Shown here: positions 1-64,000 of the stretch, piece after piece
Layout of the letters: each line of letters opens with the position of its first letter
Position numbering within the stretch: position 1 is the stretch's first letter
Origin: Candidatus Omnitrophota bacterium
GTDB lineage: Bacteria; Omnitrophota; Gorgyraeia; Gygaellales; Profunditerraquicolaceae
Reading direction: 5' to 3'
Assembly (NCBI GenBank): GCA_025453395.1
Contig: JALOQK010000008.1
Coordinates: 938-64,937, forward strand
Length of the DNA: 64,000 bases
The notes under the pieces: model-generated
Seen by the model: only the letters and a program-made list of their open reading frames with translations
Told to the model about the DNA's origin: nothing
The model's database searches: none
Translations under genes and position numbers: made by a program

Positions 1-43
<43 letters not shown>

Positions 44-330
44 AATCTTGCCGTAGGCAAGTTCACCTACGGTGAATCTCGTAAGAGAAAGTATAATGGC
101 TCTAAAACTACTTTTTGTTTTGTTTCCTTTTCCGCTTGGCTATAATTTAGAAAGAACGATAGATACACATCTATTTATGCGCCGCTTAGTGCTTCTCGCA
201 CACCTTGCCTTATTTGATGGCAAGTGTGCCGCGTATCAGCTTATAACACCCGGGCATAAATCACCTTGGCATAAATGATTGCCAAGTACGCCCTAGTGGG
301 CTGGATTGCCCGGTGTCGCGCATTCTGCGC

Positions 331-361
331 AACAAAAAAACGCCCCGTAAGTTACAGGGCG
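331..361 (-). terminator. Rho-independent terminator downstream of pilC, separating it from the rRNA leader
   Basis: Hairpin cgccccgtaagttacagggcg (7 bp stem, 1 mismatch) followed on the minus strand by a U7 tract (rc of aaaaaaa at 334-340). Confidence 0.45.
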
Positions 362-537
362 CTTGATTTTACGCCTTAACTTAAGTTAAAATTAAATTTC
401 AGATGATTTTGTCAATATCGCTTTTATTTATTCTCACGATATATTTGACCCGTGAAGATTTTAAATATACATCTTGCAGGGTAAGTAAATATAACAGAAC
501 ATGCTTTAATTGTCAAGAAATTTTTTTTATTTTTTTC

Positions 538-1743
538 TTACCTGTTTATCATCTCCGTAAGCTGGAATATCGGCATAAACAAAGCCACTACTATGCCTCC
601 TATAATCCCGCCTAAGAATACAATGACTAAAGGCTCTATCATGCTTGTAAGCCCTGATACCGCAACATCAACCTGCTCATCATAAAAATCAGCGATCTTA
701 GAAAGCATCTTTTCCAACTGCCCTGTTTGCTCTCCTACGCTTATCATGCGGCAGACCATCGCAGGAAAAATCTTACTTTTAGACAAAGGCTTATATATCG
801 GCTCTCCCTCGCGCACCGCGTTGCGGCAATTAAGGATAGTTTCTTCTATGACCTTATTTCCGGAAGTTGACGCTACTATATCTAAAGCATTCAGAACCGG
901 AACGCCGCTTTTCATTAAGGTGGCGAAGGTGCGCGAAAATTTGGCCACTCCTACTTTGCGAAAAAGCTCACCCGCTACCGGCAGCCTTAATTTTTGATAA
1001 TCAATATTATATCTACCGCGGACAGTGGCGGCATAACGTTTAAAAATAAACCCGGCAACAAAAAACCCTCCTATAACAATAGGGAACCATTTCTTGAAAA
1101 TATCGCTTATCCCCACCAATATCCTTGTTGGTAGCGGCAATGTTCCGCCAAGGCTGTCAAATATACCCTTAAAGGTAGGCACTACCTTTATTAATAACAA
1201 GGAAGTAATCGCAAAGGCAACTATTAAAACTACAACCGGATAAATCATACTGGAGCGCACCTTTCGGCTTAAAGAAGCTGCCTTCTCAAGGTAAGAAGCT
1301 AATCTATCCAAAACCTGATCCAACATACCGGAAGTTTCTCCTGCCTTGGCCATACTGACGAAAAGATCAGAAAATATATTAGGGTGTTTTGCCAAGGCAT
1401 CGCAAAAACTCATCCCGCCCTCTATATCCTGCTGCACGCTGGAAACAACATTTCTTAAGACTGGCTGTTCGATTTGTTCTGCCAATATATTTAAAGACTG
1501 CACCAGTGGAATACCTGCGTCAATCATGGTGGCTAATTGCCGAGAAAATATAACAATATCATCTATGCCGACCTTTCCTGTTTTCTTGCGCACAGAAACA
1601 GCTACCTTGGACTGTTCAATAGCTATAACAAACAACTCCTGCTTATGCAGGATTTCGCTTGCTTCGGTCTCGCTCTTGGCCTCAACTATTCCCTTAATGG
1701 TCTGCCCGCTTTTGCCTTTGGCAATATAATTAAAGGACAACAT
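538..1743 (-). CDS. pilC: Type IV pilus assembly / T2SS platform protein PilC (GspF family)
   Basis: 401 aa. Two GspF repeats with three TM segments. N-terminus MLSFNYIAKGKSGQTIKG...ASEILHKQEL is typical of PilC. Adjacent to PilB genes. Confidence 0.9.
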   Translation of the reverse strand: MLSFNYIAKGKSGQTIKGIVEAKSETEASEILHKQELFVIAIEQSKVAVSVRKKTGKVGIDDIVIFSRQLATMIDAGIPLVQSLNILAEQIEQPVLRNVVSSVQQDIEGGMSFCDALAKHPNIFSDLFVSMAKAGETSGMLDQVLDRLASYLEKAASLSRKVRSSMIYPVVVLIVAFAITSLLLIKVVPTFKGIFDSLGGTLPLPTRILVGISDIFKKWFPIVIGGFFVAGFIFKRYAATVRGRYNIDYQKLRLPVAGELFRKVGVAKFSRTFATLMKSGVPVLNALDIVASTSGNKVIEETILNCRNAVREGEPIYKPLSKSKIFPAMVCRMISVGEQTGQLEKMLSKIADFYDEQVDVAVSGLTSMIEPLVIVFLGGIIGGIVVALFMPIFQLTEMINR

Positions 1744-1762
1744 TTATATATTCCTCCTTGAT

Positions 1763-2824
1763 TTATTCCAAATTCTCCACAATATTCAGAAATGCGCTTA
1801 CTACCTGAGGATCGAATTGAATACCGCTGTTATTTTTTATTTCTGAAACAGCTTCTTCTTTTGTCAGAGGAACCTTACGGTACGAACGCGGCGAACGCAT
1901 AGCCTCGTAGGAGTCCGCCAGATTAATGATCCTTGAGCCCAAACAAATCTCTTCCCTCTTAAGCCCCTTCGGATAGCCAGACCCGTCATAATGTTCATGG
2001 TGTTGGCGGATAAGCTCAATAACTTCTTTCAAGAAAGTAAGCGGCTCTAAGATCTGCGCGGCGGTTGATGGATGACGGCGCATTTCCTGCCATTCTTCGG
2101 GTGTTAATTCCGAAGGCTTAATTAAAATACTATCCTGAATGCCCACTTTTCCTAAATCATGCAGCTCGCATGCCTCTCTTATCATTTCTATTTCCCTGGC
2201 CGGCAATTGCATTTCTTCGGCGATGCTAACCGCGTATTTGGAAACAAGCTGGGAGTGGCTGTGCGTATAATGATCACGAGCGTCTATTACCTGTGCCAGG
2301 ACTTTTATCGTGCGCAAATATGTTGCGCGCAAATCCTCATAAAGATGAGTCAAATTCCGCGCCGAATCTTCTATTCTGCTGGCTAAAAGCGCATTTTGTT
2401 TTTGCAAAGAATTATTTTGTTCCTGAAGATTATGCATGGACTTCCTGTGTGAAACAAGCATGGAATGTAATACAAAAGCCCTCTCAATGGAAAAAGAGGC
2501 TTTCTTATAATCTATGGGATTCTCTATACAATCAAATACCCCTAATGCCTGCAGATCATCCTGGGTAAAATTGACCGGGTTCTGGCTAAAAACTAAAATA
2601 CAGCAATCCGGATCATTCTTCCTTATCTCTTTTAAAAACCAATCAAAAACAGGAATATCCTCATTGACAATCACCACATCAAAAGCGTTATCTTTGAATT
2701 TTTCCAAAGCCAGTCCGATATCGCTTTCAAGATAAACCATCCAGCCTTCCTGATCTTTCTGTTTTTCTTTAAGCCGCGCCATCAAGGAATCGTTATTATC
2801 AACACCTACTACTAATATCTTCAT
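1763..2824 (-). CDS. Response regulator with HD-GYP c-di-GMP phosphodiesterase domain
   Basis: N-terminal CheY-like receiver (MKILVVGVD...). C-terminal HD motif (ELHDLGKVGI) and HHEHYDGSGYPKGL GYP motif. Confidence 0.85.
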   Translation of the reverse strand: MKILVVGVDNNDSLMARLKEKQKDQEGWMVYLESDIGLALEKFKDNAFDVVIVNEDIPVFDWFLKEIRKNDPDCCILVFSQNPVNFTQDDLQALGVFDCIENPIDYKKASFSIERAFVLHSMLVSHRKSMHNLQEQNNSLQKQNALLASRIEDSARNLTHLYEDLRATYLRTIKVLAQVIDARDHYTHSHSQLVSKYAVSIAEEMQLPAREIEMIREACELHDLGKVGIQDSILIKPSELTPEEWQEMRRHPSTAAQILEPLTFLKEVIELIRQHHEHYDGSGYPKGLKREEICLGSRIINLADSYEAMRSPRSYRKVPLTKEEAVSEIKNNSGIQFDPQVVSAFLNIVENLE

Positions 2825-2834
2825 TTTTTGTATC

Positions 2835-4550
2835 CTATTCCTCAGTAGTGATCCTGACCGCCTCTTCCAAAGAAGTAACCCCGTCTCTTACTTTTATAAA
2901 AGCATCATCTCGGAGGGTAAGCATCCCACAATTTTTTATGCAATAATCTTTGATTTCATCAATAGAGCGCTTTTTGGTAATCATCTCTCTTATCTTATCA
3001 TCAATAAGAGAAGTCTCCAGGATTGCTATTCTACCATAAAAACCCGTGTCATTACAATACTTACACCCATAGGAATTATACACCGGCATTCTTTCATCAA
3101 GGCCTAAGTTGCGCAAAACATCTTTGGGCACATCTATCTGTTTGCGGCACTTAAGACACAGTTTTCTGCACAGTCTCTGAGCGCACAACATCACCAGGCT
3201 TGATGAGACTAAAAACGGCTCAACCCCCATATCCAAAAGGCGGCTTATGCTTGATATCGCATCGTTTGTATGCAGCGTTGATAAAACAAGCTGTCCTGTA
3301 AGAGCGGCCTTAATGGCAATATCCGCGGTTTCAAAATCGCGGATCTCCCCGATCATGATTACATCCGGGCTCTGCCTTAATATCGCGCGCAATCCCGAAG
3401 CAAAATCAAGTTTAATCTCATGCCTGACCTGCACCTGCGTGATGCCTTCAATCTGATACTCTACGGGATCCTCAACTGTTACAATATTTTTCTCAGGGGT
3501 ATTTAACTGGTTTAAAACGGAATATAAAGTCGTGGATTTTCCTGAACCCGTGGGGCCGGTAACTAAGATCATGCCAAAAGGCTTGGCAATGGCTTGCTTA
3601 AAAACCTGGGTCGGCCTCTCTGAGAATCCAAGCTTATCCAAACCTATGGAAAGATTGGTCTTATCAAGCGCGCGCAAAACAAATTTTTGCCCGAAAGTAG
3701 TAGGCAGGCTTGAAACACGAAAATCTACTTCCCTGTTTTCAAAACGCACCTTGAACCTGCCATCTTGAGGGATACGGCTTTCGGTAATATCAAGATTCGA
3801 TATAATCTTAAGCCGCGCCAAGACCGCGTTCTGGTTATTCCGAGGGATTTTAAACGCCTCCAATAAAGACCCGTCTATGCGGTAACGCACTCTCAAGCAA
3901 TCGTATTCCGGCTCTAAATGAATGTCTGAAGCCCTGCGGCGCAATGCTTCGCTGAGCATTAAATCCACCATTTTGACAATCGGCGGCTTCTGGCTGTCTT
4001 TAACCGCGCTTGATAATTCTATCTGCTCGCTTCCGATCATCTCTACTGAGTCTTTGGCGTCTTGCGACATGGCTTCGCCAACAGTTTCATTAAAGATATT
4101 CTGGAAACTGGCGGGCTTAGGGGCATAATGAGCGTCGATGGCGTGGACAATTTCTTCTCTGGGGCTTAAGACTATATCAATATCACAACCAGTGCATGAT
4201 TTTAAATCATCCAAGGCAAAAACATTTAACGGATCGGCAATGGCCACGGTCAGGGTATTGCCTATGCGCGACAATGGGACAATCAAAGACTGCCTGGCCA
4301 TATGTTCAGGTATCAACTGTACAATATTAGGGTCAAATTTATATTTAGCTAAATGAAGCGTAGGCACATAAAGGTGCTGTGAAAAAACCGCCAATAGATC
4401 CTCTTCTGAAATAAATCCCTCGTCGATTAAGACTTTACGCAAAGAAGCCTGTTTTGTTTTCTGAATAGCCAAGGCCTTATCCAATTGCTCTTGGCTTAAA
4501 AGCTTGTTGGTAAGTAAAATATTGATAATATTATCTTTCAGCGTGGGCAT
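2835..4550 (-). CDS. pilB: Type IV pilus assembly ATPase PilB (GspE family) with MshEN-type N-domain
   Basis: 571 aa. T2SSE_N domain with both 24-aa MshEN motifs (LLSQEQLDKALAIQ / SLRKVLIDEGFISEEDLLAVFSQ). Walker A GPTGSGKST, Asp and His boxes, C-terminal tetracysteine CxxC...CxxC. Confidence 0.9.
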   Translation of the reverse strand: MPTLKDNIINILLTNKLLSQEQLDKALAIQKTKQASLRKVLIDEGFISEEDLLAVFSQHLYVPTLHLAKYKFDPNIVQLIPEHMARQSLIVPLSRIGNTLTVAIADPLNVFALDDLKSCTGCDIDIVLSPREEIVHAIDAHYAPKPASFQNIFNETVGEAMSQDAKDSVEMIGSEQIELSSAVKDSQKPPIVKMVDLMLSEALRRRASDIHLEPEYDCLRVRYRIDGSLLEAFKIPRNNQNAVLARLKIISNLDITESRIPQDGRFKVRFENREVDFRVSSLPTTFGQKFVLRALDKTNLSIGLDKLGFSERPTQVFKQAIAKPFGMILVTGPTGSGKSTTLYSVLNQLNTPEKNIVTVEDPVEYQIEGITQVQVRHEIKLDFASGLRAILRQSPDVIMIGEIRDFETADIAIKAALTGQLVLSTLHTNDAISSISRLLDMGVEPFLVSSSLVMLCAQRLCRKLCLKCRKQIDVPKDVLRNLGLDERMPVYNSYGCKYCNDTGFYGRIAILETSLIDDKIREMITKKRSIDEIKDYCIKNCGMLTLRDDAFIKVRDGVTSLEEAVRITTEE

Positions 4551-4554
4551 TTTA

Positions 4555-6261
4555 TTATTCGTCAGCTACGGTAACCCTGACAACCTCTTCAATAGTAGTA
4601 AGCCCTCTTAGGGCTGAGTCTATGCCTTCTTCGCGTAAAGTCCTCATCCCCTCTTTCCTGGCTTGATCTTTAATCTGATATTCTTGAGCATGAGAAAGGA
4701 TCATATCCCGTATTTTAACGCTTAAGATAATGACTTCCGCGATAGCAACTCTGCCGCTATAACCAGTATTAAAACATAACGGACATTTCTTGGGGCGGTA
4801 AAATTCACTTTTACTTTTATCTAATTTTAATGCCTCTGCTATTTCCGGGCTTAATGTATATTTTTCTTTACAGTTGGAACAGATCTTACGCACCAACCTT
4901 TGCGCCACAATACCCACCACCGCCGAATTAATCAAGAATGGCTCTACTCCCATATTGATCAGGCGCACAATTGATCCAGCCGCAGTAGTAGTATGCAAAG
5001 TAGAAATAACCAAGTGCCCGGTCAAGGCGCTTTTTATGGCGATGTCCACTGTCTCATAATCACGGATCTCGCCGATCATGATAATGTTAGGGTCTTGCCT
5101 GAGGATTGCGCGCAGGGAACTGGCGAAAGTAAGGCCAATGTCGGGCTTAATGGTCACCTGATTTATCCCATCGAGCTGAAACTCAACCGGATCCTCAACA
5201 GTAACAATGTTTTTATGCGGATCATCCACAAATTTAAGTATGGAATAAAGAGTGGTAGTTTTTCCGCTTCCCGTGGGCCCGGTGACCAAAAACATTCCAT
5301 GCGGCATCTTTGAAGCTTGTTGGATCTTAGTAACATTATTATCAGAAAATCCCAATTTTGCTAAATCCAAGTTGGCTTGGGATTTATCAAGGATACGCAA
5401 TGCCACTTTCTCGCCAAAGCTTGAAGGAATAATGGAAACACGAAAATCTATTTCTCTTCCTGATATGCGCGCCTTAAAACGTCCATCCTGCGGCAGGCGG
5501 TGCTCAGCGATATTAAGATCTGACATGACCTTAACGCGTGAGACTATGGAAGCATGCATGTTAGCCGGGGGCGACTGTTGTTCCTGAAGAACACCGTCAA
5601 TACGAAAACGGACGCGCATTTTCTTGTCCCAAGGCTCGATCAAAATATCTGAAGATTTCTTCTTAACAGCGTCTTCAAGGATAAGATTGGTTACTCTTAT
5701 AACCGGCACTTCGCGGCTGACCCGGGTTAACTCCTGTTCGCTGGGTTGGTTTTCTTTCTCCTCTTTAATAAGTTCAATCCCGGGGACATTTATCTCCTTG
5801 ACCAAATCCTCCATCTCGTCTTTTGTAACATTGGGATAATACAGCTCTATAGCGGCAATAATATCCTGCATCCCGGAAATAATAGGATTAATATTATACC
5901 CGGTCAGGGATTTTACATGGTCAATAGCAAAAATATTCAAAGGATCAACCATAGCCAAAGTAATAGTCTGGCCTATTTTAGAAACGGCTATGATCTGATA
6001 ATGACGGGCGATTTCTACGGGGATTATTCTAGCTGTAGCGGGATCGATCTTAAAACGTTTTAAATCAATAAGCGGCAGGCCCAACCCCTGGCTTAGGATA
6101 GAAACCAAATCCTGTTCCTTGATAAAACCTAAAGAGACAACAATATCGCTTAAGCGGCCTGCCTTTTCCTTCTGGATAGCAATAGCCTTATCCAATTGCT
6201 CGGAAGACAAAAGCTTACTATTAACCAACACTTCTTTAAGACGGTCCTTTAAGGAAAGCAT
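4555..6261 (-). CDS. Second PilB/GspE-family ATPase (tandem paralog) with MshEN-type N-domain
   Basis: 568 aa. MshEN motifs (LKEVLVNSKLLSSEQLDKAIAIQ / RLSDIVVSLGFIKEQDLVSILSQ). Walker A GPTGSGKTT. C-terminal CSNCK...CPLCFNTG zinc motif. Confidence 0.9.
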   Translation of the reverse strand: MLSLKDRLKEVLVNSKLLSSEQLDKAIAIQKEKAGRLSDIVVSLGFIKEQDLVSILSQGLGLPLIDLKRFKIDPATARIIPVEIARHYQIIAVSKIGQTITLAMVDPLNIFAIDHVKSLTGYNINPIISGMQDIIAAIELYYPNVTKDEMEDLVKEINVPGIELIKEEKENQPSEQELTRVSREVPVIRVTNLILEDAVKKKSSDILIEPWDKKMRVRFRIDGVLQEQQSPPANMHASIVSRVKVMSDLNIAEHRLPQDGRFKARISGREIDFRVSIIPSSFGEKVALRILDKSQANLDLAKLGFSDNNVTKIQQASKMPHGMFLVTGPTGSGKTTTLYSILKFVDDPHKNIVTVEDPVEFQLDGINQVTIKPDIGLTFASSLRAILRQDPNIIMIGEIRDYETVDIAIKSALTGHLVISTLHTTTAAGSIVRLINMGVEPFLINSAVVGIVAQRLVRKICSNCKEKYTLSPEIAEALKLDKSKSEFYRPKKCPLCFNTGYSGRVAIAEVIILSVKIRDMILSHAQEYQIKDQARKEGMRTLREEGIDSALRGLTTIEEVVRVTVADE

Positions 6262-6293
6262 CGGCTTTTTAGCGTCATACTTTTCAAAGTTAT

Positions 6294-6737
6294 TTATTCA
6301 CTGTAATATTTGGAAATGGCCTGTTTTATATCTGAAGAAGTAGAAACAAAGGTCTGGATATTGCATCCGGTCAGCATTTCCACATCCTCGATAGCGTGGA
6401 CATTCAAAGGATTAGACATGGCTAAGGTCAAATTATTGCCTATTTTGTCTATCGGGATAAGCACGTATTGCTTGGCAACCCGGCACGGAACAATATTGGC
6501 TACATCAGAGCTTATTTCATAATTACCAAGCGGCAAATACGGAAAACCATACTGCGCGGTTAAGGATTGGGCGATATCTTCTTCCTTGGCAAACCCCAGC
6601 TCCACCATGATCTCTCCGATAAGGCCGCCTCTTTCTTTCTGGCAGTTCAACGCCTTATCAAGCTGGTCTGCGGATACAAGCCCGCGGTCCACCAACAATT
6701 CACCTAATTGCTTATTAATTATTCTTTTTATCGGCAT
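6294..6737 (-). CDS. Stand-alone MshEN (T2SSE_N) domain protein, putative c-di-GMP receptor
   Basis: 147 aa. Both tandem 24-residue MshEN motifs with a 5-aa spacer: QLGELLVDRGLVSADQLDKALNCQ-KERGG-LIGEIMVELGFAKEEDIAQSLTAQ. No ATPase domain. Confidence 0.75.
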   Translation of the reverse strand: MPIKRIINKQLGELLVDRGLVSADQLDKALNCQKERGGLIGEIMVELGFAKEEDIAQSLTAQYGFPYLPLGNYEISSDVANIVPCRVAKQYVLIPIDKIGNNLTLAMSNPLNVHAIEDVEMLTGCNIQTFVSTSSDIKQAISKYYSE

Positions 6738-6740
6738 AAT

Positions 6741-8162
6741 CTAAATAGAAATCCTATTTCCCCCTTGGGCCTTGGCCATTTTTAAAGATTCCCTTGCCTT
6801 TAAGAAAAGCTCATCCGAGCTTACTCCGTCAATGGGGTTTTCGCTTACCGCCCCGCTTATAGTCAGATGCATATCTTGCGCTTGGGGATTACCTAAGGAA
6901 ACTTCTACCTTCTTTCTTACTTCTTCAGCCATGCGTATGGAAGCGCGCTTATTCTTATCTTGAAGCACTACAGCGAATTCGTTATCGCCTGTGCGCGCCG
7001 CGCGGTCAGACTCTGAAATAAAATCCCGGATTATGTTGGCTGTTTTCTTCAAAGCCGCTTCCGTCTGCAAAGCCCCTAATTTATGGCTATAATTCTGAAA
7101 ATTATCTATATTAAATATAACTAAAGAACACGGTTTCTGATAAACAATAGCCCTTTTGATTTCTTCTTGAAGACGGCTTTTAATAAAACTTTCATTATAC
7201 AAGCCGGTAAGGTTGTCTTTAATCTCAAGCTCATCCACCCAACCGGAAAGCATATCATTTTCAACCGCGATAGAAAGCTGCTTGGCAAAAATATCCAGTA
7301 ATTCCACATCTTCTTCATGATAACAAAAATCTTCCCTGTTATTTCCAATTACAAGAATACTGCTTAACGAACCTCTGACAAAAATCGGCAGGCTTAAAAA
7401 ATTCTTCAGCCTAAATCTTTCATAAATAAGTTCGCGGTCTTTTTCCTGGATATAATTGGCTTTATCTACTGTAAGCGGCCTTGTTAAATTGGAGATTTTC
7501 GGAAAAATATCATCGCCCTTGATTACTTTTACCTTAGAAAGATACTGGGCATTAGCTCCATCAACAGCCTTCATGAAAAAATCACCATTGTCGGACTCAC
7601 GCGACAAAATAAAAGCAACATCAGAGTTTGCCAAGGTGCGGGCTTTCTGCACCGAAAGAAGCAATATCTCTTCAAGCTTTAAACCTTGCGAAACAAGCGA
7701 ACTTATCTGAAGAAGGCTGGAAAGCACAAGCACTCTTTTCTGTATTTCCAGATTTATCTTGGTAGTTCTTTCGCTATATCCCTTAAGCTCATCCATATTG
7801 CTGCGGATCTTAGAAGTAAGCTGATTTAAAGCATCCCCCAGGTATCCTACTTCATCACCTTTGCTGGTCTTAACGATATGCTGAAAATCCCCCTTGGCGA
7901 TAATCCGGGCTTGAGCGCTTATTGAAGAAACTCTGTCAAAGACCTCTTTAATGATAAAAAACCCCGTAACAGCTACAATAACACTTATTGTCAATACCCA
8001 CATAATCTGTGGACTTACCGTTAAATTGGTGCTAGGAAGAAAATAATTCATAATAACATAACCTAACACCAAAAAAGGCAATACAAGCATAAGATAAAAG
8101 ACCATCCTCAGCTTGTATTTAAGATTGCCCGGACTTAAAAGGACATTTATCTGTTTATTCAT
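6741..8162 (-). CDS. Membrane sensor with HAMP-GAF and a degenerate GGDEF domain
   Basis: 473 aa. Two N-terminal TM helices and a HAMP-like linker. GGDEF-fold C-terminus in which GG(D/E)EF is replaced by GDNEF (RAARTGDNEFAVVL) and the upstream DxD by NIDNF. Confidence 0.8.
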   Translation of the reverse strand: MNKQINVLLSPGNLKYKLRMVFYLMLVLPFLVLGYVIMNYFLPSTNLTVSPQIMWVLTISVIVAVTGFFIIKEVFDRVSSISAQARIIAKGDFQHIVKTSKGDEVGYLGDALNQLTSKIRSNMDELKGYSERTTKINLEIQKRVLVLSSLLQISSLVSQGLKLEEILLLSVQKARTLANSDVAFILSRESDNGDFFMKAVDGANAQYLSKVKVIKGDDIFPKISNLTRPLTVDKANYIQEKDRELIYERFRLKNFLSLPIFVRGSLSSILVIGNNREDFCYHEEDVELLDIFAKQLSIAVENDMLSGWVDELEIKDNLTGLYNESFIKSRLQEEIKRAIVYQKPCSLVIFNIDNFQNYSHKLGALQTEAALKKTANIIRDFISESDRAARTGDNEFAVVLQDKNKRASIRMAEEVRKKVEVSLGNPQAQDMHLTISGAVSENPIDGVSSDELFLKARESLKMAKAQGGNRISI

Positions 8163-8188
8163 AAAAAGTCCTTTTTAACATGTTAATT

Positions 8189-8217
8189 ATTATACCTTGT
8201 ATCTTATTATATTGCAA
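8189..8217 (-). promoter_or_regulatory. Sigma70-type promoter for the GGDEF-like gene
   Basis: Minus strand reads TTGCAA-N17-TATAAT (rc of 8212-8217 and 8189-8194), about 25 nt upstream of the ATG at 8162. Confidence 0.4.
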
Positions 8218-8223
8218 TATATT

Positions 8224-9909
8224 TTAGAAATTGGCGCATTCCTGTGCCAAAGATTCCTTAGGAATGCCTGTATCAATGAAATCCCAAGGCAGCCTATCTT
8301 CTATTTTGCCTGCCAACAGGTAGTCTTGCGGGTTGATTCCAGAGCTAATAAAAGCATCCTGCCAAAGCTTAAAATTAAACTGGTCGTCCCAGGCCTGAAA
8401 ACGCCCGCCCTGGCTAAAGACATGTTCAATGACCCCGCCTAAACGCCTATCGCCTCTGGAGAATACCGCCTCAATGAAACTCATATGCGGATCATGAAAA
8501 TTAAGCCTTAAACTTTTGTGCTTAGAGGCTTTATCTCTTAGGATCTTTTGCTTAGCAAACATCGCCTCTATGTTATCCATAGCCTGCCACTGAAAACAGG
8601 TATGCGGCTTGGGGATCATCGTATTAACGCTTATATTTATCTGCGCCCGGGGCAAACCGATTTTTCTTCTTAATTCAGAAACCTTTACCGAAAAATCAAT
8701 TATGCCCTCTAAATCCTCTTGCGTTTCAGAAGGCACCCCTGACATAAAATATAATTTTACCCTCTGATAACCTGCCGAATACGCTTTTTCCATGGCATCA
8801 AAGAAAACATCCTCATCAAATTCTTTATTCAGCACCCGGCGCAGCCTTTGGCTGCCTGCTTCAGGGGCAAAAGTAAGCCCGGTCTTTTTCACCTTAGAAA
8901 GAATTCCCGCGATATCGCCGGTTAAGTCTTTGGGTTTTATGGAAGGAAGCGACACGCTTACTGCCTTTTGGCTAAAACAAGCGAATAAATCTTTGAGTAA
9001 TAAATCTACCCGCGGATAGTCGCTGACGCAAAGCCCGGCCAAAGAAATATCCTCATACCCGGTAGAAGAATATATTTCCTGCGCCGTAGAGATAAGTTTG
9101 TCTTTGCTTCTAAAACGCAAAGGATGATAAATTCTATTGGCCTGGCAGAAACGGCACTTATAAGGGCAGCCGCGCATTACCTCAAGCATCATGCGGTCAT
9201 GGATAATCTCGATATAAGGCACAAGCCACTTCACAGGGAAAAAGCTACTGTCCAGATCCTTGATAAAACGCTTTTTTATCTTCTTGGCCGGCAAAGAAGG
9301 CACATAAACGCCTTCTATATGGGAAAACTCTTTAAGCAATTCTTCTTTAAGCAGACTGCCTGATTTATAATCATCTTTGAGCCTTGCATAAAGCCCCACT
9401 ATCTCCGGGAGGGCCTCTTCAGCTTCCCCAATAAGAAAAAGATCAAAGAAATCACGCATCGGTTCAGGGTTAAAACAACAAACACCCCCTGCGATGACAA
9501 GGGGAAAATCTTTATTGCGCTCTACAGATCTCAAAGGGATATTGCCTAAATCAAGCATGCCCAGCACATTCACATAACCCAATTCATATCCTAAAGAAAA
9601 CCCCGCGAAATCAAAATCTTTAAGCGGCCGGGCTTCTTCAAGAGAAGAAAACAAGAGGTTATTCGCGCGCAAAATTTGCTCCATATCCGCAGCAGGGGCA
9701 AAAAACCTTTGGCAGCAAACCCCATCCAGCTGATTTAACAAGCCATAAATTATCCTGATACCTAAATTACTCATCCCAACTTCATACAAATCCGGGAAAC
9801 ATAAAGCAAAGTTTACCTTGTTATCCTCAAATTTCTTTGAGGAAACATTCCATTCTCCCCCGGTATAACGCGCCGGCTTTCTTACCTGTAATAAATAATC
9901 TTCAGTCAT
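8224..9909 (-). CDS. Radical SAM protein, TIGR03960-like (B12-binding-like N-domain plus radical SAM core)
   Basis: 561 aa. CxxxCxxC cluster in EVMRGCPYKCRFCQA. N-terminus MTEDYLLQVRKPARYTGGEW typical of the family. Sits upstream of rodA as in many genomes. Confidence 0.8.
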   Translation of the reverse strand: MTEDYLLQVRKPARYTGGEWNVSSKKFEDNKVNFALCFPDLYEVGMSNLGIRIIYGLLNQLDGVCCQRFFAPAADMEQILRANNLLFSSLEEARPLKDFDFAGFSLGYELGYVNVLGMLDLGNIPLRSVERNKDFPLVIAGGVCCFNPEPMRDFFDLFLIGEAEEALPEIVGLYARLKDDYKSGSLLKEELLKEFSHIEGVYVPSLPAKKIKKRFIKDLDSSFFPVKWLVPYIEIIHDRMMLEVMRGCPYKCRFCQANRIYHPLRFRSKDKLISTAQEIYSSTGYEDISLAGLCVSDYPRVDLLLKDLFACFSQKAVSVSLPSIKPKDLTGDIAGILSKVKKTGLTFAPEAGSQRLRRVLNKEFDEDVFFDAMEKAYSAGYQRVKLYFMSGVPSETQEDLEGIIDFSVKVSELRRKIGLPRAQINISVNTMIPKPHTCFQWQAMDNIEAMFAKQKILRDKASKHKSLRLNFHDPHMSFIEAVFSRGDRRLGGVIEHVFSQGGRFQAWDDQFNFKLWQDAFISSGINPQDYLLAGKIEDRLPWDFIDTGIPKESLAQECANF

Positions 9910-9914
9910 AGTAG

Positions 9915-10019
9915 TAGTGTAAAGCTTAAAGCGAAAAATGCAAAATCATAATTAAAAATTTAAAAGTTTTCAATTTTACGCTATAGTTTTACGCTTTGCG
10001 CTTTGAATTTTTAGCTTTC
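9915..10019. repeat. Palindromic intergenic element (aaagcttaaa...gcgtaaaac / gttttacgc...tttaagcttt family), copy 1
   Basis: About 100 nt with internal inverted repeats. A 38-nt core (aattttacgctatagttttacgctttgcgctttga) reappears inverted at 19320-19395 with 3 mismatches. Confidence 0.5.
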
Positions 10020-11117
10020 TTAAAACACTGTCCTGGTCTTCTCAATATTGGCCAGTATTCCCAAAGATATAAATGTCACCAAGATTGAGGAACCCCCGTA
10101 ACTCATTAATGGCAACGGCACTCCCACCACAGGGACAAGCCCTATATTCATGGCGATATTAATCAATACCTGCAAGCCTAACATAAAGGTAACCCCAAAA
10201 GCAAGAAGCTTACCGAAATAATCACTTGTAGATAAAGCGATGCGTATGCCCTTTTTTAGTATTAATGAATACAGGAACAATAAAACCAATACCCCCACAA
10301 GCCCCCATTCTTCAGAGAAAGTGGCAAAAATAAAATCTGTATGCGCTTCGGGCAAGAAATGCAGCTGGCTTTGCGTGCCGGCAAGCCATCCTTTTCCCAA
10401 AAATCCTCCTGAGCCAATGGCTATCTTAGATTGTATCACTGTATAGCCGGCGCCCAAGGGATCAATGTTGGGATTCAGAAAAACAAGGATCCTATTCTTC
10501 TGATAATCCTTAAGCATCTGCCATAAAATAGGCGCGCAAAGCAAAGATAATAAGAACAGCCCTGCATAGTAACGGATTTTTACCCCGGCCATAAAACTTA
10601 CTGCCAAAAAAACAAATATTACTAATAATCCTGTGCCCAAATCCGGCTGTTTGATAATAATTACAGCGGGGATCATCACTAAAAAAAATGGCAGGATAAA
10701 AGCTCGCAGGATCCCGTATTTATACGCGCCCCATGTGGTATCCATCTTGCTTTGAGTAAAATATCGCGCGATAGACATAACCATTATAATCTTGGCGAAT
10801 TCCGAAGGCTGGAAACTGAAAATTCCGATCCTTAACCATCTTTGCGCGCCAAGCCGAACACTGCCTAACGCCAAAACTAATAGAAGAATAATAAATATAG
10901 CAAAATAGAAAAGATAAGAAACACCCCAAAGATTCCGGTAATTAATGCTGGATATTACCCAGAATAATAACACCCCTAAGAAAACCCAGAGTATTTGACG
11001 TTGATAAATAAACTGCCAACTTTCTGCCTCTTTTTGATAAGTGCTGCTGTATATAGAAAGCACTCCGCAAGCGGTTATCAAAATAGCAATAAAAAGAATT
11101 GAGAGTCTGCTTTTCAT
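10020..11117 (-). CDS. rodA: Rod shape-determining SEDS glycosyltransferase RodA
   Basis: 365 aa polytopic membrane protein of the FtsW/RodA family, immediately downstream of mrdA and the mreBCD genes. Confidence 0.9.
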   Translation of the reverse strand: MKSRLSILFIAILITACGVLSIYSSTYQKEAESWQFIYQRQILWVFLGVLLFWVISSINYRNLWGVSYLFYFAIFIILLLVLALGSVRLGAQRWLRIGIFSFQPSEFAKIIMVMSIARYFTQSKMDTTWGAYKYGILRAFILPFFLVMIPAVIIIKQPDLGTGLLVIFVFLAVSFMAGVKIRYYAGLFLLSLLCAPILWQMLKDYQKNRILVFLNPNIDPLGAGYTVIQSKIAIGSGGFLGKGWLAGTQSQLHFLPEAHTDFIFATFSEEWGLVGVLVLLFLYSLILKKGIRIALSTSDYFGKLLAFGVTFMLGLQVLINIAMNIGLVPVVGVPLPLMSYGGSSILVTFISLGILANIEKTRTVF

Positions 11118-12835
11118 ATAAGCCCTTCCTCAAACATGCGCGTAATAATTTCTTTCGCTATTAAGCAGGCATAATAGCCTGCCTTGCCGTTTTCCAAGAA
11201 AACACAAACAGCAAATTTAGGGCGATCAGATGGGAAAAAACCGGCAAACCATCCGTGCGCAAAAGATCCAGTTACCTGCGCGGAACCTGTTTTGCCTGAT
11301 ACCTTAACTGGCAAATCCGCCAAAATACTGGCTGTACCAGCTGGATCTGATACGGCCTTACGCATGCCATCACTTATGTAATTAACTATCTCTTGCTTGG
11401 AAATAACTTTTATTTTCTTGCCAGAATGCCCCCCTGCGTTATATCCAGCGGCATATTTAGTAACATGCGGAACAACCAAAAAACCACCATTAGCAAAACA
11501 GGCAGTAACTCTTAGTATTTGTATAGGCGTGGTCAATAAATCACCCTGGCCAATAGAAAAATTGGCCGTATCCCCATCATACCATTTTTGATCCCGGCTT
11601 GATTTCTTCCAGGCTACTGATGGCACAAACCCGGATACCTCATATGGAAGATCTATCCCTGTGGTTTTTGCCAAACCAAATCTCAGAGAATAATCTGTTA
11701 TTAGTTGCGGGCCCAAGGCTAAGCCTGTATGATAAAAAAATACATCGCAGGAACCGGCTATGGCCTGTATTAAATCTTGACGGTTATGCGTATCCCAGCA
11801 CTTAAACTGCCGCCTGCCTATTGTTAGAAATCCAGGGCAAATAAAAGAAGTCCCGAGATTTATTTTCTTTTTTTCCAGGCCCGCAACAGCCACAATTAAC
11901 TTAAATATAGAACCAGGCGCATACGAAGCGCTTATCGCGCGATTCAAAAAAGGCGAATGCTTGTCGTTTAAAACCTCTTCAATAGAAGAAGAGCCTTTGA
12001 TAAAAATACCCGGGTCAAAATCCGGGAAACTTGCTAACGCCAGGATTTCCCCTGTATCAGGCTGCATAATAATAACCGCGCCTTTTTGGTTTTGCATCGC
12101 CTGTTGGACGATTTGCTGGATCTTAATATCTAAGGTTAGGCCCACATCGCCACCATTAACAGCAGGCTTATATCCTATTACTCTGACTAATTTTCCGACA
12201 TGATCTACTTCCGCGGATATCGCCCCATCGCCTTGGCGTAAAATATAATCATATTTTTCTTCTGCCCCGCCAAATCCCACAATATCTGCCGGCTTATAAC
12301 CGTAATCGGATAATTTATAAAGCCGCCACTGGTCTATTTGGCTTAGATACCCTAACACATGGCATGCCAGATTGCCATACGGATAATAGCGTAATGGATG
12401 CGGCTGTATGATAATTCCGGGTGAATCAAATTTAGCCTGCTCAAGGGCGATAAGCTTTTTGTTATCAGAAATCGTATCCAAAACAACTGGCAGCGATTCA
12501 GAGATATAACGCGACCTGAATCTCTTCCTAAGCTTCTGCTCATCCTGCTCTAATACAAAGGCGATTTTCCTTAACGCCCTTTCAAGTTCATCTTTATTTT
12601 GCCCTGAAACCATCACATCAAAAGCCAGGTAATTGTCCGCAATAGGATTTCCGTTACGGTCCAAGATCCTTCCTCTTGCGCCTTCTTGAGGCAGAACCCG
12701 GATGCAGTTCTTTTGGCTGAGCAAGCTGAATTTGGCCCCCTGGATTATTGCAAGATTAAAAACCCCAAAGCCCAAAACAACAAAGCTGGCGATAAAAACC
12801 GATATTACAAGTTTTGTCCTGTTCGGATAAGTCAT
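11114..12835 (-). CDS. mrdA: Penicillin-binding protein 2 (elongasome transpeptidase)
   Basis: 573 aa. N-terminal TM. SxxK (SIFK) and KTG (KTGSAQ) motifs. Overlaps mreD and rodA by 4 nt each. Confidence 0.9.
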   Translation of the reverse strand: MTYPNRTKLVISVFIASFVVLGFGVFNLAIIQGAKFSLLSQKNCIRVLPQEGARGRILDRNGNPIADNYLAFDVMVSGQNKDELERALRKIAFVLEQDEQKLRKRFRSRYISESLPVVLDTISDNKKLIALEQAKFDSPGIIIQPHPLRYYPYGNLACHVLGYLSQIDQWRLYKLSDYGYKPADIVGFGGAEEKYDYILRQGDGAISAEVDHVGKLVRVIGYKPAVNGGDVGLTLDIKIQQIVQQAMQNQKGAVIIMQPDTGEILALASFPDFDPGIFIKGSSSIEEVLNDKHSPFLNRAISASYAPGSIFKLIVAVAGLEKKKINLGTSFICPGFLTIGRRQFKCWDTHNRQDLIQAIAGSCDVFFYHTGLALGPQLITDYSLRFGLAKTTGIDLPYEVSGFVPSVAWKKSSRDQKWYDGDTANFSIGQGDLLTTPIQILRVTACFANGGFLVVPHVTKYAAGYNAGGHSGKKIKVISKQEIVNYISDGMRKAVSDPAGTASILADLPVKVSGKTGSAQVTGSFAHGWFAGFFPSDRPKFAVCVFLENGKAGYYACLIAKEIITRMFEEGLI

Positions 12836-13311
12836 TTTATGGATGGATTAATTATATATTCCCAAAGGATATAAGAACCTGCTGCGGAAAAAATAACACC
12901 AACGGCCAATATCCTTAAGAATACACCCCAAGATACGCTTAAGCCGTTTGTCAGCATCAGCCCGTGGATAATCAATGAATAAAACAAAAAACCTGCCGCC
13001 ACCACAGAAATCTTTACAAAGATATTTTCTATTTCTATTTTTCTGGCAACAAAAGAAAATAAAAGGCTGAATACCGGAAATAAAATACAATTTAACCCAA
13101 CCGAACCCGAGATAAAAATATCCTTAGCCAAACCGCAAAACAGGCCGATAATTAAAACCCTCGCGATATTATAACAAAACAATAAACTAAACAACGCGTT
13201 AATCAAAAACAAAAGATCCGGCTTAAGATATAATAACCGCATATCGTTTATAATGCCGGCCTGAAAATACGCGGTTAATAATATAAGCCCCGCTATAAAA
13301 ATACTGCTCAT
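12832..13311 (-). CDS. mreD: Rod shape-determining protein MreD
   Basis: 159 aa polytopic membrane protein between mreC and mrdA. Confidence 0.75.
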   Translation of the reverse strand: MSSIFIAGLILLTAYFQAGIINDMRLLYLKPDLLFLINALFSLLFCYNIARVLIIGLFCGLAKDIFISGSVGLNCILFPVFSLLFSFVARKIEIENIFVKISVVAAGFLFYSLIIHGLMLTNGLSVSWGVFLRILAVGVIFSAAGSYILWEYIINPSIK

Positions 13312-14078
13312 TGCGCAACCACCATTACTTCCTCTGTGTTTGCTAAATCTGAAAAGGGTTTGACAATTGCGTATTTACTTAAGCCTGAGAATTCCTCGCC
13401 TACATAAGTTACCGTGCCAATCATTAAACCTTTAGGGCAGCCTGAGGTTAGCCCGGAGGTAACTATCACATCAGAAACCTGGATGTCCGCATCGCGCGGC
13501 AGATACTTCATATTTAAGCAATTTCCTAACCCGCCACAGATCAAACCTTCCTGACGGCTGCGCATAACTAAAGCAGAAATACTTAAACTAGGATCACTAA
13601 TAAGAAGGACTTTGCTTGTAAAATTACCAGTCTCAACCACCCTGCCCAACAGCCCCTTATAAGACAAAACCGTCATTCCTTTATTGATGCCGCTTGCTTT
13701 TCCTTTATTAATAATAAGGCTTGCTGACCAGTTATCCGGGGAATGCGCGATTACACCCGCCACGCGCACCTTAAATGAAGATTGATCTTTCAGGGAAAGA
13801 AGCTCTCTTAAGCGGGAATTTTCCGCGTCTATTTCATCTATCTTATTTAACATCTGCTTCAGAAGCCCGTTCTCTTCTTCTAATTTAATATTATTTTTAT
13901 AATTACGGTGATAGAAAATAGCGGCCTTTGTTTCATCGGCAAGAAAATTAAACAACGATAACGGCAGGTGTGAAATGTCTAAAGCAATGGGTTTAAGATA
14001 GGAAACGGTTAGAGAACAAACTAAAGCAAAGCCGGCTACTACGAAAGTAAGGGTTAGATTTTTACTGGGTTTAAACAC
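13308..14078 (-). CDS. mreC: Rod shape-determining protein MreC
   Basis: 256 aa. N-terminal TM, coiled coil, C-terminal beta domain. Follows mreB. Confidence 0.85.
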   Translation of the reverse strand: MFKPSKNLTLTFVVAGFALVCSLTVSYLKPIALDISHLPLSLFNFLADETKAAIFYHRNYKNNIKLEEENGLLKQMLNKIDEIDAENSRLRELLSLKDQSSFKVRVAGVIAHSPDNWSASLIINKGKASGINKGMTVLSYKGLLGRVVETGNFTSKVLLISDPSLSISALVMRSRQEGLICGGLGNCLNMKYLPRDADIQVSDVIVTSGLTSGCPKGLMIGTVTYVGEEFSGLSKYAIVKPFSDLANTEEVMVVAQ

Positions 14079-14080
14079 AT

Positions 14081-15154
14081 TTAAGAATGCATCTCAGACT
14101 TTATCGGAACGGTAACTCTCTTGAGGTATTTTATTTCATTAAGCACTTTGCCTGTTCCGTTTGCTACCGCGGTAAGAGGGTCATCGGCAACATGCACCGG
14201 CAGGCCTGTCTCTTCAGAAATTAATTTATCCAAACCTCTTAATAGAGAACCGCCGCCCGCCATCATAATCCCATGCTCAATAAGGTCCGCTGACAATTCC
14301 GGAGGAGTCCTCTCAAGAGAGATCTTAGCAGATTCCACGATTGCCCTTAAGGGCTCTTGCAACGCCTCTCTTATTTCTTCAGAAGTAATGGTGACGGTTT
14401 TAGGCAGGCCCGCGATTAAATCTCTGCCTTTAACCTCAAGGCTCATTTCCTCTTCTAAAGGATAGGCAGAGCCTATTTTTATTTTTATATCTTCAGCAGT
14501 ACGCTCGCCGATCATTAAATTGTAAGTCTTTTTAAGATATTCAATGACCGCCTGATCCATTTCATCTCCGCCAATGCGTATAGAACGGGCAAAGACAATC
14601 CCCGCCAAAGAAATAACCGCGATCTCAGTTGTGCCGCCTCCTATATCTATGATCATATTGCCAATCGGGTCCTGAATCGGCAATCCCACCCCAATAGCCG
14701 CGGCCACAGGCTCTTCAATTAAAAATACTTCCCTGGCGCCAGCGCGCTCAGCTGAATCCTTAACCGCGCGTTTTTCCACTTCCGTAATGCCCGATGGGAT
14801 GGCAATAACAATTCTGGGCCTGACTAAAACCCTGCGATGATGCACCTTCTTAATAAAATACCGCAGCATCGCTTCGGTAATTTCAAAATCCGCAATAACC
14901 CCGTCTTTCATAGGGCGAATGGCGATAATATTGCCCGGGGTCCGGCCTAACATGCGCTTTGCTTCATCCCCTACAGCTAAAACATGGGAAGTCCCGCGCT
15001 CTATAGCTACTACTGAAGGCTCACACAAAACTACGCCTTCTCCTTTAACATAAACCAAAGTAGAGGCGGTGCCTAAGTCTATCCCCATGTCATTAGAGAA
15101 TAAACCTAATATATAATTTATTGTTTTCTTCAGTATCTCAGGGATTTGCGCCAT
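14081..15154 (-). CDS. mreB: Actin-like rod shape-determining protein MreB
   Basis: 357 aa. [18 protein letters not shown] phosphate-1 motif and MreB-type adenosine motif ([15 protein letters not shown]). Confidence 0.95.
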
Positions 15155-15198
15155 AGCAAGGATTTTAACAGAGTTTCAAAGTGCTGTCAAACAAAAAG

Positions 15199-16551
15199 TT
15201 AGATTAAAATAGCCTTTAAAGTGCTTAGAAAATCCGGAAAAGACTTATCAATGCAGCTGACATCATCTAAAATACTCTCATCCCGGGCTGCTAAGGCGGC
15301 AATAATCAGGCTCATGGCAGTCCGATGGTCATTAAAACTTCTTAAGATAGCCGCGTAAAGCTCTGATGGAGCGTTAATAATAACATCTTCCCCGTATTTG
15401 GAAGGCACAACCTTAATATCTACGCCCATACGGGCCAAATTGCTGCGCATAGACTCTATCCTGTCGGTTTCTTTGAAGCGCAACTCCCCTACCCCGTGAA
15501 AAACACTTTTGCCTTTGGCAAGACTTGCAGCTACCATTAATATAGGAAGTTCATCAATTAAAGACGGCACCTGTTTCGCGGATATATTCACGCCGCTTAA
15601 ACGGCTCGTGCTTACAAAGATATCGCCTGCCGGCTCAAAACGGGAAAATTTGTTATTATATTTTTTAATCCTGATCTTACCGCCCATTCTTTTAAGCACC
15701 CTTAAGAAACCAACGCGCGAAGGATTAAGGCTGACATTTTTGATAATCAAAGATGAATTCCTGAAAACAGCTGCTGCCACAATAAAGAAACTCGCCGAAG
15801 AAATATCCCCCGGAATAGTAATGGCTCCCGGAGAAACAAGCTTATCCAGAGCCTCTACAGAAACACTGTTTTTCTTAATTTCAACAGGCGCGCCAAAAAG
15901 TTTAAGCATACGCTCGGTGTGGTCACGCGTTTTAACAGACTCGATAACTGCTGTTTTTCCTTTTGCGCAAAGCCCTGCCAAAAGTACCGCTGACTTTACC
16001 TGAGCTGAGGCAACCGGCATTTTGTAATTAATAGATTTAAGCCCTCCCCCTTGAATAGTTAGAGGGGCATATTCTTCGGATTTAGCGCCTTTCATTCTTA
16101 CTTTTGAGGTTATCTTAGCGCCCATTAATCTCAAAGGAAGGTTAACCCGCAGCATTGGCCGGCGGCCAAGAGACCTGCCTACCTTAATAGAGGCTCTAAA
16201 ATTACAACCTGCTAAAACCCCCAACACAAGGCGCAAGGTCGTGCCGGATTCAGCAATAAAAAGCCTGCCGCTTTGGGGTCTCTTAAGATTCTTAAGCCCT
16301 TTGCCGTGCACTGTTACTAATAACCCGGGAAATCTTTTATTATTGCTCTTACGAAAACAGATATCCACGCCTAATTTTTGCAAAACTTCTATCGTGGAAA
16401 GGCAATCCTGATTGGCGGGAAAATTACTGATCACAACTTTGCTACTTGATAAAGCGCTTATTATAGCGCTTCTATGGGCAATGGACTTATCACCTGAGAA
16501 ACAAATCCTGCCTCTTAACCCTGCAGCCGGCCGAATTAAGAAAAAACACAT
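15199..16551 (-). CDS. aroA: 3-phosphoshikimate 1-carboxyvinyltransferase (EPSP synthase)
   Basis: 450 aa. SGDKSIAHRSAIISAL near the N-terminus and NDHRTAMSLIIAALA near the C-terminus are EPSPS signatures. Confidence 0.85.
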   Translation of the reverse strand: MCFFLIRPAAGLRGRICFSGDKSIAHRSAIISALSSSKVVISNFPANQDCLSTIEVLQKLGVDICFRKSNNKRFPGLLVTVHGKGLKNLKRPQSGRLFIAESGTTLRLVLGVLAGCNFRASIKVGRSLGRRPMLRVNLPLRLMGAKITSKVRMKGAKSEEYAPLTIQGGGLKSINYKMPVASAQVKSAVLLAGLCAKGKTAVIESVKTRDHTERMLKLFGAPVEIKKNSVSVEALDKLVSPGAITIPGDISSASFFIVAAAVFRNSSLIIKNVSLNPSRVGFLRVLKRMGGKIRIKKYNNKFSRFEPAGDIFVSTSRLSGVNISAKQVPSLIDELPILMVAASLAKGKSVFHGVGELRFKETDRIESMRSNLARMGVDIKVVPSKYGEDVIINAPSELYAAILRSFNDHRTAMSLIIAALAARDESILDDVSCIDKSFPDFLSTLKAILI

Positions 16552-17607
16552 TTATTTTTTTATGACCTTATCACCCTCTTGGACTACTTCTTTTAATCCT
16601 GCGGAAGCAAAACCTGCCGCGGACATAGAATCATGCACTTTTTCTACGTTAACTTCTCCCAAAAGCTTATTGTTGCGGGAAACCTGAAAAGTGTCCCCGG
16701 CTTTCACGCCGTCTTTTTCGCCGATATTCAACACCACAAAATCATACTCACGGTTTACTACCGCGATGCTGCCTTCGGGATTAAGCAAGGCCTGCCGGGC
16801 AAGCTCTTTTGCTTTTTGCGCCTCTTTTGCAGCCTGGGCTTTCGCTTCAACCTCTTGCTGATTATCATACTTCTTGGTTGTGCGCTGCATCTCTTTGCGC
16901 ATCTTCTCTTCATTCTTAAGTTTTAACTCGTCTTGTTTTTTCTGGGCAAGCTGCTGGTCTTTCTTTATTTTCTCTTCCAGCTTAAGCTTTGCCTCTTGGG
17001 CTTTCTGTTTTTCCCTGGCTTCCCTGGCTTCTTCTTTTGTGTTTTTCTTGACAGAAACTGCTTGCGGCTTATCTTCAGGGGAAACAACGATAGTGCCTAA
17101 CTGCACGCCTTTAAATTTTTCTTCCAACTGGCGGGATTTTTCTTCCAAGTCTTTAATTTTTACCTCTAAATCTATTTTCTTATTTTCCAGTTCCGCCAAA
17201 CGGGCTTGGATGGTTTTATTTTCTTCCTGCGCGCGGGAAAGCTGTTTGGCCAAATCATCTTTAGAGACAACCTGCTTATTCAGCTCTGCCTTTACTACGC
17301 CAATCTGATCCATGGCATCTTGCTTTGCCGCTTTCTCATTTTCCAATTCAGTATTTAAAGCAGAAACTTTTTTCTCCGTGGAGCTTAATTTATCCTCTAG
17401 GCTGAAGATCGTTTTCTTTGAATCTTCTAATTTCATTTTGGTCAGCTTCTGCTCAGCCCTGACATCTTCAAGCTGTTGCTGGATTTGGGCCTTAGCTAAT
17501 TTTTCCTGATTAAGAAGATAATATAGGCCGCCTGATAAAGCCAAAGATATAATGATAAGAAGTGTTAATATGATAATCGCGACTTTACCTTTTTTATTCA
17601 TGGCCAT
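16552..17607 (-). CDS. Membrane-anchored coiled-coil protein with C-terminal beta-rich domain (unknown function)
   Basis: 351 aa. One N-terminal TM (VAIIILTLLIIISLALSGGLYYLL), about 230 aa of K/E/Q-rich heptad coiled coil, then a C-terminal domain YDFVVLNIGEKDGVKAGDTFQV. Confidence 0.6.
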   Translation of the reverse strand: MAMNKKGKVAIIILTLLIIISLALSGGLYYLLNQEKLAKAQIQQQLEDVRAEQKLTKMKLEDSKKTIFSLEDKLSSTEKKVSALNTELENEKAAKQDAMDQIGVVKAELNKQVVSKDDLAKQLSRAQEENKTIQARLAELENKKIDLEVKIKDLEEKSRQLEEKFKGVQLGTIVVSPEDKPQAVSVKKNTKEEAREAREKQKAQEAKLKLEEKIKKDQQLAQKKQDELKLKNEEKMRKEMQRTTKKYDNQQEVEAKAQAAKEAQKAKELARQALLNPEGSIAVVNREYDFVVLNIGEKDGVKAGDTFQVSRNNKLLGEVNVEKVHDSMSAAGFASAGLKEVVQEGDKVIKK

Positions 17608-17672
17608 TCTCTCCTCCGTTTTTAATTTTTCAAGACCCTTAACTGGTTATTATAAGTAAACTACCGTTAAAA

Positions 17673-18575
17673 TCAAGCTATTTTTAAGAATTCCTGCGGA
17701 ATAGAAGAATCAAACTCTATAGCCTTCTGGCTTGTTGGATGGATAAAAGAAATATATTTCGCGTGCAGCGCCATGCGCGAAAAAGAATTATTCTTGCCGT
17801 ATTTATCATCGCCTAATATAGGATAACCTAAATGCGACAGATGCACCCTTAATTGATGGGTCCTGCCGGTAAACGGCTCTAATTCTACTAAAGTAGAATC
17901 CTTATTGCGTTTGATGACCCGGTAAGAAGTCTTGGCGTATTTATTGCCTGAAGAAAAACTAACTGCCATATTTTTCCTTTTGGAAGGATGCCTTCCGATA
18001 GGAAGCTCAATTACATCATGGTCAAAATCCATAACCCCTTTAACCAAGGCCACATATTTTCTATTAATGGAATGCCGGGCGAATTGTTCAGCCAAACAAA
18101 GGTGGCTGGCGTTATTTTTCGCGATAACCAGAAGCCCGGAAGTATCCTTATCTAAGCGATGCACTATCCCGGGCCGCTCTGGGTTTATTGAAGAAAGATT
18201 TTTAAAACGAAACAGCATCGCGTTGACAAGGGTCTTATCCGGATTCCCCGCGGCAGGATGCACACAAAGCCCGGGCTGCTTATTAATCACCGCCAAGTCA
18301 TCATCTTCATAAATAACATCCAAAGAAATCTCTTGAGCTAATAAAGCGGCGGCCTGCTTCTCTTGAAAAGAAAAAACAATTTCTTCATCCAGATGTAATT
18401 TATAATGGGCGCTTTTTACCGGCTGGCCCTGGATTAAAACACCTCCTTTAGAAATAAAATCCTGGATTTTCTCACGGGAAATGCCTAATTTATTTTCTTT
18501 GGAGAAAGCCGCCAATACCGCATCAACACGTTTGCCAACTTCATTGGCTGTAACCTTTAACCTGTATTCTGGCAT
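17673..18575 (-). CDS. rluD: RluA/RluD-family 23S rRNA pseudouridine synthase
   Basis: 300 aa. N-terminal S4 domain. Catalytic HRLDKDTSGLLVIAKN motif. Confidence 0.85.
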   Translation of the reverse strand: MPEYRLKVTANEVGKRVDAVLAAFSKENKLGISREKIQDFISKGGVLIQGQPVKSAHYKLHLDEEIVFSFQEKQAAALLAQEISLDVIYEDDDLAVINKQPGLCVHPAAGNPDKTLVNAMLFRFKNLSSINPERPGIVHRLDKDTSGLLVIAKNNASHLCLAEQFARHSINRKYVALVKGVMDFDHDVIELPIGRHPSKRKNMAVSFSSGNKYAKTSYRVIKRNKDSTLVELEPFTGRTHQLRVHLSHLGYPILGDDKYGKNNSFSRMALHAKYISFIHPTSQKAIEFDSSIPQEFLKIA

Positions 18576-18578
18576 ATG

Positions 18579-19307
18579 TTAGCGTTTGTTAAGCTGGATC
18601 AGTTTTAGGCAAGCAAAGATAAAAAAACCCGCGCTTATAATCTGGAATAAGCTTAAGCCGTAAAAGAAATGCGGATTATCCGCGCGCAAGAATTCCATAA
18701 AAAACCTCTTGGTTGAGTATAATAAAAGATACCACAAGAATACCTGGCCCTGTCTATGGGGCTTATCCTGTAAGTTCTTCAGGAAAAGAAAAAGCGCAAA
18801 AAGAATAATGCTTGAATAAAGTTGCGTTGGAATAAGAAAGGCGTCATGCGCGGGAAAATACATCCCCCATATTTTGTTTTCCCTGCCGTAGCAACAGCCA
18901 TTTAAAAAACACCCCAGCCTGCCAATGGCATGGCCTAATGCCAAAAACGGCGCCAATAGATCAAGTACCGTGTAGATTCTTAATTTGTTTCTTTTGACAT
19001 AATATAACGCGGTTAATGACCCGGCAGTAAAACCGCCAAACCAGGACATTCCGCCGTGCTGCAGCATGATTATTTCTAAAGGTTCAGCCAAATAATCCCT
19101 AAAATGCTCTACTACAAAAAATATCCGCGCCCCCAAAATCCCCGCGATAAAAGAATAAAAACAAAGATTGTAGATTATGTTGGGATCTATCCCTTGCTTC
19201 TTAGCCTGACGGCAAGCTAAGGATACCGCGGTTAAAAAAGCAACAACCATCATTAAACCGTAGGAATAAATGGTAAATGGACCGATTTGACAGATAATTG
19301 GATGCAT
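18579..19307 (-). CDS. lgt: Prolipoprotein diacylglyceryl transferase
   Basis: 242 aa polytopic membrane protein. N-terminus MHPIICQIGPFTIYSYGLMMVVAF and Lgt signature region GHAIGRLGCFLNGCCYG. Confidence 0.9.
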   Translation of the reverse strand: MHPIICQIGPFTIYSYGLMMVVAFLTAVSLACRQAKKQGIDPNIIYNLCFYSFIAGILGARIFFVVEHFRDYLAEPLEIIMLQHGGMSWFGGFTAGSLTALYYVKRNKLRIYTVLDLLAPFLALGHAIGRLGCFLNGCCYGRENKIWGMYFPAHDAFLIPTQLYSSIILFALFLFLKNLQDKPHRQGQVFLWYLLLYSTKRFFMEFLRADNPHFFYGLSLFQIISAGFFIFACLKLIQLNKR

Positions 19308-19400
19308 AATTTTAATTTAAAGCTTAAAACGCAAAGCGTAAAACCATAGCGTAAAATTAAAAATTTTGAATTTTGAATTATAGTTTTGCGTTTTTCGTTT
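19308..19400. repeat. Palindromic intergenic element, copy 2 (inverted relative to copy 1)
   Basis: Its reverse complement matches 9960-10015 (aattttacgctatGgttttacgctttgcgTttta). Internally palindromic (aaaacgcaaagcgtaaaacc / ggttttacgc...). Confidence 0.5.
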
Positions 19401-19872
19401 TACGCTTATTTGTTATTAATATTGTCCATCCTAACAACATTGCTCCTGCTGTTATCGCCGAATCCGCGATATTGAACACCGGCCAGATACGAAAATCCAG
19501 AAAATCAACCACATAACCAAACATCAAACGGTCAATAAGATTTCCCAGGCCGCCGGCAAGGATCAAGGTTAAAGAAAAATTACAAAGGTTGTTCTTATAG
19601 CCCTCTTTTTTAAGCTTGCGGATTATAAAAAAACTCACCAGCAAAGTAATGGCGATAAAAATCCAGCGTTGATATTTGAATAGGCCAAATGCCGCGCCGC
19701 GGTTATGCACCAAAGTAACATGAAAAACATTCTGGATAACCGGGATAGATTGATAAAGGTATAGTTTTGAGGAAACAAAGGCCTTACTAAGCTGATCAGC
19801 AATAATAAGGCCAAAGAGAAATAAAGAAAATTTAAAGAAAGGTTTTATTTTTTTTCCAGTTTTTCCTGACAT
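19378..19872 (-). CDS. lspA: Lipoprotein signal peptidase II
   Basis: 164 aa. Conserved NRGAAFGLF and FNIADSAI motifs. Classic ileS-lspA linkage. Confidence 0.9.
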   Translation of the reverse strand: MSGKTGKKIKPFFKFSLFLFGLIIADQLSKAFVSSKLYLYQSIPVIQNVFHVTLVHNRGAAFGLFKYQRWIFIAITLLVSFFIIRKLKKEGYKNNLCNFSLTLILAGGLGNLIDRLMFGYVVDFLDFRIWPVFNIADSAITAGAMLLGWTILITNKRKTKNAKL

Positions 19873-20228
19873 TTAACACAAAGCCGGGCATAAGGCACTG
19901 CTTTAAGGCGAGTCTTGGAAATAGTCTTCTTACAGCTCTCACAAAAGCCGTAACTTCCTTCATCTATTTTCTTCATCGCGTCATCCAGCTCATAAAGGAA
20001 TTTGCGGTCATTTGAAGCGATGCCCAAAGAAAATTCACGGTCATAGGTATCGGTAGCCACATCAGCCATATGATAAGTATAGCCTGATATATCTCCGGAT
20101 GCCTCTTTCTGTGATTTTTTAAGCGTGTCCTCGGAAATATGGTTGATATCGTCAATAACGCCGTCCTTGACCTTAATCAATAATCTCTTAAACTCAATCA
20201 ACTCTTTTTTATTCATTTTCTTCTTCAC
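19845..20228 (-). CDS. DksA/TraR-family C4 zinc-finger protein
   Basis: 127 aa. C-terminal CESCKKTI...CVKCQEK four-cysteine finger preceded by a coiled-coil region. Confidence 0.75.
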   Translation of the reverse strand: MKKKMNKKELIEFKRLLIKVKDGVIDDINHISEDTLKKSQKEASGDISGYTYHMADVATDTYDREFSLGIASNDRKFLYELDDAMKKIDEGSYGFCESCKKTISKTRLKAVPYARLCVKCQEKLEKK

Positions 20229-23047
20229 GCTGAAATCCCCCCTATGGCTTTAAGGCAAGTCTTACAGATTGACGGATGCGCATCATCTTCCCCCACCGAA
20301 TGCGAATAATTCCAACAGCGCATGCATTTTACCCCATCTGCTTTACTGGCGGCCAGGCATACATCCGGAAAAACGGTATTACGCCAATCTCCACCAGAAA
20401 TAAGATCTTTGGATTCTTCCACAATCACAGAAGAAACTTTAAAGGCCTCACAGAGCTGTTGGCTTAAGCTGCGTAAGAATGTATACTGATTAGGGGACTT
20501 TGTCAATATATTTATTTTGGCGTCAAAAGAACTGCCGATTATTCCGGCAATGCGCTTCTCTTCTAAAGCCTTGGCAACATCGGGGACCATCTTAAGGACC
20601 TCTTCCATATCTTGATAAGCCAAAGAGCCATGGACCTTGCCGGATTCCAACAAAGACAAAATAAGCCTGGTATCTGGATATTCCAAAAGATGCACACTGG
20701 CGGCATCTTTATCTTTAGAAGTTTTAGGCATATAAAACCATATTTCTTCAGCGGTAAAAGACAAAATCGGCGCGACTACCCTTACGATCGCATTTAACAA
20801 ATCATATATCGCCGTCTGAGCAGACCTTCTTTCAAGGGAATCTGCCCCGTATGTATACAATCTGCCCTTTACCATATCCAAATAATACATGGATAGATCT
20901 TCATTGCAAAAATCATAAATACCTTTATAGGCTTTATAAAATTCAAATTCTTCATAGCCGTTTGTTATAACTTTATCAAGCGCAAGGCAACTTTTATAGA
21001 GTATCCATTTATCAAGCATGCCCATATCATCATAGCTTATTCTGTCTTTATCGGGATTAAAATCATAGAGGTTGCTTAAGATAAACCTGCAGGTGTTGCG
21101 CACTTTACGGTAACCTTCCGAGAGCCTTTGCAGGATTTCTTTGGATATTCTTATATCCTCGTTGTAATCGCTTGAAGCCACCCACAGGCGCAAAATATCC
21201 GCGCCATAGTCTTTTATAATATCAAATGGAGAAACCACATTGCCTTGCGACTTGGACATTTTTCTTCCCTGACCATCCACCACAAAACCATGGGTTAGGA
21301 CACTTTTAAATGGCGCCTGATTATCAATGCAGACAGCCGGGATAAGCGAAGACTGGAACCACCCCCTATGCTGGTCTGAACCCTCAAGGTACAAAGAAGC
21401 GGGAAATTCCAATTCACTTCTTTTCTTTAATACTGACTGGCTGCTTACTCCGGAATCAAACCATACATCAAGGATATCTGTGCCTTTAGAGAATATTTTT
21501 CCCGCGCAGCAAGGGCATTGGATGTCTTTATATAAAAACTCCTGCACGCCAGATTCAAACCAAACATCCGTTCCATTTTCTTTAACCATCTGGCGGAATA
21601 CCTCAATAACCTTATTATCCAGGAATTCTTCTTTGCAATTATTGCATACCAAAGAGGGAATCGGCACCCCCCAATATCTTTGACGCGATAAACACCAATC
21701 CGGGCGCAAGCCCACCATTGAACCAATGCGCTCTTTTCCCGAAGAGGGAATCCACTTCACCTTATTTTGGATTACTTCAAGTAAAGCCTGCCTGAGATTA
21801 TTATGTTCAAGTTTTAAGAACCATTGATTTGTCGCTCTGAAAATAACCGGTGACTTGCAGCGCCAGCAATGCGGATAAGAATGCGGATATTTCATGCTAT
21901 AAACAAGCATCCCTAAACTATCCAATTTTTGTATGATCGGATCATTGGCAGAAAATACCTGCATCCCTTTAAATTCACCGGTAGAAGCGTCAAAATTCCC
22001 CCGGTTATCAACCGGCATAATAATATCCAACTTGTATTTTATCCCGGTGAAATAATCGTCATTGCCATGCCCGGGAGCGGTATGCACCAAACCAGTGCCT
22101 TCTTCATGTGAAACATAATCTGCCAAAACTACTTTTCCTTTTCTATCTAAAAAAGGATGCTCATAAACAAGCCCATCCAGCTTTTCGCCTTTAATGCGGG
22201 AAATAACCGCACATTGGCCAAGGCCGGTATTTTTTATAACTGTATCGAGCAGGCTTTCGGCAATAACTAAAATTCCTTTCGCAGTGTTTACCAAAACATA
22301 TTCCAGTTTTTGATGCACTGCTACTGCCACATTAGCCAGAAGCGTCCAGGGGGTGGTAGTCCAAATCAATAAATAAGCGTCTTGGCCATCTAAGGGATTG
22401 GTTAATTTAAATTTCACATAAACAGAGGGAGAAACATGATCCTCGTATTCAACCTCTGCCTCGGCAAGGGCGGTTTCACATTTATAACACCAGTTAACCG
22501 GCTTTAATCCTCTATAGATATACCCCTTCTGCGCCAGTTTGCCAAAAGAATCCACTATCCCCTCTTCATACTGGCGTGATAAAGTAAGATACGGATTATC
22601 CCAATCCCCGAATATACCTAAACGCTTAAACTGTTCTTTCTGCAAACCCACATATTTCATCGCGTAATCATGCGCTTTCTTGCGGAAATCAAGCTGCGAT
22701 ATCTGGGTTTTATTGATCTTTAATTCCTTTAACAACTGATGCTCAATGGGCAACCCATGGCAATCCCAACCCGGAACATAGGCGCAATTAAAAGCACGCA
22801 TGGTTTTATATTTAAGAATGATATCCTTAAGTGTCTTGTTTAAGGCATGGCCTATATGTATATCCCCGTTGGCATAAGGCGGCCCGTCATGCAAAATATA
22901 TTTTGGCAAACCTTGAGTTTTATTCTGGATAGAAACGTAAATATTCTTCTTCTCCCACTGCTCAAAAATAACGGGCTCTTTCTTGGGCAGATCCGCCTTC
23001 ATGGGAAAATCAGTTTTAGGAAGATTAAGAGTAAGTTTATAGTCCAT
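20225..23047 (-). CDS. ileS: Isoleucyl-tRNA synthetase
   Basis: 940 aa. HIGH (DIHIGHALNK) and KMSKS motifs. N-terminus MDYKLTLNLPKTDFPMKADLPKKEP is canonical for IleS. C-terminal zinc-binding cysteines. Confidence 0.97.
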   Translation of the reverse strand: MDYKLTLNLPKTDFPMKADLPKKEPVIFEQWEKKNIYVSIQNKTQGLPKYILHDGPPYANGDIHIGHALNKTLKDIILKYKTMRAFNCAYVPGWDCHGLPIEHQLLKELKINKTQISQLDFRKKAHDYAMKYVGLQKEQFKRLGIFGDWDNPYLTLSRQYEEGIVDSFGKLAQKGYIYRGLKPVNWCYKCETALAEAEVEYEDHVSPSVYVKFKLTNPLDGQDAYLLIWTTTPWTLLANVAVAVHQKLEYVLVNTAKGILVIAESLLDTVIKNTGLGQCAVISRIKGEKLDGLVYEHPFLDRKGKVVLADYVSHEEGTGLVHTAPGHGNDDYFTGIKYKLDIIMPVDNRGNFDASTGEFKGMQVFSANDPIIQKLDSLGMLVYSMKYPHSYPHCWRCKSPVIFRATNQWFLKLEHNNLRQALLEVIQNKVKWIPSSGKERIGSMVGLRPDWCLSRQRYWGVPIPSLVCNNCKEEFLDNKVIEVFRQMVKENGTDVWFESGVQEFLYKDIQCPCCAGKIFSKGTDILDVWFDSGVSSQSVLKKRSELEFPASLYLEGSDQHRGWFQSSLIPAVCIDNQAPFKSVLTHGFVVDGQGRKMSKSQGNVVSPFDIIKDYGADILRLWVASSDYNEDIRISKEILQRLSEGYRKVRNTCRFILSNLYDFNPDKDRISYDDMGMLDKWILYKSCLALDKVITNGYEEFEFYKAYKGIYDFCNEDLSMYYLDMVKGRLYTYGADSLERRSAQTAIYDLLNAIVRVVAPILSFTAEEIWFYMPKTSKDKDAASVHLLEYPDTRLILSLLESGKVHGSLAYQDMEEVLKMVPDVAKALEEKRIAGIIGSSFDAKINILTKSPNQYTFLRSLSQQLCEAFKVSSVIVEESKDLISGGDWRNTVFPDVCLAASKADGVKCMRCWNYSHSVGEDDAHPSICKTCLKAIGGISA

Positions 23048-23051
23048 TTTT

Positions 23052-23106
23052 CAGCTATCAGCTATCAGCTATCAGCTATCAGCTATCAGCTATCAGCTAT
23101 CAGCTA
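23052..23106. repeat. Tandem heptanucleotide array (CAGCTAT)x~8 abutting the ileS start codon
   Basis: Perfect 7-nt repeats read directly at 23052-23106. On the minus strand the mRNA leader reads (ATAGCTG)n AAAA ATG. Confidence 0.95.
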
Positions 23107-23141
23107 AAAAAGCTGAAGACTGAAAGCTGAAGGCTGAAAGC
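23107..23141. repeat. Degenerate heptamer array (RCTGAAR)x4 between the mtnP stop and the CAGCTAT array
   Basis: The sequence read directly is gctgaag actgaaa gctgaag gctgaaa. Confidence 0.8.
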
Positions 23142-23999
23142 TTAAATATATTTTCCTATAATTATCTTTAAATCCTTTTTTACTTTCGCCGGAATCATTT
23201 TTCTATCAGTGACAATCGCGCATTTTAAGGCATCCTGACAAGAACATACGCGCTTGTCAGGCAGCGCTTTAACGATCTGAATAATCATTTTCTTGGCGTT
23301 TTCAATATTCCTTTGCAGATTTTGCATCACCATATCCACCGTCACGCTTGCGTGCTTGGGATACCAGCAGTCATAATCTGTAACAGCGGCCAAAGTAGAG
23401 TAACATATCTCTGCTTCTCGGGATAGTTTTGCTTCAGCCATATTGGTCATTCCAATTATGTCCATGCCCCAACTTCGGTAAAGATTCGATTCAGCCAAAG
23501 TTGAGAATGCCGGGCCTTCCATGTTAATATAAGTCCCGCGAGGATGAATGTCTAATTTCAGCTTCTCGCCCGCAGCATAAACTACCTTTGCCAAATCTTG
23601 GCAAACAGGATGCGCGAAAACTATATGCGCCACAATGCCTTCATCAAAAAATGTCATCGCGCGAGCGTTATTAGTGCGGTCCACAAACTGATCAATAACC
23701 ACAAAATCAAGCGGCTTGAATTCTTCTTTAAGGCTGCCGCAGGCGCTTATGGAAACAATGCTTTCCACGCCAAGTTTCTTCATCCCATAAATATTGGCGC
23801 GGTAATTTATTTGGCTGGGAGAAATACAATGCCCTCTTCCGTGGCGAGGAAGAAAAACAACTTCTTTGCCCTCTATTTTCCCGGTAATAAATTTATCTGA
23901 AGGCTTGCCAAAAGGAGTGCTTAATGCGACCTCTTTTATGCCCTTCAAACTATCAATCTGATATAAACCGCTACCGCCAATAATCCCCAATTTAGACAT
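23142..23999 (-). CDS. mtnP: S-methyl-5'-thioadenosine phosphorylase
   Basis: 285 aa PNP/MTAP fold. Glycine-rich N-terminus LGIIGGSGLY. Confidence 0.88.
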   Translation of the reverse strand: MSKLGIIGGSGLYQIDSLKGIKEVALSTPFGKPSDKFITGKIEGKEVVFLPRHGRGHCISPSQINYRANIYGMKKLGVESIVSISACGSLKEEFKPLDFVVIDQFVDRTNNARAMTFFDEGIVAHIVFAHPVCQDLAKVVYAAGEKLKLDIHPRGTYINMEGPAFSTLAESNLYRSWGMDIIGMTNMAEAKLSREAEICYSTLAAVTDYDCWYPKHASVTVDMVMQNLQRNIENAKKMIIQIVKALPDKRVCSCQDALKCAIVTDRKMIPAKVKKDLKIIIGKYI

Positions 24000-24008
24000 T
24001 TTGTCCTC

Positions 24009-24830
24009 CTAGGCAGCTAATTCTTTAGCCCTTTTAATAGACGCCATGATCGCGTCTTTTAATGTCCCGCCAGAATTAAGCACATCTAAGCCTGCCTGGG
24101 TTGTCCCGCCTTTAGATGCCACCTGCTGACGCAGCCCTACAGGATCCGCGCCATTCTCAAGCATTTTGTCTGCCCCGCGCAAAGTAATCAAAGACATAAA
24201 ATGTGCCTGATCAGGGCTGAACCCTAAAGACCTTGCCGCATCCTCAAGCTCGGCGGTAAAATTTTCCATAAAACCAGACCAGTTATTTTTATAAGCTTCC
24301 GGGTTATTGGCTACCGCGTTAAAAAACCACCCCGGCCCACTGCCGGAAATCGCGGTAGCTTCATCCATTTTCGCTTCGTCAATAGCCATAACTTCTCCCA
24401 TATACTCAAATACATCTTGCGCGAAATCAAAATCTTCAAGGCTGGCGTATTTACCAGAGCACAAGCAAGTCATCCCATAACCAATACGAGCAGGCATATT
24501 TGGCATAACCCTAACCACCCTAACCACCCCTAAAAGGTTTTCTATATAAGAAGTGCCCAGGCCGGCTGCGATAGAAATAAAAAGTTTATCCAGAATATGC
24601 GGGTACTTTTTTATTTGGCCTAAAAGTTCTGCGAAATCCTGCGGTTTCACCGCCAAAATTATCGCGTCCGCTTTCTCCAGTAATTCCTGGATAGAACCTA
24701 CCGCTTGGATATCTTCAACAGAAGATACCCTAGCCTTATCCTTTTCATAGGCAAAAACCGTATAAGTATTTTTTATCTTTGAGGCGATTGCCTGGCCCAT
24801 GTTGCCTAAACCGATTATCCCTATTTTCAT
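24009..24830 (-). CDS. proC: Pyrroline-5-carboxylate reductase
   Basis: 273 aa. N-terminal NADP Rossmann motif IGIIGLGNMGQAIA. ProC C-terminal dimerisation domain. Confidence 0.9.
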   Translation of the reverse strand: MKIGIIGLGNMGQAIASKIKNTYTVFAYEKDKARVSSVEDIQAVGSIQELLEKADAIILAVKPQDFAELLGQIKKYPHILDKLFISIAAGLGTSYIENLLGVVRVVRVMPNMPARIGYGMTCLCSGKYASLEDFDFAQDVFEYMGEVMAIDEAKMDEATAISGSGPGWFFNAVANNPEAYKNNWSGFMENFTAELEDAARSLGFSPDQAHFMSLITLRGADKMLENGADPVGLRQQVASKGGTTQAGLDVLNSGGTLKDAIMASIKRAKELAA

Positions 24831-24836
24831 TTTATC

Positions 24837-25526
24837 TTACCTTTCAAATATCGCTCTGCCTAATCTTATTATTGTGGCGGCTTCTTCAATAGCAATTTCA
24901 AAATCATCGCTCATGCCCATGGAAAGCTGTAAGCTATAAGCTGTAAGCTTTAAGCTGTAAATCTTATCCCTTAATTCCCTAAGCTGGCGAAAATAGGGAC
25001 GCGCTTCTTCGGGCGCACTAACTAAAGGGGCGATGGTCATTAAACCTTTTAATTTTATATTTTTTAAAGAAGCGATCTGTTTTATAACCAAAACCGCGTC
25101 ATCAGGACTTAAACCAAATTTTGTTTCTTCTGGAGAAGTCTTTATCTGTAGTAATATCTGCTGTACTTTATTGATCTTGGCAGCCTGCCTATCGATTTCC
25201 TCTGCCAGGCGCAGGCTATCTACAGAATGAATCAAATCAAAGATCCTAACCGCATCTTTTACTTTATTAGTCTGCAAGTGGCCGATCATATGCCATTTAA
25301 TGGCAAATGGCAAATGGCAAATGGCAGACAGCTGATTAAATTTCAAAACAGCTTCTTGGACTTTATTCTCGCCGATATCAGATATGCCCTGTTGTAAAAC
25401 CTCTTGTATTTCTTGGGCGCTTCTGCCCTTGGCTACCGCAACAATAGTTATTTCAGAAGGGTCGCGGTTTGCTTTAAGGCAGGCCTGACCGACACGAAAA
25501 CTAACATCAGCCAATCCATTATACAT
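24837..25526 (-). CDS. yggS: YggS/YlmE-family PLP homeostasis protein
   Basis: 229 aa. HMIGHLQTNK and LSMGMSDDF signatures. Carries two in-frame heptamer-repeat insertions. Confidence 0.85.
   Translation of the reverse strand: MYNGLADVSFRVGQACLKANRDPSEITIVAVAKGRSAQEIQEVLQQGISDIGENKVQEAVLKFNQLSAICHLPFAIKWHMIGHLQTNKVKDAVRIFDLIHSVDSLRLAEEIDRQAAKINKVQQILLQIKTSPEETKFGLSPDDAVLVIKQIASLKNIKLKGLMTIAPLVSAPEEARPYFRQLRELRDKIYSLKLTAYSLQLSMGMSDDFEIAIEEAATIIRLGRAIFER
24924..24960. repeat. Heptamer tandem array (AAGCTNT)x5 inside the yggS coding sequence
   Basis: aagctgt aagctat aagctgt aagcttt aagctgt. Encodes YSLKLTAYSLQ just before the LSMGMS motif. Confidence 0.9.
25299..25326. repeat. Heptamer tandem array (AATGGCA)x4 inside the yggS coding sequence
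   Basis: Four perfect copies. Encodes the atypical insert HLPFAIKW immediately before the conserved HMIGHLQTNK. Confidence 0.9.
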
Positions 25527-25547
25527 AAAAACCCCTGAGGCACAATC

Positions 25548-26804
25548 TTAAAAATACTCCAGGTACAAAGCCTTGGCTTGATCAACTAACCTCTGTAATG
25601 GTTTGCGGCTAGCGTCATGAGGAAAAATAAACCCGGGCAATTTATCGTTTTCCAAAACCTCAACTAAAATGCCAAGGCAGGTAAGATACCCCAAATATTT
25701 CATCCCGGAAAGTTTAGGGTGGTTGATCAATGAAGAAACTCTCTGGGAGCTGACACGGGCAAGCTGCACCGGAAAAGAAAAAACAGACTCTGCTTTCTCC
25801 AAGAAACCTTCCTGTAAAACTGTGCCTCCGTATAAAACAAAATTAGTCACTTGGTTACTATTAAAATTAACAAAGGCATTTTTCTTGATTTCTTCAAGCA
25901 AACACTTTGCGCTATTGGTCACAACATCAACGATAAGCTTATGGCTTATCGGCTTATAGATATTATCCCTTTTGATTAAGATTTCTTTATCTACTGCAGG
26001 CGAAGCTGCCAAATAAATACTGCCGTATGTTTTCTTTACTTCTTCAGCCAAAGAATAAGGAATTCCTATTTCTTTAGAAATGGCCAGCGTAATATCATCT
26101 CCTCCGATGGGCAAATTGTGCACTTCTTTTAACATGCCATTTTCTAAGATAACAAGCTGCGTTATGTCGCTTCCAATATCGCAGAAAATACTTAAACCCT
26201 GCTTCATTTTCTCTTCAAAAAGAAGCTTGCTGGTAATCATCCCTGAATAAAATACCTCTTTTAAGTCAAGCCCCGCCTGACTTATAGCGCCAGTTAAATT
26301 CTGAAGGCAAGAAAGGCGCGCGCAAATAAGGTACAAATCTACCTGCAAACGGTGGCTGTATAGGCCTATTGGGTTGACAATATCTGCTTTATTATCAATA
26401 GCGTAACCAAAAGGCACCTCTGCAATAATCTCATCTTCCATGTTAGATCCCAAAATCCGCGCCTGAAGATTGGCTTTTTCTACATCAAAAGAAGTAATTA
26501 CCTTATTGCCTCTTTCCGCCAAAGGGATGATCGCATGGCTATGACGGGCGCTTATATCCTCACCGGCGATATTAGCATAAACATATTTTATCTGAATGCC
26601 GGAATTATTTCTAATCTTCTTGAATAAACTGCCTAAGGCTTTTACCAATTCTATTGAATCAACAACCGACCCTCTTCTTAGGCCGCAGGAAGGGATACTT
26701 TCAAAGAAAACCTCAGCAATCTTGCCTTGGGCAAGCCTTGCTACAGCCACAGATATCTTGCTTGATCCTATATCTAACGCGCAGATACTACGTTTACTGA
26801 ACAT
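25548..26804 (-). CDS. ftsA: Cell division protein FtsA
   Basis: 418 aa actin-fold. ALDIGSSKI phosphate-1 motif. Position downstream of ftsQ at the end of the dcw cluster. C-terminal extension. Confidence 0.9.
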   Translation of the reverse strand: MFSKRSICALDIGSSKISVAVARLAQGKIAEVFFESIPSCGLRRGSVVDSIELVKALGSLFKKIRNNSGIQIKYVYANIAGEDISARHSHAIIPLAERGNKVITSFDVEKANLQARILGSNMEDEIIAEVPFGYAIDNKADIVNPIGLYSHRLQVDLYLICARLSCLQNLTGAISQAGLDLKEVFYSGMITSKLLFEEKMKQGLSIFCDIGSDITQLVILENGMLKEVHNLPIGGDDITLAISKEIGIPYSLAEEVKKTYGSIYLAASPAVDKEILIKRDNIYKPISHKLIVDVVTNSAKCLLEEIKKNAFVNFNSNQVTNFVLYGGTVLQEGFLEKAESVFSFPVQLARVSSQRVSSLINHPKLSGMKYLGYLTCLGILVEVLENDKLPGFIFPHDASRKPLQRLVDQAKALYLEYF

Positions 26805-26821
26805 GTGATCCTTATCCTTTT

Positions 26822-27583
26822 TTAGTCAGTCTCATAGAATTTGATTGCCGGCTCCTTAAAACGTAAATCCACATACTTGATATTTATATTACTTTTTGAC
26901 GACTGATTAAGCAGGTTTCCCAAAAGGCTTATTTTTTCTTTTAAGTCTGCCAGGTCAAACCTCACTTCTATTCCCCTGCCAAAAGGCAATGGATAGATCA
27001 TGCAAGAAAAACCTTCCGGCGGGCTTGCGTCTATTTCCCGCAAGGCATAGCCCTTAAGGCTTTTCTTTTCCCTAAAAGCTGTGGCTATTTCTATGGCCAA
27101 TTTTAATTCACGCACCTGGTATTTCTTGCCTGACTGGGCGCCGAATATCTTTGTATCAAGCCCGGTGATTACCGGCATTCCGGTAACGGGAGAATTTTCT
27201 TCGCAAAGAAATAATACCCCTTCTTCATCGGTATAAAAATACCGGTATAATTTCACAAAGGCCACGGGAGACCTTTTCAAAAAATCAACCCATAAGATAC
27301 CGGGCAATAAACGGGTAATCCTGATCTTGCTGTAACCGGAATACCTATTCTCAAGTTGAAGCGACAAAGCCCGCAGATCGACTGAGAAGATATTGCGCCC
27401 CTTCAAATAAGAAAGGTTGAATTCATTATTTTTAGACGCTACCTCTTGGATTATGAAATATTCCGATTGCCTTAAGAACATGGAGATGCCGGATACGCAA
27501 GAAGCAACGCCTAAAACAAGAATTATAAGTATAACCCCTATAGCAAAGAATTCTTTGTTTTTCTTAAAGGCTTTGGCAGACAT
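26822..27583 (-). CDS. ftsQ: Cell division protein FtsQ/DivIB
   Basis: 253 aa. Single N-terminal TM, POTRA-like region. Position between ddl and ftsA. Confidence 0.7.
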   Translation of the reverse strand: MSAKAFKKNKEFFAIGVILIILVLGVASCVSGISMFLRQSEYFIIQEVASKNNEFNLSYLKGRNIFSVDLRALSLQLENRYSGYSKIRITRLLPGILWVDFLKRSPVAFVKLYRYFYTDEEGVLFLCEENSPVTGMPVITGLDTKIFGAQSGKKYQVRELKLAIEIATAFREKKSLKGYALREIDASPPEGFSCMIYPLPFGRGIEVRFDLADLKEKISLLGNLLNQSSKSNINIKYVDLRFKEPAIKFYETD

Positions 27584-28520
27584 TTCTCTTGTAAGCTAAT
27601 TCAATAAGCCTAAGGCATAGCTGGCTAAAATCAACTCCGATAAACTTCGCCGCTTTGGGAAGAAGGCTGGTGGAGGTCATCCCGGGTATAGCGTTAACTT
27701 CTAAAATATACGGGATATTATCCCCTCCAAGCATCATATCCACCCGCGAACAACCAAAACACCCTAAAAGCCTATGCGCTTTTACCGCCTGTTCTTGCGC
27801 CTTCCAAAAAGTATTTTCATCAAGTAAAGCGGGGATTATATACTGGGTTGTTGAAGATTTATATTTTGATTCATAATCAAAGATCTCGCCCTGATATTTA
27901 ATCTCAATCACCGGAAGCGGTTTATCGTCTAATATCCCCACAGTAAGCTCTCTGCCCTGGATAAACTCTTCCAAAACAACCCGATTATCTACTGCAAAAG
28001 CGCGCTCTATGGAAGAAATCAAATCCTGGGGAAAAGAAACCACAGACAAGCCAATACTTGAACCTGCGCACGCAGGTTTTACTACAAGAGGATATTTCAG
28101 CTCTTTATATTTCAACTTATCCCTATCAAAGGAATCTCTATCTATAATAAGATAAGCCTTGGGCATAAAAATCCCTTCCTCTTCAAAAATCTTGCGAGAC
28201 GCTATTTTATCCATTGCCAGGCGGCTGGCTGGCACGCCTGATCCAGTGTAAGGCAAAGATAGGCTTTCTAAAACTTCCTGTATCCCCCCGTCTTCGCCAA
28301 AACTTCCATGAAGCGCGATAAAGGCGCAATCCAAACTGTGCTTCTTGAGGATTTCCGCGTTCTGGGTTTTATCATCGCTTTTAATATCAATGGCAACCAC
28401 ATCAAGATTCAGGCATTTTAAATGCTCATAAACAGCCATCCCTGATTTAAACGAAACCTCCCTTTCAGTAGAAGGCCCGCCCATCAATACCCCAATTCTT
28501 CCTATTTTTTCTATTTCCAT
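27564..28520 (-). CDS. ddl: D-alanine--D-alanine ligase
   Basis: 318 aa ATP-grasp. N-terminus IGVLMGGPSTEREVSFKSG and C-terminal EVNAIPGMTSTSLLPKAA are Ddl signatures. Confidence 0.92.
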   Translation of the reverse strand: MEIEKIGRIGVLMGGPSTEREVSFKSGMAVYEHLKCLNLDVVAIDIKSDDKTQNAEILKKHSLDCAFIALHGSFGEDGGIQEVLESLSLPYTGSGVPASRLAMDKIASRKIFEEEGIFMPKAYLIIDRDSFDRDKLKYKELKYPLVVKPACAGSSIGLSVVSFPQDLISSIERAFAVDNRVVLEEFIQGRELTVGILDDKPLPVIEIKYQGEIFDYESKYKSSTTQYIIPALLDENTFWKAQEQAVKAHRLLGCFGCSRVDMMLGGDNIPYILEVNAIPGMTSTSLLPKAAKFIGVDFSQLCLRLIELAYKRNVCQSL

Positions 28521-29425
28521 ATTTTTATTTCTGGCTGAAGCTCTATGCCAAACTTTCTTTTGACCTTAAGGCGTGCCAAATCCATCAAGGATAAAATATC
28601 GCTTGTTTTAGCGCGACCATCATTAATAATAAAATTAGCGTGCTTTGCGCTTATATAAGCCCCGCCAATGCGCTTGCCCTTAAGGCCGCAGGCGTCAATA
28701 AGTTTACCGGCAGACTGGCTTTTGGGGTTTTTAAACACGCACCCTGCGGAAAACCCGGACACCAGCTGTTTTTTCCTCCGGTATAAACAATAATCTTTTA
28801 TCATCCGCCTGATAACTTCTTTTTTTTGCGCCTTAAATCTAAAGCGGGCACTCAAAATAATGTACTTGCCTAAATTGCTTGCTCGATAGGCAAATTTTAT
28901 TCTATCTCTTGGAATAGCTTTTATCTTCCCGGCGGCATCCATCACTGTCACAGACAAAACTATATCCTGCATCCACCGTTTTTTATAAGCTTGCCCGGCG
29001 TTGCCAACTATCGCCCCTCCCACTGTCCCGGGAATGCCAGACAAAAATTCAAAGCCTCCCAGCCCCAGAGAAACCGCGTAAGAAACAACAGCCCCCAACG
29101 GGCATCCAGCGCCTGCCTCTATAAAATTGCGCGCCTTTTTTATTTTCTTGAAAAAAGGCGCTGACAACTGAATCACTGCGCCTTTTTTCCCCTGGTCTGA
29201 AATCAAAAGGTTGCTGCCTAAACCAATAATTGAATATGATATATTATATCTTTTTAGGCACTTTAGCAATAATTTTAAATCCTCTACTGTGCAAGGCTTA
29301 ATAAAATACTCTGCTTTCCCGCCCAGCCTAAAAGTAGTATGCCTGGATAAGGGATAATTAAGTTTTATTTTTATTCTGTTTTGACAATTCTTCGGCAATC
29401 TCATCAGATATTCTGGTAATATCAC
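28511..29425 (-). CDS. murB: UDP-N-acetylenolpyruvoylglucosamine reductase
   Basis: 304 aa. FAD-binding motifs SRHTTFRLGGKAEYF and IIGLGSNLL. Overlaps murC by 68 nt, so an internal start is possible. Confidence 0.9.
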   Translation of the reverse strand: MILPEYLMRLPKNCQNRIKIKLNYPLSRHTTFRLGGKAEYFIKPCTVEDLKLLLKCLKRYNISYSIIGLGSNLLISDQGKKGAVIQLSAPFFKKIKKARNFIEAGAGCPLGAVVSYAVSLGLGGFEFLSGIPGTVGGAIVGNAGQAYKKRWMQDIVLSVTVMDAAGKIKAIPRDRIKFAYRASNLGKYIILSARFRFKAQKKEVIRRMIKDYCLYRRKKQLVSGFSAGCVFKNPKSQSAGKLIDACGLKGKRIGGAYISAKHANFIINDGRAKTSDILSLMDLARLKVKRKFGIELQPEIKIWK

Positions 29426-30740
29426 CCGCTCCCAATGTAAGAATTAGATCTTCTTTATTGAGGCCATCTATGACATGTTCTTTTATTTTATCTTTAGGCG
29501 TAAAGCACACCCGAGATCCCGGCATGGCCTTGGCTATTGCCAGGGCAAGATTTTGCGCATCCACTCCAGGAATAGGCTTTTCGCTTGCGGGGTAAATATC
29601 AGTGATGATCAATACGTCTGCCCCGGAAAAACATTTTGTAAACTCATCAAATAAACGCTGGGTGCGGCTGTAACGATGCGGCTGGAATATCACGACCATG
29701 CGCTTGTATTTAAGGTTATTTACCGCGGAAAGCGTGGCTTTTATCTCCGTAGGATGATGCGCGTAATCATCAATAAGCGCGCAACGGGAGTCTTGATATT
29801 TTACCTGGATACGCCTACCCGAACCTTTATAACCCTGAAGGGCGCTACTGATAATTGATTTATTAATCCCCAATTTCAAACCCAAGGCCACAACGCTTAA
29901 AGAATTTGAAATATTGTGCTTGCCCCCTAAAGATAATTTAAACCTGCCGATATTCTTATTCTTATAAATACAATCAAATTCTGAAGATAGTCCGTCCATC
30001 TTAATATTTGAAGCATAAATATGGTTATCTTTACCCAGGCCGAAGAATAAGAAATCTTCCGTGTATTTGGATAAAATCTGGCGCAAGTTAGAGTCGTCTC
30101 CGCAGGCAAACACACAGCCTCCAACAGCAGTTTTATCAATAAAATCAGAAAAACACCTTTTGAGATAATTAAAATCACGGTAATAATCCATATGTTCGTC
30201 GTCTAAATTCGTAATAACCGAATATAAAGGATTGTAATAAAGAAACGAACCGTCGGATTCATCCGCCTCAGCGACAAAAAATCCGCCATCCCCATGGCAG
30301 GCGTTATCCTGGATATTATTCAATATCCCGCCTATAACAACGCTTGGGCACATCTTGGCTTCCATCAAAAGGCAGGAAATAAGAGACGCGGTCGTGGTTT
30401 TCCCGTGAGCGCCTGTTACCGTAATTACTTTTTGCTCGCGCATAAGCTCTGCCAAAGCCTGGGCGCGCTTAATAACTCTGCGGGAAGATCTTCTTGCCTC
30501 CGCCAGCTCCGGATTGTCTTCTGCAATTGCTGATGAATAAACCACCAGGTCGGCATCGCCTAGATTTTCTTTGGCATGCCCAATAAAAATATCCGCCCCC
30601 TTAGAACGCAATAATGATATCAGACTAGTTTCTTTAACATCGGAGCCGCTCACGCGCGCGGCACCCCTGGTAATAAAAAGTTTGGCAATCCCGCTCATGC
30701 CGATGCCGCCGATGCCTATAAAATGAACATGCCTATTCAT
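29358..30740 (-). CDS. murC: UDP-N-acetylmuramate--L-alanine ligase
   Basis: 460 aa Mur ligase. HFIGIGGIGMSGIA N-terminal motif and P-loop GAHGKTTT. Confidence 0.92.
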   Translation of the reverse strand: MNRHVHFIGIGGIGMSGIAKLFITRGAARVSGSDVKETSLISLLRSKGADIFIGHAKENLGDADLVVYSSAIAEDNPELAEARRSSRRVIKRAQALAELMREQKVITVTGAHGKTTTASLISCLLMEAKMCPSVVIGGILNNIQDNACHGDGGFFVAEADESDGSFLYYNPLYSVITNLDDEHMDYYRDFNYLKRCFSDFIDKTAVGGCVFACGDDSNLRQILSKYTEDFLFFGLGKDNHIYASNIKMDGLSSEFDCIYKNKNIGRFKLSLGGKHNISNSLSVVALGLKLGINKSIISSALQGYKGSGRRIQVKYQDSRCALIDDYAHHPTEIKATLSAVNNLKYKRMVVIFQPHRYSRTQRLFDEFTKCFSGADVLIITDIYPASEKPIPGVDAQNLALAIAKAMPGSRVCFTPKDKIKEHVIDGLNKEDLILTLGAGDITRISDEIAEELSKQNKNKT

Positions 30741-31518
30741 TCTTGAAAGAACTCTCCCATTTATCCCCTAATGCTTTTAAACCGTTTATAGGATAGGCTG
30801 ATTTTATAGCCTGATCCATATCCTTTTTATCCCTCAAATATCTGCAGAAATAAACAAAATAATCCTTGCCGAAATTAGCGATAAGATAATCCACGATGCT
30901 GACCGACTCCATATAAAACAAATCGATTTTATCCTTATCTTCCAGCATGGACGGGTTTAAGCGGATTAACTGCGAAAATGGGATAAATTCCCCTTTGCTA
31001 TATGCCTTTTGCAGTATATAACGCAGGCCTATGTACCTTGTTTTCTGGTGATAAGAAGCCACTGCTTCATCCAGCCATACCGGCACAGCAGGGTTACCCA
31101 CTCCAACAAATTCCCGAAAGATAATATGCGCCATTTCATGGGATAATATCTGTTCAGAGAAACCTGAAGGCTTAGCATAGCTGTAGATCTCTTTTTCTTT
31201 TAGAGAGGCGTGTCCTCCCGCCCATTGCGGCTGTCCGGTCAACCTATGGTATTGTTCTTTGGTATCATATATGTATATCTTGGCGCGGTCATCCCAGAGC
31301 CAAAAGTCAAACCTCCTGAATCCTAATTCATCAGCAATAAGATTATAGTAGTTTTCCGCGCTTGACATTAGGTTATTTATAAAATCCTCCGGGGCATTCT
31401 GGTAGCAAACAATAAAATGCGTGCCTTTCTTCTCTTGCCACTTTTCATCAGCAAAAGAACTCTTAAAATAAAATAAAACAACCGCCAGGGCGATAGTGAC
31501 CGCTATGTTTATTTTCAT
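30733..31518 (-). CDS. Secreted HExxH zinc-metallopeptidase-like protein inserted between murG and murC
   Basis: 261 aa. N-terminal signal/TM (MKINIAVTIALAVVLFYF). HEMAH motif (ILSHEMAHIIF) with a downstream Glu (WLDEAV). Confidence 0.6.
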   Translation of the reverse strand: MKINIAVTIALAVVLFYFKSSFADEKWQEKKGTHFIVCYQNAPEDFINNLMSSAENYYNLIADELGFRRFDFWLWDDRAKIYIYDTKEQYHRLTGQPQWAGGHASLKEKEIYSYAKPSGFSEQILSHEMAHIIFREFVGVGNPAVPVWLDEAVASYHQKTRYIGLRYILQKAYSKGEFIPFSQLIRLNPSMLEDKDKIDLFYMESVSIVDYLIANFGKDYFVYFCRYLRDKKDMDQAIKSAYPINGLKALGDKWESSFKNE

Positions 31519-31521
31519 CTT

Positions 31522-32619
31522 TTAGGGCAAGAAAAATGAATCCGCAAGCCTGATCATATTGCCTAAAGCATCTATACTGGCCAAAGGCTGGTATGATTGG
31601 CGCATCTTTAGCAGATTTTCTTCAGAACAAACCAAGGGCTCTATTATCTGATTTAAAACTAAGGCGCTTAAATCACAATCTTGGACAATCGAACAAGCCC
31701 CGCACTGCGCGAGGACTTGGGCGTTAGCTTTTTGATGGCAGCGCGCATAAGGATATGGCACTAAAACCGCCGGAAGCTTATAGCGGATCAGCTCGCTTAT
31801 GGTCATCGCTCCGGAACGCGCAACAGAAAAACAAGAAGCGCTATACGCGTAGTGCATTTTATCAAAATAACTAAACAGCTTGTACTCTATATTTAAGCTT
31901 TTGTATTCTTCCTGAAGAAAAGCGTAATCATTGGCCCCGCAAATATGTATAACCTGAAGTTTAGCACAAAATTTACATTCTTTCAAAAAACTGATAAAGG
32001 CGCTGTTTATGCTGCTACTGCCTTGGCTTCCTCCGGAAACAAGTATGGTAAATTTACAAGCAGAGAAACCAAAATAAGACAACGCTTCTTGCTGGGGCAA
32101 AATAACCAAATCCTTACGTAAAGGGTTCCCGGTAAAGGCCACTTTACTTCTTGAAAAAGTTAAATAACCCTTTGTCCCTTCAAAAGACACTGCTATTTTA
32201 TCCGCAAAATATGACAAAAAAACAGTTGCCGCGCCCGGGACAACATTCTGCTCATGGATTAGGGTATTGGCCCTGAATAACCAGCCCCAGAAAACAAAAG
32301 CAACGCTGGTGATACTGCCGAAACCAACTACCAGGTCGGGCCTAAAATTTAAAACATCCCTTGCTGCTTCCAAAGAACTCTTAAAAGTTTTAAGAACATT
32401 CAAGAGGTTTTTTATTTTTAAGGACGGTTTCAATGAAAAAATAGCAACATATTTTACCTTTACATTAAGAAGCTCGATTTCCCGCCTGACAACGCTATTG
32501 ACAGGCAAAACCAGAAGTATTTCTGCAGCATCTTTCTTATCTTTTAAGCCTTGGATAAAAGCCAAAGCCGGAAAGATATGCCCGCCGCTTGCCCCAGAAA
32601 CAACTAGGATCTTTTTCAC
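31522..32619 (-). CDS. murG: Undecaprenyldiphospho-muramoylpentapeptide beta-N-acetylglucosaminyltransferase
   Basis: 365 aa GT28. N-terminus ILVVSGASGGHIFPALA (G-loop). Confidence 0.92.
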   Translation of the reverse strand: MKKILVVSGASGGHIFPALAFIQGLKDKKDAAEILLVLPVNSVVRREIELLNVKVKYVAIFSLKPSLKIKNLLNVLKTFKSSLEAARDVLNFRPDLVVGFGSITSVAFVFWGWLFRANTLIHEQNVVPGAATVFLSYFADKIAVSFEGTKGYLTFSRSKVAFTGNPLRKDLVILPQQEALSYFGFSACKFTILVSGGSQGSSSINSAFISFLKECKFCAKLQVIHICGANDYAFLQEEYKSLNIEYKLFSYFDKMHYAYSASCFSVARSGAMTISELIRYKLPAVLVPYPYARCHQKANAQVLAQCGACSIVQDCDLSALVLNQIIEPLVCSEENLLKMRQSYQPLASIDALGNMIRLADSFFLP

Positions 32620-33710
32620 GGATAGTCCCCTGTGCGCGCGATATTCATAATAATGCCAACGCTTACCATATCAAATATGAATGAGGACCCTCCGTAGCTT
32701 ATAAAAGGTAACGGCAGCCCCTTAGTCGGCATAACCCCACAGGAAACCCCGATATTGACTACCGCCTTAAAGGCAATCATTGAAACAAGGCCCAAAATAA
32801 GGAAATACCCGAACCTGTCCAAAGTGTTACGGGCGATTTTCACGCATTGCCAGATAAAAAGCATAAAAAGCATAATCACGCACAATGTCCCGATCAGGCC
32901 TAATTCTTCTCCGATAATTGAAAAAATAAAATCCGTGTGCGCTGCTGGAAGGTAAAAAAGCTTCTGTTTGGAATGGCCCAGGCCTTCGCCAAAAAAGCCT
33001 CCTGAGCCAATGGCCACCTGTGATTGAATAACCTGAAAACCGCTTCCTTTGGCATCCGCCCATGGATCCAAAAAAGCAAGTATCCTCGCTCTGCGGTAAG
33101 GCACGCTAAAAACCAAAAGGTATAGCGCTGGCAAGCTTAATAGAAATAAATAGACTAAATAGCTCTTTCTTACCCCGGCGACAAAAAGCATAGTAAAGAT
33201 AACAAGGCCTAAAGAAACTGTTGTCCCCAGATCAGGCTGAACCAAGATCAATAGAGCAGTCATGCCTAACGCCATGATAACCGGCATAAACCCTCTCCAA
33301 AAGGATTTAATCAAATCACCTTTTCTGGCGATAAAATCAGCGGTATAAATAATAAGCGCCAGATTTGCCAATTCCGATGGCTGAAAACTTAAGAACTTAA
33401 ACCGAAACCATCTGCGGGCGCCTGATATCTCCCTGCCAATTCCCGGAATAAGCACTAGAACAAGCAGGATCAATGAAATAACAAGAAAAGGCTTGGCAAA
33501 GCGCCTAAATTTATGATAATCCATGGCCATAGCCAGAAATGAAAGGAAAATCCCGATAATAAGAAAAGCGATATGCCGCTTAAGAAAAAACAGGCTGTCA
33601 TTCTGCTTTTCCATGGCATAGATTCCGGAAGAGCTATAGATCATTACTATCCCGACACAAATCAATATAACAGTAATTGCGAAAAGATTTATACGTAAGT
33701 TTCTAATCAT
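32616..33710 (-). CDS. ftsW: SEDS-family cell division protein FtsW
   Basis: 364 aa polytopic membrane protein of the FtsW/RodA family at the canonical dcw position between murD and murG. Confidence 0.9.
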   Translation of the reverse strand: MIRNLRINLFAITVILICVGIVMIYSSSGIYAMEKQNDSLFFLKRHIAFLIIGIFLSFLAMAMDYHKFRRFAKPFLVISLILLVLVLIPGIGREISGARRWFRFKFLSFQPSELANLALIIYTADFIARKGDLIKSFWRGFMPVIMALGMTALLILVQPDLGTTVSLGLVIFTMLFVAGVRKSYLVYLFLLSLPALYLLVFSVPYRRARILAFLDPWADAKGSGFQVIQSQVAIGSGGFFGEGLGHSKQKLFYLPAAHTDFIFSIIGEELGLIGTLCVIMLFMLFIWQCVKIARNTLDRFGYFLILGLVSMIAFKAVVNIGVSCGVMPTKGLPLPFISYGGSSFIFDMVSVGIIMNIARTGDYP

Positions 33711-33712
33711 TG

Positions 33713-34966
33713 CTATAACTTTAATACCTCTTTCTTAAAAACTTCCCCCCGCTGTTTATAGTTATCAAACATATCAAAACTGGAGCACATAGGAGACAAA
33801 AGAACATAATCGCCGCTGTTGGCATTTAAAAAAGCCTTAACCACCGCGTCACGCATAGAAGAAGCTTCTATAACCGGTATTTTCTTAAAGATACACCGGC
33901 GGATTTTGTCTTTTGCTTCTCCGATCAAAACAGCAAGCCTGACTTTCCCGGCAGCCTCTTTAAGCATTAATCCGTAATCTACTCCCTTGTCTTTTCCTCC
34001 GGCAATTAAAACAACATCTGAATTGATATTTCTTAAAGCCCAAACGCAAGATTCAACAGTAGTGGCCTTAGAGTCATTAATAAAGCTTACCCCTTTTTTC
34101 TTAGCCACAAATTCCATGCGATGCGCCAGGCCTTTAAATGCGCTGAACACTTTAAGACAAGTCTTACGCGCAATACCCAAGAGTTCTCCAACCTTGATTA
34201 CCGCCTGCTGATTAGGATTCAATTTGCCATCTGGCTCGTACCAAACAATCTCAGAAAGAGCGCTTTTGGAAACTTTCTTTAGCAGCTTGTCCTTGCTGTT
34301 AAGAACAAGATAATCTGAAGGGCCCTGATTTATGAAAATACGTTTCTTGGCCTCTAAGTATTCCCGCATATCTTTATGGCGGTCAAGATGATTGCGGTTA
34401 AAATTCAGAATAAGGGCTATTTTAGGACGAAAATTATAGCAGCTCTCCAGCTGAAAAGAACTGACTTCTAAAGAAACGAAATCTTCCGGGCGCATCTTCT
34501 TGACTAAAGACGTAAAAGGCGTGCCGATATTCCCGCAAACAAACACCCTGCGGGAACTGGCTTCTATGATCTTGCCGATCAAAGTTGTAACCGTGGTCTT
34601 GCCATTTGAACCGGTAACCGCGATGATTGAAGCATCACACAACATCCACCCTACTTCTATCTCGCTTATCGCAGGAATATTCTTTTCTTTAGCCCAAAGA
34701 ACTGGCTGGCTTACGGGGGTTACGCCCGGGGAGAGGACCAGCAGATCGCTTTTCTGAATTAAATCCTTACTGTGTTTGCCGGTTTCCACAAAAATATTTT
34801 TATCTTTTAGCTTCTTAGCTAGACAACGAACCGGTGCATCGTCCTTATTATCGGTAACGCTAACCCTAGACCCCAAATCATGAAGCAAATTCGCGCAGGA
34901 AAAACCGGAACTAGCTAAACCTACCACAGTTATTCTCTTGTCGCGGAAAAATTCAATATTTCTCAT
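33713..34966 (-). CDS. murD: UDP-N-acetylmuramoylalanine--D-glutamate ligase
   Basis: 417 aa. N-terminal Rossmann VVGLASSG. P-loop GSNGKTT. Confidence 0.92.
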   Translation of the reverse strand: MRNIEFFRDKRITVVGLASSGFSCANLLHDLGSRVSVTDNKDDAPVRCLAKKLKDKNIFVETGKHSKDLIQKSDLLVLSPGVTPVSQPVLWAKEKNIPAISEIEVGWMLCDASIIAVTGSNGKTTVTTLIGKIIEASSRRVFVCGNIGTPFTSLVKKMRPEDFVSLEVSSFQLESCYNFRPKIALILNFNRNHLDRHKDMREYLEAKKRIFINQGPSDYLVLNSKDKLLKKVSKSALSEIVWYEPDGKLNPNQQAVIKVGELLGIARKTCLKVFSAFKGLAHRMEFVAKKKGVSFINDSKATTVESCVWALRNINSDVVLIAGGKDKGVDYGLMLKEAAGKVRLAVLIGEAKDKIRRCIFKKIPVIEASSMRDAVVKAFLNANSGDYVLLSPMCSSFDMFDNYKQRGEVFKKEVLKL

Positions 34967-34967
34967 A

Positions 34968-36056
34968 TTACCGTATCTTTAAAGTAACGATGGTAAATAA
35001 AGCCAGAAGGCTGGCGATAATCCAAAACCGCACGATAACTTTATTTTCCTGCCATCCTGAAAAGCGAAAATGATGGTGTATCGGCGCAATCTTAAATATC
35101 CGCTTCTTGAAGAAACGGAAAGAAAATACCTGTAAGATAACTGATAGCGCTTCTACGACAAAAATCCCTCCCACTATCCCTAAAAGAAATTCTTTTTTAA
35201 TGAAAACCGCTACCGCCCCCAAACATCCGCCTAAGGCGAGGGAACCCACATCTCCCATAAAAATAGACGCCGGATAACAATTAAACCACAAAAAACCTAA
35301 ACCCGCGCCCAGGATACTGGCGCATAAAACTGTTAATTCTCCCGCCCCTCTTATATAGGGTATTAATAAGTAACTGCTGAATTTGATATTCCCGGAAACA
35401 TAACTTAAGACGCTAAAGGCAACCGCCACCATTATTACGCATCCAATAGCCAAACCATCAAGCCCGTCAGTCAGATTTACCGCGTTTGAAGTTCCGGTAA
35501 TAACCAAAACCACAAATAAAATATATAAAATTCCTAAATCAATAGAAACATCTTTTAGAAACGGTATATCTAATTTAGTACTTATCTGAGGATCAAGATA
35601 AATAAAAGCCCCCAAGATAAATCCTAAAGTTATTTGGCTGATTAGTTTCTGTGAAGCATTCATCCCCTTGGCGCGGTGTTTTATCTGCTTTAGGTAATCA
35701 TCGGCAAAACCAGTGGCCCCCAGCCAAACAATCACCAGTATCGATAAGAGTATATATTTATCGGTCATGTCAGCCCACAAAAACAAGGATATTAAAATCG
35801 CGGCAATAATGAATATTCCCCCCATGGTCGGAGTATCACGCTTAAAGCTGTGCTGTTTATCCAAATCCGCGCTATCGCCTTTGTTAATCTTCTCGGTAAG
35901 CTTATATTGTTTTAATATCTTAATCACCAATGGCCCAAAAATAAGGCTTAACAGAAAAGCGGTGATCGCTGCCATGGCCGCGCGAAAAGTGATATATTGA
36001 AATATATTCAAAAAAGGCAATATATCTCTTAAGGGATATAAAAGACTGTGTAACAT
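34968..36056 (-). CDS. mraY: Phospho-N-acetylmuramoyl-pentapeptide transferase
   Basis: 362 aa polytopic membrane protein. NAVNLTDGLDGLA catalytic motif. Confidence 0.95.
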   Translation of the reverse strand: MLHSLLYPLRDILPFLNIFQYITFRAAMAAITAFLLSLIFGPLVIKILKQYKLTEKINKGDSADLDKQHSFKRDTPTMGGIFIIAAILISLFLWADMTDKYILLSILVIVWLGATGFADDYLKQIKHRAKGMNASQKLISQITLGFILGAFIYLDPQISTKLDIPFLKDVSIDLGILYILFVVLVITGTSNAVNLTDGLDGLAIGCVIMVAVAFSVLSYVSGNIKFSSYLLIPYIRGAGELTVLCASILGAGLGFLWFNCYPASIFMGDVGSLALGGCLGAVAVFIKKEFLLGIVGGIFVVEALSVILQVFSFRFFKKRIFKIAPIHHHFRFSGWQENKVIVRFWIIASLLALFTIVTLKIR

Positions 36057-36057
36057 T

Positions 36058-37407
36058 TTACGTAATTACTCCTTCCATTTTCATAGAACGTGAGCCCTTA
36101 ACTAAAATCAGATCGTGCTTATCCGGATTCACCTTATCCAAAAGAATGTTTTTTGCTTCTTGGGCGCTTTCGCATGTAAAAACAGATTGCGCGCCGTTTT
36201 TAACAGCCTGCTTTGCCGCGTATTTGGCTAATTTGCCAACGCAAATAATAACGTCACAGACACCCGCCGCAAATTCTCCGGATTCTTTATGAAAATTCTT
36301 GGAGTTCTCCCCCAGCTCCAACATATCTGCCATGACCAGTATCCTTCTTTTCTTTACCGGATAATCCTTCAGGGCCTGCAAAGCCATCTTTAAAGAAAGC
36401 GGATTGCAGTTATAAGTATCATCAATAAATTTTAGGCTCCCCTTTTTAATTATGCTTAATCTGCCTTGCGGAAATTTGAAATTTCTTAATCTTGAAGCGA
36501 TCTGTTTATAGCTTACTCCCAAAATCCTAGCTGTGGCCACAGAAGATAAGGCATTATACACATTATATTGCCCGCAAGTAGATAAAGCAACTCTTTGTCT
36601 GTTATTCACCACAAACATGGCCTTTTCTTTAAAAAGCCTGACAGAAGAAGCCTGAAAGTCGCTTTTTTTATTTATCCCGAAACCTATCGAGATGGGGCTT
36701 TTAACGCCTGATGCTTTACGGTATAAAAAAGGATCGTCATAGTTGAATACCGCTATACCCTTGGGCCTTAGGTTACGGATAAGGCTATATTTCTCAGAAA
36801 ATACTCCTTGGAGGTCCTTTAAATACTCCAAATGCGAACAGCCAATATTAGTAATCACTCCGATATCAGGGGAAGCGATCTGGGCTAAATATTCAATCTC
36901 GCCAAAATGGTTAGTGCCTAATTCTAAAACCACCACTTGGTGTTTTCCTGAAAGCTCAAGAAGCGTCATGGGCAGACCAATATGATTATTTTTCGTGCCC
37001 TTGGTTTTAAGCACCTTAAACGCGCCCGATAAAACCCATGAGAGCATATCCTTGGTTGTAGTCTTTCCATTACTGCCGGTGACAGCGATCACAACAGGAT
37101 TGAATTTATTCCTTACATAAGAAGCCAGATAACCTAAAACCTTAAGGGTGTCTTTCCCGACTAAGAAAGTTACGCTCTTAGGCACTTGAGCGGATAAATC
37201 CTTCTGGGCGATAATACACCCGGCGCCATTTTTAACTGCTTGCTTTATAAAATCATGCCCATCCAGACGCTTGCCCTTTATGGCCACAAAAATATCGCCG
37301 GCAGCAACCTGGCGGGAATCAATGACAACTTTCCTAAAGGAATTTTTGCTGCCTGCCTGCGCCAAAGAAATGCGGCCATGGATAATTAATTCTTTTATCT
37401 TAAACAT
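36058..37407 (-). CDS. murF: UDP-MurNAc-tripeptide--D-alanyl-D-alanine ligase
   Basis: 449 aa Mur ligase. P-loop AVTGSNGKTTTKDML. Confidence 0.9.
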   Translation of the reverse strand: MFKIKELIIHGRISLAQAGSKNSFRKVVIDSRQVAAGDIFVAIKGKRLDGHDFIKQAVKNGAGCIIAQKDLSAQVPKSVTFLVGKDTLKVLGYLASYVRNKFNPVVIAVTGSNGKTTTKDMLSWVLSGAFKVLKTKGTKNNHIGLPMTLLELSGKHQVVVLELGTNHFGEIEYLAQIASPDIGVITNIGCSHLEYLKDLQGVFSEKYSLIRNLRPKGIAVFNYDDPFLYRKASGVKSPISIGFGINKKSDFQASSVRLFKEKAMFVVNNRQRVALSTCGQYNVYNALSSVATARILGVSYKQIASRLRNFKFPQGRLSIIKKGSLKFIDDTYNCNPLSLKMALQALKDYPVKKRRILVMADMLELGENSKNFHKESGEFAAGVCDVIICVGKLAKYAAKQAVKNGAQSVFTCESAQEAKNILLDKVNPDKHDLILVKGSRSMKMEGVIT

Positions 37408-38843
37408 TTTAAAGCAACCTTGCGATCGTCAAAATCAATTCTTTTGTTTTTTAATATCTGGTAATGCTCATGGCCTTTACCGGCGATAAGAACAACCTCG
37501 CCTTTATCTGCCAGGGAAATAGCCTTCTTGACCGCCTTTTCCCTGTCCGTAATAATTTCATAATTATTCTTACTAATGCCAGAAACGATATCTTGGATAA
37601 TCTTATGCGGATCTTCCTGCCGCGGGTTATCGTTGGTAATAATGGCATGATCGGCTAATTGCGTAACCACTTTGCCCATTTTAGGGCGCTTCAGAGAATC
37701 CCTGTCCCCTCCGCAACCAAAAACTACAATAACTTTATTGCCTGATATGCCTCTAAGCGCGCCGATCACATTCCTCAAGGCGTCATCGGTATGGGCATAA
37801 TCCACAAAAACGTTAATCCCTTTTCTATTAGCCACGCGCTCTAATCTGCCTCGGACAGTCTTAAAGTTTTCTATGGCAGATACGATATTCTTTAAGGCAA
37901 TTGCTTCTTTTAACCCCCAAGAAAAAGCTGCCAGGACATTATAGACATTATGCCTGCCAATTAAAGAAGTCTTTAAAGAAACTTCTCTTTTCCCAAACTT
38001 AATACAAAAACTTGTCCCGCTATAACTGCATTTAATATCTTCTGCCCGGACATCAGCTTTATTCTCTATCCCATAGGTTATAACATCTGTTTTTATAAAA
38101 GGCATCATTTTCCTGCCATAGGCATCATCAATATTGACTACCGCAAAATTTCTTCCCCTCAGAGACTTAAAAAGTTTCAATTTCGCCTGAAAATAACTGT
38201 CCATATCATGGTGATAATCTAAATGATCCTGTGTAATATTAGTAAATACCGCAGAGCTAAATTTAATCCCGCCAACCCTATTTTGATCTAAGGCGTGAGA
38301 AGAAACCTCCATAACAAGATAATCAACTTTGCCGTTTTGCATACTGCTTAGTATCTGGGCAAGCTCGAGCGGGCCGGGGGTAGTATTAACAGGGGAGAAA
38401 TATTTATTATTAAAACGGTAATTGATTGTTCCGATAACACCGGGGTTGTTAAGCGCTTTCTTTAGGATAGCTTCAATAATATAAGAAACTGTGGTCTTGC
38501 CATTGGTGCCGGTAATGCCGATAACTTTTATCTCTTCAGATGGCCTGCCATAAAAAGCGTTCGATATTACTGCTAAGGCCTGGCGGCTATCTTTTACTTT
38601 TACTACATGGATATTCCTATCTTTACAGCGATCTTCATCCTGGAGAATAATACACTTTGCCCCAAGGCGCAGCGCCTCGGGAATAAAATCATGGGCATCA
38701 CAACAAGCCCCTTTGATCGCCACAAAAACAGAATCTTTTGTTACTTGCTTGGAATCACAAAAAATTCCTTTGACCAGGAAATCGTTTCCGCAAGAAACAA
38801 GCTTGCCTTGCCCTAAAGATTTCAGAAGTTTCTTTATGCGCAT
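37395..38843 (-). CDS. murE: UDP-MurNAc-L-Ala-D-Glu--2,6-diaminopimelate (or Lys) ligase
   Basis: 482 aa Mur ligase. P-loop GITGTNGKTTVSYII. DNPR motif (ITNDNPRQEDP) suggests meso-DAP type. Confidence 0.92.
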   Translation of the reverse strand: MRIKKLLKSLGQGKLVSCGNDFLVKGIFCDSKQVTKDSVFVAIKGACCDAHDFIPEALRLGAKCIILQDEDRCKDRNIHVVKVKDSRQALAVISNAFYGRPSEEIKVIGITGTNGKTTVSYIIEAILKKALNNPGVIGTINYRFNNKYFSPVNTTPGPLELAQILSSMQNGKVDYLVMEVSSHALDQNRVGGIKFSSAVFTNITQDHLDYHHDMDSYFQAKLKLFKSLRGRNFAVVNIDDAYGRKMMPFIKTDVITYGIENKADVRAEDIKCSYSGTSFCIKFGKREVSLKTSLIGRHNVYNVLAAFSWGLKEAIALKNIVSAIENFKTVRGRLERVANRKGINVFVDYAHTDDALRNVIGALRGISGNKVIVVFGCGGDRDSLKRPKMGKVVTQLADHAIITNDNPRQEDPHKIIQDIVSGISKNNYEIITDREKAVKKAISLADKGEVVLIAGKGHEHYQILKNKRIDFDDRKVALKCLR

Positions 38844-38845
38844 TC

Positions 38846-40546
38846 TTACTTGGCCTCCAATCCTACAGGAAGCTGTTTGGTATTAAGATATTTCAATGAA
38901 TCTTCGGCTACTTTCTTAAACACCGGAGCTGAAACCACGCCTCCGTAATAAGAGCCGTGCGGCTCATCCACAACTACGACAATGGCAATTTTGGGGTCTT
39001 CTGCCGGGGCAAAACCAACAAAGGACGCCATAAATTTTGAATGCGAATAGCCCCTGCCCTCTATTTTCTGAGCAGTGCCGGTCTTACCGGCGGCTTTAAC
39101 TGAATCCATCTTGGCTAAAGTCCCTGTTCCCTTTTCTACAACCCCTGTAAGTATATTGCGCACCCTGACTGCTGTATCTATAGAAATAACCTTGCGAATC
39201 AATACCGGAGAAAATGATTTGAGCGTCTCTGCGTATTTATCCCTTATTTCTTTTATTAAATACGGTTTCATCAGTTGCCCGCCGTTAGCAATAACAGAAA
39301 TTGCGCTTACAAGCTGCAAAGCAGTAACCCCGACCTCTTGCCCCATGGGCACTGCGGTAATTGATGTCTTCGACCATACGCGCAAATCCCTGACCATGCC
39401 GGAGATTTCCCCAGAGATATCTATGCCAAGCTTATTCCCAAAACCAAAAAGTTTTATATACCTATATAAAAGCGGCGCCCCTAAAACTTGTGCCGCCTTA
39501 CAAGTGCCGATATTGCTAGATTGCTCTATAACTTCGCTGAAGGCCAACCACCCATGCGAAGTGTGGTCATGCAAGATATGCCCTGCTATATAATAAGCCC
39601 CGTTCTCACAATAGAACCTATCGGTTTCTTTAACTTTATTTTCCTCTAAAGAAGCGCAAGCAGTAACAATCTTGAATACTGAACCCGGCTCAAACATATC
39701 CGCTATCGCACGGTTACGTATATCATCCTTGGAACTTTTAGAATAGTTATTTAAATCATAGCTAGGACGATTCGCCAAGGCCAATATTGCGCCTGTATGC
39801 GGATCCATGACAATAATACTTGCCCCATTCGCGCGGTAATGCTTAAACACCTTGTCTAATTCCCTCTCAGCGATATACTGAATAACCTCATCAATAGTTA
39901 AGATTACATCATTGCCATCCTTGGGCAGCATCATTTCTTGCCCAAAATCAAGTTTGTTCTGGCGGGCATCGCGCAAGAATATCGCCCATCCGGGCTGCCC
40001 TTTTAAATATTGATCACACTTTGCCTCTATGCCTTCAAGGCCTGAATTATCAAGCCCCGCAAAACCAACAACATGGGCTGCCAGATAAGAATTTGGGTAA
40101 CAACGCTTAGTTTCCTTAATCAAACCTATGCCTTTTATTTTTTCTGCTCTAAGCTTTAAACTTTGTTCCGGGGTAATCTTGCGGGCTACCCAAACAAAAG
40201 ATTTCTTGCGCGACAATTTCTCTCTGACAGAATCATAATCTAAATATAAAATGGAAGACAACCTGCGGGCAGCATTGTCTTTTTTATCCTCCTGCATGTC
40301 TTTGGGGCTGGCGTAAACCGAATCCACGCTTATATTGATTGCCAAGGGATGCATAGTGCTATCGTATATTGCCCCGCGGCGAGGCTCTATCTCCACAAAC
40401 AGATTATGCTGTTTATTGGCTAAGGCGTTTAGGTATTGCGAACGGAAGAATTGTATATAGAGAAGCCGAAGAATGCAGATAACAAAAATAATAAAGAAGA
40501 GTATGAATACAGCGTTAAAGCGGCGGCGGTAATTGGTAATATACAC
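38846..40546 (-). CDS. ftsI: Penicillin-binding protein 3 (septal transpeptidase FtsI)
   Basis: 566 aa. N-terminal TM. SxxK (SVFK), SxN and KTG (KTGTAQ) motifs. dcw position after ftsL. Confidence 0.9.
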   Translation of the reverse strand: MYITNYRRRFNAVFILFFIIFVICILRLLYIQFFRSQYLNALANKQHNLFVEIEPRRGAIYDSTMHPLAINISVDSVYASPKDMQEDKKDNAARRLSSILYLDYDSVREKLSRKKSFVWVARKITPEQSLKLRAEKIKGIGLIKETKRCYPNSYLAAHVVGFAGLDNSGLEGIEAKCDQYLKGQPGWAIFLRDARQNKLDFGQEMMLPKDGNDVILTIDEVIQYIAERELDKVFKHYRANGASIIVMDPHTGAILALANRPSYDLNNYSKSSKDDIRNRAIADMFEPGSVFKIVTACASLEENKVKETDRFYCENGAYYIAGHILHDHTSHGWLAFSEVIEQSSNIGTCKAAQVLGAPLLYRYIKLFGFGNKLGIDISGEISGMVRDLRVWSKTSITAVPMGQEVGVTALQLVSAISVIANGGQLMKPYLIKEIRDKYAETLKSFSPVLIRKVISIDTAVRVRNILTGVVEKGTGTLAKMDSVKAAGKTGTAQKIEGRGYSHSKFMASFVGFAPAEDPKIAIVVVVDEPHGSYYGGVVSAPVFKKVAEDSLKYLNTKQLPVGLEAK

Positions 40547-40621
40547 TATTTATAAATATATGAATTCACTCTCCCGGCGTAATTACCGGAAGACAGAAAA
40601 ATCAAGGTTAAATATTTTCTT

Positions 40622-40972
40622 TTAAGGCTTGATGGTCTTGGCCTGAGCCTCGCGAACCGTGCCTAACAAGCGGGCAAATATATTCTCTTTGCCGACCGCT
40701 TGAGAAGCTAAAACGTGCGTTGATCTTGGGCTATATAGCCTTACCAACTGATAAGAATTTGGCATGCTGTAATCGCTGTTGTCGTAAATTTTATCGCCGA
40801 TCCGGGTCAAGGACGTATTCTTTTCAATATTATAACGCAGCAGGTTATTCTTATCAAGAAGTTCCTGGAAGAAAACAGCTTTTTTCTGAGTGATATAGGC
40901 AAAGCGCACAATCTCGGTCTGTTGGTGCACATAAAGAAGCGAGAGAAAAGTAATTGTTGTAAGCGACAACAT
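40622..40972 (-). CDS. ftsL: Cell division protein FtsL (start probably at the internal Met)
   Basis: Single-TM coiled-coil protein between rsmH and ftsI. The longest ORF (to 41068) overlaps rsmH by 77 nt. Internal MLSLTTITFLSLLY start at 40972 lies just downstream of the rsmH stop. Confidence 0.55.
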   Translation of the reverse strand: MLSLTTITFLSLLYVHQQTEIVRFAYITQKKAVFFQELLDKNNLLRYNIEKNTSLTRIGDKIYDNSDYSMPNSYQLVRLYSPRSTHVLASQAVGKENIFARLLGTVREAQAKTIKP

Positions 40973-40991
40973 AAAACTGCCTAATTTCACT

Positions 40992-41882
40992 TTATATCCT
41001 TTCTGCCACCCGCAACTTAGCGCTGCGGCAGGCGCGATTGCCTTTAATTTGTTCCCATGACGGCTCAAGAGGTTTACGGGTAATAATCTTTAATAATCCG
41101 CTTTTCTCTTTCTCGCGGAAAGCTAATTTCACAATCCTGTCTTCCAGGGAATGGAATGATATAACAGCAATCCGCCCGTTTTTTCTTAATAGCCCAATGG
41201 CCTTTACTATGGCCTGGCCTAGAATTTCAAGCTCGCGGTTAACCGCGATGCGCACCGCCTGAAAGGTCCGGGTAGCCGGATGTATGCGCTGGTGCCCTCT
41301 ATAAGGAACGGCCTTAAGCACAATCCGCGAAAGCTCTGCAGTTGTAGCAATAGGGTGCTTTTGCCTTTCCTGCACCAAAAAACGGGCAATGCGATTATGC
41401 CATCTCTCTTGGCCAAAATTACGCAAGATGCCGGATAATTCTTCTTCATTTAAATTATTCACTAGATCATAGGCGGATATATAGCTATCCTGATCAAGAC
41501 GCATGTCTAAAGGGCCGTCCTTGCTGAAACTAAACCCTCTGGCGGGGTCGTCAAGTTGATAAGAAGAAACGCCTAAATCAAGGATTATGCCGTCTACCTG
41601 CTGAACAGCTAAACCCAAAAGCACCTTATCTAAATCTACAAAATTGCTATGGATAAAAACACAATTATTTTGATAATCAGATAATCTTTCAGCGGCTATC
41701 TTCAGGGAGTTGCTATCTTTATCTATGCAGATAAGTTTACCCGAAGGCCCGATGCGTTTAATAATTTCACTGCTGTGTCCGGCAGTGCCAACAGTAGCAT
41801 CAACTATAACCTTGCCTTCAGAAAGGCCAAGATATTCTAAAACCTGTTCCAGCATCACCGGATTATGATATTTTATTTCCAT
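40992..41882 (-). CDS. rsmH: 16S rRNA (cytosine1402-N4)-methyltransferase
   Basis: 296 aa. N-terminus YHNPVMLEQVLEYL and SAM motif VDATVGTAGHS. Confidence 0.95.
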   Translation of the reverse strand: MEIKYHNPVMLEQVLEYLGLSEGKVIVDATVGTAGHSSEIIKRIGPSGKLICIDKDSNSLKIAAERLSDYQNNCVFIHSNFVDLDKVLLGLAVQQVDGIILDLGVSSYQLDDPARGFSFSKDGPLDMRLDQDSYISAYDLVNNLNEEELSGILRNFGQERWHNRIARFLVQERQKHPIATTAELSRIVLKAVPYRGHQRIHPATRTFQAVRIAVNRELEILGQAIVKAIGLLRKNGRIAVISFHSLEDRIVKLAFREKEKSGLLKIITRKPLEPSWEQIKGNRACRSAKLRVAERI

Positions 41883-41887
41883 AGCCT

Positions 41888-42328
41888 TTAAGCGTTATCT
41901 ATAAGTTTTTCAGCAATGGATTCAAAAGACTGCTGGGAGTTGTTATAGAATTCGTTCCATTTATCGCGCGACCAGATCTCAACCCTGTTAGAAACACCAA
42001 CCACCACCACATCTTTTTTGATCAAAGCGTAGTCTTTCAAATACTGCGGAAGAAGAATCCTGCCTTGTTTATCCGGCACGATCTCTGAGGCCCCGGAAAA
42101 ATAAAGCCGGTTAAAATTTCGGCTCTCCTGCTTAGTAAAAGACAAAGCCTTAAATTTATTTTCCTGCGTGCGCCACTCTTCCTCGGCAAACATAAAAAGG
42201 CAGCGGTCAAGGCCGCGGGTAATGAAAAATCTCTCAATGAAATTATTCTTTGCCGCTTCACGAAAACGAGACGGCAGGATCAAGCGACCTTTACGGTCTA
42301 TAGAATGGAAATATTCACCGTAGAACAT
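41888..42328 (-). CDS. mraZ: Transcriptional regulator MraZ
   Basis: 146 aa. Duplicated MraZ domains with DRKGRLILP and DKQGRILLP motifs. First gene of the dcw cluster. Confidence 0.92.
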   Translation of the reverse strand: MFYGEYFHSIDRKGRLILPSRFREAAKNNFIERFFITRGLDRCLFMFAEEEWRTQENKFKALSFTKQESRNFNRLYFSGASEIVPDKQGRILLPQYLKDYALIKKDVVVVGVSNRVEIWSRDKWNEFYNNSQQSFESIAEKLIDNA

Positions 42329-42383
42329 AAATGACCTTCCTTGCTCACCACTTTACTCCACTTTTAACCACTTTGTATTCCCA

Positions 42384-42412
42384 AGTATATGTATTTTTAC
42401 TTTTTTTGTCAA
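42384..42412 (-). promoter_or_regulatory. Near-consensus sigma70 promoter upstream of mraZ (Pmra)
   Basis: Minus strand reads TTGACA-N17-TATACT (rc of 42407-42412 and 42384-42389), giving a ~50-nt leader before the mraZ ATG. Confidence 0.55.
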
Positions 42413-42531
42413 GATAAAAAAAAGCCTATAATGGGCTATCACAACCGATAGTGCCCCAAAGATATACAAAACATATATATTGTGGTATTTATAGGAGGTT
42501 TTTTAGGGAATTTGTGGGGGCTTTAGAGAAA

Positions 42532-43440
42532 TTAAGCGAAGAATTTATGACAAGCCAAAATATCTTTTTCTATTTGCCGCTTTAAAGATTGCAGGCTGGA
42601 GAATTTCTTATCATTGCGGATTTTATTCAGGAAAAATACTTCCATGTTCTTGCCGTAGATACTGCGGGAAAAATCAAAAATATGGACTTCAATATGCACT
42701 TTTGGTTTGCAAAATTTTTTATGCAAAGTAGGCCGCGTCCCGATATAAGAAATACCATTGTAAATCTTGCCTTCCAAAAACACCTTAACCGCGTATATGC
42801 CTGAGGCCGGCAATACTTCATGATGCGGATTTAAATTAGCAGTAGGCACGCCTAATCTACGAGCTAAAGCATTTCCTTTTATCACTGTGCCTAAAATGCT
42901 AACCGGCCTTAATAAAAAATGCCTGGCCCTGTTAAGCTTTCCGGTTTTGATAAGCTGGCGGATATAGGTACTGCTGACCGGCTCTCCATTTACTTTAATC
43001 GTATCAAAAACCCTAAGTTTAAATCCGTATTCGCCGGAAAACTTTTTAAGAAACTGCGCGTCTCCTTTGGCATTATGCCCGAAACGAAAATTATTACCTA
43101 CGTATATAAAACTAGGCTTGATGCGCTTAAAAATAATATTTTTGATAAAGCTGTATGCGGAAATAAGAGAAAATGAGGCGGTAAATCTAATTACCACGCA
43201 GACATCAACCCCCAGACAAGCCAATAGATGCAGGCGATGGTCTAAAGAATATAAACTTTGCTTGGCCTTAGGATGAGGATGAAAAGTAACTACAACGCTT
43301 TTTGACCCGATTGACGCCGCCTTGGCACAGGCTTCTTCTAAGATTTTCTGGTGCGCCAGATGCATCCCGTCAAACACGCCAAGAGATAAAACACAAGATT
43401 TTGTGCCGCGGATATCTTTCAGATTATAGATTACGCGCAT
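42532..43440 (-). CDS. ribF: Bifunctional riboflavin kinase / FMN adenylyltransferase
   Basis: 302 aa. N-terminal nucleotidyltransferase (LGVFDGMHLAHQ), C-terminal flavokinase domain. Confidence 0.9.
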   Translation of the reverse strand: MRVIYNLKDIRGTKSCVLSLGVFDGMHLAHQKILEEACAKAASIGSKSVVVTFHPHPKAKQSLYSLDHRLHLLACLGVDVCVVIRFTASFSLISAYSFIKNIIFKRIKPSFIYVGNNFRFGHNAKGDAQFLKKFSGEYGFKLRVFDTIKVNGEPVSSTYIRQLIKTGKLNRARHFLLRPVSILGTVIKGNALARRLGVPTANLNPHHEVLPASGIYAVKVFLEGKIYNGISYIGTRPTLHKKFCKPKVHIEVHIFDFSRSIYGKNMEVFFLNKIRNDKKFSSLQSLKRQIEKDILACHKFFA

Positions 43441-44419
43441 TAACCACCCTGGATGTTTCTTTTATTATATCTTGTTCAATCCTGCCTATACCGCCTTCTA
43501 AAGTACAACCGCTTGCGCACTTATGCCCTCCTCCGCCAAATAAAGAAGCGATCTTATTCACATCAATCTTTCCTTGAGAACGAAAATTCACCCTGACTTT
43601 GCTTCTATCTTCTGGCAGTTTGCGCAATAAAACCGCCGCCTGCACGCCTTTGAGCGCGCGGATATGGCTTAAAATATACTCTGGCAGATCAAAATCGTCT
43701 TTCTTTGATAAGGCTGCCTCCGGAATAACTACCCATGCCAATTTTCCGTTACAGGCGGTTTTTACCTGTGAAATAATCTTTGCCGCTTTTTTAAGCGAAG
43801 ATATCCGGATATCTTCATATATCTTGCGGTAAATCTCAGAAACGCCGATCTTCATAAAAGGCATTAAATCCGCGACCGCCTGATGCGTAAAAGAAGATGT
43901 GGTATTGTACCTAAATGATCCCGTATCAGTCATAATCCCGGTGTAAAGGGCATTTGATGATACGCGGTCAAACTTTATTTTAGATTTCTTAAACAGGCGA
44001 TATACAATTTCAGAACATGAAGAAGCGCCAGCAAGCACCAGATTTACATCTGCGAAATAAGTATTAGAAATATGATGGTCGATATTAAGCACAAAAGCTT
44101 TTTTTGTTTTATTAAGCTGCCAGACCTTGCCGCATCTATCTTCCGAGGAACAATCCACCAGGCAAAAACAATCAAAATTATTTTCCCGCTTAAGATTTCT
44201 TAAAAGCTTTATTTTATTTATCCCCGGCATAAAACTATATTCTTCCGGAGCAGGGTCATCATTCACGATTATAACTTTCTTGCCTAATGCTTTCAAAAGC
44301 TGGGCAATAGCTAATTCCGAACCCAAGGCATCACCCTCCAGATTCTTATGGCTGGTGACTAAAAAACTTTTATGTCCGCGTATACACCTGAGCGCTTTAT
44401 CCATAAATGCTGCCTCCAA
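43424..44419 (-). CDS. nrnA: DHH/DHHA1 phosphoesterase NrnA (nanoRNase / pAp phosphatase)
   Basis: 331 aa. DHH motif (NIDHHISN) and DHHA1 GGGGH motif (LFGGGGHKCASG). Confidence 0.8.
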   Translation of the reverse strand: MEAAFMDKALRCIRGHKSFLVTSHKNLEGDALGSELAIAQLLKALGKKVIIVNDDPAPEEYSFMPGINKIKLLRNLKRENNFDCFCLVDCSSEDRCGKVWQLNKTKKAFVLNIDHHISNTYFADVNLVLAGASSCSEIVYRLFKKSKIKFDRVSSNALYTGIMTDTGSFRYNTTSSFTHQAVADLMPFMKIGVSEIYRKIYEDIRISSLKKAAKIISQVKTACNGKLAWVVIPEAALSKKDDFDLPEYILSHIRALKGVQAAVLLRKLPEDRSKVRVNFRSQGKIDVNKIASLFGGGGHKCASGCTLEGGIGRIEQDIIKETSRVVNARNL

Positions 44420-44429
44420 AGAAAAAACA

Positions 44430-44789
44430 TCATTCTTTATTATTTTTCTTATCCATTTCTTTTATCTGATCAATGACCTGCTGGATCTTGACGCTATACT
44501 CGCTTGAGCGGTCTTCCCTGAAGTCTATCTCCGGGACAAAGCGCAGTTGAACACGCTCTGCGATTAAACGGCGCACAAACCCTAATGCCGAATCAAGCGC
44601 CTGCTTACTTTTCTTATATTCCTGCTCGCCGCCTAAGACGCTAAAGAAAACTTTGGCATAGCGCAAGTCCTGGGTCAATTCCACGCGCGTAATAGTTACA
44701 AAGCCTAAACGCGGGTCATTGATTTCGCGCTGCAGGATATTGCTTATTTCTTTATGAATTTGTTCCGCGACTTTCTCATACCTGGCCAT
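44430..44789 (-). CDS. rbfA: Ribosome-binding factor A
   Basis: 119 aa. KH-like fold. RLGFVTITRVELTQDLRYAKVFFSVLG is the RbfA signature. Confidence 0.9.
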   Translation of the reverse strand: MARYEKVAEQIHKEISNILQREINDPRLGFVTITRVELTQDLRYAKVFFSVLGGEQEYKKSKQALDSALGFVRRLIAERVQLRFVPEIDFREDRSSEYSVKIQQVIDQIKEMDKKNNKE

Positions 44790-45550
44790 TTTTCCTCCAA
44801 AAGTTGTAACTGCTCTCTAACCGGAAGAGCCGTCTTCAGGATAGATAGCCGTTGCAGATTTTCTATCTGCCGAAGCGGGTCTTTTTCATTCAAACAAAGG
44901 CGCAGCTCACGGGAAATCCTATACCCGGAAATCCTGGAAAACATTTCCAGTTTCAGCGCATCATTGATCCCTTGCAGAGTGCGCGCGTCTATCTTAAAAC
45001 CAAGCCGCTGCTGTAAACGTGCCGCCCGTAATATCCGCGTAGGATCATCAATAAAGCTTAAATCATGCAAAAACCTTATGGTTTTATCGCGCAGGTCTTT
45101 TAAACCGCCAAAAATATCAATCAAATAACCGTAGTCATCAGGATTCAAGCTTATCGCCATAGCATTAATGGTAAAATCCCTGCGCCGCAAGTCATCGAGG
45201 ATAGAGCCGGGAGAAACTACCGGAAGCGATCCTGGATGAGGGTATTTCTCCACCCTTGAACGGGCGATATCTATTTTTAACCCACCGTCAAAAATAACAG
45301 TGGCGGTAAAAAATTTTTTGTAATAAGCTACCTTAAGAAGGCGCTGTTTCTTGCGAAGAAACTCCAGAAATCTTACAACATCTGCCTCTAAACAGATATC
45401 TATATCCAGGTTTTTCTTCCTTAAAAGCAAATCCCGCACGCAACCTCCGACAAGGAAAATCCGCGCGCTGCTTGCTTCAGATGCTTCTTGCAGCAAAGCA
45501 ATTATGGCTTTAACCTGCGATGGTAATTTATTCATTAAATTTTTCATCAT
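44744..45550 (-). CDS. Short class-II nucleotidyltransferase (CCA-adding / poly(A) polymerase head domain only)
   Basis: GGCVRDLLL...DIDI (motif A) and RRDFTINAMA (motif C) are present, but the body and tail domains are absent (~268 aa). The track's 45562 start is a GTG. An ATGATG at 45550 with a GGGGGAAG Shine-Dalgarno is more likely. Confidence 0.7.
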   Translation of the reverse strand: MMKNLMNKLPSQVKAIIALLQEASEASSARIFLVGGCVRDLLLRKKNLDIDICLEADVVRFLEFLRKKQRLLKVAYYKKFFTATVIFDGGLKIDIARSRVEKYPHPGSLPVVSPGSILDDLRRRDFTINAMAISLNPDDYGYLIDIFGGLKDLRDKTIRFLHDLSFIDDPTRILRAARLQQRLGFKIDARTLQGINDALKLEMFSRISGYRISRELRLCLNEKDPLRQIENLQRLSILKTALPVREQLQLLEEKWPGMRKSRNKFIKK

Positions 45551-45555
45551 TTCTT

Positions 45556-45627
45556 CCCCCACAACTAAACCCCACCCTTAACCCCTGCCTACCGGCAGGC
45601 AGGCACAACCCATAACCCATAACTGAC
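45556..45627. repeat. C-rich / G4-prone tract with (AACCCAT)x2 heptamers and a cctgcctaccggcaggcagg palindrome
   Basis: Runs CCCCC, CCCC, CCC, CCCC on the + strand, so the minus-strand transcript has 4 or more G-runs. Heptamer aacccat aacccat aactgac. Confidence 0.6.
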
Positions 45628-45635
45628 CCTATCAT

Positions 45636-46523
45636 TTAAGGGCGCGGATGATACATCCTGTGGATGCTTTTTAAACGGTCTTTATTTATATGTGTATATA
45701 TCTGCGTGGTAGAGATATTCGCATGTCCTAACATCTCCTGCACAGAACGCAAGTCCGCTCCATGTTCTAAAAGATGCGTGGCAAAAGAATGACGCAAGAT
45801 ATGCGGCTTGATATGCTTCTTGATCCCGGCCTGGCGGCTGTAACGCTGGATTATTTTCCATAAAGATTGCCGGGAAAGCCGCCCTCCTAAGCGGCTTATA
45901 AAAAGATATTCACTTTCTTTCTTGCCTAAAAGTTTAGGCCGCGATGATTCCAAATATTTACGCACACAAGCAATTGCCTTTTTACCTACGGGCACCACTC
46001 TTTCTTTATTGCCTTTACCTATGCAACGCAAGAAGCCAACATCTAAATTAACCTCTTTAAGTTTTAAATGCGCTGACTCGGAAACACGCATTCCGGTAGC
46101 GTACAATATTTCTAATATCGCCTTATCCCGGATGCCTTGGGTGTCCCGGGAATCTGGCGCGTTCAACAACGCTTCCACTTCGCTTAAAGAGAGAGTCTCC
46201 GGGATTTTCTTCCACAGCTTAGGCGAATCTACTAAACTTGTAGGATCTTCCTTCAATACCCTCTCACGCACTAAAAAGCGATAAAAAGATTTTATCGCTG
46301 CCAGGCGGCGGGAAATCGAAACCGCCGAAATACCTCTATCTTTTTGTTTAAGCATGAAGCCGCTTATATTATTACGGTTTGTCTGGGACAAAAGCGCAAT
46401 CTTCTGCGATTCTAAAAAAGCAAAATATGCCTCCAAGTCATCGCGGTAAGAATTTATGGTATTAACAGCCAGACCGCGCTCTACAGAAATATAATCCAAA
46501 AATGAATCAATCAACTCTCTCAT
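45636..46523 (-). CDS. Tyrosine site-specific recombinase XerC/XerD
   Basis: 295 aa. N-terminal SAM-like core-binding domain. C-terminal HILRHSFATHLLEHGADLRSVQEMLGHANISTTQIYTHI with the catalytic Tyr. Confidence 0.85.
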   Translation of the reverse strand: MRELIDSFLDYISVERGLAVNTINSYRDDLEAYFAFLESQKIALLSQTNRNNISGFMLKQKDRGISAVSISRRLAAIKSFYRFLVRERVLKEDPTSLVDSPKLWKKIPETLSLSEVEALLNAPDSRDTQGIRDKAILEILYATGMRVSESAHLKLKEVNLDVGFLRCIGKGNKERVVPVGKKAIACVRKYLESSRPKLLGKKESEYLFISRLGGRLSRQSLWKIIQRYSRQAGIKKHIKPHILRHSFATHLLEHGADLRSVQEMLGHANISTTQIYTHINKDRLKSIHRMYHPRP

Positions 46524-46526
46524 ATC

Positions 46527-47150
46527 TTATAGATAGGGGTTATGTGTTTTCTCATAAGCTATAGTAGAACTTGCCCCGTGCCCGGGATAAACAACCGTTT
46601 TATCGGGAAGAATAAAAAGTTTTTCTTTTATCCCTTTGATTAAACTCTTTTCACTGCCGCCTGTAAAATCCGTTCTTCCAATGCCTTCACGGAAAAGGCA
46701 ATCTCCGGTAAAAACAATATCCTCTTTTGGGTTTTCCATATATAAAGCCATCCCTCCGGGGGAATGCCCCGGGATATGAAGCACCCTTAAGCTTATGCCT
46801 GATTCTTCGATCAATTGCCCGTCTGTTACTGTGCGAATTTGCCCTTTAACACTGTAACCGCAAGAGAAAAAACCGGAAAGATTAAGCATAGGGTCTCTTA
46901 ATAAAGCCAGGTCATCCTGATGCACATAGACCGGCGCGCCGAATTCATCATCGCAGCCGATATGGTCATAATGCGCGTGGGTATTAATAACCGCCGCCGC
47001 AGTTAAGCCATATTTATCTAATGATTTCTTGATCTTTCTAAGGTCATCTCCGGGATCAATGACAATCGCTGTGGAGTTTTTTTCTTTTGCCACAACATAA
47101 CAATTAACCTCAAGAGAGCCCACCACTACTGTTTCAAGTATAATGCCCAT
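46527..47150 (-). CDS. MBL-fold metallo-hydrolase (glyoxalase II-like)
   Basis: 207 aa. THAHYDH metal-binding motif and downstream His/Asp ligands. Confidence 0.8.
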   Translation of the reverse strand: MGIILETVVVGSLEVNCYVVAKEKNSTAIVIDPGDDLRKIKKSLDKYGLTAAAVINTHAHYDHIGCDDEFGAPVYVHQDDLALLRDPMLNLSGFFSCGYSVKGQIRTVTDGQLIEESGISLRVLHIPGHSPGGMALYMENPKEDIVFTGDCLFREGIGRTDFTGGSEKSLIKGIKEKLFILPDKTVVYPGHGASSTIAYEKTHNPYL

Positions 47151-47151
47151 A

Positions 47152-49992
<2,841 letters not shown>

Positions 49993-50021
49993 GGGCTTAT
50001 TCTGGTGAGATGATTTTAAAA

Positions 50022-50094
50022 TCGGGGGAGTGGGACTTGAACCCACGGCCTCAGCGTCCCGAACGCTGCGCTCTACCAAGCTGAGCCACCCCCC
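50022..50094 (-). tRNA. tRNA-Pro (anticodon CGG)
   Basis: rc reads CGGGGGGTGGCTCAGCTTGGTAGAGCGCAGCGTTCGGGACGCTGAGGCCGTGGGTTCAAGTCCCACTCCCCCGA. Cloverleaf with a 7-bp acceptor stem, GTTCAAGTC T-loop and anticodon loop TTCGGGA. Confidence 0.9.
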
Positions 50095-50120
50095 GTTATT
50101 TTCCGAAATTTAACTTTACA

Positions 50121-50149
50121 AGTATAGCAGATTTCCGGCGGGCGAACAA
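50121..50149 (-). promoter_or_regulatory. Candidate promoter for tRNA-Pro
   Basis: Minus strand reads TTGTTC-N17-TATACT, about 20 nt upstream of the tRNA 5' end. Confidence 0.35.
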
Positions 50150-50157
50150 GCGCAAAA

Positions 50158-50724
50158 TTAGACAACGCCATGCATGTCGAATTCCAAATTAACTTTATCT
50201 GAAGGCCCCTTAAAAGACAAGGTGGTATTTTTAAGGGTATGCGGGATAATATAAACAAAAAGGGAATTTGAAAGCTTCTGCATTATAGTCAGGCTTATTC
50301 CATCCACGGCAATAGAACCTTTAGGAGAAACATACTTAATGAATTGCTGAGGAAAGAAAATCTGGAAGAAAGTATTTCCTTCGCGTATGCCTTTCTTGCG
50401 GATAAGCCCTTCACAATGGACATGGCCATTTACTAAATGCCCGGAAACCCTGTCGCCAAATTTAAGCGCCTTTTCCAAGTTCACCTTATCCAAAGGCCTT
50501 AAACTCTTAAGATTGCTATCCTTTAATGTCTGCGGCATTGCCTCAAAAGAAAGCATTTTATCTTTTTGCCCCACCAAAGTAAGGCATACTCCATTGACCG
50601 CTATGCTGTCCCCGAGATTAAGGCCTTCAGTAATCTTAGAAGCGATAATTTGGATAAGCGTAACATTGCCCCGGCGGGAAATAAGATGGACGCTTCCTAA
50701 TTCTTCCACAATTCCGCTAAACAT
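50158..50724 (-). CDS. ribE: Riboflavin synthase alpha subunit (B. subtilis RibE nomenclature)
   Basis: 188 aa. N-terminus MFSGIVEELG and internal duplicated lumazine-binding halves. Confidence 0.9.
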   Translation of the reverse strand: MFSGIVEELGSVHLISRRGNVTLIQIIASKITEGLNLGDSIAVNGVCLTLVGQKDKMLSFEAMPQTLKDSNLKSLRPLDKVNLEKALKFGDRVSGHLVNGHVHCEGLIRKKGIREGNTFFQIFFPQQFIKYVSPKGSIAVDGISLTIMQKLSNSLFVYIIPHTLKNTTLSFKGPSDKVNLEFDMHGVV

Positions 50725-51808
50725 AGGCCTGAAAGAGAAAATCTTCCCCTATTTTATTCACCGTTACATCTTTTAATTTAAAAGCGCTCTGCACTTTTTC
50801 TATGCCTTTGCCCATGACTGAAGAGATTGCCTCTTTCCCCCCGATAATCTTGGGGCTGGTAAAAAACATGATCTTATCCACCAGCTTCTCGTCAAAAAGA
50901 GACCCCACCAATGTGCCTCCGCCCTCTACAAGAATGTTAGTTATCTGAAGCCGGGCCAATTTCTTCAAAGCATCCCTTAAATTCACCTGCCCATTCTGGG
51001 ATTCTTTAACCTCAAGAATCCTCGCCTTAGAAGAAAGATCGCCTCTGTTCTGAGTTTCTTGAGCCGGCTTAACCGGCAGAGTAACAATAATCACTTCGCT
51101 TTTCTTTTTAAAAATATTGGCACCGGGTGGAGTGCTTAACTGACTGTCCACAATAATCTTTTTTAGTTCTTTCTGGGAAAACCAGGGGTCAAGATAAGGA
51201 TTATCCCTTAATACGGTATTAACCCCCACCATGATCGCGTCAAAACCGGCCCTTTTCTGATGGGCAAAAGCGCGAGAACGGTCAGATGTAATCCATTTAG
51301 AATCTCCCGTACGCGTGGCAATCTTTCCGTCTAAAGACTGGGCGATCTTAACAGTAATAAAAGGCACATTCCTGGTAATATATTTAATGAAAACTTCATT
51401 CAATTTTCTCAATTCGTCTTCCATTACTCCAACTTCTACTTTTATCCCATTCTGCTTTAAGATTTCCACTCCCCTTGTATTATTCAATGGGTTTGGATCG
51501 ATCATCCCCACAACAACTTTCTTTATCTTGCTTCTTATGATCGCCTCAATACAAGGAGGAGTCCTGCCGTAATGCGCGCAAGGCTCTAAAGTAACATACA
51601 AACAAGCACCTTCTGCCTTGCTGCCCGCCTGCTCTAAAGCCATAACTTCAGCATGGACACTACCAGCTTTCTTATGATAACCGGTTGCGACTATTTTTCC
51701 GTGCTTTACCAAAACAGCCCCCACCATAGGATTAGGGCTAGTCTTACCCTTGCCTTTTAAAGCAAGCTTCATCGCTTGACGCATATAATACTGATTATTC
51801 TTATTCAT
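50717..51808 (-). CDS. ribD: Bifunctional diaminohydroxyphosphoribosylaminopyrimidine deaminase / 5-amino-6-(5-phosphoribosylamino)uracil reductase
   Basis: 363 aa. Deaminase zinc motifs HAEVMAL and LEPCAHYGRTPPC. C-terminal reductase domain. Confidence 0.92.
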   Translation of the reverse strand: MNKNNQYYMRQAMKLALKGKGKTSPNPMVGAVLVKHGKIVATGYHKKAGSVHAEVMALEQAGSKAEGACLYVTLEPCAHYGRTPPCIEAIIRSKIKKVVVGMIDPNPLNNTRGVEILKQNGIKVEVGVMEDELRKLNEVFIKYITRNVPFITVKIAQSLDGKIATRTGDSKWITSDRSRAFAHQKRAGFDAIMVGVNTVLRDNPYLDPWFSQKELKKIIVDSQLSTPPGANIFKKKSEVIIVTLPVKPAQETQNRGDLSSKARILEVKESQNGQVNLRDALKKLARLQITNILVEGGGTLVGSLFDEKLVDKIMFFTSPKIIGGKEAISSVMGKGIEKVQSAFKLKDVTVNKIGEDFLFQAYV

Positions 51809-52625
51809 TTATTTTCCTGGCTTGTTTTAATTTCTCTACTAACTCATAGGGGATCTTTGCCTGCCCGATTTTCACATCCGGCTTGGCTTTACCATGATAA
51901 TCAGAACCACCGGTAACTAAAAGCTTATACTTATCCGCCATCTCAAGATAATATTGCGTAAGAACAAAATTGTGCTCCGGATAATAAACTTCTAAACCCT
52001 GCAAACCGTAACCGACAAACTCTTCAATAAGCTTGTCGTTTCTTAATAGATAAGGGTGCGCCAATACCGCGATGCCTCCAAAATCCTTGATAAATTTTAT
52101 CGCCTCAATAATAGTAAAACGAAAACCACAGACATAGGCCGGGCCATTATCTCCGATATATTTCTGAAACGCCTCTTGGGTTGTCTTGATCAAGCCCTTT
52201 GCAAACATCGCCCGCGCGACATGCAATCTGCCTACTGTGCCCTCACCGCCAATATCAAAGACATCTTTAGGATCTAAATCCACTCCTATATTCTTTAGCT
52301 TAGAGCAGATTTTATATACGCGTTCTTGGCGGATAGTCTTCAAGGATTCGAGTTTATCTTGAAAACTTTTCGATAAATAATCAATAAAATAACCCAACAA
52401 ATGAACCTCTATCCCGCCATGATCAACGCTAAGCTCTATCCCCGGGATAACTTCCAAGCCCTGCTGTTGGGCGTAAAAGCTGGCGGCAAGCAATCCCGAA
52501 ACAGTATCATGGTCAGTAATCGAAATAGCCGCGAGATTTGTCTTTTTTACTTTAGCAATAAGCTGTTCGGGCTCAACTGTGCCATCGGAAAAAGTAGTAT
52601 GCAGATGCAGATCGGCAAAACTCAT
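51801..52625 (-). CDS. PHP-family (histidinol-phosphatase-like) metal-dependent phosphoesterase embedded in the rib operon
   Basis: 274 aa. N-terminal DLHLHTTFSDG and downstream ITDHD motifs of the PHP domain. 4-8 nt overlaps with nusB and ribD. Confidence 0.8.
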   Translation of the reverse strand: MSFADLHLHTTFSDGTVEPEQLIAKVKKTNLAAISITDHDTVSGLLAASFYAQQQGLEVIPGIELSVDHGGIEVHLLGYFIDYLSKSFQDKLESLKTIRQERVYKICSKLKNIGVDLDPKDVFDIGGEGTVGRLHVARAMFAKGLIKTTQEAFQKYIGDNGPAYVCGFRFTIIEAIKFIKDFGGIAVLAHPYLLRNDKLIEEFVGYGLQGLEVYYPEHNFVLTQYYLEMADKYKLLVTGGSDYHGKAKPDVKIGQAKIPYELVEKLKQARKINE

Positions 52626-53047
52626 AAATCCTTGATGTGTTTTTGTTTTTCCTGCTTGATTTTATCAACAATGCCGTTTACAAACTTTCCGGATTCAGGC
52701 GCGGAGAATTTCTTGGCTAAATCCACAGCTTCATTGATAGCAACCTTAGGCGGAATATCATCGCAAAACATCAATTCATAGCAGCTCAAGCGCAGGACGT
52801 TCCTATCCACCACCGCCATTCTATCCAGCCTCCAGTTAGTGGCATATTGCGAAATGATCTTATCAAGAGCTTCCTTATGGTCAAGCACGCCCTGAACTAA
52901 CTGATTAGCAAAACTCTGCGAAACCTGCTCTACATCTTCACGGCTAGACCAGAAGTCAGGCATAGTCTTATCATCAAACTGGCCTGTTATGTCAATCTGA
53001 TATAAAATCTGCAGAGCGCATTCCCGCGCTAATGTGCGTTTACGCAT
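52622..53047 (-). CDS. nusB: Transcription antitermination factor NusB
   Basis: 141 aa. RECALQILYQ N-terminus. Position after ribH as in many bacteria. Confidence 0.9.
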   Translation of the reverse strand: MRKRTLARECALQILYQIDITGQFDDKTMPDFWSSREDVEQVSQSFANQLVQGVLDHKEALDKIISQYATNWRLDRMAVVDRNVLRLSCYELMFCDDIPPKVAINEAVDLAKKFSAPESGKFVNGIVDKIKQEKQKHIKDL

Positions 53048-53049
53048 TT

Positions 53050-53514
53050 TTAGATTTTCTCCATGATGTTTGCCATCTCTATAGCGCTTATGGCAGCGTC
53101 TTTACCTTTATTGCCGTCTTTGGTGCCAGCGCGTTCAATAGCCTGTTCAATTGTATCAGCGGTAATCACCCCAAAAATAACCGGCAAACCTGCATCTAAA
53201 GAAACCTTGGCTGTGCCTTTTGAAACTTCCGCAGCCACATAATCGAAATGCGGAGTAGAACCGCGTATTACTGTGCCTAAACAGATAAGCGCGTCGTAGG
53301 TTTTAGATTCAGCCATTTTTGATGCTACTAAAGGCAACTCAAATGCCCCCGGCGCCCAAACCAATGTTATATCTTTCTCGTCAGCTCCATGCCTTACCAA
53401 AGTATCAATACAGCCAGCAACCAATTGCTTAGTCACAAAATCATTAAACCGCGAAGCAATGAGCGCGAATTTCTTTTGTTTTGCGATTAAGTTTCCCTCT
53501 ATTGTTTTTACCAT
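53050..53514 (-). CDS. ribH: 6,7-dimethyl-8-ribityllumazine synthase
   Basis: 154 aa. [16 protein letters not shown] and [14 protein letters not shown] motifs. GGAGGA Shine-Dalgarno upstream. Confidence 0.92.
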
Positions 53515-53535
53515 GTTTCCTCCTTTTTTTTATCA

Positions 53536-53696
53536 ACTAAATATATAATCCCAATAACCAATGACCAAATCTCAATCACCAAATAAATTCCAATAATCAA
53601 TAACCAATTTACCAAACAGGTTTGGTAAATTGGGCAATTGGTAATTGGTTATTGTTTGATTATTGGTGCTTGATAATTGGTTATTAATCATATGAA
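53536..53696. repeat. Long imperfect palindrome built from CCAAT/ATTGG units between ribBA and ribH
   Basis: Arms ...ccaataatcaataaccaatttaccaaac / gtttggtaaattgggcaattggtaattggttattgtttgattattgg centred on ccaaacaggtttgg (53612-53625). Confidence 0.5.
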
Positions 53697-53719
53697 CTAT
53701 TGATATTTATGCCCACTAT

Positions 53720-54931
53720 TCACCTTATATCTAAATGATGACCCATCTTCTCTTTTTTAGTCTTAAGATACCTGTAATTAACATTGTTAGGCTCTATCTC
53801 TATGGGAAGCCGCTCAACAACTTTAAGCCCATACCCTTCAAGCCCTACTATCTTGCGTGGATTATTGGTCATAAGACGGATATTCTTTATTCCTAAATCC
53901 ACCAAAATCTGCGCCCCAATGCCATAGTCGCGTAAGTCCGGCTTAAAACCTAAAGCCTGATTTGCCTCTACTGTATCAAGGCCTTTATCCTGAAGCGCGT
54001 AGGCGCGGATTTTCTCTACCAAACCAATGCCTCTGCCCTCCTGATTCATGTATAAGATGACACCTTTTTTCTCTTTTTCAATAAGCTGCATGGCTTTTTT
54101 AAGCTGCCTGCCGCAGTCACAACGTAAAGATGAAAAAACATCCCCGGTTAAACATTCTGAATGCACCCTGACTAAAACATTTTCATTGCCAAATTCACCC
54201 ATAGCCAAGACTGTATGCACCTGATTATTCACCAAATCTTTATACAGAATAAGCTTATAAGTACCGTATTCGGTTGGGACATCTGTTTCTGCAACCCGCT
54301 TAATTAATTTTTCATAACGCCTGCGGTACTGAATTAAATCTGCGATGGAACATATTCTTAGGTTATGCCTAGAGGCAAATTCCTTCAACTGAGGCAATCT
54401 TGCCATAGTGCCGTCTTCATTCATGATCTCGCAAATAACCCCGGCCGGATACAAGCCAGCGAGTTTAGCTAAATCCACGCAAGCTTCAGTATGGCCAGAA
54501 CGCACCAAGACCCCGCCCTTCTGCGCCCTTAAGGGAAACAAATGGCCCGGACGGATCAAATCTTCCGGCAAAGACTGCGGATTAATCAACACTTCTATTG
54601 TATGTGCGCGGTCATGCGCTGAAATGCCAGTGGCAATCCCTCTGGAAGCATCCACAGAAACCATCCAAGCGGTAGAAAATTTGTCTTTGTGGAAAGAAAT
54701 GTTTTTATCCATAAACATAGGCCCTAAATTAAGCGCGCTAAGCCTTTCTTCTTCCATGGGCACGCAAATAAGGCCTCTGCCGAATTTAGCCATAAAATTA
54801 ATGTGTTCGGCCTTAACAAAAGAGGCAGCCATCAAAAGGTCGCCTTCGTTCTCGCGGGATTCATCATCCACGACTACGACCATTTTGCCGTTTTTTAAGT
54901 CTTCTAAGATTTCTGGAATTGAGTTAAACAT
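53720..54931 (-). CDS. ribBA: Bifunctional 3,4-dihydroxy-2-butanone-4-phosphate synthase / GTP cyclohydrolase II
   Basis: 403 aa. DHBP synthase N-half (RENEGDL) and GTP cyclohydrolase II C-half with CxxC zinc ligands ([20 protein letters not shown]). Confidence 0.92.
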
Positions 54932-55011
54932 AGTTTAGCTGGATATAGTCTAATTTTTTTACATTGTTTCTGATTATACCCGGCGCAACTTGATGCGCCG
55001 GTATGTTGTCT

Positions 55012-55048
55012 TCTACAACAAAAGGCCCGAAGAACATTCTCTTCGGGC
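55012..55048 (-). terminator. Intrinsic terminator of the FMN riboswitch expression platform
   Basis: Minus-strand hairpin GCCCGAAGA-gaatgt-TCTTCGGGC (9-bp stem) followed by CUUUUGUUGU. Confidence 0.5.
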
Positions 55049-55065
55049 GAATAGATATTACTATT

Positions 55066-55376
55066 AATCATCTTCTCTCATCTGGACTTTGCGCAGATAG
55101 CGCACGCCGATCCTTAAAATAGGATCGGGCGACGCCTACTATGCGTGCCTGGCTACCCCCAATTCAATTTGATGAATTGGGGTGCCTTTTCTAGGCTACC
55201 ATCGGTACTGGAATTACACCAGTTCATGCCTGTTTAAGGCTTGCGGACTGTTACACCCGGCGCAATTTGATGCGCCGGTGTGCGCTTGCCTAAGCTACAC
55301 CCGGCGCAATTTGATGCGCCGGTGTGCGCTTGCTGCGCTACCGCCGGTCGGGAATTTCACCCTGCCCTGAAGATTA
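55066..55376 (-). ncRNA. FMN riboswitch (RFN element) in the ribBA leader, with an expanded variable region
   Basis: The 5' part reads CTTCAGGGCAGGGTGAAATTCCCGACCGGCGGTAG and the 3' part AAGTCCAGATGAGAGAAGATGAT, the conserved aptamer termini. It is upstream of the rib operon and followed by a terminator. Confidence 0.75.
55252..55333. repeat. Tandem direct duplication (2 x 38 nt, 44-nt period) of a hairpin element inside the riboswitch, with a third diverged copy at 54977-55003
   Basis: tacacccggcgcaatttgatgcgccggtgtgcgcttgc occurs perfectly at 55252-55289 and 55296-55333. Each copy contains the hairpin ccggcgca-atttga-tgcgccgg. Confidence 0.85.
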
Positions 55377-55382
55377 AGCTTT

Positions 55383-55410
55383 ATTATATAGGTAAAAGTA
55401 TCCTTGTCAA
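55383..55410 (-). promoter_or_regulatory. Sigma70 promoter driving the FMN riboswitch / rib operon
   Basis: Minus strand reads TTGACA-N16-TATAAT. The aptamer begins ~8 nt downstream of the predicted TSS. Confidence 0.5.
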
Positions 55411-55432
55411 TATATTTAATCAAAGGTATAAT
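55404..55432 (+). promoter_or_regulatory. Divergent sigma70 promoter for pncC, giving a near-leaderless transcript
   Basis: Plus strand reads TTGTCA-N17-TATAAT. The -10 ends 8 nt before the ATG at 55441. Its -35 overlaps the minus-strand -35 on the quasi-palindrome cTTGTCAa. Confidence 0.45.
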
Positions 55433-55440
55433 GTTATATT

Positions 55441-55905
55441 ATGGAAACCATTGCCAAACAAATACATACGCTGCTGATTAAGAATAAAAAGACTGTTGCT
55501 GTGGCTGAATCCTGCACTGGAGGATACACCTGCATGCTTCTCACTCAATTTCCAGGCAGTTCTGCTTATTTCTTAGCTGGGATAGTAGCCTATCACAATA
55601 GCTCTAAAACAAAACTATTGGGTATTTCCAAAGAGATCTTAAAAAAACACGGGGCGGTAAGCGCCATTGTAGCAAGAAAAATGGCTGAGCATATCCGTAA
55701 AACTACCGGCGCAAACTTAAGCATCGGAATAACCGGCATTGCCGGCCCATCTGGAGCAACAAAAAATAAACCCATAGGAACAGTATTTATCGGCTTGTCA
55801 GGAAAAAGGCAAATTGTTAAAAGATTTCTATTGCGCGGCACAAGAATGGATATACAGAAAAAAACTGCTTTAAAAGCCTTGCAACTATTAAAAAAAATAA
55901 TATGA
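55441..55905 (+). CDS. pncC: CinA C-terminal-domain protein / NMN amidohydrolase PncC
   Basis: 154 aa. VAVAESCTGG motif and GIAGPSGAT region are typical of the CinA C-domain. Confidence 0.8.
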   Translation: METIAKQIHTLLIKNKKTVAVAESCTGGYTCMLLTQFPGSSAYFLAGIVAYHNSSKTKLLGISKEILKKHGAVSAIVARKMAEHIRKTTGANLSIGITGIAGPSGATKNKPIGTVFIGLSGKRQIVKRFLLRGTRMDIQKKTALKALQLLKKII

Positions 55906-56474
55906 GGGCCTTTATCGCTATAGAACTTGACCTTGCAGCAAAGAAAAAAATATCTTCCCTGCAGCAAGAACTAAAAAACCTGTCTTGCGATGTAAAGTGG
56001 GTTGATAGCGACAACCTGCATTTAACCTTAAAGTTTCTTGGGCAGGTCCCAGAAGAACAAACAGATCAAATCTGTTCTGTGCTGGAGAAGATGGCAAAAG
56101 AAAAAACGCCCTACTCTATTGCCCTTGATTGCATAGGAGCATTTCCAAACCCCAGAAACCCTAAAGTAATCTGGGTGGGAACTAGAAAGCAAAATCAACA
56201 AACACAGAATATATTCAATCAAATAGAAGAGGATTTAAGCCATCTGGGGATACCGAGAGAGGAAAAAGATTTCTCTTGCCACATAACTCTGGGCAGATCA
56301 AGAAATACGCTTAAATGCCAAAGGATTGCCTCAGGCGTAGAGAAACTGGATAAGAAAATACTTGAAAACCCTATTGAATTTACAGTGCAGAAAATAACTC
56401 TTTTTGAAAGCAAGCTCTCAAAGGAGGGGCCGGCTTACCGACAGCTTAAAGCAGCCCACCTTAAAACTGCCTGA
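55902..56474 (+). CDS. thpR: RNA 2',3'-cyclic phosphodiesterase (2'-5' RNA ligase family, ThpR/LigT)
   Basis: 190 aa. Two H-x-T-x motifs (HLTLKFLG and HITLGR). Confidence 0.85.
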   Translation: MRAFIAIELDLAAKKKISSLQQELKNLSCDVKWVDSDNLHLTLKFLGQVPEEQTDQICSVLEKMAKEKTPYSIALDCIGAFPNPRNPKVIWVGTRKQNQQTQNIFNQIEEDLSHLGIPREEKDFSCHITLGRSRNTLKCQRIASGVEKLDKKILENPIEFTVQKITLFESKLSKEGPAYRQLKAAHLKTA

Positions 56475-56911
56475 AGAATCATATTAGTGTAAAAGGCGGC
56501 CACTAAATCATCCGCCACAATCCCCCATCCTGCTTTTGCCGACTGAACAAGATACCCCGGATAGGGCTTAATAGTATCCATGGCCCTGAACAAAATAAAA
56601 GCCATCAGGATTACTTTTACGCTGTAACACGGCAGCAAAGCTAACGCAAGAAGCATCCCAAGGACTTCATCTATCACAACTGCCCCGGGGTCTTTCTTAT
56701 GGAAAAGCCTCTCCGCGCTTTTCCCTAGAGCTACTCCTAAAACAGCTAACAATAAAACCAAAGAAAAATATATGGCCGGGCTTGATTTAACCAATAAAAA
56801 CAAAAATATCCCCGCGATACTGGCGAATGTCCCTGGAGCTGCCGGAAGATAACCAATATAAAAGAATGTAACAATAACCTCAACCAATTTATTTTTAAAG
56901 CGCATTTGCAT
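56435..56911 (-). CDS. pgpA: Phosphatidylglycerophosphatase A
   Basis: 158 aa membrane protein. FFYIGYLPAAPGTFASIAG is the PgpA signature. Convergent 40-nt overlap with thpR. Confidence 0.85.
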   Translation of the reverse strand: MQMRFKNKLVEVIVTFFYIGYLPAAPGTFASIAGIFLFLLVKSSPAIYFSLVLLLAVLGVALGKSAERLFHKKDPGAVVIDEVLGMLLALALLPCYSVKVILMAFILFRAMDTIKPYPGYLVQSAKAGWGIVADDLVAAFYTNMILQAVLRWAALSCR

Positions 56912-56995
56912 GTTCTTAATCTTATTGGATAGAATGAGTAGTTAGTATGGGTAGCAAGGTTAGGATGAGAATTAGAATGAGGGAAATATTCTTAA

Positions 56996-57051
56996 TAATT
57001 CCCCGCAACCCACCCCCATCCCCGACTCACAACTCAGAACTCAGAACTCAT
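56996..57051. repeat. C-rich (G4-prone on minus strand) tract followed by an (AACTCAG)x3 heptamer array
   Basis: ccccgcaacccacccccatcccc then gactcac aactcag aactcag aactcat, in the pgsA-pgpA intergenic region. Confidence 0.6.
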
Positions 57052-57058
57052 CCTATCT

Positions 57059-57637
57059 TTAAAGCTTAGTAATAATCTTACGATTCTTCCAGAAATAAGA
57101 AAAACCCGAATAGAGTGTCATGCCCACGGTAATAAACATTAAGATATTTATCCCCTGACGGAAGAATTGTTCCCAACCCGGGCTCCAGTTAAAATATTCT
57201 AACATTGTTTCCTTAAGCACGATAAACCCTAAGATAAGAAGGATCGCCGCCATTTGGGAGACTGTTTTATGTTTTCCGGAACGGCTGGCTGAAAGGACTT
57301 TTCCTTTATTAAGCGCAAACAGCCTTAATGATGTTACCAGCAACTCACGTGATATAATAAACACAAACATCCACGCATCAATCAATTGCATCTGCACGAA
57401 TACCGCGAAAGCTGAAATCACAAGGATCTTATCTGCAATAGGGTCCATAAGCTTGCCGAAATCCGTGACCATGTTCCTTTTATGGGCGATCCTGCCGTCA
57501 AAATAATCTGAAATAGCCGCCAAGATAAATACTGCCAAGGCTATGATCTTTGCCCAAAGCCCGTGCACAAACAAAAAGAACATGAACACAAACGATAAAA
57601 TAATCCTTAACACAGTCAAACGATTAGCTAAATTCAT
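57059..57637 (-). CDS. pgsA: CDP-diacylglycerol--glycerol-3-phosphate 3-phosphatidyltransferase
   Basis: 192 aa. CDP-alcohol phosphatidyltransferase motif DYFDGRIAHK...DPIADK. Confidence 0.9.
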   Translation of the reverse strand: MNLANRLTVLRIILSFVFMFFLFVHGLWAKIIALAVFILAAISDYFDGRIAHKRNMVTDFGKLMDPIADKILVISAFAVFVQMQLIDAWMFVFIISRELLVTSLRLFALNKGKVLSASRSGKHKTVSQMAAILLILGFIVLKETMLEYFNWSPGWEQFFRQGINILMFITVGMTLYSGFSYFWKNRKIITKL

Positions 57638-58890
57638 CAGATTGCCTCTCCTACCAAGTCGTATTCCATGGTATCTGTAATCTTAACTCTTACTAAATCG
57701 CCCGCCAAGAGTTTTCTCTTGAACTTTACAAAAACGTTTCCGTCAACTTCCGGAGCATCATGCTGGCTTCTGCCGATATAAACGCCATTTTCTTCTTCTT
57801 CAATAAGCACATCAACAACCTGCCCCATCATGCGCAGATTAACACCAGTGGATATCTGCTGCTGTAGTTGCATAATCTGATCAAAACGCTCCTGTTTAAC
57901 TTTCTCAGGGACCTGATTCTTCATTTTAAATGCCGGGGTGCCTTCTTCCGGAGAATAAATAAAAACCCCCAGCCTTTCAAATTTAACTTCTTTAACAAAA
58001 TTCAAAAGCTGTTTAAAATCTCTATCCGTCTCTTGAGGAAAACCCACGATAAAAGCTGTCCTGATAGCTGCCTGCGGGATTTTTCCCCTTATTGCGCCAA
58101 TTATCTGGCGAATATTATTTTGTGAAACACTCCTGCGCATCAACTTCAGGATGCGATCTGAAATATGCTGCAACGGCAGATCTATATACTTAAGAAGCCG
58201 CCTGTTATAACGCATAATCTCAAGCAGATCATTAATAACTTTGATGTCCGGATAAAGATATAACAAACGTACCCAATCAATATTCCGGGTATTTTCTAGT
58301 ATCTTCTTTACAAGCAAAGATAACCTGCTTTGCCCGTATAGGTCGCGCCCGTAAGAACTTATATCCTGCCCAATGATATTAAGTTCACGCACACCCTGTT
58401 TATCAAAGAGCTTTGCCTGTTTTATTAAGGTTTCAAGGGGTAAACTTTTTAAGCGGCCCTTGATCTTTGGGATGATACAAAAGCTGCAGCTGTTGAAACA
58501 CCCCTCGCAAATCTTTAAATACGCCAGATGATTAGCTGTCAGCGGATACCTTTTATTTTGGGCGGACAAATCAAAACTGCCGATAAAGGCATCAACCTCG
58601 GGTAACTCTTTTTGCAACTTTTCTTTATACCTTTGCGCCAAGCAACCGCAGACGATAATCTTCTTAATTTTCCCGGACTTTTTAAGCTGGATCAAATCAA
58701 GTATTACGTCAATGGACTGCTTCTTGGCATCATTTATAAAAGAACAGGTATTAACTATCCCCGTGTCTGCTTTATCAATATCAACTATTTTATAGCCCTT
58801 ACGGTCAAGCTGGCCAAGCAATAGCTCTGAATCTACTAAGTTGCGCGCACAGCCTAAACTTATGATGCCGATCTTCTTCTCTGGCAGCAT
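57637..58890 (-). CDS. rimO: Ribosomal protein S12 methylthiotransferase RimO (MiaB-like radical SAM)
   Basis: 417 aa. N-terminal MTTase domain KIGIISLGCARNLVDSE, radical SAM CEGCFNSCSFC cluster, C-terminal TRAM domain. Confidence 0.85.
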   Translation of the reverse strand: MLPEKKIGIISLGCARNLVDSELLLGQLDRKGYKIVDIDKADTGIVNTCSFINDAKKQSIDVILDLIQLKKSGKIKKIIVCGCLAQRYKEKLQKELPEVDAFIGSFDLSAQNKRYPLTANHLAYLKICEGCFNSCSFCIIPKIKGRLKSLPLETLIKQAKLFDKQGVRELNIIGQDISSYGRDLYGQSRLSLLVKKILENTRNIDWVRLLYLYPDIKVINDLLEIMRYNRRLLKYIDLPLQHISDRILKLMRRSVSQNNIRQIIGAIRGKIPQAAIRTAFIVGFPQETDRDFKQLLNFVKEVKFERLGVFIYSPEEGTPAFKMKNQVPEKVKQERFDQIMQLQQQISTGVNLRMMGQVVDVLIEEEENGVYIGRSQHDAPEVDGNVFVKFKRKLLAGDLVRVKITDTMEYDLVGEAI

Positions 58891-58891
58891 G

Positions 58892-59698
58892 CTATTTTAT
58901 TTGCAGGCCCTGCTTTGTAACAAGAATATTATTTACCGCCTGATTTTTTCTGCCCAGAGAAGAAATCATCTTGCCATTTATCTCTATATCCACGCAAGAG
59001 GCGTCACTTAAGGAAAATTCAATTTTTTCTTTGGCAACCCAAGTTTCAAATCTTCCTTTCTTAAGAATACTCTGAAACATAACTTTACCGTCGCTTCTTA
59101 ATTTAATATAACAATTTTCCCGGGCGCGAATACTTAAACGGATAAGATCATCTATCACAATCGGGGCTGGCGCAGACCTGACAGAAGCGGGAGAATTCCT
59201 CTGCTTCGGGGCAAACTGCCGGCTATGAGATACTGCTTTAGAGCGCAAAAAATAGGAAGCCTTTTTAATCAAGCGCGCGGCTATAAAAACAACCAACACA
59301 ATAACAAGAATAAACACAAAGTTTCTGGCGTTACGCCTAACAAAAACAATAACCGGAGATTTTAACAGATTAAAAGAACTTTTCTTCTGCGGAATATGCG
59401 CCTTAATATTCTGTTGATGCTCTTCTTGGACATGCATTTTGCCCGCAACGATCTTGGATTCCGGAACAAATTCCTTATAGTCCTGGCCTAAAGATTGGGC
59501 GTATATCTTTAAGAAACCTTTTAGGTAAATGGGGTCAACGCTTACAAAATTATCTTCTTCAATCGAACGCAGAATATTAAGGTGGATTTTAGTTTTTTTA
59601 TGGACATCTTCTAAGGTTAACCCCTTAGAAAGCCTTATTTCTTTTAGCCTGTTTCCTATGCCCTGATTATCCATTTTCTGCCTCTGTTTCTTTGACAC
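58892..59698 (-). CDS. rodZ: Cytoskeleton protein RodZ-like (HTH, TM, C-terminal DUF4115)
   Basis: 268 aa. N-terminal XRE-type HTH (IGNRLKEIRLSKGLTLEDV), central TM (FVFILVIVLVVFIAARL), C-terminal beta domain. Confidence 0.7.
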   Translation of the reverse strand: MSKKQRQKMDNQGIGNRLKEIRLSKGLTLEDVHKKTKIHLNILRSIEEDNFVSVDPIYLKGFLKIYAQSLGQDYKEFVPESKIVAGKMHVQEEHQQNIKAHIPQKKSSFNLLKSPVIVFVRRNARNFVFILVIVLVVFIAARLIKKASYFLRSKAVSHSRQFAPKQRNSPASVRSAPAPIVIDDLIRLSIRARENCYIKLRSDGKVMFQSILKKGRFETWVAKEKIEFSLSDASCVDIEINGKMISSLGRKNQAVNNILVTKQGLQIK

Positions 59699-61904
59699 CG
59701 CTGGAATTATTCATTACCGACTGCTTGATCCACTCTTCACGGTTGATAAGGATCTGCCGGGCTTTACTGCCCTCAAACGGCCCGACTATGCCTTCGGCTT
59801 CCATCATATCCAGAATGCGCGCAGCCCTGGTATATCCCAGGCGCAAACGGCGCTGAATGATCGATGCTGATGCCTGGTTTGTCTCCATAACTATTCTTAC
59901 CGCATCGTCAAAAAGCTCATCCCTTTGATCGCCCATCATATTTGAACGCTGCTGTTCCTTCAATATCGCTTCATTATAAACCGGCTTGGCTTGAGCGCTT
60001 ATAAAACCAATTACTTTTTCTATTTCTTTATCCTTGACTAATGAGCCTTGAGCGCGGGTTAACTTTTCTTCCCCGGGCTTTAAGAAAAGCATATCCCCTT
60101 TTCCTAAAAGCTTATCCGCTCCGTTCATATCCAAAACCGTGCGGGAATCAACCTTAGAGGCAACCTTAAATGAGACGCGCGCAGGAAAGTTAGCTTTAAT
60201 AACCCCTGTCACAACATCAACCGAAGGCCGCTGTGTGGCTAAAACAAGATGGATCCCCACCGCGCGGGATAATTGCGCCAAACGGGTAATCGCGCTTTCA
60301 ATCTGATCGCGCGAAACCATCATCAGATCTGCCAACTCGTCAATAATCACCACAATATAAGGCATGCCGGGAGCAGGGTCTTTTTTCTGATTATAGGATT
60401 CAATATTGCGGGTACCTTCTTTGGCTAGAAGCTGATAGCGGTCTTCCATTTCCCCGACAATCCATCCCAAAGCTGCGGAGGCCTTTTTGGCGTCTGTAAC
60501 CACCGGGCACATCAAGTGCGGCAGGCCATTATATGCAGCTAATTCCACCATCTTAGGATCAACCATCACCAGCTTTAATTCATGCGGAGCTAACTTATAT
60601 AAAAGCGACAAAATAAGCGAATTCACGCAAACAGTTTTTCCGCTTCCGGTTGTTCCGGCAATCAAAAGATGCGGCATGTCCGACAAATCCGCGATAACCG
60701 GATGGCCGGAAATATCCTTGCCAAAAACAACGGGCAGTTTGTATTTTGCGTGCTGGAACTGTTCGTGAACAAAGACCTCTTTTAAATAAACAATACTGCC
60801 TTGGGAATTTGGCACCTCAATGCCGACCCTGGCCTTTCCCGGTATAGGAGCGACAATGCGCACTGACGGGGCCTTCATTGCCAAAGAAATATCGTCATTC
60901 AAAGCGACAATACGGTTTAATTTCATCCCCGGAGCAGGCTCTAACTCATAACGGGTGATCACCGGGCCGCGTTCAATATCTGTAACCTTAACCTGGATCC
61001 CAAAATCATTCAAGGTATCCTCAAGTATGCGCGCGTTTTCCTGAAGGTCCTCTTTTAACTGCCTCTCTTCAGGAGGAGGCGGAGATTCCAAAAGATCAAG
61101 CCCAGGCAAAACATAGCCGCCGATTTTTACTTCCTCCTGGCGCACTTTTATTTGAGATTCTTGCGGCTTACTTTTTATCTGGATATTCGGTTTAGCCGCC
61201 AATGAAGAGGTAAGGTTATTTTCTTTGATAACTACTGGCTGGCCGGCTGTCTTAAGCTGGAATTTAAGCTTTTTATCTTCTTTGGCCTGTTTTTCAGAGT
61301 TTGCAGATGCGCGATTAACGTCAAATTTGACCTTTACTTTATTTTTAGCAAGAGCATTGAAATTTCCGAACAGGATATTCTTGAATTTCTCCGAGAAGAA
61401 ACGCACAACAACAGAAATAAGCATTTCGGTAACAAGAGCAAAAGATAAAAGCGCCAAGGTAATAAATATAATATACCCGCCCAGCTTTCCGAAATAGGCG
61501 TTTACAAAACGCGCTGATATAAACCCTAATGCCCCGCCGTGGGAAAAACTTACTATTTGATCTTTATCGCTTGCTAATCCGATGATAGAGCTTATTGAAA
61601 TAAGAAATAATACTATGCCTAATATACGGATCAAGCGTAAATCAAGTTTTTCATGCTTAAAAAGCTTAATGCCTAAAAATAGAACCAAAAGCGGGATAAA
61701 ATAGCTGGCCCAGCCAAAAAGAAATAGGCATGCTCCAGCAAGGTAGGCCCCAAATGTGCTGATCAGGTTTTTAGCAGGGATATTCGGATGCGAAGTATAA
61801 AAGGCAAGGTCAAAGACAGTAAAAGAAACAAGGCTTGCTAAGATTATAAGCCCTATGGCTATAAGGATTACGCCTTTTATTTCATTGAATCTTCTTTCTT
61901 TCAC
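59667..61904 (-). CDS. ftsK: DNA translocase FtsK/SpoIIIE
   Basis: 745 aa. N-terminal 4-TM domain, linker, motor with Walker A GTTGSGKT, C-terminal gamma (winged-helix KOPS-reading) domain. Confidence 0.9.
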   Translation of the reverse strand: MKERRFNEIKGVILIAIGLIILASLVSFTVFDLAFYTSHPNIPAKNLISTFGAYLAGACLFLFGWASYFIPLLVLFLGIKLFKHEKLDLRLIRILGIVLFLISISSIIGLASDKDQIVSFSHGGALGFISARFVNAYFGKLGGYIIFITLALLSFALVTEMLISVVVRFFSEKFKNILFGNFNALAKNKVKVKFDVNRASANSEKQAKEDKKLKFQLKTAGQPVVIKENNLTSSLAAKPNIQIKSKPQESQIKVRQEEVKIGGYVLPGLDLLESPPPPEERQLKEDLQENARILEDTLNDFGIQVKVTDIERGPVITRYELEPAPGMKLNRIVALNDDISLAMKAPSVRIVAPIPGKARVGIEVPNSQGSIVYLKEVFVHEQFQHAKYKLPVVFGKDISGHPVIADLSDMPHLLIAGTTGSGKTVCVNSLILSLLYKLAPHELKLVMVDPKMVELAAYNGLPHLMCPVVTDAKKASAALGWIVGEMEDRYQLLAKEGTRNIESYNQKKDPAPGMPYIVVIIDELADLMMVSRDQIESAITRLAQLSRAVGIHLVLATQRPSVDVVTGVIKANFPARVSFKVASKVDSRTVLDMNGADKLLGKGDMLFLKPGEEKLTRAQGSLVKDKEIEKVIGFISAQAKPVYNEAILKEQQRSNMMGDQRDELFDDAVRIVMETNQASASIIQRRLRLGYTRAARILDMMEAEGIVGPFEGSKARQILINREEWIKQSVMNNSSGVKETEAENG

Positions 61905-61908
61905 TTTA

Positions 61909-63990
61909 TTAAGAAGCTTGATCTGCTTGTTTCTTACTTAAGTTGATGCGGCCCATTTCATCAATGCCGATGACCTTGACTTTTATCTCATCGCCGAGCT
62001 TGACTACTTCTTCCACATTCTTAACAAAACGATCGGATAATTCCGAAACATGCACTAAGCCTTCTTTCTTAGGGGCAATCTCACAAAAGGCCCCAAAAGG
62101 CATTATTCTTTTTACTTTACCATTATAGATTCTGCCAACTTCGATATCATCGCTAATAGCCTTAATCATCCGGATAGCATCTTCTGCTTTAGCTGTATCA
62201 GTAGCGCCGATCATCACGGTACCGTCATCCTGGATATCAATAGTTGTGCCGGTGGCGGCAATAATAGCCTTAATATTCTTTCCTCCGGGGCCGATAAGCT
62301 CTCCAATTTTCTCTGGATTAACTTTAATCCTGATAATCCGCGGGGCATAAGAACAGACTTCCTGGCGAGCCGAAGAAATAACGCTATCCATCTTATCTAG
62401 TATGATAAACCTTGCTTCTTTCGCCTGATTCAAACAACGTTCAAGCAAGTTTAAATCTATGTAATCAACTTTTAAATCCATCTGAACAGCAGTTACCCCT
62501 TTACGGGTACCCGCGACTTTAAAATCCATATCCCCGAAATGGTCCTCTACTCCGGCAATATCAGTCAAAACAATGTTCTCGCCGCCTTCACGGATAAGGC
62601 CTAAGGCCACGCCGCTGACATTGCTTTTAATCGGAACTCCGGCGTCCATCAAGGAAAGGCTTGCGGCGCAAACCGTAGCCATACTAGACGACCCGTTGGA
62701 TTCTAATATTTCTGAAACTACTCTTGTGGTATAAGGAAATTTTTCTTTATCCGGCATTACCGCCAAAAGCGCTTTCTCGGCTAATGCGCCGTGGCCGATT
62801 TCACGCCTTCCGGGGCCGCGTACCGGGCCAGTTTCCCCTACGCTAAAAGGAGGAAAACTATAATGCAGCATAAAAGACTTGGATTTTTCTCCCTCCAAGG
62901 CCTCAACCAATTGCTCATCATCGCCTGTACCAAGAGTTGTAACCGAAAGGCTCTGGGTCTGTCCTCTTGTAAAAAGCCCTGATCCGTGTGTGCGCGGCAG
63001 GATCCCGACTTCGCAGGAAATCTGCCTGATATCATTGAATTTACGGCCATCTACACGAGCTTTATCATGAACTATTTTCTGCCTGACCTGCTTTTTCTCT
63101 ATTTCATGCAGGGCGGATTTTATCTGAGCAGGCAAATAACCAGCAGGAACAAGAATATTCTCTATTTCTTTAGAAAGAAGGTCAACGGATTCTTCTCTTT
63201 GCTCTTTTTTGGCCAAATTATATACTTCTTTTAACTTATCTGCTGATAACTCTTCTGTCTTTTTCAATAATTCTGGGTCAATAGTCTTATACTCTACGGT
63301 TGCCTTGGGCCTACCGTAACTGGCGGCAAAATCTTTTTGCAGCTTTAAGACAGGCTTGATATTCTCAAAACCAAAAGCTACCGCTTCTTTAAAAAGCTCC
63401 TCGGATATTTCCTGCGCCTTTGATTCAAGCATAATAATACCTTTATCATTGGCAGCTACCACTATATCAAATTCACTTTTCTCTAATTGCGCGTAGGTAG
63501 GATTTAAAACAAGGTTGCCGTTTAAACGGGCGACCCGGCAGCAAGCCAAGGGGCCATTAAAAGGGATATCGGATATCGACAAAGCCGCCGAAGCTCCGGT
63601 TACCGCCAAGATATCCGGGTCGTTTTCTCCGTCACTTGACAAAACAATAGCCATAATCTGCACATCATTATAAAGCCCTTTTGGAAAAAGCGGGCGGATT
63701 GGACGGTCAATAAGCCGCGCAGTCAAAATTTCGTTTTCTGAGGGCCGGCCCTCCCTTTTAAAGAAGCCTCCGGGGATCCTTCCCGCGGCGTAAGTCTTTT
63801 CCTGATATTCTACGGTAAGAGGGAAAAAATCTATGCCCTCCCGGGGCAGCTTAGACATACATACCGTGACCAAAACTACCGTGCCGCCACAGACAACAGT
63901 AACCGAACCATTGGCCTGTTTGGCCAACTTCCCGGTACTTATAATAATGTCCTGCTGGCCGAACTTTAATTGTGTTTTATTAAACTGCAT
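61909..63990 (-). CDS. pnp: Polynucleotide phosphorylase
   Basis: 693 aa. Two RNase PH domains, KH ([10 protein letters not shown]) and S1 domains. N-terminus [29 protein letters not shown] is canonical. Confidence 0.95.
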
Positions 63991-64000
63991 ACTTTCTGCC

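Follow-up and report, generated by a model that had tools for sequence, protein, structure and literature searches.

The PHP-domain gene in the riboflavin operon of the Omnitrophota bacterium studied here (positions 51801..52625, minus strand, of the window, i.e. of the whole stretch of 64,000 nucleotides that was analysed) encodes a member of the TrpH/YciV (COG0613) family, to which the RNase AM of Escherichia coli and the pAp phosphatase Cv1693 of Chromobacterium violaceum belong. The protein is probably a pAp phosphatase and/or an RNase AM-type 5'→3' exo(oligo)ribonuclease that has NusB, rather than the enzymes of riboflavin biosynthesis, as its partner. Since it belongs to the RNase AM/pAp-phosphatase family and its gene travels with nusB, a role in the processing of RNA ends is more likely than the one proposed in the preliminary description, namely that of the missing phosphatase for 5-amino-6-ribitylamino-2,4-pyrimidinedione 5'-phosphate (ARPP). 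A tempting candidate for that elusive enzyme is thus largely taken out of riboflavin biochemistry, and guilt by association is an unsafe guide inside the rib-nusB supercluster.

The operon runs on the minus strand in the order FMN riboswitch-ribBA-ribH-nusB-PHP-ribD-ribE, its genes being identified by Pfam and NCBIfam profile searches. The gene ribBA (DHBP synthase/GTP cyclohydrolase II; 53720..54931; NF006803, 600 bits) is followed by an AT-rich, repeat-laden spacer of 205 nt (53515..53719), ribH (lumazine synthase; 53050..53514; TIGR00114), nusB (transcription antitermination factor; 52622..53047; TIGR01951, 151.9 bits against a cut-off of 88.35), the PHP gene itself (ATG start, 274 residues; PF02811 as the sole Pfam match, E 1.2e-13), ribD (deaminase/reductase; 50717..51808; TIGR00326) and ribE (riboflavin synthase; 50158..50724; NF006767). 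The PHP gene is thus a real gene inside a riboflavin operon, with the gene order and the overlaps of 4–8 nt already described for it; the spacer that parts ribBA from ribH had been missed. As read from the sequence, nusB and the PHP gene overlap by 4 nt (ATGA) and the PHP gene and ribD by 8 nt (ATGAATAA), ribD and ribE also overlap by 8 nt, and ribH and nusB are 2 nt apart. The PHP gene is translationally coupled within the riboswitch-led operon. The six-gene order was found again in about 25 independent contigs of the Omnitrophota type, so the arrangement is not due to chance, and the 8-nt overlap of the PHP gene with ribD is kept across Omnitrophota. Directly after ribE there is a gene for tRNA-Pro(CGG) (50022..50095, minus strand), and three relatives (L001–L003) likewise have a tRNA gene at this place.

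The FMN riboswitch assumed for the operon is indeed present (RF00050; 55180..55378, minus strand, i.e. read from 55378 to 55180). Its match of 54.6 bits (E 1.4e-11, model positions 1–138) stays below the Rfam gathering score of 66.2 because of an insertion of 87 nt, which consists of two tandem hairpin units in a variable loop of the aptamer. In the predicted fold these hairpins form units of their own, the aptamer core is of full length and sits at the orthologous site 5' of ribBA, and uninterrupted aptamers of 76–103 bits are found at the equivalent position in four relatives (L001, L002, L004 and L028). The aptamer is flanked upstream by a promoter-like site of the sigma-70 type (TTGACA-16-TATAAT, 12/12 matches; 55383..55410, minus strand) and downstream by a terminator-like hairpin with a U-run (10-bp stem, tail CTTTTGTTGT; 55025..55048, minus strand), which is the probable expression platform. 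The promoter-like site is a match to the consensus only and its presumed function follows from its position; overall, promoter-like matches are no commoner here than in shuffled sequence. An internal promoter uncoupling nusB-PHP from the riboswitch was sought in the 205-nt spacer, where only weak hexamers (9/12 matches) were found together with a 13-bp hairpin. The spacer measures 15–240 nt among the relatives, some having only 15–50 nt, and it might hold an internal promoter or be a site of processing.

The best NCBIfam matches of the PHP protein are the 3',5'-nucleoside bisphosphate phosphatase (NF041577) with 182.4 bits and RNase RNM (NF047791) with 153.2 bits, both far under the respective equivalog cut-offs of at least 400 and at least 375 bits, so that the protein can be classed as a member of the wider family only, and not as an equivalog of either characterised enzyme. 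Sequence searches against the PDB retrieved 3e0f, 2yb1 (Cv1693) and the RNase AM structures 9etk and 7ug9 with E-values from 6e-32 to 7e-23. In agreement with this, the AlphaFold2 model (pLDDT 91.3) was matched by Foldseek to 9etk (TM 0.84), 3e0f (0.83) and 2yb1 (0.83), the range being 0.82–0.84 and the E-values about 1e-23; the next-best folds, the PHP domains of DNA polymerase III, reach a TM of 0.5 at most. The earlier wording "histidinol-phosphatase-like" has to be abandoned: the HisJ profile TIGR01856 gives 19.5 bits against a cut-off of 90.2, covering residues 5–46 only, around the N-terminal HxH motif, and no HisJ structure occurs among the 36 Foldseek matches with E ≤1e-3. Superfamily and three-metal chemistry are common to HisJ-type phosphatases and the window protein; HisJ, however, lacks the insertion lobe that carries the arginine triad described below. 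A phosphoribosyl cyclic-phosphate diesterase (NF041661) was likewise rejected, as the score is 101 against 500 bits and phn genes are absent from the vicinity. A search of plasmids added nothing.

Alignment of the PHP protein with the characterised enzymes demonstrated that all nine metal ligands (His7, His9, Asp14, His39, Glu64, His75, His190, Asp242 and His244) correspond to those of E. coli RNase AM (His13, His15, Asp20, His45, Glu72, His83, His198, Asp255 and His257). Furthermore, the triad Arg99/Arg102/Arg133 and Phe153 correspond to Arg107/Arg110/Arg141 and Phe161 of the E. coli enzyme and to Arg99, Arg102, Arg134 and Phe154 of Cv1693, which contact AMP/phosphate. In E. coli the three arginines bury the 5'-phosphate of the substrate, and the phenylalanine stacks (PMC9410882, PMC11528712; the residue roles in Cv1693 are taken from the same two sources). 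The nine ligands, the triad and Phe153 are invariant in the alignment of 121 relatives, both rib-linked and rib-unlinked. Judged by these residues, the active site of this metal-dependent phosphoesterase is intact. It differs from its characterised homologues in having AHPYLL where the enzymes of E. coli, C. violaceum and Vibrio cholerae have AHPGRY, and thus Arg201 of E. coli RNase AM (within HPGRY), which contacts the scissile phosphate by a salt bridge, has no counterpart in it. Lysine or arginine is found at position 248, in a conserved HGxxK, in 99 of the 121 sequences of the subgroup, and may substitute for Arg201.

Of the enzymes already described, RNase AM (YciV/TrpH/Rnm; from E. coli, V. 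cholerae and Pseudomonas aeruginosa) has in common with the window protein the PHP barrel with its insertion lobe, and its metal ligands, arginine triad and stacking phenylalanine are identical; the role of RNase AM in rRNA maturation is also consistent with a partnership between the window gene and NusB. Sequence identity is nevertheless only 22–31%, the window protein has GY after His75 and HGxxK after the last ligand, unlike RNase AM, and the genomic contexts differ, being nusB/rib/ftsY in the one case and trp-yciO in the other. Cv1693 (E 4.5e-29, 28% identity) shows the same loop differences. The closest solved sequence is Bad1165 from Bifidobacterium adolescentis (3e0f/3o0f, "putative metal-dependent phosphoesterase"; E 6e-32, 29% identity), which shares the subgroup motif GGSDxHGKxKP with the window protein, and for which we found no published function and know of no nusB or rib context. 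No published kinetics were found for subgroup members of the Bad1165, Firmicutes or PVC type.

The genomic neighbourhood was compared in 120 related loci. These had been sampled by their similarity to the window PHP protein and are not independent of one another phylogenetically; independent events are therefore fewer than any of the counts suggests. On the same strand, NusB is found upstream of the PHP gene more often than any other neighbour (57/106 loci), nusB adjoins the PHP gene in 56 of 99 loci, and the downstream neighbours are FtsY in 32 loci and RibD in 25. The PHP clade thus does co-occur with rib genes elsewhere, ribD lying immediately 3' of the PHP gene in 22 of the 84 testable loci, but the two neighbours are not equally constant: where both sides of the PHP gene could be tested, it adjoins nusB alone in 24 loci and ribD alone in 2. 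Of the 26 nusB-adjacent loci, 20 have ribD within 5 kb, as against none of the 25 others. In loci of the Verrucomicrobia type, ftsY stands between the PHP gene and ribD, with ribD-ribE 1–3 kb downstream, and no FMN element was found there. The nusB-PHP pair is a conserved unit in PVC-related phyla, and in Omnitrophota, Verrucomicrobiota and Planctomycetota no gene accompanies nusB more constantly than that of the RNase AM family. Two loci from a deep lineage (L030 and L033) have the order NYN-trpS-PHP-ribD-recJ-acpS, in which the 8-nt overlap is kept and neither nusB nor other rib genes are nearby. The relatives from Firmicutes and Xenobia are located in recA-rny(RNase Y)-ymdB-spoVS clusters, and the linkage to RNase Y and ymdB in Firmicutes is an independent pointer to RNA processing and not to sulfur or CoA metabolism. 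The presence of nusB among rib genes is in itself ordinary, because in E. coli it lies in the cluster ribD-ribE-nusB-thiL-pgpA; the linkage of ribH with nusB is ancient and older than the divergence of these phyla.

The two genes are even joined into one in anammox Planctomycetota. About 50 protein clusters of 422–461 residues from Scalindua, Kuenenia, Brocadia and relatives, each having up to 208 members and lying on contigs of up to 2.9 Mb, combine PF01029 and PF02811 in the order NusB-linker-PHP, with a linker of 15–40 residues and with all catalytic and pocket residues intact. These fusion proteins, e.g. those from Ca. Scalindua japonica (P0250) and Ca. Kuenenia (P0262), are 43–46% identical to the window NusB plus PHP over 96–100% of the length. 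The domain order equals the gene order in the window, and ribH is immediately upstream; the fusion, however, is a single polypeptide followed by ftsY, whereas in the window two separate genes are followed by ribD. The genes for the fusion have ribH on one side and ftsY on the other, and gene calling over 8 kb of flanking sequence in each direction gave no ribBA, ribD or ribE. Four metagenome loci likewise carry in-frame NusB-PHP fusions. With a chimeric query, no PHP-RibD fusion was seen among the best 120 matches, although the many matches to single RibD proteins could mask one of less than about 45% identity. The NusB-PHP fusion was not mentioned in the literature searched.

It was against this background that the proposal of an ARPP phosphatase was weighed, according to which the PHP enzyme, as a dedicated or moonlighting phosphatase, would remove the 5'-phosphate from the product of RibD in Omnitrophota and perhaps in Verrucomicrobiota. 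Part of it stands, namely the embedding in the operon, the intact active site and the co-occurrence with rib genes: the PHP gene overlaps ribD, whose product makes ARPP, by 8 nt behind an FMN riboswitch, RibD is directly downstream in 25 loci, the PHP-ribD pair persists without nusB in the deep lineage, and ribD-ribE are not far away in the Verrucomicrobia-type loci. PHP enzymes of the HisJ type hydrolyse primary-alcohol phosphomonoesters at their trinuclear centre, so the chemistry would be within reach. The ARPP step is furthermore catalysed by unrelated folds in different organisms, i.e. the HAD enzymes YigB/YbjI in E. coli, YcsE/YwtE/YitU in Bacillus subtilis and PyrP2 in Arabidopsis, as well as AaHFP (histidine phosphatase) and an IMPase in Aquifex aeolicus, and most bacteria lack a known dedicated enzyme for it (PMC12051542, PMC13151069). 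All of these are metal- or acid-base-type phosphohydrolases like the window protein, but their folds are unrelated to it and none is of the PHP type (PMC13151069). No PHP-family ARPP phosphatase is known in the literature (PMC13151069, PMC12051542), so that such a role would be new; our literature searches turned up no relevant link of PHP or COG0613 proteins to riboflavin or ARPP, and the Aquifex phosphatase screen mentions no PHP protein. What speaks against the proposal is, above all, the protein itself. It is of the TrpH/YciV family and not of the HisJ type, and ARPP has one phosphate and cannot fill the second-phosphate pocket, yet the arginine triad and the base-stacking phenylalanine are invariant. 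In the alignment of 121 sequences, Leu134 (proline elsewhere) is the only residue specific to the ribD-adjacent clade, at a position that varies also among the characterised enzymes, and no other specificity-shift residue was found; in the tree, this clade is nested among rib-unlinked orthologues and has no long branch. The context argues in the same direction: NusB is the more constant partner and the one to which PHP is fused, the anammox bacteria have ribH-[NusB-PHP]-ftsY and no ribD, ftsY is inserted before ribD in Verrucomicrobia, and in the conserved E. coli cluster thiL and pgpA likewise accompany rib genes to which they are functionally unrelated. The proposal is therefore considered improbable. 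The complementation of a yigB/ybjI-type mutant that had been suggested would be a weak test, because strains deleted for the known HAD phosphatases do not become riboflavin auxotrophs (PMC13151069).

A plain housekeeping enzyme, having no mechanistic tie to NusB, is somewhat easier to accept, although it too is rather unlikely. Such an enzyme would clear the 3',5'-ADP arising from holo-ACP synthase and PAPS-dependent reactions, or would cleave short 5'-phosphorylated oligonucleotides at the end of RNA decay, and the linkage and fusion to nusB would reflect the mere co-expression of housekeeping genes related to growth rate. The activities characterised in the family, i.e. hydrolysis of pAp (Cv1693; NF041577 being the best match) and diribonuclease activity (PMC11528712), would fit; acpS, a source of pAp, is located two genes downstream in L033, and ftsY, a housekeeping gene without a known tie to NusB, is also part of the conserved cluster. 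Co-expression alone, however, hardly explains a stable fusion with a conserved linker throughout the order Brocadiales, with clusters of up to 208 members, and the RNase Y-ymdB context in Firmicutes speaks for RNA processing. Least probable is a flavin-linked RNA role, in which the removal of FAD caps under the control of the FMN riboswitch would free FAD or tune the stability of capped RNA when flavins are scarce. It would suit the position of the PHP gene downstream of the riboswitch, and E. coli RNase AM sets FAD free in intact form from RNA capped with it in vitro and influences the level of such caps in vivo; FAD caps are, however, rare (PMC9410882). The riboswitch control is moreover confined to the Omnitrophota arrangement, the FAD obtained from caps would be negligible compared with de novo synthesis, and this reading is purely inferential.

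In the preferred reading, that of a NusB-linked enzyme of RNA ends, the three-metal centre would cut the phosphoester 3' of the nucleotide whose 5'-phosphate sits in the arginine pocket. Family, fold, active site with 5'-phosphate pocket, synteny and fusion are established by the present analysis; the actual substrates and any physical cooperation with NusB are inferred. The enzyme would work at the 5' ends of those RNAs that the NusB/BoxA complex of rRNA antitermination deals with, either trimming the 5' ends of pre-rRNA or clearing excised leader fragments, and it would be found in the riboflavin operon only owing to the old linkage of nusB and ribH. In E. coli, the 5'-end maturation of 5S, 16S and 23S rRNA by RNase AM (PMC7261194, PMC10250234) is in accordance with this. 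Several observations count against it: the NCBIfam scores below the cut-offs, the lack of a counterpart of Arg201, the conserved 8-nt overlap with ribD, the FMN riboswitch upstream and the deep-lineage loci that keep PHP-ribD without nusB, as well as the absence of a linkage between yciV and nusB in E. coli.

Coupling of 5'-end maturation or leader clearance to rRNA antitermination is thus offered as a testable hypothesis. In its strongest form, which we put forward tentatively and with some doubt, an RNase AM-type 5'-phosphate-dependent exonuclease/phosphoesterase would be a dedicated partner of NusB in PVC-related bacteria, recruited together with NusB/NusE to BoxA on the nascent pre-rRNA, where, during transcription, it would shorten 5' ends or degrade the leader once excised. 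If true, the enzyme would represent a nuclease arm of the rRNA antitermination complex; we know of no nuclease counted among the components of the rrnTAC. Work on the RNase AM family has, to our knowledge, been confined to Proteobacteria until now, and the preferred reading also suggests what the uncharacterised Bad1165-like subgroup may do. In Omnitrophota, the NusB-nuclease module of the strongest form would be additionally wired behind an FMN riboswitch.

The riboflavin cluster lies on the minus strand of the window and, as judged from ORF calls with Pfam and NCBIfam assignments, comprises ribBA (54931..53720), ribH (53514..53050), nusB (53047..52622), the gene of the PHP-domain protein (52625..51801), ribD (51808..50717) and ribE (50724..50158). 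As read from the sequence, nusB overlaps the PHP gene by ATGA, and both the PHP/ribD and ribD/ribE junctions overlap by 8 nt. Upstream of ribBA there are a promoter-like site (TTGACA-16-TATAAT, a perfect match) and a terminator-like hairpin with an FMN aptamer between them. This aptamer scores 54.6 bits (E 1.4e-11) and is missed at the Rfam gathering threshold of 66.2 because 87 nt are inserted in its variable loop; relatives carry uninterrupted aptamers of 76-103 bits at the same position. Both the operon order and the riboswitch of the preliminary description are correct according to the ORFs, Pfam/NCBIfam, Rfam and the relatives' aptamers. The compact layout with an FMN riboswitch at its head suggests co-transcription of nusB and the PHP gene with the rib genes in Omnitrophota.

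The PHP protein is 100% identical to the NCBI entry 'MAG: PHP domain-containing protein'. It had been regarded as histidinol-phosphatase-like, an identity ruled out by its score of 19.5 bits with the HisJ model (cut-off 90.2). The top NCBIfam models, 3',5'-nucleoside bisphosphate phosphatase and RNase RNM/AM, score 182 and 153 bits and remain short of their equivalog cut-offs (400 and 375). Solved sequence relatives (E 6e-32 to 7e-23) are Bad1165 of Bifidobacterium adolescentis (3e0f), the pAp phosphatase Cv1693 of Chromobacterium violaceum (2yb1) and RNase AM of V. cholerae (9etk) and E. coli (7ug9). The AF2 model (pLDDT 91.3) superposes on these structures with TM 0.82-0.84, the next-best folds, PHP domains of Pol III, giving TM <=0.5 only. 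From profile scores, solved relatives and superposition, the protein is therefore placed in the TrpH/YciV (COG0613) family, a known one to which it adds a new member from a new context. It belongs to the Bad1165/Firmicutes/PVC subgroup, which, in contrast to the proteobacterial RNase AM and Cv1693, lacks the 'GR' after the H190-P191 motif and has 'HGxxK' after the last ligand.

In RNase AM and Cv1693 the 3'-O-linked phosphate is attacked by three metals, which nine His/Asp/Glu residues coordinate; three arginines bury the 5'-phosphate of the nucleotide, whose base stacks against a strictly conserved phenylalanine (PMC9410882, PMC11528712). Alignment demonstrated that the metal ligands (H7, H9, D14, H39, E64, H75, H190, D242 and H244), the arginines (R99, R102 and R133) and the stacking F153 are all present in the window protein. 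The gene product is an intact phosphoesterase with a trinuclear metal centre; it belongs to the RNase AM/pAp-phosphatase family and preserves the pocket for the nucleotide 5'-phosphate. Ligands, arginine triad and phenylalanine do not vary across 121 sequences, irrespective of whether the neighbouring gene is ribD, ftsY, that of RNase Y or another. The sole residue specific to the ribD-adjacent clade as against rib-unlinked relatives is L134 (proline elsewhere), a position that varies among the characterised enzymes too. In the neighbour-joining tree the rib-linked proteins nest beside those of Verrucomicrobia and then of Firmicutes, with no long branch.

Gene neighbourhoods were compared in 41 loci from species-representative genomes and 80 from metagenomes, the six operon proteins being placed by tblastn; because the loci were selected for their resemblance to the window protein and lack independence, the counts describe the PVC-related clade rather than the whole family. 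The full ribBA-ribH-nusB-PHP-ribD-ribE order recurs in Omnitrophota (e.g. L001, L002, L004, L005, L028, L042-L054 and L122). In Verrucomicrobia-type loci nusB-PHP-ftsY is followed after 1-3 kb by ribD-ribE, and an FMN element was not found; a third type reads ribH-nusB-PHP-ftsY. Two Chlamydia-like loci (L037 and L040; 4750-7970) have nusB-murB-PHP followed by a Mur-ligase/FolC-like gene, and a deep Omnitrophota lineage (L030/L033) has trpS-PHP-ribD-recJ-acpS without nusB. The same-strand upstream neighbour is NusB at 57 of 106 loci, and the downstream one is FtsY at 32 and RibD at 25 of 89. Among 73 loci testable on both sides, nusB and ribD are both adjacent in 15, nusB only in 24, ribD only in 2 and neither in 32. 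Where the downstream sequence extends for 5 kb or more, ribD lies within 5 kb in 20/26 nusB-adjacent loci versus 0/25 others. The predicted co-occurrence of this PHP clade with rib genes is thus real in two phyla by these locus counts; the association comes along with nusB, which is the stickier partner. In Firmicutes and one Xenobia MAG the gene lies in or adjoins a recA-rny(RNase Y)-ymdB-spoVS cluster (L011-L015, L019, L024 and L039, Syntrophomonadaceae; L017, L018 and L020, Selenomonadaceae, directly 3' of ymdB; L036, Xenobia), which ties the gene to RNA processing independently.

To separate the candidate partners, two chimeric queries, PHP+RibD and NusB+PHP, were searched against a collection of 5.8 billion proteins. 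The best 120 matches of the former contained single RibD proteins only and no fusion. The latter retrieved about 50 clusters (up to 208 member sequences, contigs up to 2.9 Mb) of 422-461-aa proteins with both PF01029 and PF02811. These proteins, from Candidatus Scalindua, Kuenenia, Brocadia and other Brocadiales (anammox Planctomycetota), align to 96-100% of the query with 42-47% identity. They consist of a complete NusB, a linker of 15-40 residues and a PHP domain with all catalytic and pocket residues intact in the alignment, and NCBI labels them only 'transcription antitermination factor NusB'. The fusion genes (L125:8001-9317 and L126:8001-9269) have ribH upstream and ftsY downstream, with no ribD or ribE within 8 kb; four metagenome loci (L055, L061, L062 and L063) also carry in-frame nusB-PHP fusions. 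The PHP gene and nusB form a genetically coupled pair, which in one order has become a fusion. A stable fusion across a bacterial order is a classical sign of shared function, and with NusB as the partner it points to a function shared with NusB. This partnership and fusion, the more interesting outcome of the analysis, was not mentioned in the literature searched.

The PHP gene in the rib operon is a real and well-conserved feature, and the linkage to rib genes stands, but its reading as the phosphatase of ARPP (5-amino-6-ribitylamino-2,4-pyrimidinedione 5'-phosphate, the product of RibD) is improbable. ARPP carries a single phosphate, which the metals would have to bind, whereas the second-phosphate pocket is strictly kept; this argues that the selected substrate is a 5'-phosphorylated nucleotide or RNA end. 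The fusion partner is NusB, with which the rib linkage comes. For an ARPP phosphatase speak the conserved 8-nt PHP/ribD overlap, persisting in L030/L033 without nusB, the missed equivalog cut-offs and the absence of an arginine equivalent to E. coli R201, which contacts the scissile phosphate. A fourth fold would also not be absurd, since the ARPP phosphatases known so far belong to three unrelated folds, none of them PHP (PMC12051542, PMC13151069). Genomic position by itself gives weak support for a riboflavin role, because genes of unrelated function ride in the rib-nusB cluster: pgpA lies close to rib and nusB in the window, recalling the E. coli nusB-thiL-pgpA cluster (nrdR-ribD-ribE-nusB-thiL-pgpA in K-12), and nusB after the lumazine synthase gene is an old, widespread arrangement. 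The PHP protein is probably not the missing riboflavin enzyme.

We somewhat favour an RNase AM-type enzyme that would hydrolyse the 3'-phosphoester of 5'-phosphorylated nucleotides, by pAp hydrolysis and/or stepwise 5'->3' nucleotide removal from 5'-monophosphorylated RNA, its substrates presumably being RNAs associated with the NusB/NusE-BoxA antitermination complex. Such a role fits that of E. coli RNase AM in 5'-end maturation of all three rRNAs (PMC7261194, PMC10250234). That the enzyme is a nuclease tethered by NusB is a tentative proposal. It is rather unlikely to be simply a housekeeping pAp phosphatase or nanoRNase whose mechanism does not involve NusB. A link to flavin caps, suggested by the deFADding activity of RNase AM (PMC9410882), is very improbable.

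A '23S rRNA intervening sequence protein' gene (PF05635) lies between nusB and the PHP gene in two Verrucomicrobia-type metagenome loci (L091:6561-6962 and L101). In Lentisphaerae/Kiritimatiellia (L021, L025 and L029; about 5600-6000) a PTPS/QueD gene is immediately upstream of the PHP gene; several of the contexts have a connection with GTP-derived cofactor pathways, perhaps by coincidence.

The neighbourhood of the operon, including pgpA, is syntenic in relatives, e.g. L122. Divergent from the rib operon are CinA (55441-55905) and a LigT/ThpR 2',3'-cyclic phosphodiesterase (55902-56474), followed by PgpA (56435-56911, minus strand). Directly after ribE (49717-50095 region) lies tRNA-Pro(CGG), with a tRNA gene in the same place in L001-L003. 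It is overlapped by a listed 120-aa TTG ORF (49717-50079), where the true gene is probably a 90-aa acylphosphatase (PF00708) starting at 49989.

The ribBA-ribH spacer (53515-53719; 205 nt, 15-240 nt in relatives) is AT-rich, with CCAAT/ACCAA-type direct repeats and nested inverted repeats, among them a perfect 14-nt palindrome at 53604-53633, and could hide an internal promoter; it may also act as an attenuator or be a site of processing. In the leader (54975-55333, minus-strand RNA) the hairpin CCGGCGCA-AYTTGA-TGCGCCGG occurs in three copies (54980-55001, 55257-55278 and 55301-55322), matched in 0/100 shuffles, with a variant of the same loop at 55157-55182 and no further copies elsewhere in the 64 kb. 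The 87-nt aptamer insertion consists of two perfect tandem copies with a 44-nt period and the third copy comes after the terminator; the element could be a small mobile palindrome or a protein-binding hairpin.

Follow-up and report, generated by a model that had tools for sequence, protein, structure and literature searches.

An FMN riboswitch of an Omnitrophota bacterium with hairpin-pair repeat units in both T-loop-receptor loops

The stretch of Candidatus Omnitrophota DNA analyzed here (the window; 64,000 nucleotides of contig JALOQK010000008.1) carries on its minus strand a riboflavin operon, ribBA-ribH-nusB-PHP-ribD(-ribE), preceded by an FMN riboswitch aptamer whose RNA runs from 55375 to 55069. 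The first gene of the operon, ribBA (53720-54931, minus strand; ATG at 54931), was located from the open reading frames, and the Pfam domains of the operon are DHBP_synthase and GTP_cyclohydro2, DMRL_synthase, NusB, PHP and RibD. The synteny of riboswitch and operon is kept in all relatives. A sigma-70-type promoter at 55410-55383 (minus strand) matches the consensus at 12 of 12 positions, with TTGACA and TATAAT separated by 16 nt, and the TTGACA...TATA layout is also kept in the leaders of relatives. A terminator scan located an intrinsic terminator at 55048-55015 (minus strand), GCCCGAAGAG-AAUG-UUCUUCGGGC followed by CUUUUGUUGU, in which the hairpin occupies 55048-55025 and the U-tract follows. 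The 5' arm of this hairpin, GCCCGAAGA, is complementary to the P1 5' strand and J1/2 (UCUUC-A-GGGC, 55373-55364), a pairing that constitutes the predicted antiterminator and that is kept as CCCGAAGAU/AAUCUUCGGGG in the leaders of all relatives. Presumably, switching proceeds via this terminator/antiterminator platform.

A local scan against RF00050 coupled with helix mapping delineated a complete aptamer from the 5' to the 3' strand of P1 (55375-55069, minus strand). The paired P1 ends, 55374 and 55070, define a length of 305 nt, which is 2.2 times that of the Rfam model (138 positions) and about 2.7 times that of the leanest relatives (111-117 nt). All three parts of the core lie on the minus strand. 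The 5' core (55375-55341) comprises, by the RF00050 consensus, the P1 5' strand (AUCUUC), J1/2 (AGGGCA), P2 with a UGAAAUU T-loop and the P3 5' strand (CGGCGG). The central core (55246-55199), placed by the RF00050 alignment and by comparison with relatives, contains the P3 3' strand, P4, J4/5, P5 with a UGUAAUU T-loop, CCGA and the P6 5' strand. The 3' core (55085-55069), a consensus match, contains the P6 3' strand (CCA), J6/1 (GAUGAGA) and the P1 3' strand (GAAGAU). In the local cmscan every upper-case RF00050 consensus position of the 5' and central cores is matched, the central core with high posterior probability. Minus its inserts, the core is colinear with the minimal clade aptamers and 86.4% identical to that of L085, and P1, P2, P3, P5 and P6 are recovered (L003, L085, L087, L103, L111, L173, L214, L215 and L216 denote clade relatives; L3 and L6 are aptamer loops). 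The canonical fold with P1-P6 enforced lies 9.7 kcal/mol above the minimum free energy fold, and the inserted hairpins are identical in both folds. The colinear core, the riboflavin operon downstream and the presence of both a terminator and an antiterminator bear out the FMN riboswitch call of the initial annotation, and the sequence supports the view that 55375-55069 is a genuine FMN riboswitch, probably of the transcription-termination type.

A check against RF00050 had also been proposed, and its outcome depends on the scan. No RF00050 match was returned for the window at the curated gathering threshold of 66.2 bits; the local scan recovered the aptamer at 54.6 bits (E = 1.3e-11), with its 3' end placed wrongly. 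The score falls below threshold because the RF00050 model cannot span the 113-nt L6 loop, with no mismatches in the core. Unable to cross the L6 insert, cmscan closes P6/P1 wrongly at 55180, and the true 3' core, AGUCCAGAUGAGAGAAGAU at 55087-55069, matches the consensus AGUCcGGAUGggAGAaga. RF00050 scores of the clade aptamers are 104-111 bits without inserts and 72-103 bits with one expanded loop, and the aptamer of L103, in which both loops are expanded, goes unreported.

The extra 195 nt of the aptamer amount to 64% of its length and are split over two loops, at the equivalent positions GGUA^...^AAGUCC of the pseudo-symmetric L3 and L6. The L3 loop (55340-55247, minus strand) spans 94 nt rather than 6 and holds two tandem units between GGCGGUA and ACAGUCCGC, at the known variable P3a site; minimal relatives with an empty L3 read GGCGG-UAAAGU-CCGC, and cmscan reports an 87-nt insert here. 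The L6 loop (55198-55086, minus strand) spans 113 nt rather than 6-7, with the insert between GAUGGUA and AAAGUCCAG, a site that carries no insert in the Rfam consensus. Minimal relatives with an empty L6 read GAUGG-UAAAGU-CCAG, and homologous L6 inserts are found in L087, L103 and L111. The initial annotation was right that hairpin inserts lengthen the aptamer, to somewhat more than the doubling it gave; the single variable region that it drew between conserved 5' and 3' parts does not exist as such, as the P3-3'/P4/P5/P6-5' core (55246-55199) separates two inserts. P3a/L3a is solvent-exposed in the F. nucleatum FMN riboswitch (PMC3201879), and L3 and L6 are the T-loop receptors, whose tertiary contacts are needed for the fold (PMC3201879, PMC12219259).

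Both inserts are made of a 42-nt unit of two hairpins, first a small one and then a long one whose base is conserved and which has a bulged G. Five copies lie in the rib leader, namely L3a, L3b, L6a, L6b and one 3' of the terminator. L3a (55338-55297, minus strand, sense; 55.8 bits with model R1) reads GCGC-AGCAA-GCGC followed by ACACCGGCGCA-UCAAAU-UGCGCCGG-G-UGU. L3b (55294-55253, minus strand, sense; 48.8 bits) equals L3a at 38 of 44 nt, all within a perfect 38-mer, and the difference is confined to the 5' arm of the small hairpin, GCUUAG versus GCGCAG in L3a. L6a (55196-55155, minus strand, sense; R1 46.7 bits on the minus strand versus 8.6 on the plus strand) reads GCCU-AGAAA-AGGC followed by ACCCCAAUUCA-UCAAAU-UGAAUUGGGG-G-U and is a 66% copy, with a stem wholly unlike that of L3a yet still complementary. 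L6b (55091-55132, plus strand; R1 47.1 bits versus 8.1 on the minus strand) is antisense to the riboswitch RNA, and when read as RNA it forms the long hairpin with a 5' bulged C and then GCGC-UAUCU-GCGC. The post-terminator unit (55017-54976, minus strand, sense; R1 36.0 bits) reads GUUGU-AGAAG-ACAAC followed by AUACCGGCGCA-UCAAGU-UGCGCCGG-G-UAU, and a C-G base pair has become U-A in it, a compensatory change. The exact repeat element reads CCGGCGCATCAARTTGCGCCGG.

Much of this repeat had been described in the initial annotation. The perfect 38-nt element that it placed at 55252-55289 and 55296-55333 is there twice with zero mismatches (none expected in shuffled sequence), the latter copy lying within L3a, and each copy contains ccggcgca-atttga-tgcgccgg. 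The hairpin ccccaattca/tgaattgggg was likewise recovered at 55157-55182, its loop in common with the 38-nt element, and the diverged third copy was recovered as a 76% match; it occupies 54975-55012, with the terminator (55048-55025) on one side and the ribBA ATG (54931) on the other. The perfect tandem duplicate stands; its period is really 44 nt, and the true unit is the 42-nt hairpin pair. The list of copies also stands, with the inverted fifth copy at 55091-55132 to be added to it. At 1.9 copies, the 44-nt period is below the threshold of Tandem Repeats Finder, which accordingly reported nothing in 54900-55450. Since the metagenome was assembled from short reads and a single JGI contig spans the perfect 38-nt repeat, the duplicate might be suspected of being the assembler's product, which is scarcely credible here. 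Two Logan unitigs (SRR12684589), an independent assembly, are 100% identical to the window on both sides; each enters the repeat from its own flank and breaks off after exactly 30 nt (k-1), one at 55281 and the other at 55304. Therefore, the 38-mer has two contexts in the reads. Analogous tandem units also occur in L003 (JBAZNT01), L111 and L173, from other samples. The perfect L3 duplication is no assembly artefact. A CinA look-up for strain variants with another riboswitch copy number gave no contigs other than the known JGI one and the matching Logan one.

Alignment of 17 units from seven genomes in one orientation showed that the 29-nt long hairpin is 90.9% paired, with a conserved single-base bulge. 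Double-sided changes occur at 9 of its 11 pairs, and slid controls reach at most 42% pairing. Of 14 related FMN leaders, 7 contain the unit; it may lie either way round and keeps its own polarity. Among the 17 riboswitch copies 7 are antisense, R1 separating the two strands by about 38 bits, and purines predominate in the small-hairpin loops when these are read on the element strand (51/58 in sense copies and 22/28 in antisense copies). The first hairpin of L103 is the reverse complement of the window element at 26 of 29 nt, loop included, and the RibBA proteins are only 72% identical. R1 also recovered copies on which it had not been trained, in P4 of L087, in L215 and in L216, and found no units in about 1.3 Mb of DNA from other phyla (499, 421 and 389 kb). 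Units cluster as direct tandem pairs (window L3, L111 L6 and L003 L3) and as an inverted pair (window L6); tandem duplicates are perfect or near-perfect in window L3 and L111 L6, and L103 has the same hairpin in L3 and L6. Placement varies among L3 only, L6 only, both, P4 and the post-terminator site, and carriers are patchily distributed on the RibBA tree. A permissive Rfam scan of the unit gave only chance-level matches (c4-a1b1, 15.5 bits; isrK, 12 bits), and a 22-mer of the repeat had no matches in viral contigs.

The 64-kb window, of which 3.4 kb is intergenic, holds seven copies at two loci, the second being the leader of the 16S rRNA (330-200, minus strand), where R1 places two units of the family at 17.7 and 13.1 bits. 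By the model and the sequence, unit 1 (330-246, minus strand) reads GCGC-AGAAU-GCGC-G-ACACCGGGCA[nested hairpin]UGCCCGG-G-UGU and unit 2 (240-200, minus strand) reads GCUG-AUACG-CGGC-ACACUUGCC-AUCAAAUAA-GGCAAG-G-UGU. Elsewhere in the window, the 38-nt element, for which the initial annotation had envisaged a genome-wide search, is represented by diverged family members and by no exact copy. A structure-descriptor scan outside the window's open reading frames returned only the 16S-leader and rib-leader copies, with 1.4 chance matches expected. The 16S leader also contains a terminator-like hairpin with U7 (364-338, minus strand), kept in six of six clade 16S leaders, and the units start right after the U-tract of this hairpin, as the 55017-54976 unit does after the rib terminator. 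The 16S-leader site is occupied in L215 (34.7 bits) and L216 (23.4 bits) as well. Between L215 and L214 the PilC protein is identical, the flanks are 98.1-98.4% identical and a single 63-nt indel contains a unit; no target-site duplication is seen in this filled/empty comparison. As the 16S-leader site is filled in several lineages, the difference between L214 and L215 could be the deletion of an old insert and not an insertion. Across 206 kb of clade DNA, units occur in 7 of 14 FMN leaders and 3 of 6 16S leaders, and the 42 other intergenic regions, 8.1 kb in all, have none (Fisher p = 1.7e-6). Such a restriction may be a sign of targeting or of a function at the RNA level. These comparisons support a DNA-level repeat family that is specific to one Omnitrophota clade. 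The initial annotation had offered a repetitive or mobile hairpin colonising a riboswitch and a lineage-specific elaboration as alternatives. The former is better supported, by the two orientations, the second unlinked leader, the strain polymorphism and the patchy tree; the latter is also true insofar as the unit is confined to one Omnitrophota clade.

A Pfam search of 20 window open reading frames of 119-302 amino acids, which comprise housekeeping genes and an XerC/D-type recombinase, found no Y1/HUH (RAYT) transposase. The units have no consistent direct repeats indicative of target-site duplications and no terminal inverted repeats apart from the hairpins themselves. A GTAG end was also sought; GUAG is present at some copies only, as part of the host GGUA loop, and is absent at the 16S and antisense copies. 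Several known element types were set aside on their usual definitions. The units lack the R and L boxes of integron attC sites, their stems lack the sequence conservation of DNA uptake sequences, the wrong-orientation copies speak against phage put antitermination RNAs, and the defining features of CRISPR repeats, k-turns and sarcin-ricin motifs are absent. The shared loop UCAAAU was considered as a protein site or kissing loop and rejected, as it is not self-complementary and genomes whose stem is the same have entirely different loops (UUUUCUUUAA and ACUCCGAUA in L173, UCGUUU in L003). A riboswitch-specific element was dropped, since R1 found diverged 16S-leader copies and the window has only 3.4 kb of non-coding DNA. 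A kinetic-delay role was dropped because the inserts lie inside the aptamer and the interval between aptamer completion and the terminator is not lengthened.

The locus is probably a working termination-type FMN riboswitch that carries passenger repeat DNA of a clade-specific family. The RNA would start at the promoter at 55410-55383. With FMN bound, P1 (AUCUUC/GAAGAU) and the six-helix junction would form, the terminator at 55048-55025 would fold and ribBA-ribH-nusB-PHP-ribD would be turned off; with no FMN, the 5' strand UCUUC-GGGC would pair with the 5' arm of the terminator and permit read-through. The unit may be gained, lost, tandem-duplicated and copied among L3, L6 and other leaders such as that of the 16S rRNA. 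Each copy would fold on itself, which explains the compensatory changes in the stems, and L3 and L6 project into solvent, so that the inserts may leave the aptamer core undisturbed and be neutral, as we propose. As a counterpoint to the passenger reading, folding might well be disturbed where a receptor loop carries four or five hairpins in series.

A further possibility is that the inserts have inactivated the aptamer and that what is left of the leader is a 5' UTR, constitutive or under some other regulation. The score under the Rfam gathering threshold, the insert share of 64% and the need of the fold for the L3 and L6 tertiary contacts (PMC3201879) point that way; we nevertheless regard such decay as very unlikely. 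The conserved core positions, P1 pairing, terminator and antiterminator complementarity are all intact, the low score is due to L6 insert placement rather than core mismatches, the inserted hairpins show compensatory changes, which selection against misfolding would produce, and insert-bearing aptamers persist in seven diverged lineages. The units might also be an adaptive RNA-level module, such as a protein-binding, pause/folding or stability element, possibly linking the rRNA and rib-nusB operons. Their limitation to two kinds of long structured leaders, with 0 of 42 other intergenic regions occupied, is consistent with this proposal, as is the finding that all five extra-aptamer copies are sense to the transcript and directly follow a terminator-like hairpin and U-tract. 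The base of the long hairpin (ACRCC...GG-G-YGU, with the bulged G) is conserved across genomes and the upper stem covaries; furthermore, the regulated operon includes nusB, and a boxA-like GYUCUUUCUAA follows closely downstream of the 16S units. However, the 7 of 17 aptamer copies that are antisense would present complementary loops and a bulged C in place of G to the RNA, with the features of the element strand kept, and half of the clade FMN leaders and half of the 16S leaders, including that of a strain 98% identical to a carrier, have no unit. Copy number and position vary freely, loop sequences differ between genomes and no Rfam family matches the unit. We consider the adaptive module rather unlikely, and its more specific form, in which a leader-specific unit spreads by a transcription- or structure-coupled mechanism and acts in RNA to couple rRNA and riboflavin-nusB expression, distinctly unlikely.

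The remaining explanation requires no mobility between loci. An ancestral P3a-type extension would have grown where it stood as stretches of it were duplicated in tandem or inverted on a small scale and as the template switched between L3 and L6, and the likeness of the 16S-leader units would reflect old common ancestry or convergence. Tandem duplicates are directly observed, the flanks that L3 and L6 have in common (GGUA...AAGUCC) imply that copying needs only microhomology, and no transposase turned up in the scanned open reading frames, nor any consistent target-site duplication or terminal inverted repeat at the units. The 42 other intergenic regions without a unit also agree with local growth, and rare template switching could be promoted by the junction UUUUGUUG, which the 16S hairpin has in common with the rib terminator and which precedes the units of each. 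Against it, the two loci are 55 kb apart and have a homologous small hairpin and base (GCGCAGAAUGCGC-G-ACACCGG versus GCGCAGCAAGCGC-ACACCGG). The loop AUCCNAUA is common to the 16S leader of L215 and to riboswitch copies of L103, L111 and L173, and the loop UCAAAU is common to the 16S leader of L216 and to riboswitch copies of the window and L103. The inverted counterpart of the window element in L103, identical at 26 of 29 nt despite 72% RibBA identity, and the patchy tree distribution also tell against it. Purely local growth, together with its account of the 16S-leader likeness, is accordingly thought to be fairly improbable.

The riboswitch has the RF00050 features of a six-helix junction, a conserved core, UGAAA-type T-loops in L2/L5 with L3/L6 receptors, a riboflavin-gene leader position and a terminator/antiterminator platform. 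It departs from the known P3a in that the single short helix is replaced in L3 by two two-hairpin units in series, which add 88 nt, and from the family as a whole by 107 nt inserted in L6 at the mirror-image site, where the consensus model allows none. Rickettsia palindromic elements are inserted in protein and stable-RNA genes; they are 100-150 bp long and lie mostly within coding sequence. Like these elements and rRNA expansion segments, the Omnitrophota inserts are self-folding extra sequence that is tolerated at exposed sites, lineage-specific and patchy. Expansion segments are not members of repeat families, and neither they nor the Rickettsia elements involve a ligand-sensing aptamer.

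The unit resembles the RAYT-mobilised REP, BIME and REPIN elements (PMC3116915, PMC3337134 and PMC3479197). Those too are short, imperfect, non-coding palindromes with an extrahelical base, occur in both orientations and in tandem and inverted clusters as lineage-specific families, have stems that diverge yet stay complementary, and vary in presence between strains. In contrast, the Omnitrophota unit is a pair of hairpins, one small and one long, without a conserved GTAG end and with no RAYT among the scanned open reading frames of the 64 kb. In the available DNA it occurs in two kinds of leader instead of being spread intergenically, and some copies lie within a functional RNA fold. A closer parallel is the pneumococcal BOX element between two T-box riboswitches of a trp leader (Croucher et al. 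2011, PMC3049150), likewise a small structured repeat co-transcribed in a riboswitch leader, whose parts are thought to fold independently and where regulation still works. BOX lies between complete aptamers, whereas the Omnitrophota repeats lie inside the aptamer, in two tertiary-contact loops and in up to four copies. This is the nearest case in the searchable literature, and none was found there in which interspersed repeats lie within the fold of an aptamer; searches on Omnitrophota FMN riboswitches and on REP or MITE insertion in riboswitches gave no direct precedent.

No cultured model organism represents the phylum Omnitrophota, and the small repeat family described here from it is previously unreported. 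That the family is restricted to two leader RNAs is unusual, and the route and reason of its arrival there can be put to the test. Aptamers with both loops expanded, as in the window and L103, fall under the Rfam threshold and constitute an annotation blind spot, so that riboflavin regulation would be called absent in such genomes. As a natural experiment in riboswitch architecture, the case shows an FMN aptamer that can apparently accommodate some 195 nt of foreign hairpins, spread over its two T-loop-receptor loops. It marks L6 as another permissive site, the mirror image of the established P3a site, which is useful for engineering and structural work.

The riboflavin leader lies on the minus strand of a 65 kb contig from a JGI metagenome (Candidatus Omnitrophota/Omnitrophica MAG) and reads 5' to 3' from window position 55410. 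A sigma-70 promoter (55410-55383, 12/12 match) is followed, all on the minus strand, by a segment comprising the P1 5' strand, J1/2, P2 and the P3 5' strand (55375-55341), a 94-nt L3 loop (55340-55247), the conserved core of P3-3', P4, P5 and P6-5' (55246-55199), a 113-nt L6 loop (55198-55086) and the P6-3'/J6-1/P1-3' segment (55085-55069). An intrinsic terminator with its U-tract (55048-55025) and a post-terminator repeat unit (55017-54976) precede the ribBA start codon (54931). The downstream operon is ribBA-ribH-nusB-PHP-ribD-ribE.

The initial annotation had called the leader an FMN riboswitch, which at the curated Rfam threshold formally fails: the gathering scan of the window returned tRNA only and no RF00050, whereas a permissive local scan matched 55378-55180 with 54.6 bits (E = 1.3e-11; threshold 66.2). 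This local alignment contains an 87-nt insertion in L3, and its P6 and P1 closures are poor and forced. The true 3' core, AGUCCAGAUGAGAGAAGAU, lies ~100 nt beyond the end of the match, which is misplaced because the model is unable to span a second insertion, in L6. With both inserts deleted in silico, the core aligns colinearly with relatives' minimal aptamers, and P1, P2, P3, P5 and P6 are recovered; this core is 86.4% identical to that of the related locus L085 (109 bits). P1-5'/J1-2 (UCUUC-A-GGGC) is complementary to the 5' arm of the terminator, GCCCGAAGA, and the equivalent pairing of AAUCUUCGGGG with CCCGAAGAUU is kept in the leader of every relative. With the canonical helices enforced, the fold lies 9.7 kcal/mol above the unconstrained minimum, and all the inserted hairpins fold alike in both. 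Judged by its sequence, the window leader is a genuine termination-type FMN riboswitch that is predicted to bind FMN.

Related loci with empty sites (L085, L086, L083, L166) have aptamers of 111-123 nt. In the minimal relatives L3 reads GGCGG-UAAAGU-CCGC and L6 reads GAUGG-(U)UAAAGU-CCAG; the two window loops are broken at the equivalent point, 3' of GGUA and 5' of (A)AGUCC. The window aptamer measures 305 nt from P1 to P1, of which ~195 nt (64%) is insert, as anticipated by the earlier attribution of its extra length to hairpin inserts. The span from the 5' core to the 3' core is 106-146 nt in ~100 FMN leaders of other organisms with a matching 5' core, where the 3' motif was found. The UGAAA T-loops of the FMN riboswitch are L2 and L5, with L3 and L6 as receptors, and the F. 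nucleatum FMN riboswitch has a solvent-exposed P3a/L3a extension (PMC3201879, PMC12219259). The L3 insert thus falls where variation is already known; the insert in L6 mirrors it at a position where the consensus has none.

Peripheral expansions that are not repeat units also occur in Omnitrophota FMN aptamers. A hairpin breaks the L2 T-loop, GGUGA[CCUGCCUG...CAGGCAGG]AAUUCC, in four members (L003 3690-3710; L115, L143, L173) of the clade, defined as relatives with RibBA at least 72% identical. L005 and L008 carry large inserts in L5 and J1/2, P4 and L5 are expanded in L088, and L147 has a ~130-nt P4 expansion.

The 38-nt element reported as a tandem repeat occurs twice without mismatch (55252-55289 and 55296-55333; chance expectation none), and its loop recurs in the hairpin at 55157-55182, as had been noted; the diverged copy between terminator and ATG is also real. 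The perfect duplicate stands, but comparison with relatives showed that the true repeated entity is a 42-nt hairpin pair. Two unitigs of the independent Logan assembly of SRR12684589 match the window at 100% identity and end exactly 30 nt inside the 38-mer, on opposite sides (55281 and 55304). Since a k = 31 de Bruijn graph breaks in this manner only if the reads hold the 38-mer in two contexts, an assembler artefact was ruled out. Tandem Repeats Finder gave no report for the 38-nt duplicate because 1.9 copies are too few.

The 42-nt unit begins with a hairpin of 4-5 bp and a purine-rich loop (GCGC-AGCAA-GCGC), continues through a spacer that is usually a single A, and ends with a long hairpin, 5'-ACRCC-(5-8 bp)-loop-(5-8 bp)-GG-G-YGU-3', in which a bulged G sits on a base of 3 bp. 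Five copies are present in the window rib leader: L3a and L3b in L3, L6a and L6b in L6, and the post-terminator copy. Elsewhere, L3 holds three units in L003, two each in L173 and L103, and one in L100; L6 holds two in L111 and one each in L103 and L087, and L087 has a further unit in P4. In a 17-unit alignment the long hairpin is 90.9% paired (slid controls, at most 42%), double-sided changes occur at 9/11 pairs, and the observed covariation was reached by no shuffle. The base of the unit is conserved, the upper stem is variable (GGCGCA, CCAAUUCA, GAUUCG, UAAUCC, GAACA, AAACC, GAUCCU and others), and the loops show no conservation between genomes. Such compensatory changes are what selection against misfolding would produce, and alone they are no proof of function.

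A search of the window with R1, a model built from the units, was run with filters off. The five rib-leader copies scored 36-56 bits, followed by 262-302 (17.7 bits) and 200-240 (13.1 bits) on the minus strand; a loop-tolerant descriptor scan found both of these places and, besides them, only two in-ORF matches, with 1.4 expected by chance. Both units belong to a 16S rRNA leader; the 5' end of the 16S gene lies at the window's start. On the minus strand this leader comprises a promoter (11/12), a terminator-like hairpin with U7 (364-338), the two units (330-200), one of which has a nested hairpin, a boxA-like GUUCUUUCUAAAUUAUAGCC and 16S. The same architecture is conserved in six clade 16S leaders (L210, L212-L216) retrieved via the upstream pilC anchor. 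The interval between U-tract and boxA is empty in L212 and L213 and contains a full unit in L215 (R1 34.7 bits) and a weaker one in L216 (23.4 bits), both outside the training set; L210 has a unit-like insert at this site and is probably filled. L214 and L215 encode the same PilC protein and have flanks 98.1-98.4% identical over 2.9 kb, and L214 lacks the 63-nt segment carrying the L215 unit, a filled/empty polymorphism between near-identical strains.

The hairpin of these leaders is itself strong, intrinsic-terminator-like and conserved, with 7-9 U (window 516-338, minus; L210-L216 downstream of pilC), and lies 3' of conserved promoter-like TTGACA boxes and 5' of boxA. A terminator within an rRNA leader ahead of an antitermination signal is odd; the hairpin may be a counterpart of boxB, or else an attenuator.

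R1 found zero units in rib loci of other phyla (499 + 421 + 389 kb). Within the clade the RibBA tree is star-like, with unit carriers and non-carriers interspersed. A census of 206 kb of non-redundant clade DNA (62 intergenic regions) located units in 7/14 complete FMN leaders, 3/6 16S leaders and 0/42 other intergenic regions totalling 8.1 kb (Fisher p = 1.7e-6); window intergenic DNA amounts to only 3.4 kb, and two of its six regions >200 nt have units. This distribution indicates a clade-specific family with fast turnover. In the DNA available, the units cluster strikingly in two types of leader, both long and structured. Local processes are evident from the duplicates: L3a and L3b are identical over 38/44 nt, the two L6 units of L111 are near-identical, and one hairpin of L103 recurs in both of its loops, L3 and L6. 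Copying between L3 and L6 would be eased by their identical GGUA...AAGUCC flanks. Loop AUCCNAUA is common to L215, L103, L111 and L173, and loop UCAAAU to the window, L103 and L216; such sharing across genomes and contexts, together with the 16S-leader copies, indicates spread between loci. No HUH/Y1 transposase was found among 20 ORFs scanned, and neither target-site duplications nor a GTAG end at the units.

Antisense aptamer copies, oriented against the riboswitch RNA, number 7/17 (window L6b, three in L103, two in L111 and the L087 P4 copy), and their orientation is unambiguous because the R1 strand scores lie ~38 bits apart. Once reverse-complemented, the first L103 hairpin agrees with the window element at 26/29 positions including the loop, at a RibBA identity of only 72%. 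On the strand of the element itself, purines dominate the small-hairpin loops whether a copy is sense (51/58) or antisense (22/28), so that the RNA of antisense copies has pyrimidine-rich loops and a bulged C. Conservation thus follows the element and not the transcript, which points to DNA copying or inversion and gives no sign of selection for one RNA motif. The units form a repeat family at the level of DNA, and the family has a polarity of its own. A minority view is that the units act at the RNA level or are inserted by a targeted mechanism; it draws on their restriction to two leaders and on the non-aptamer copies, 5/5 of which are sense and directly 3' of a hairpin and U-tract. The best-supported reading is that the FMN riboswitch, putatively functional, carries copies of a hairpin repeat specific to the clade; these would survive where a self-folding insert is harmless. 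Of the two alternatives offered in the initial annotation, colonisation by a repetitive element is the better supported, with copies in both orientations and in the 16S leaders.

Rfam scores drop as units accumulate, from 104-111 bits for minimal aptamers and 83-103 bits for other expansions to 80.5 bits for L003, 75 bits for L173 and 72 bits for L111, where the match closes at a wrong 3' end; L103 and the window, with L3 and L6 both filled, have no gathering-level match. The L103 FMN leader (~1400-1700, locus minus strand) likewise spans 305 nt. As a gathering-level scan overlooks L103 as well, annotation of this clade may systematically miss FMN riboswitches. Riboswitches of this class are well known, and so are small palindromic repeats. 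What is new is the repeat family, the finding that its copies lie, sense or antisense, in loops that make an aptamer's tertiary contacts, and L6 as a site of insertion. The nearest published case found is the BOX repeat of S. pneumoniae, which lies between two T-box riboswitches (PMC3049150), and literature searches on the FMN riboswitch, Omnitrophota, and REP/MITE with aptamer insertion gave nothing closer.

Several relatives have a second conserved structured element between the riboswitch terminator and ribBA (L083 5890-5960, L087 5925-6000, L088 5865-5945, L005 3853-3950), which the window, L003 and L085 lack. This element consists of AAUGAGCGCA, a stem of 10 bp around GGAG...GAC and then UGCGCGAAUUAAUCCC, shows 8 covarying pairs among 4 sequences, has no Rfam match and may be an uncharacterised second regulatory RNA arranged in tandem with the FMN aptamer.

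The window is a very compact, strongly co-oriented segment (57/59 ORF-called genes on the minus strand, ~5% of the sequence intergenic), in which the riboflavin operon has nusB and a PHP-domain gene embedded and ribF (FAD synthetase) lies at 43440-42532. The 205-nt ribBA-ribH spacer is A/T-rich with many CCAAT/ACCAAT-like repeats (relatives' spacers, only 20-130 nt) and holds a long near-perfect palindrome, CCAATTTACCAAAC-ct-GTTTGGTAAATTGG (53595-53657), nested within a 15-nt inverted repeat (93%). The largest intergenic region (28521-29357, 837 nt), which has no Rfam match at E <= 0.01, contains interlocking, bidirectional-terminator-like inverted repeats, GCGCCTTTTTT/AAAAAAGGCGC, at 29107-29189.
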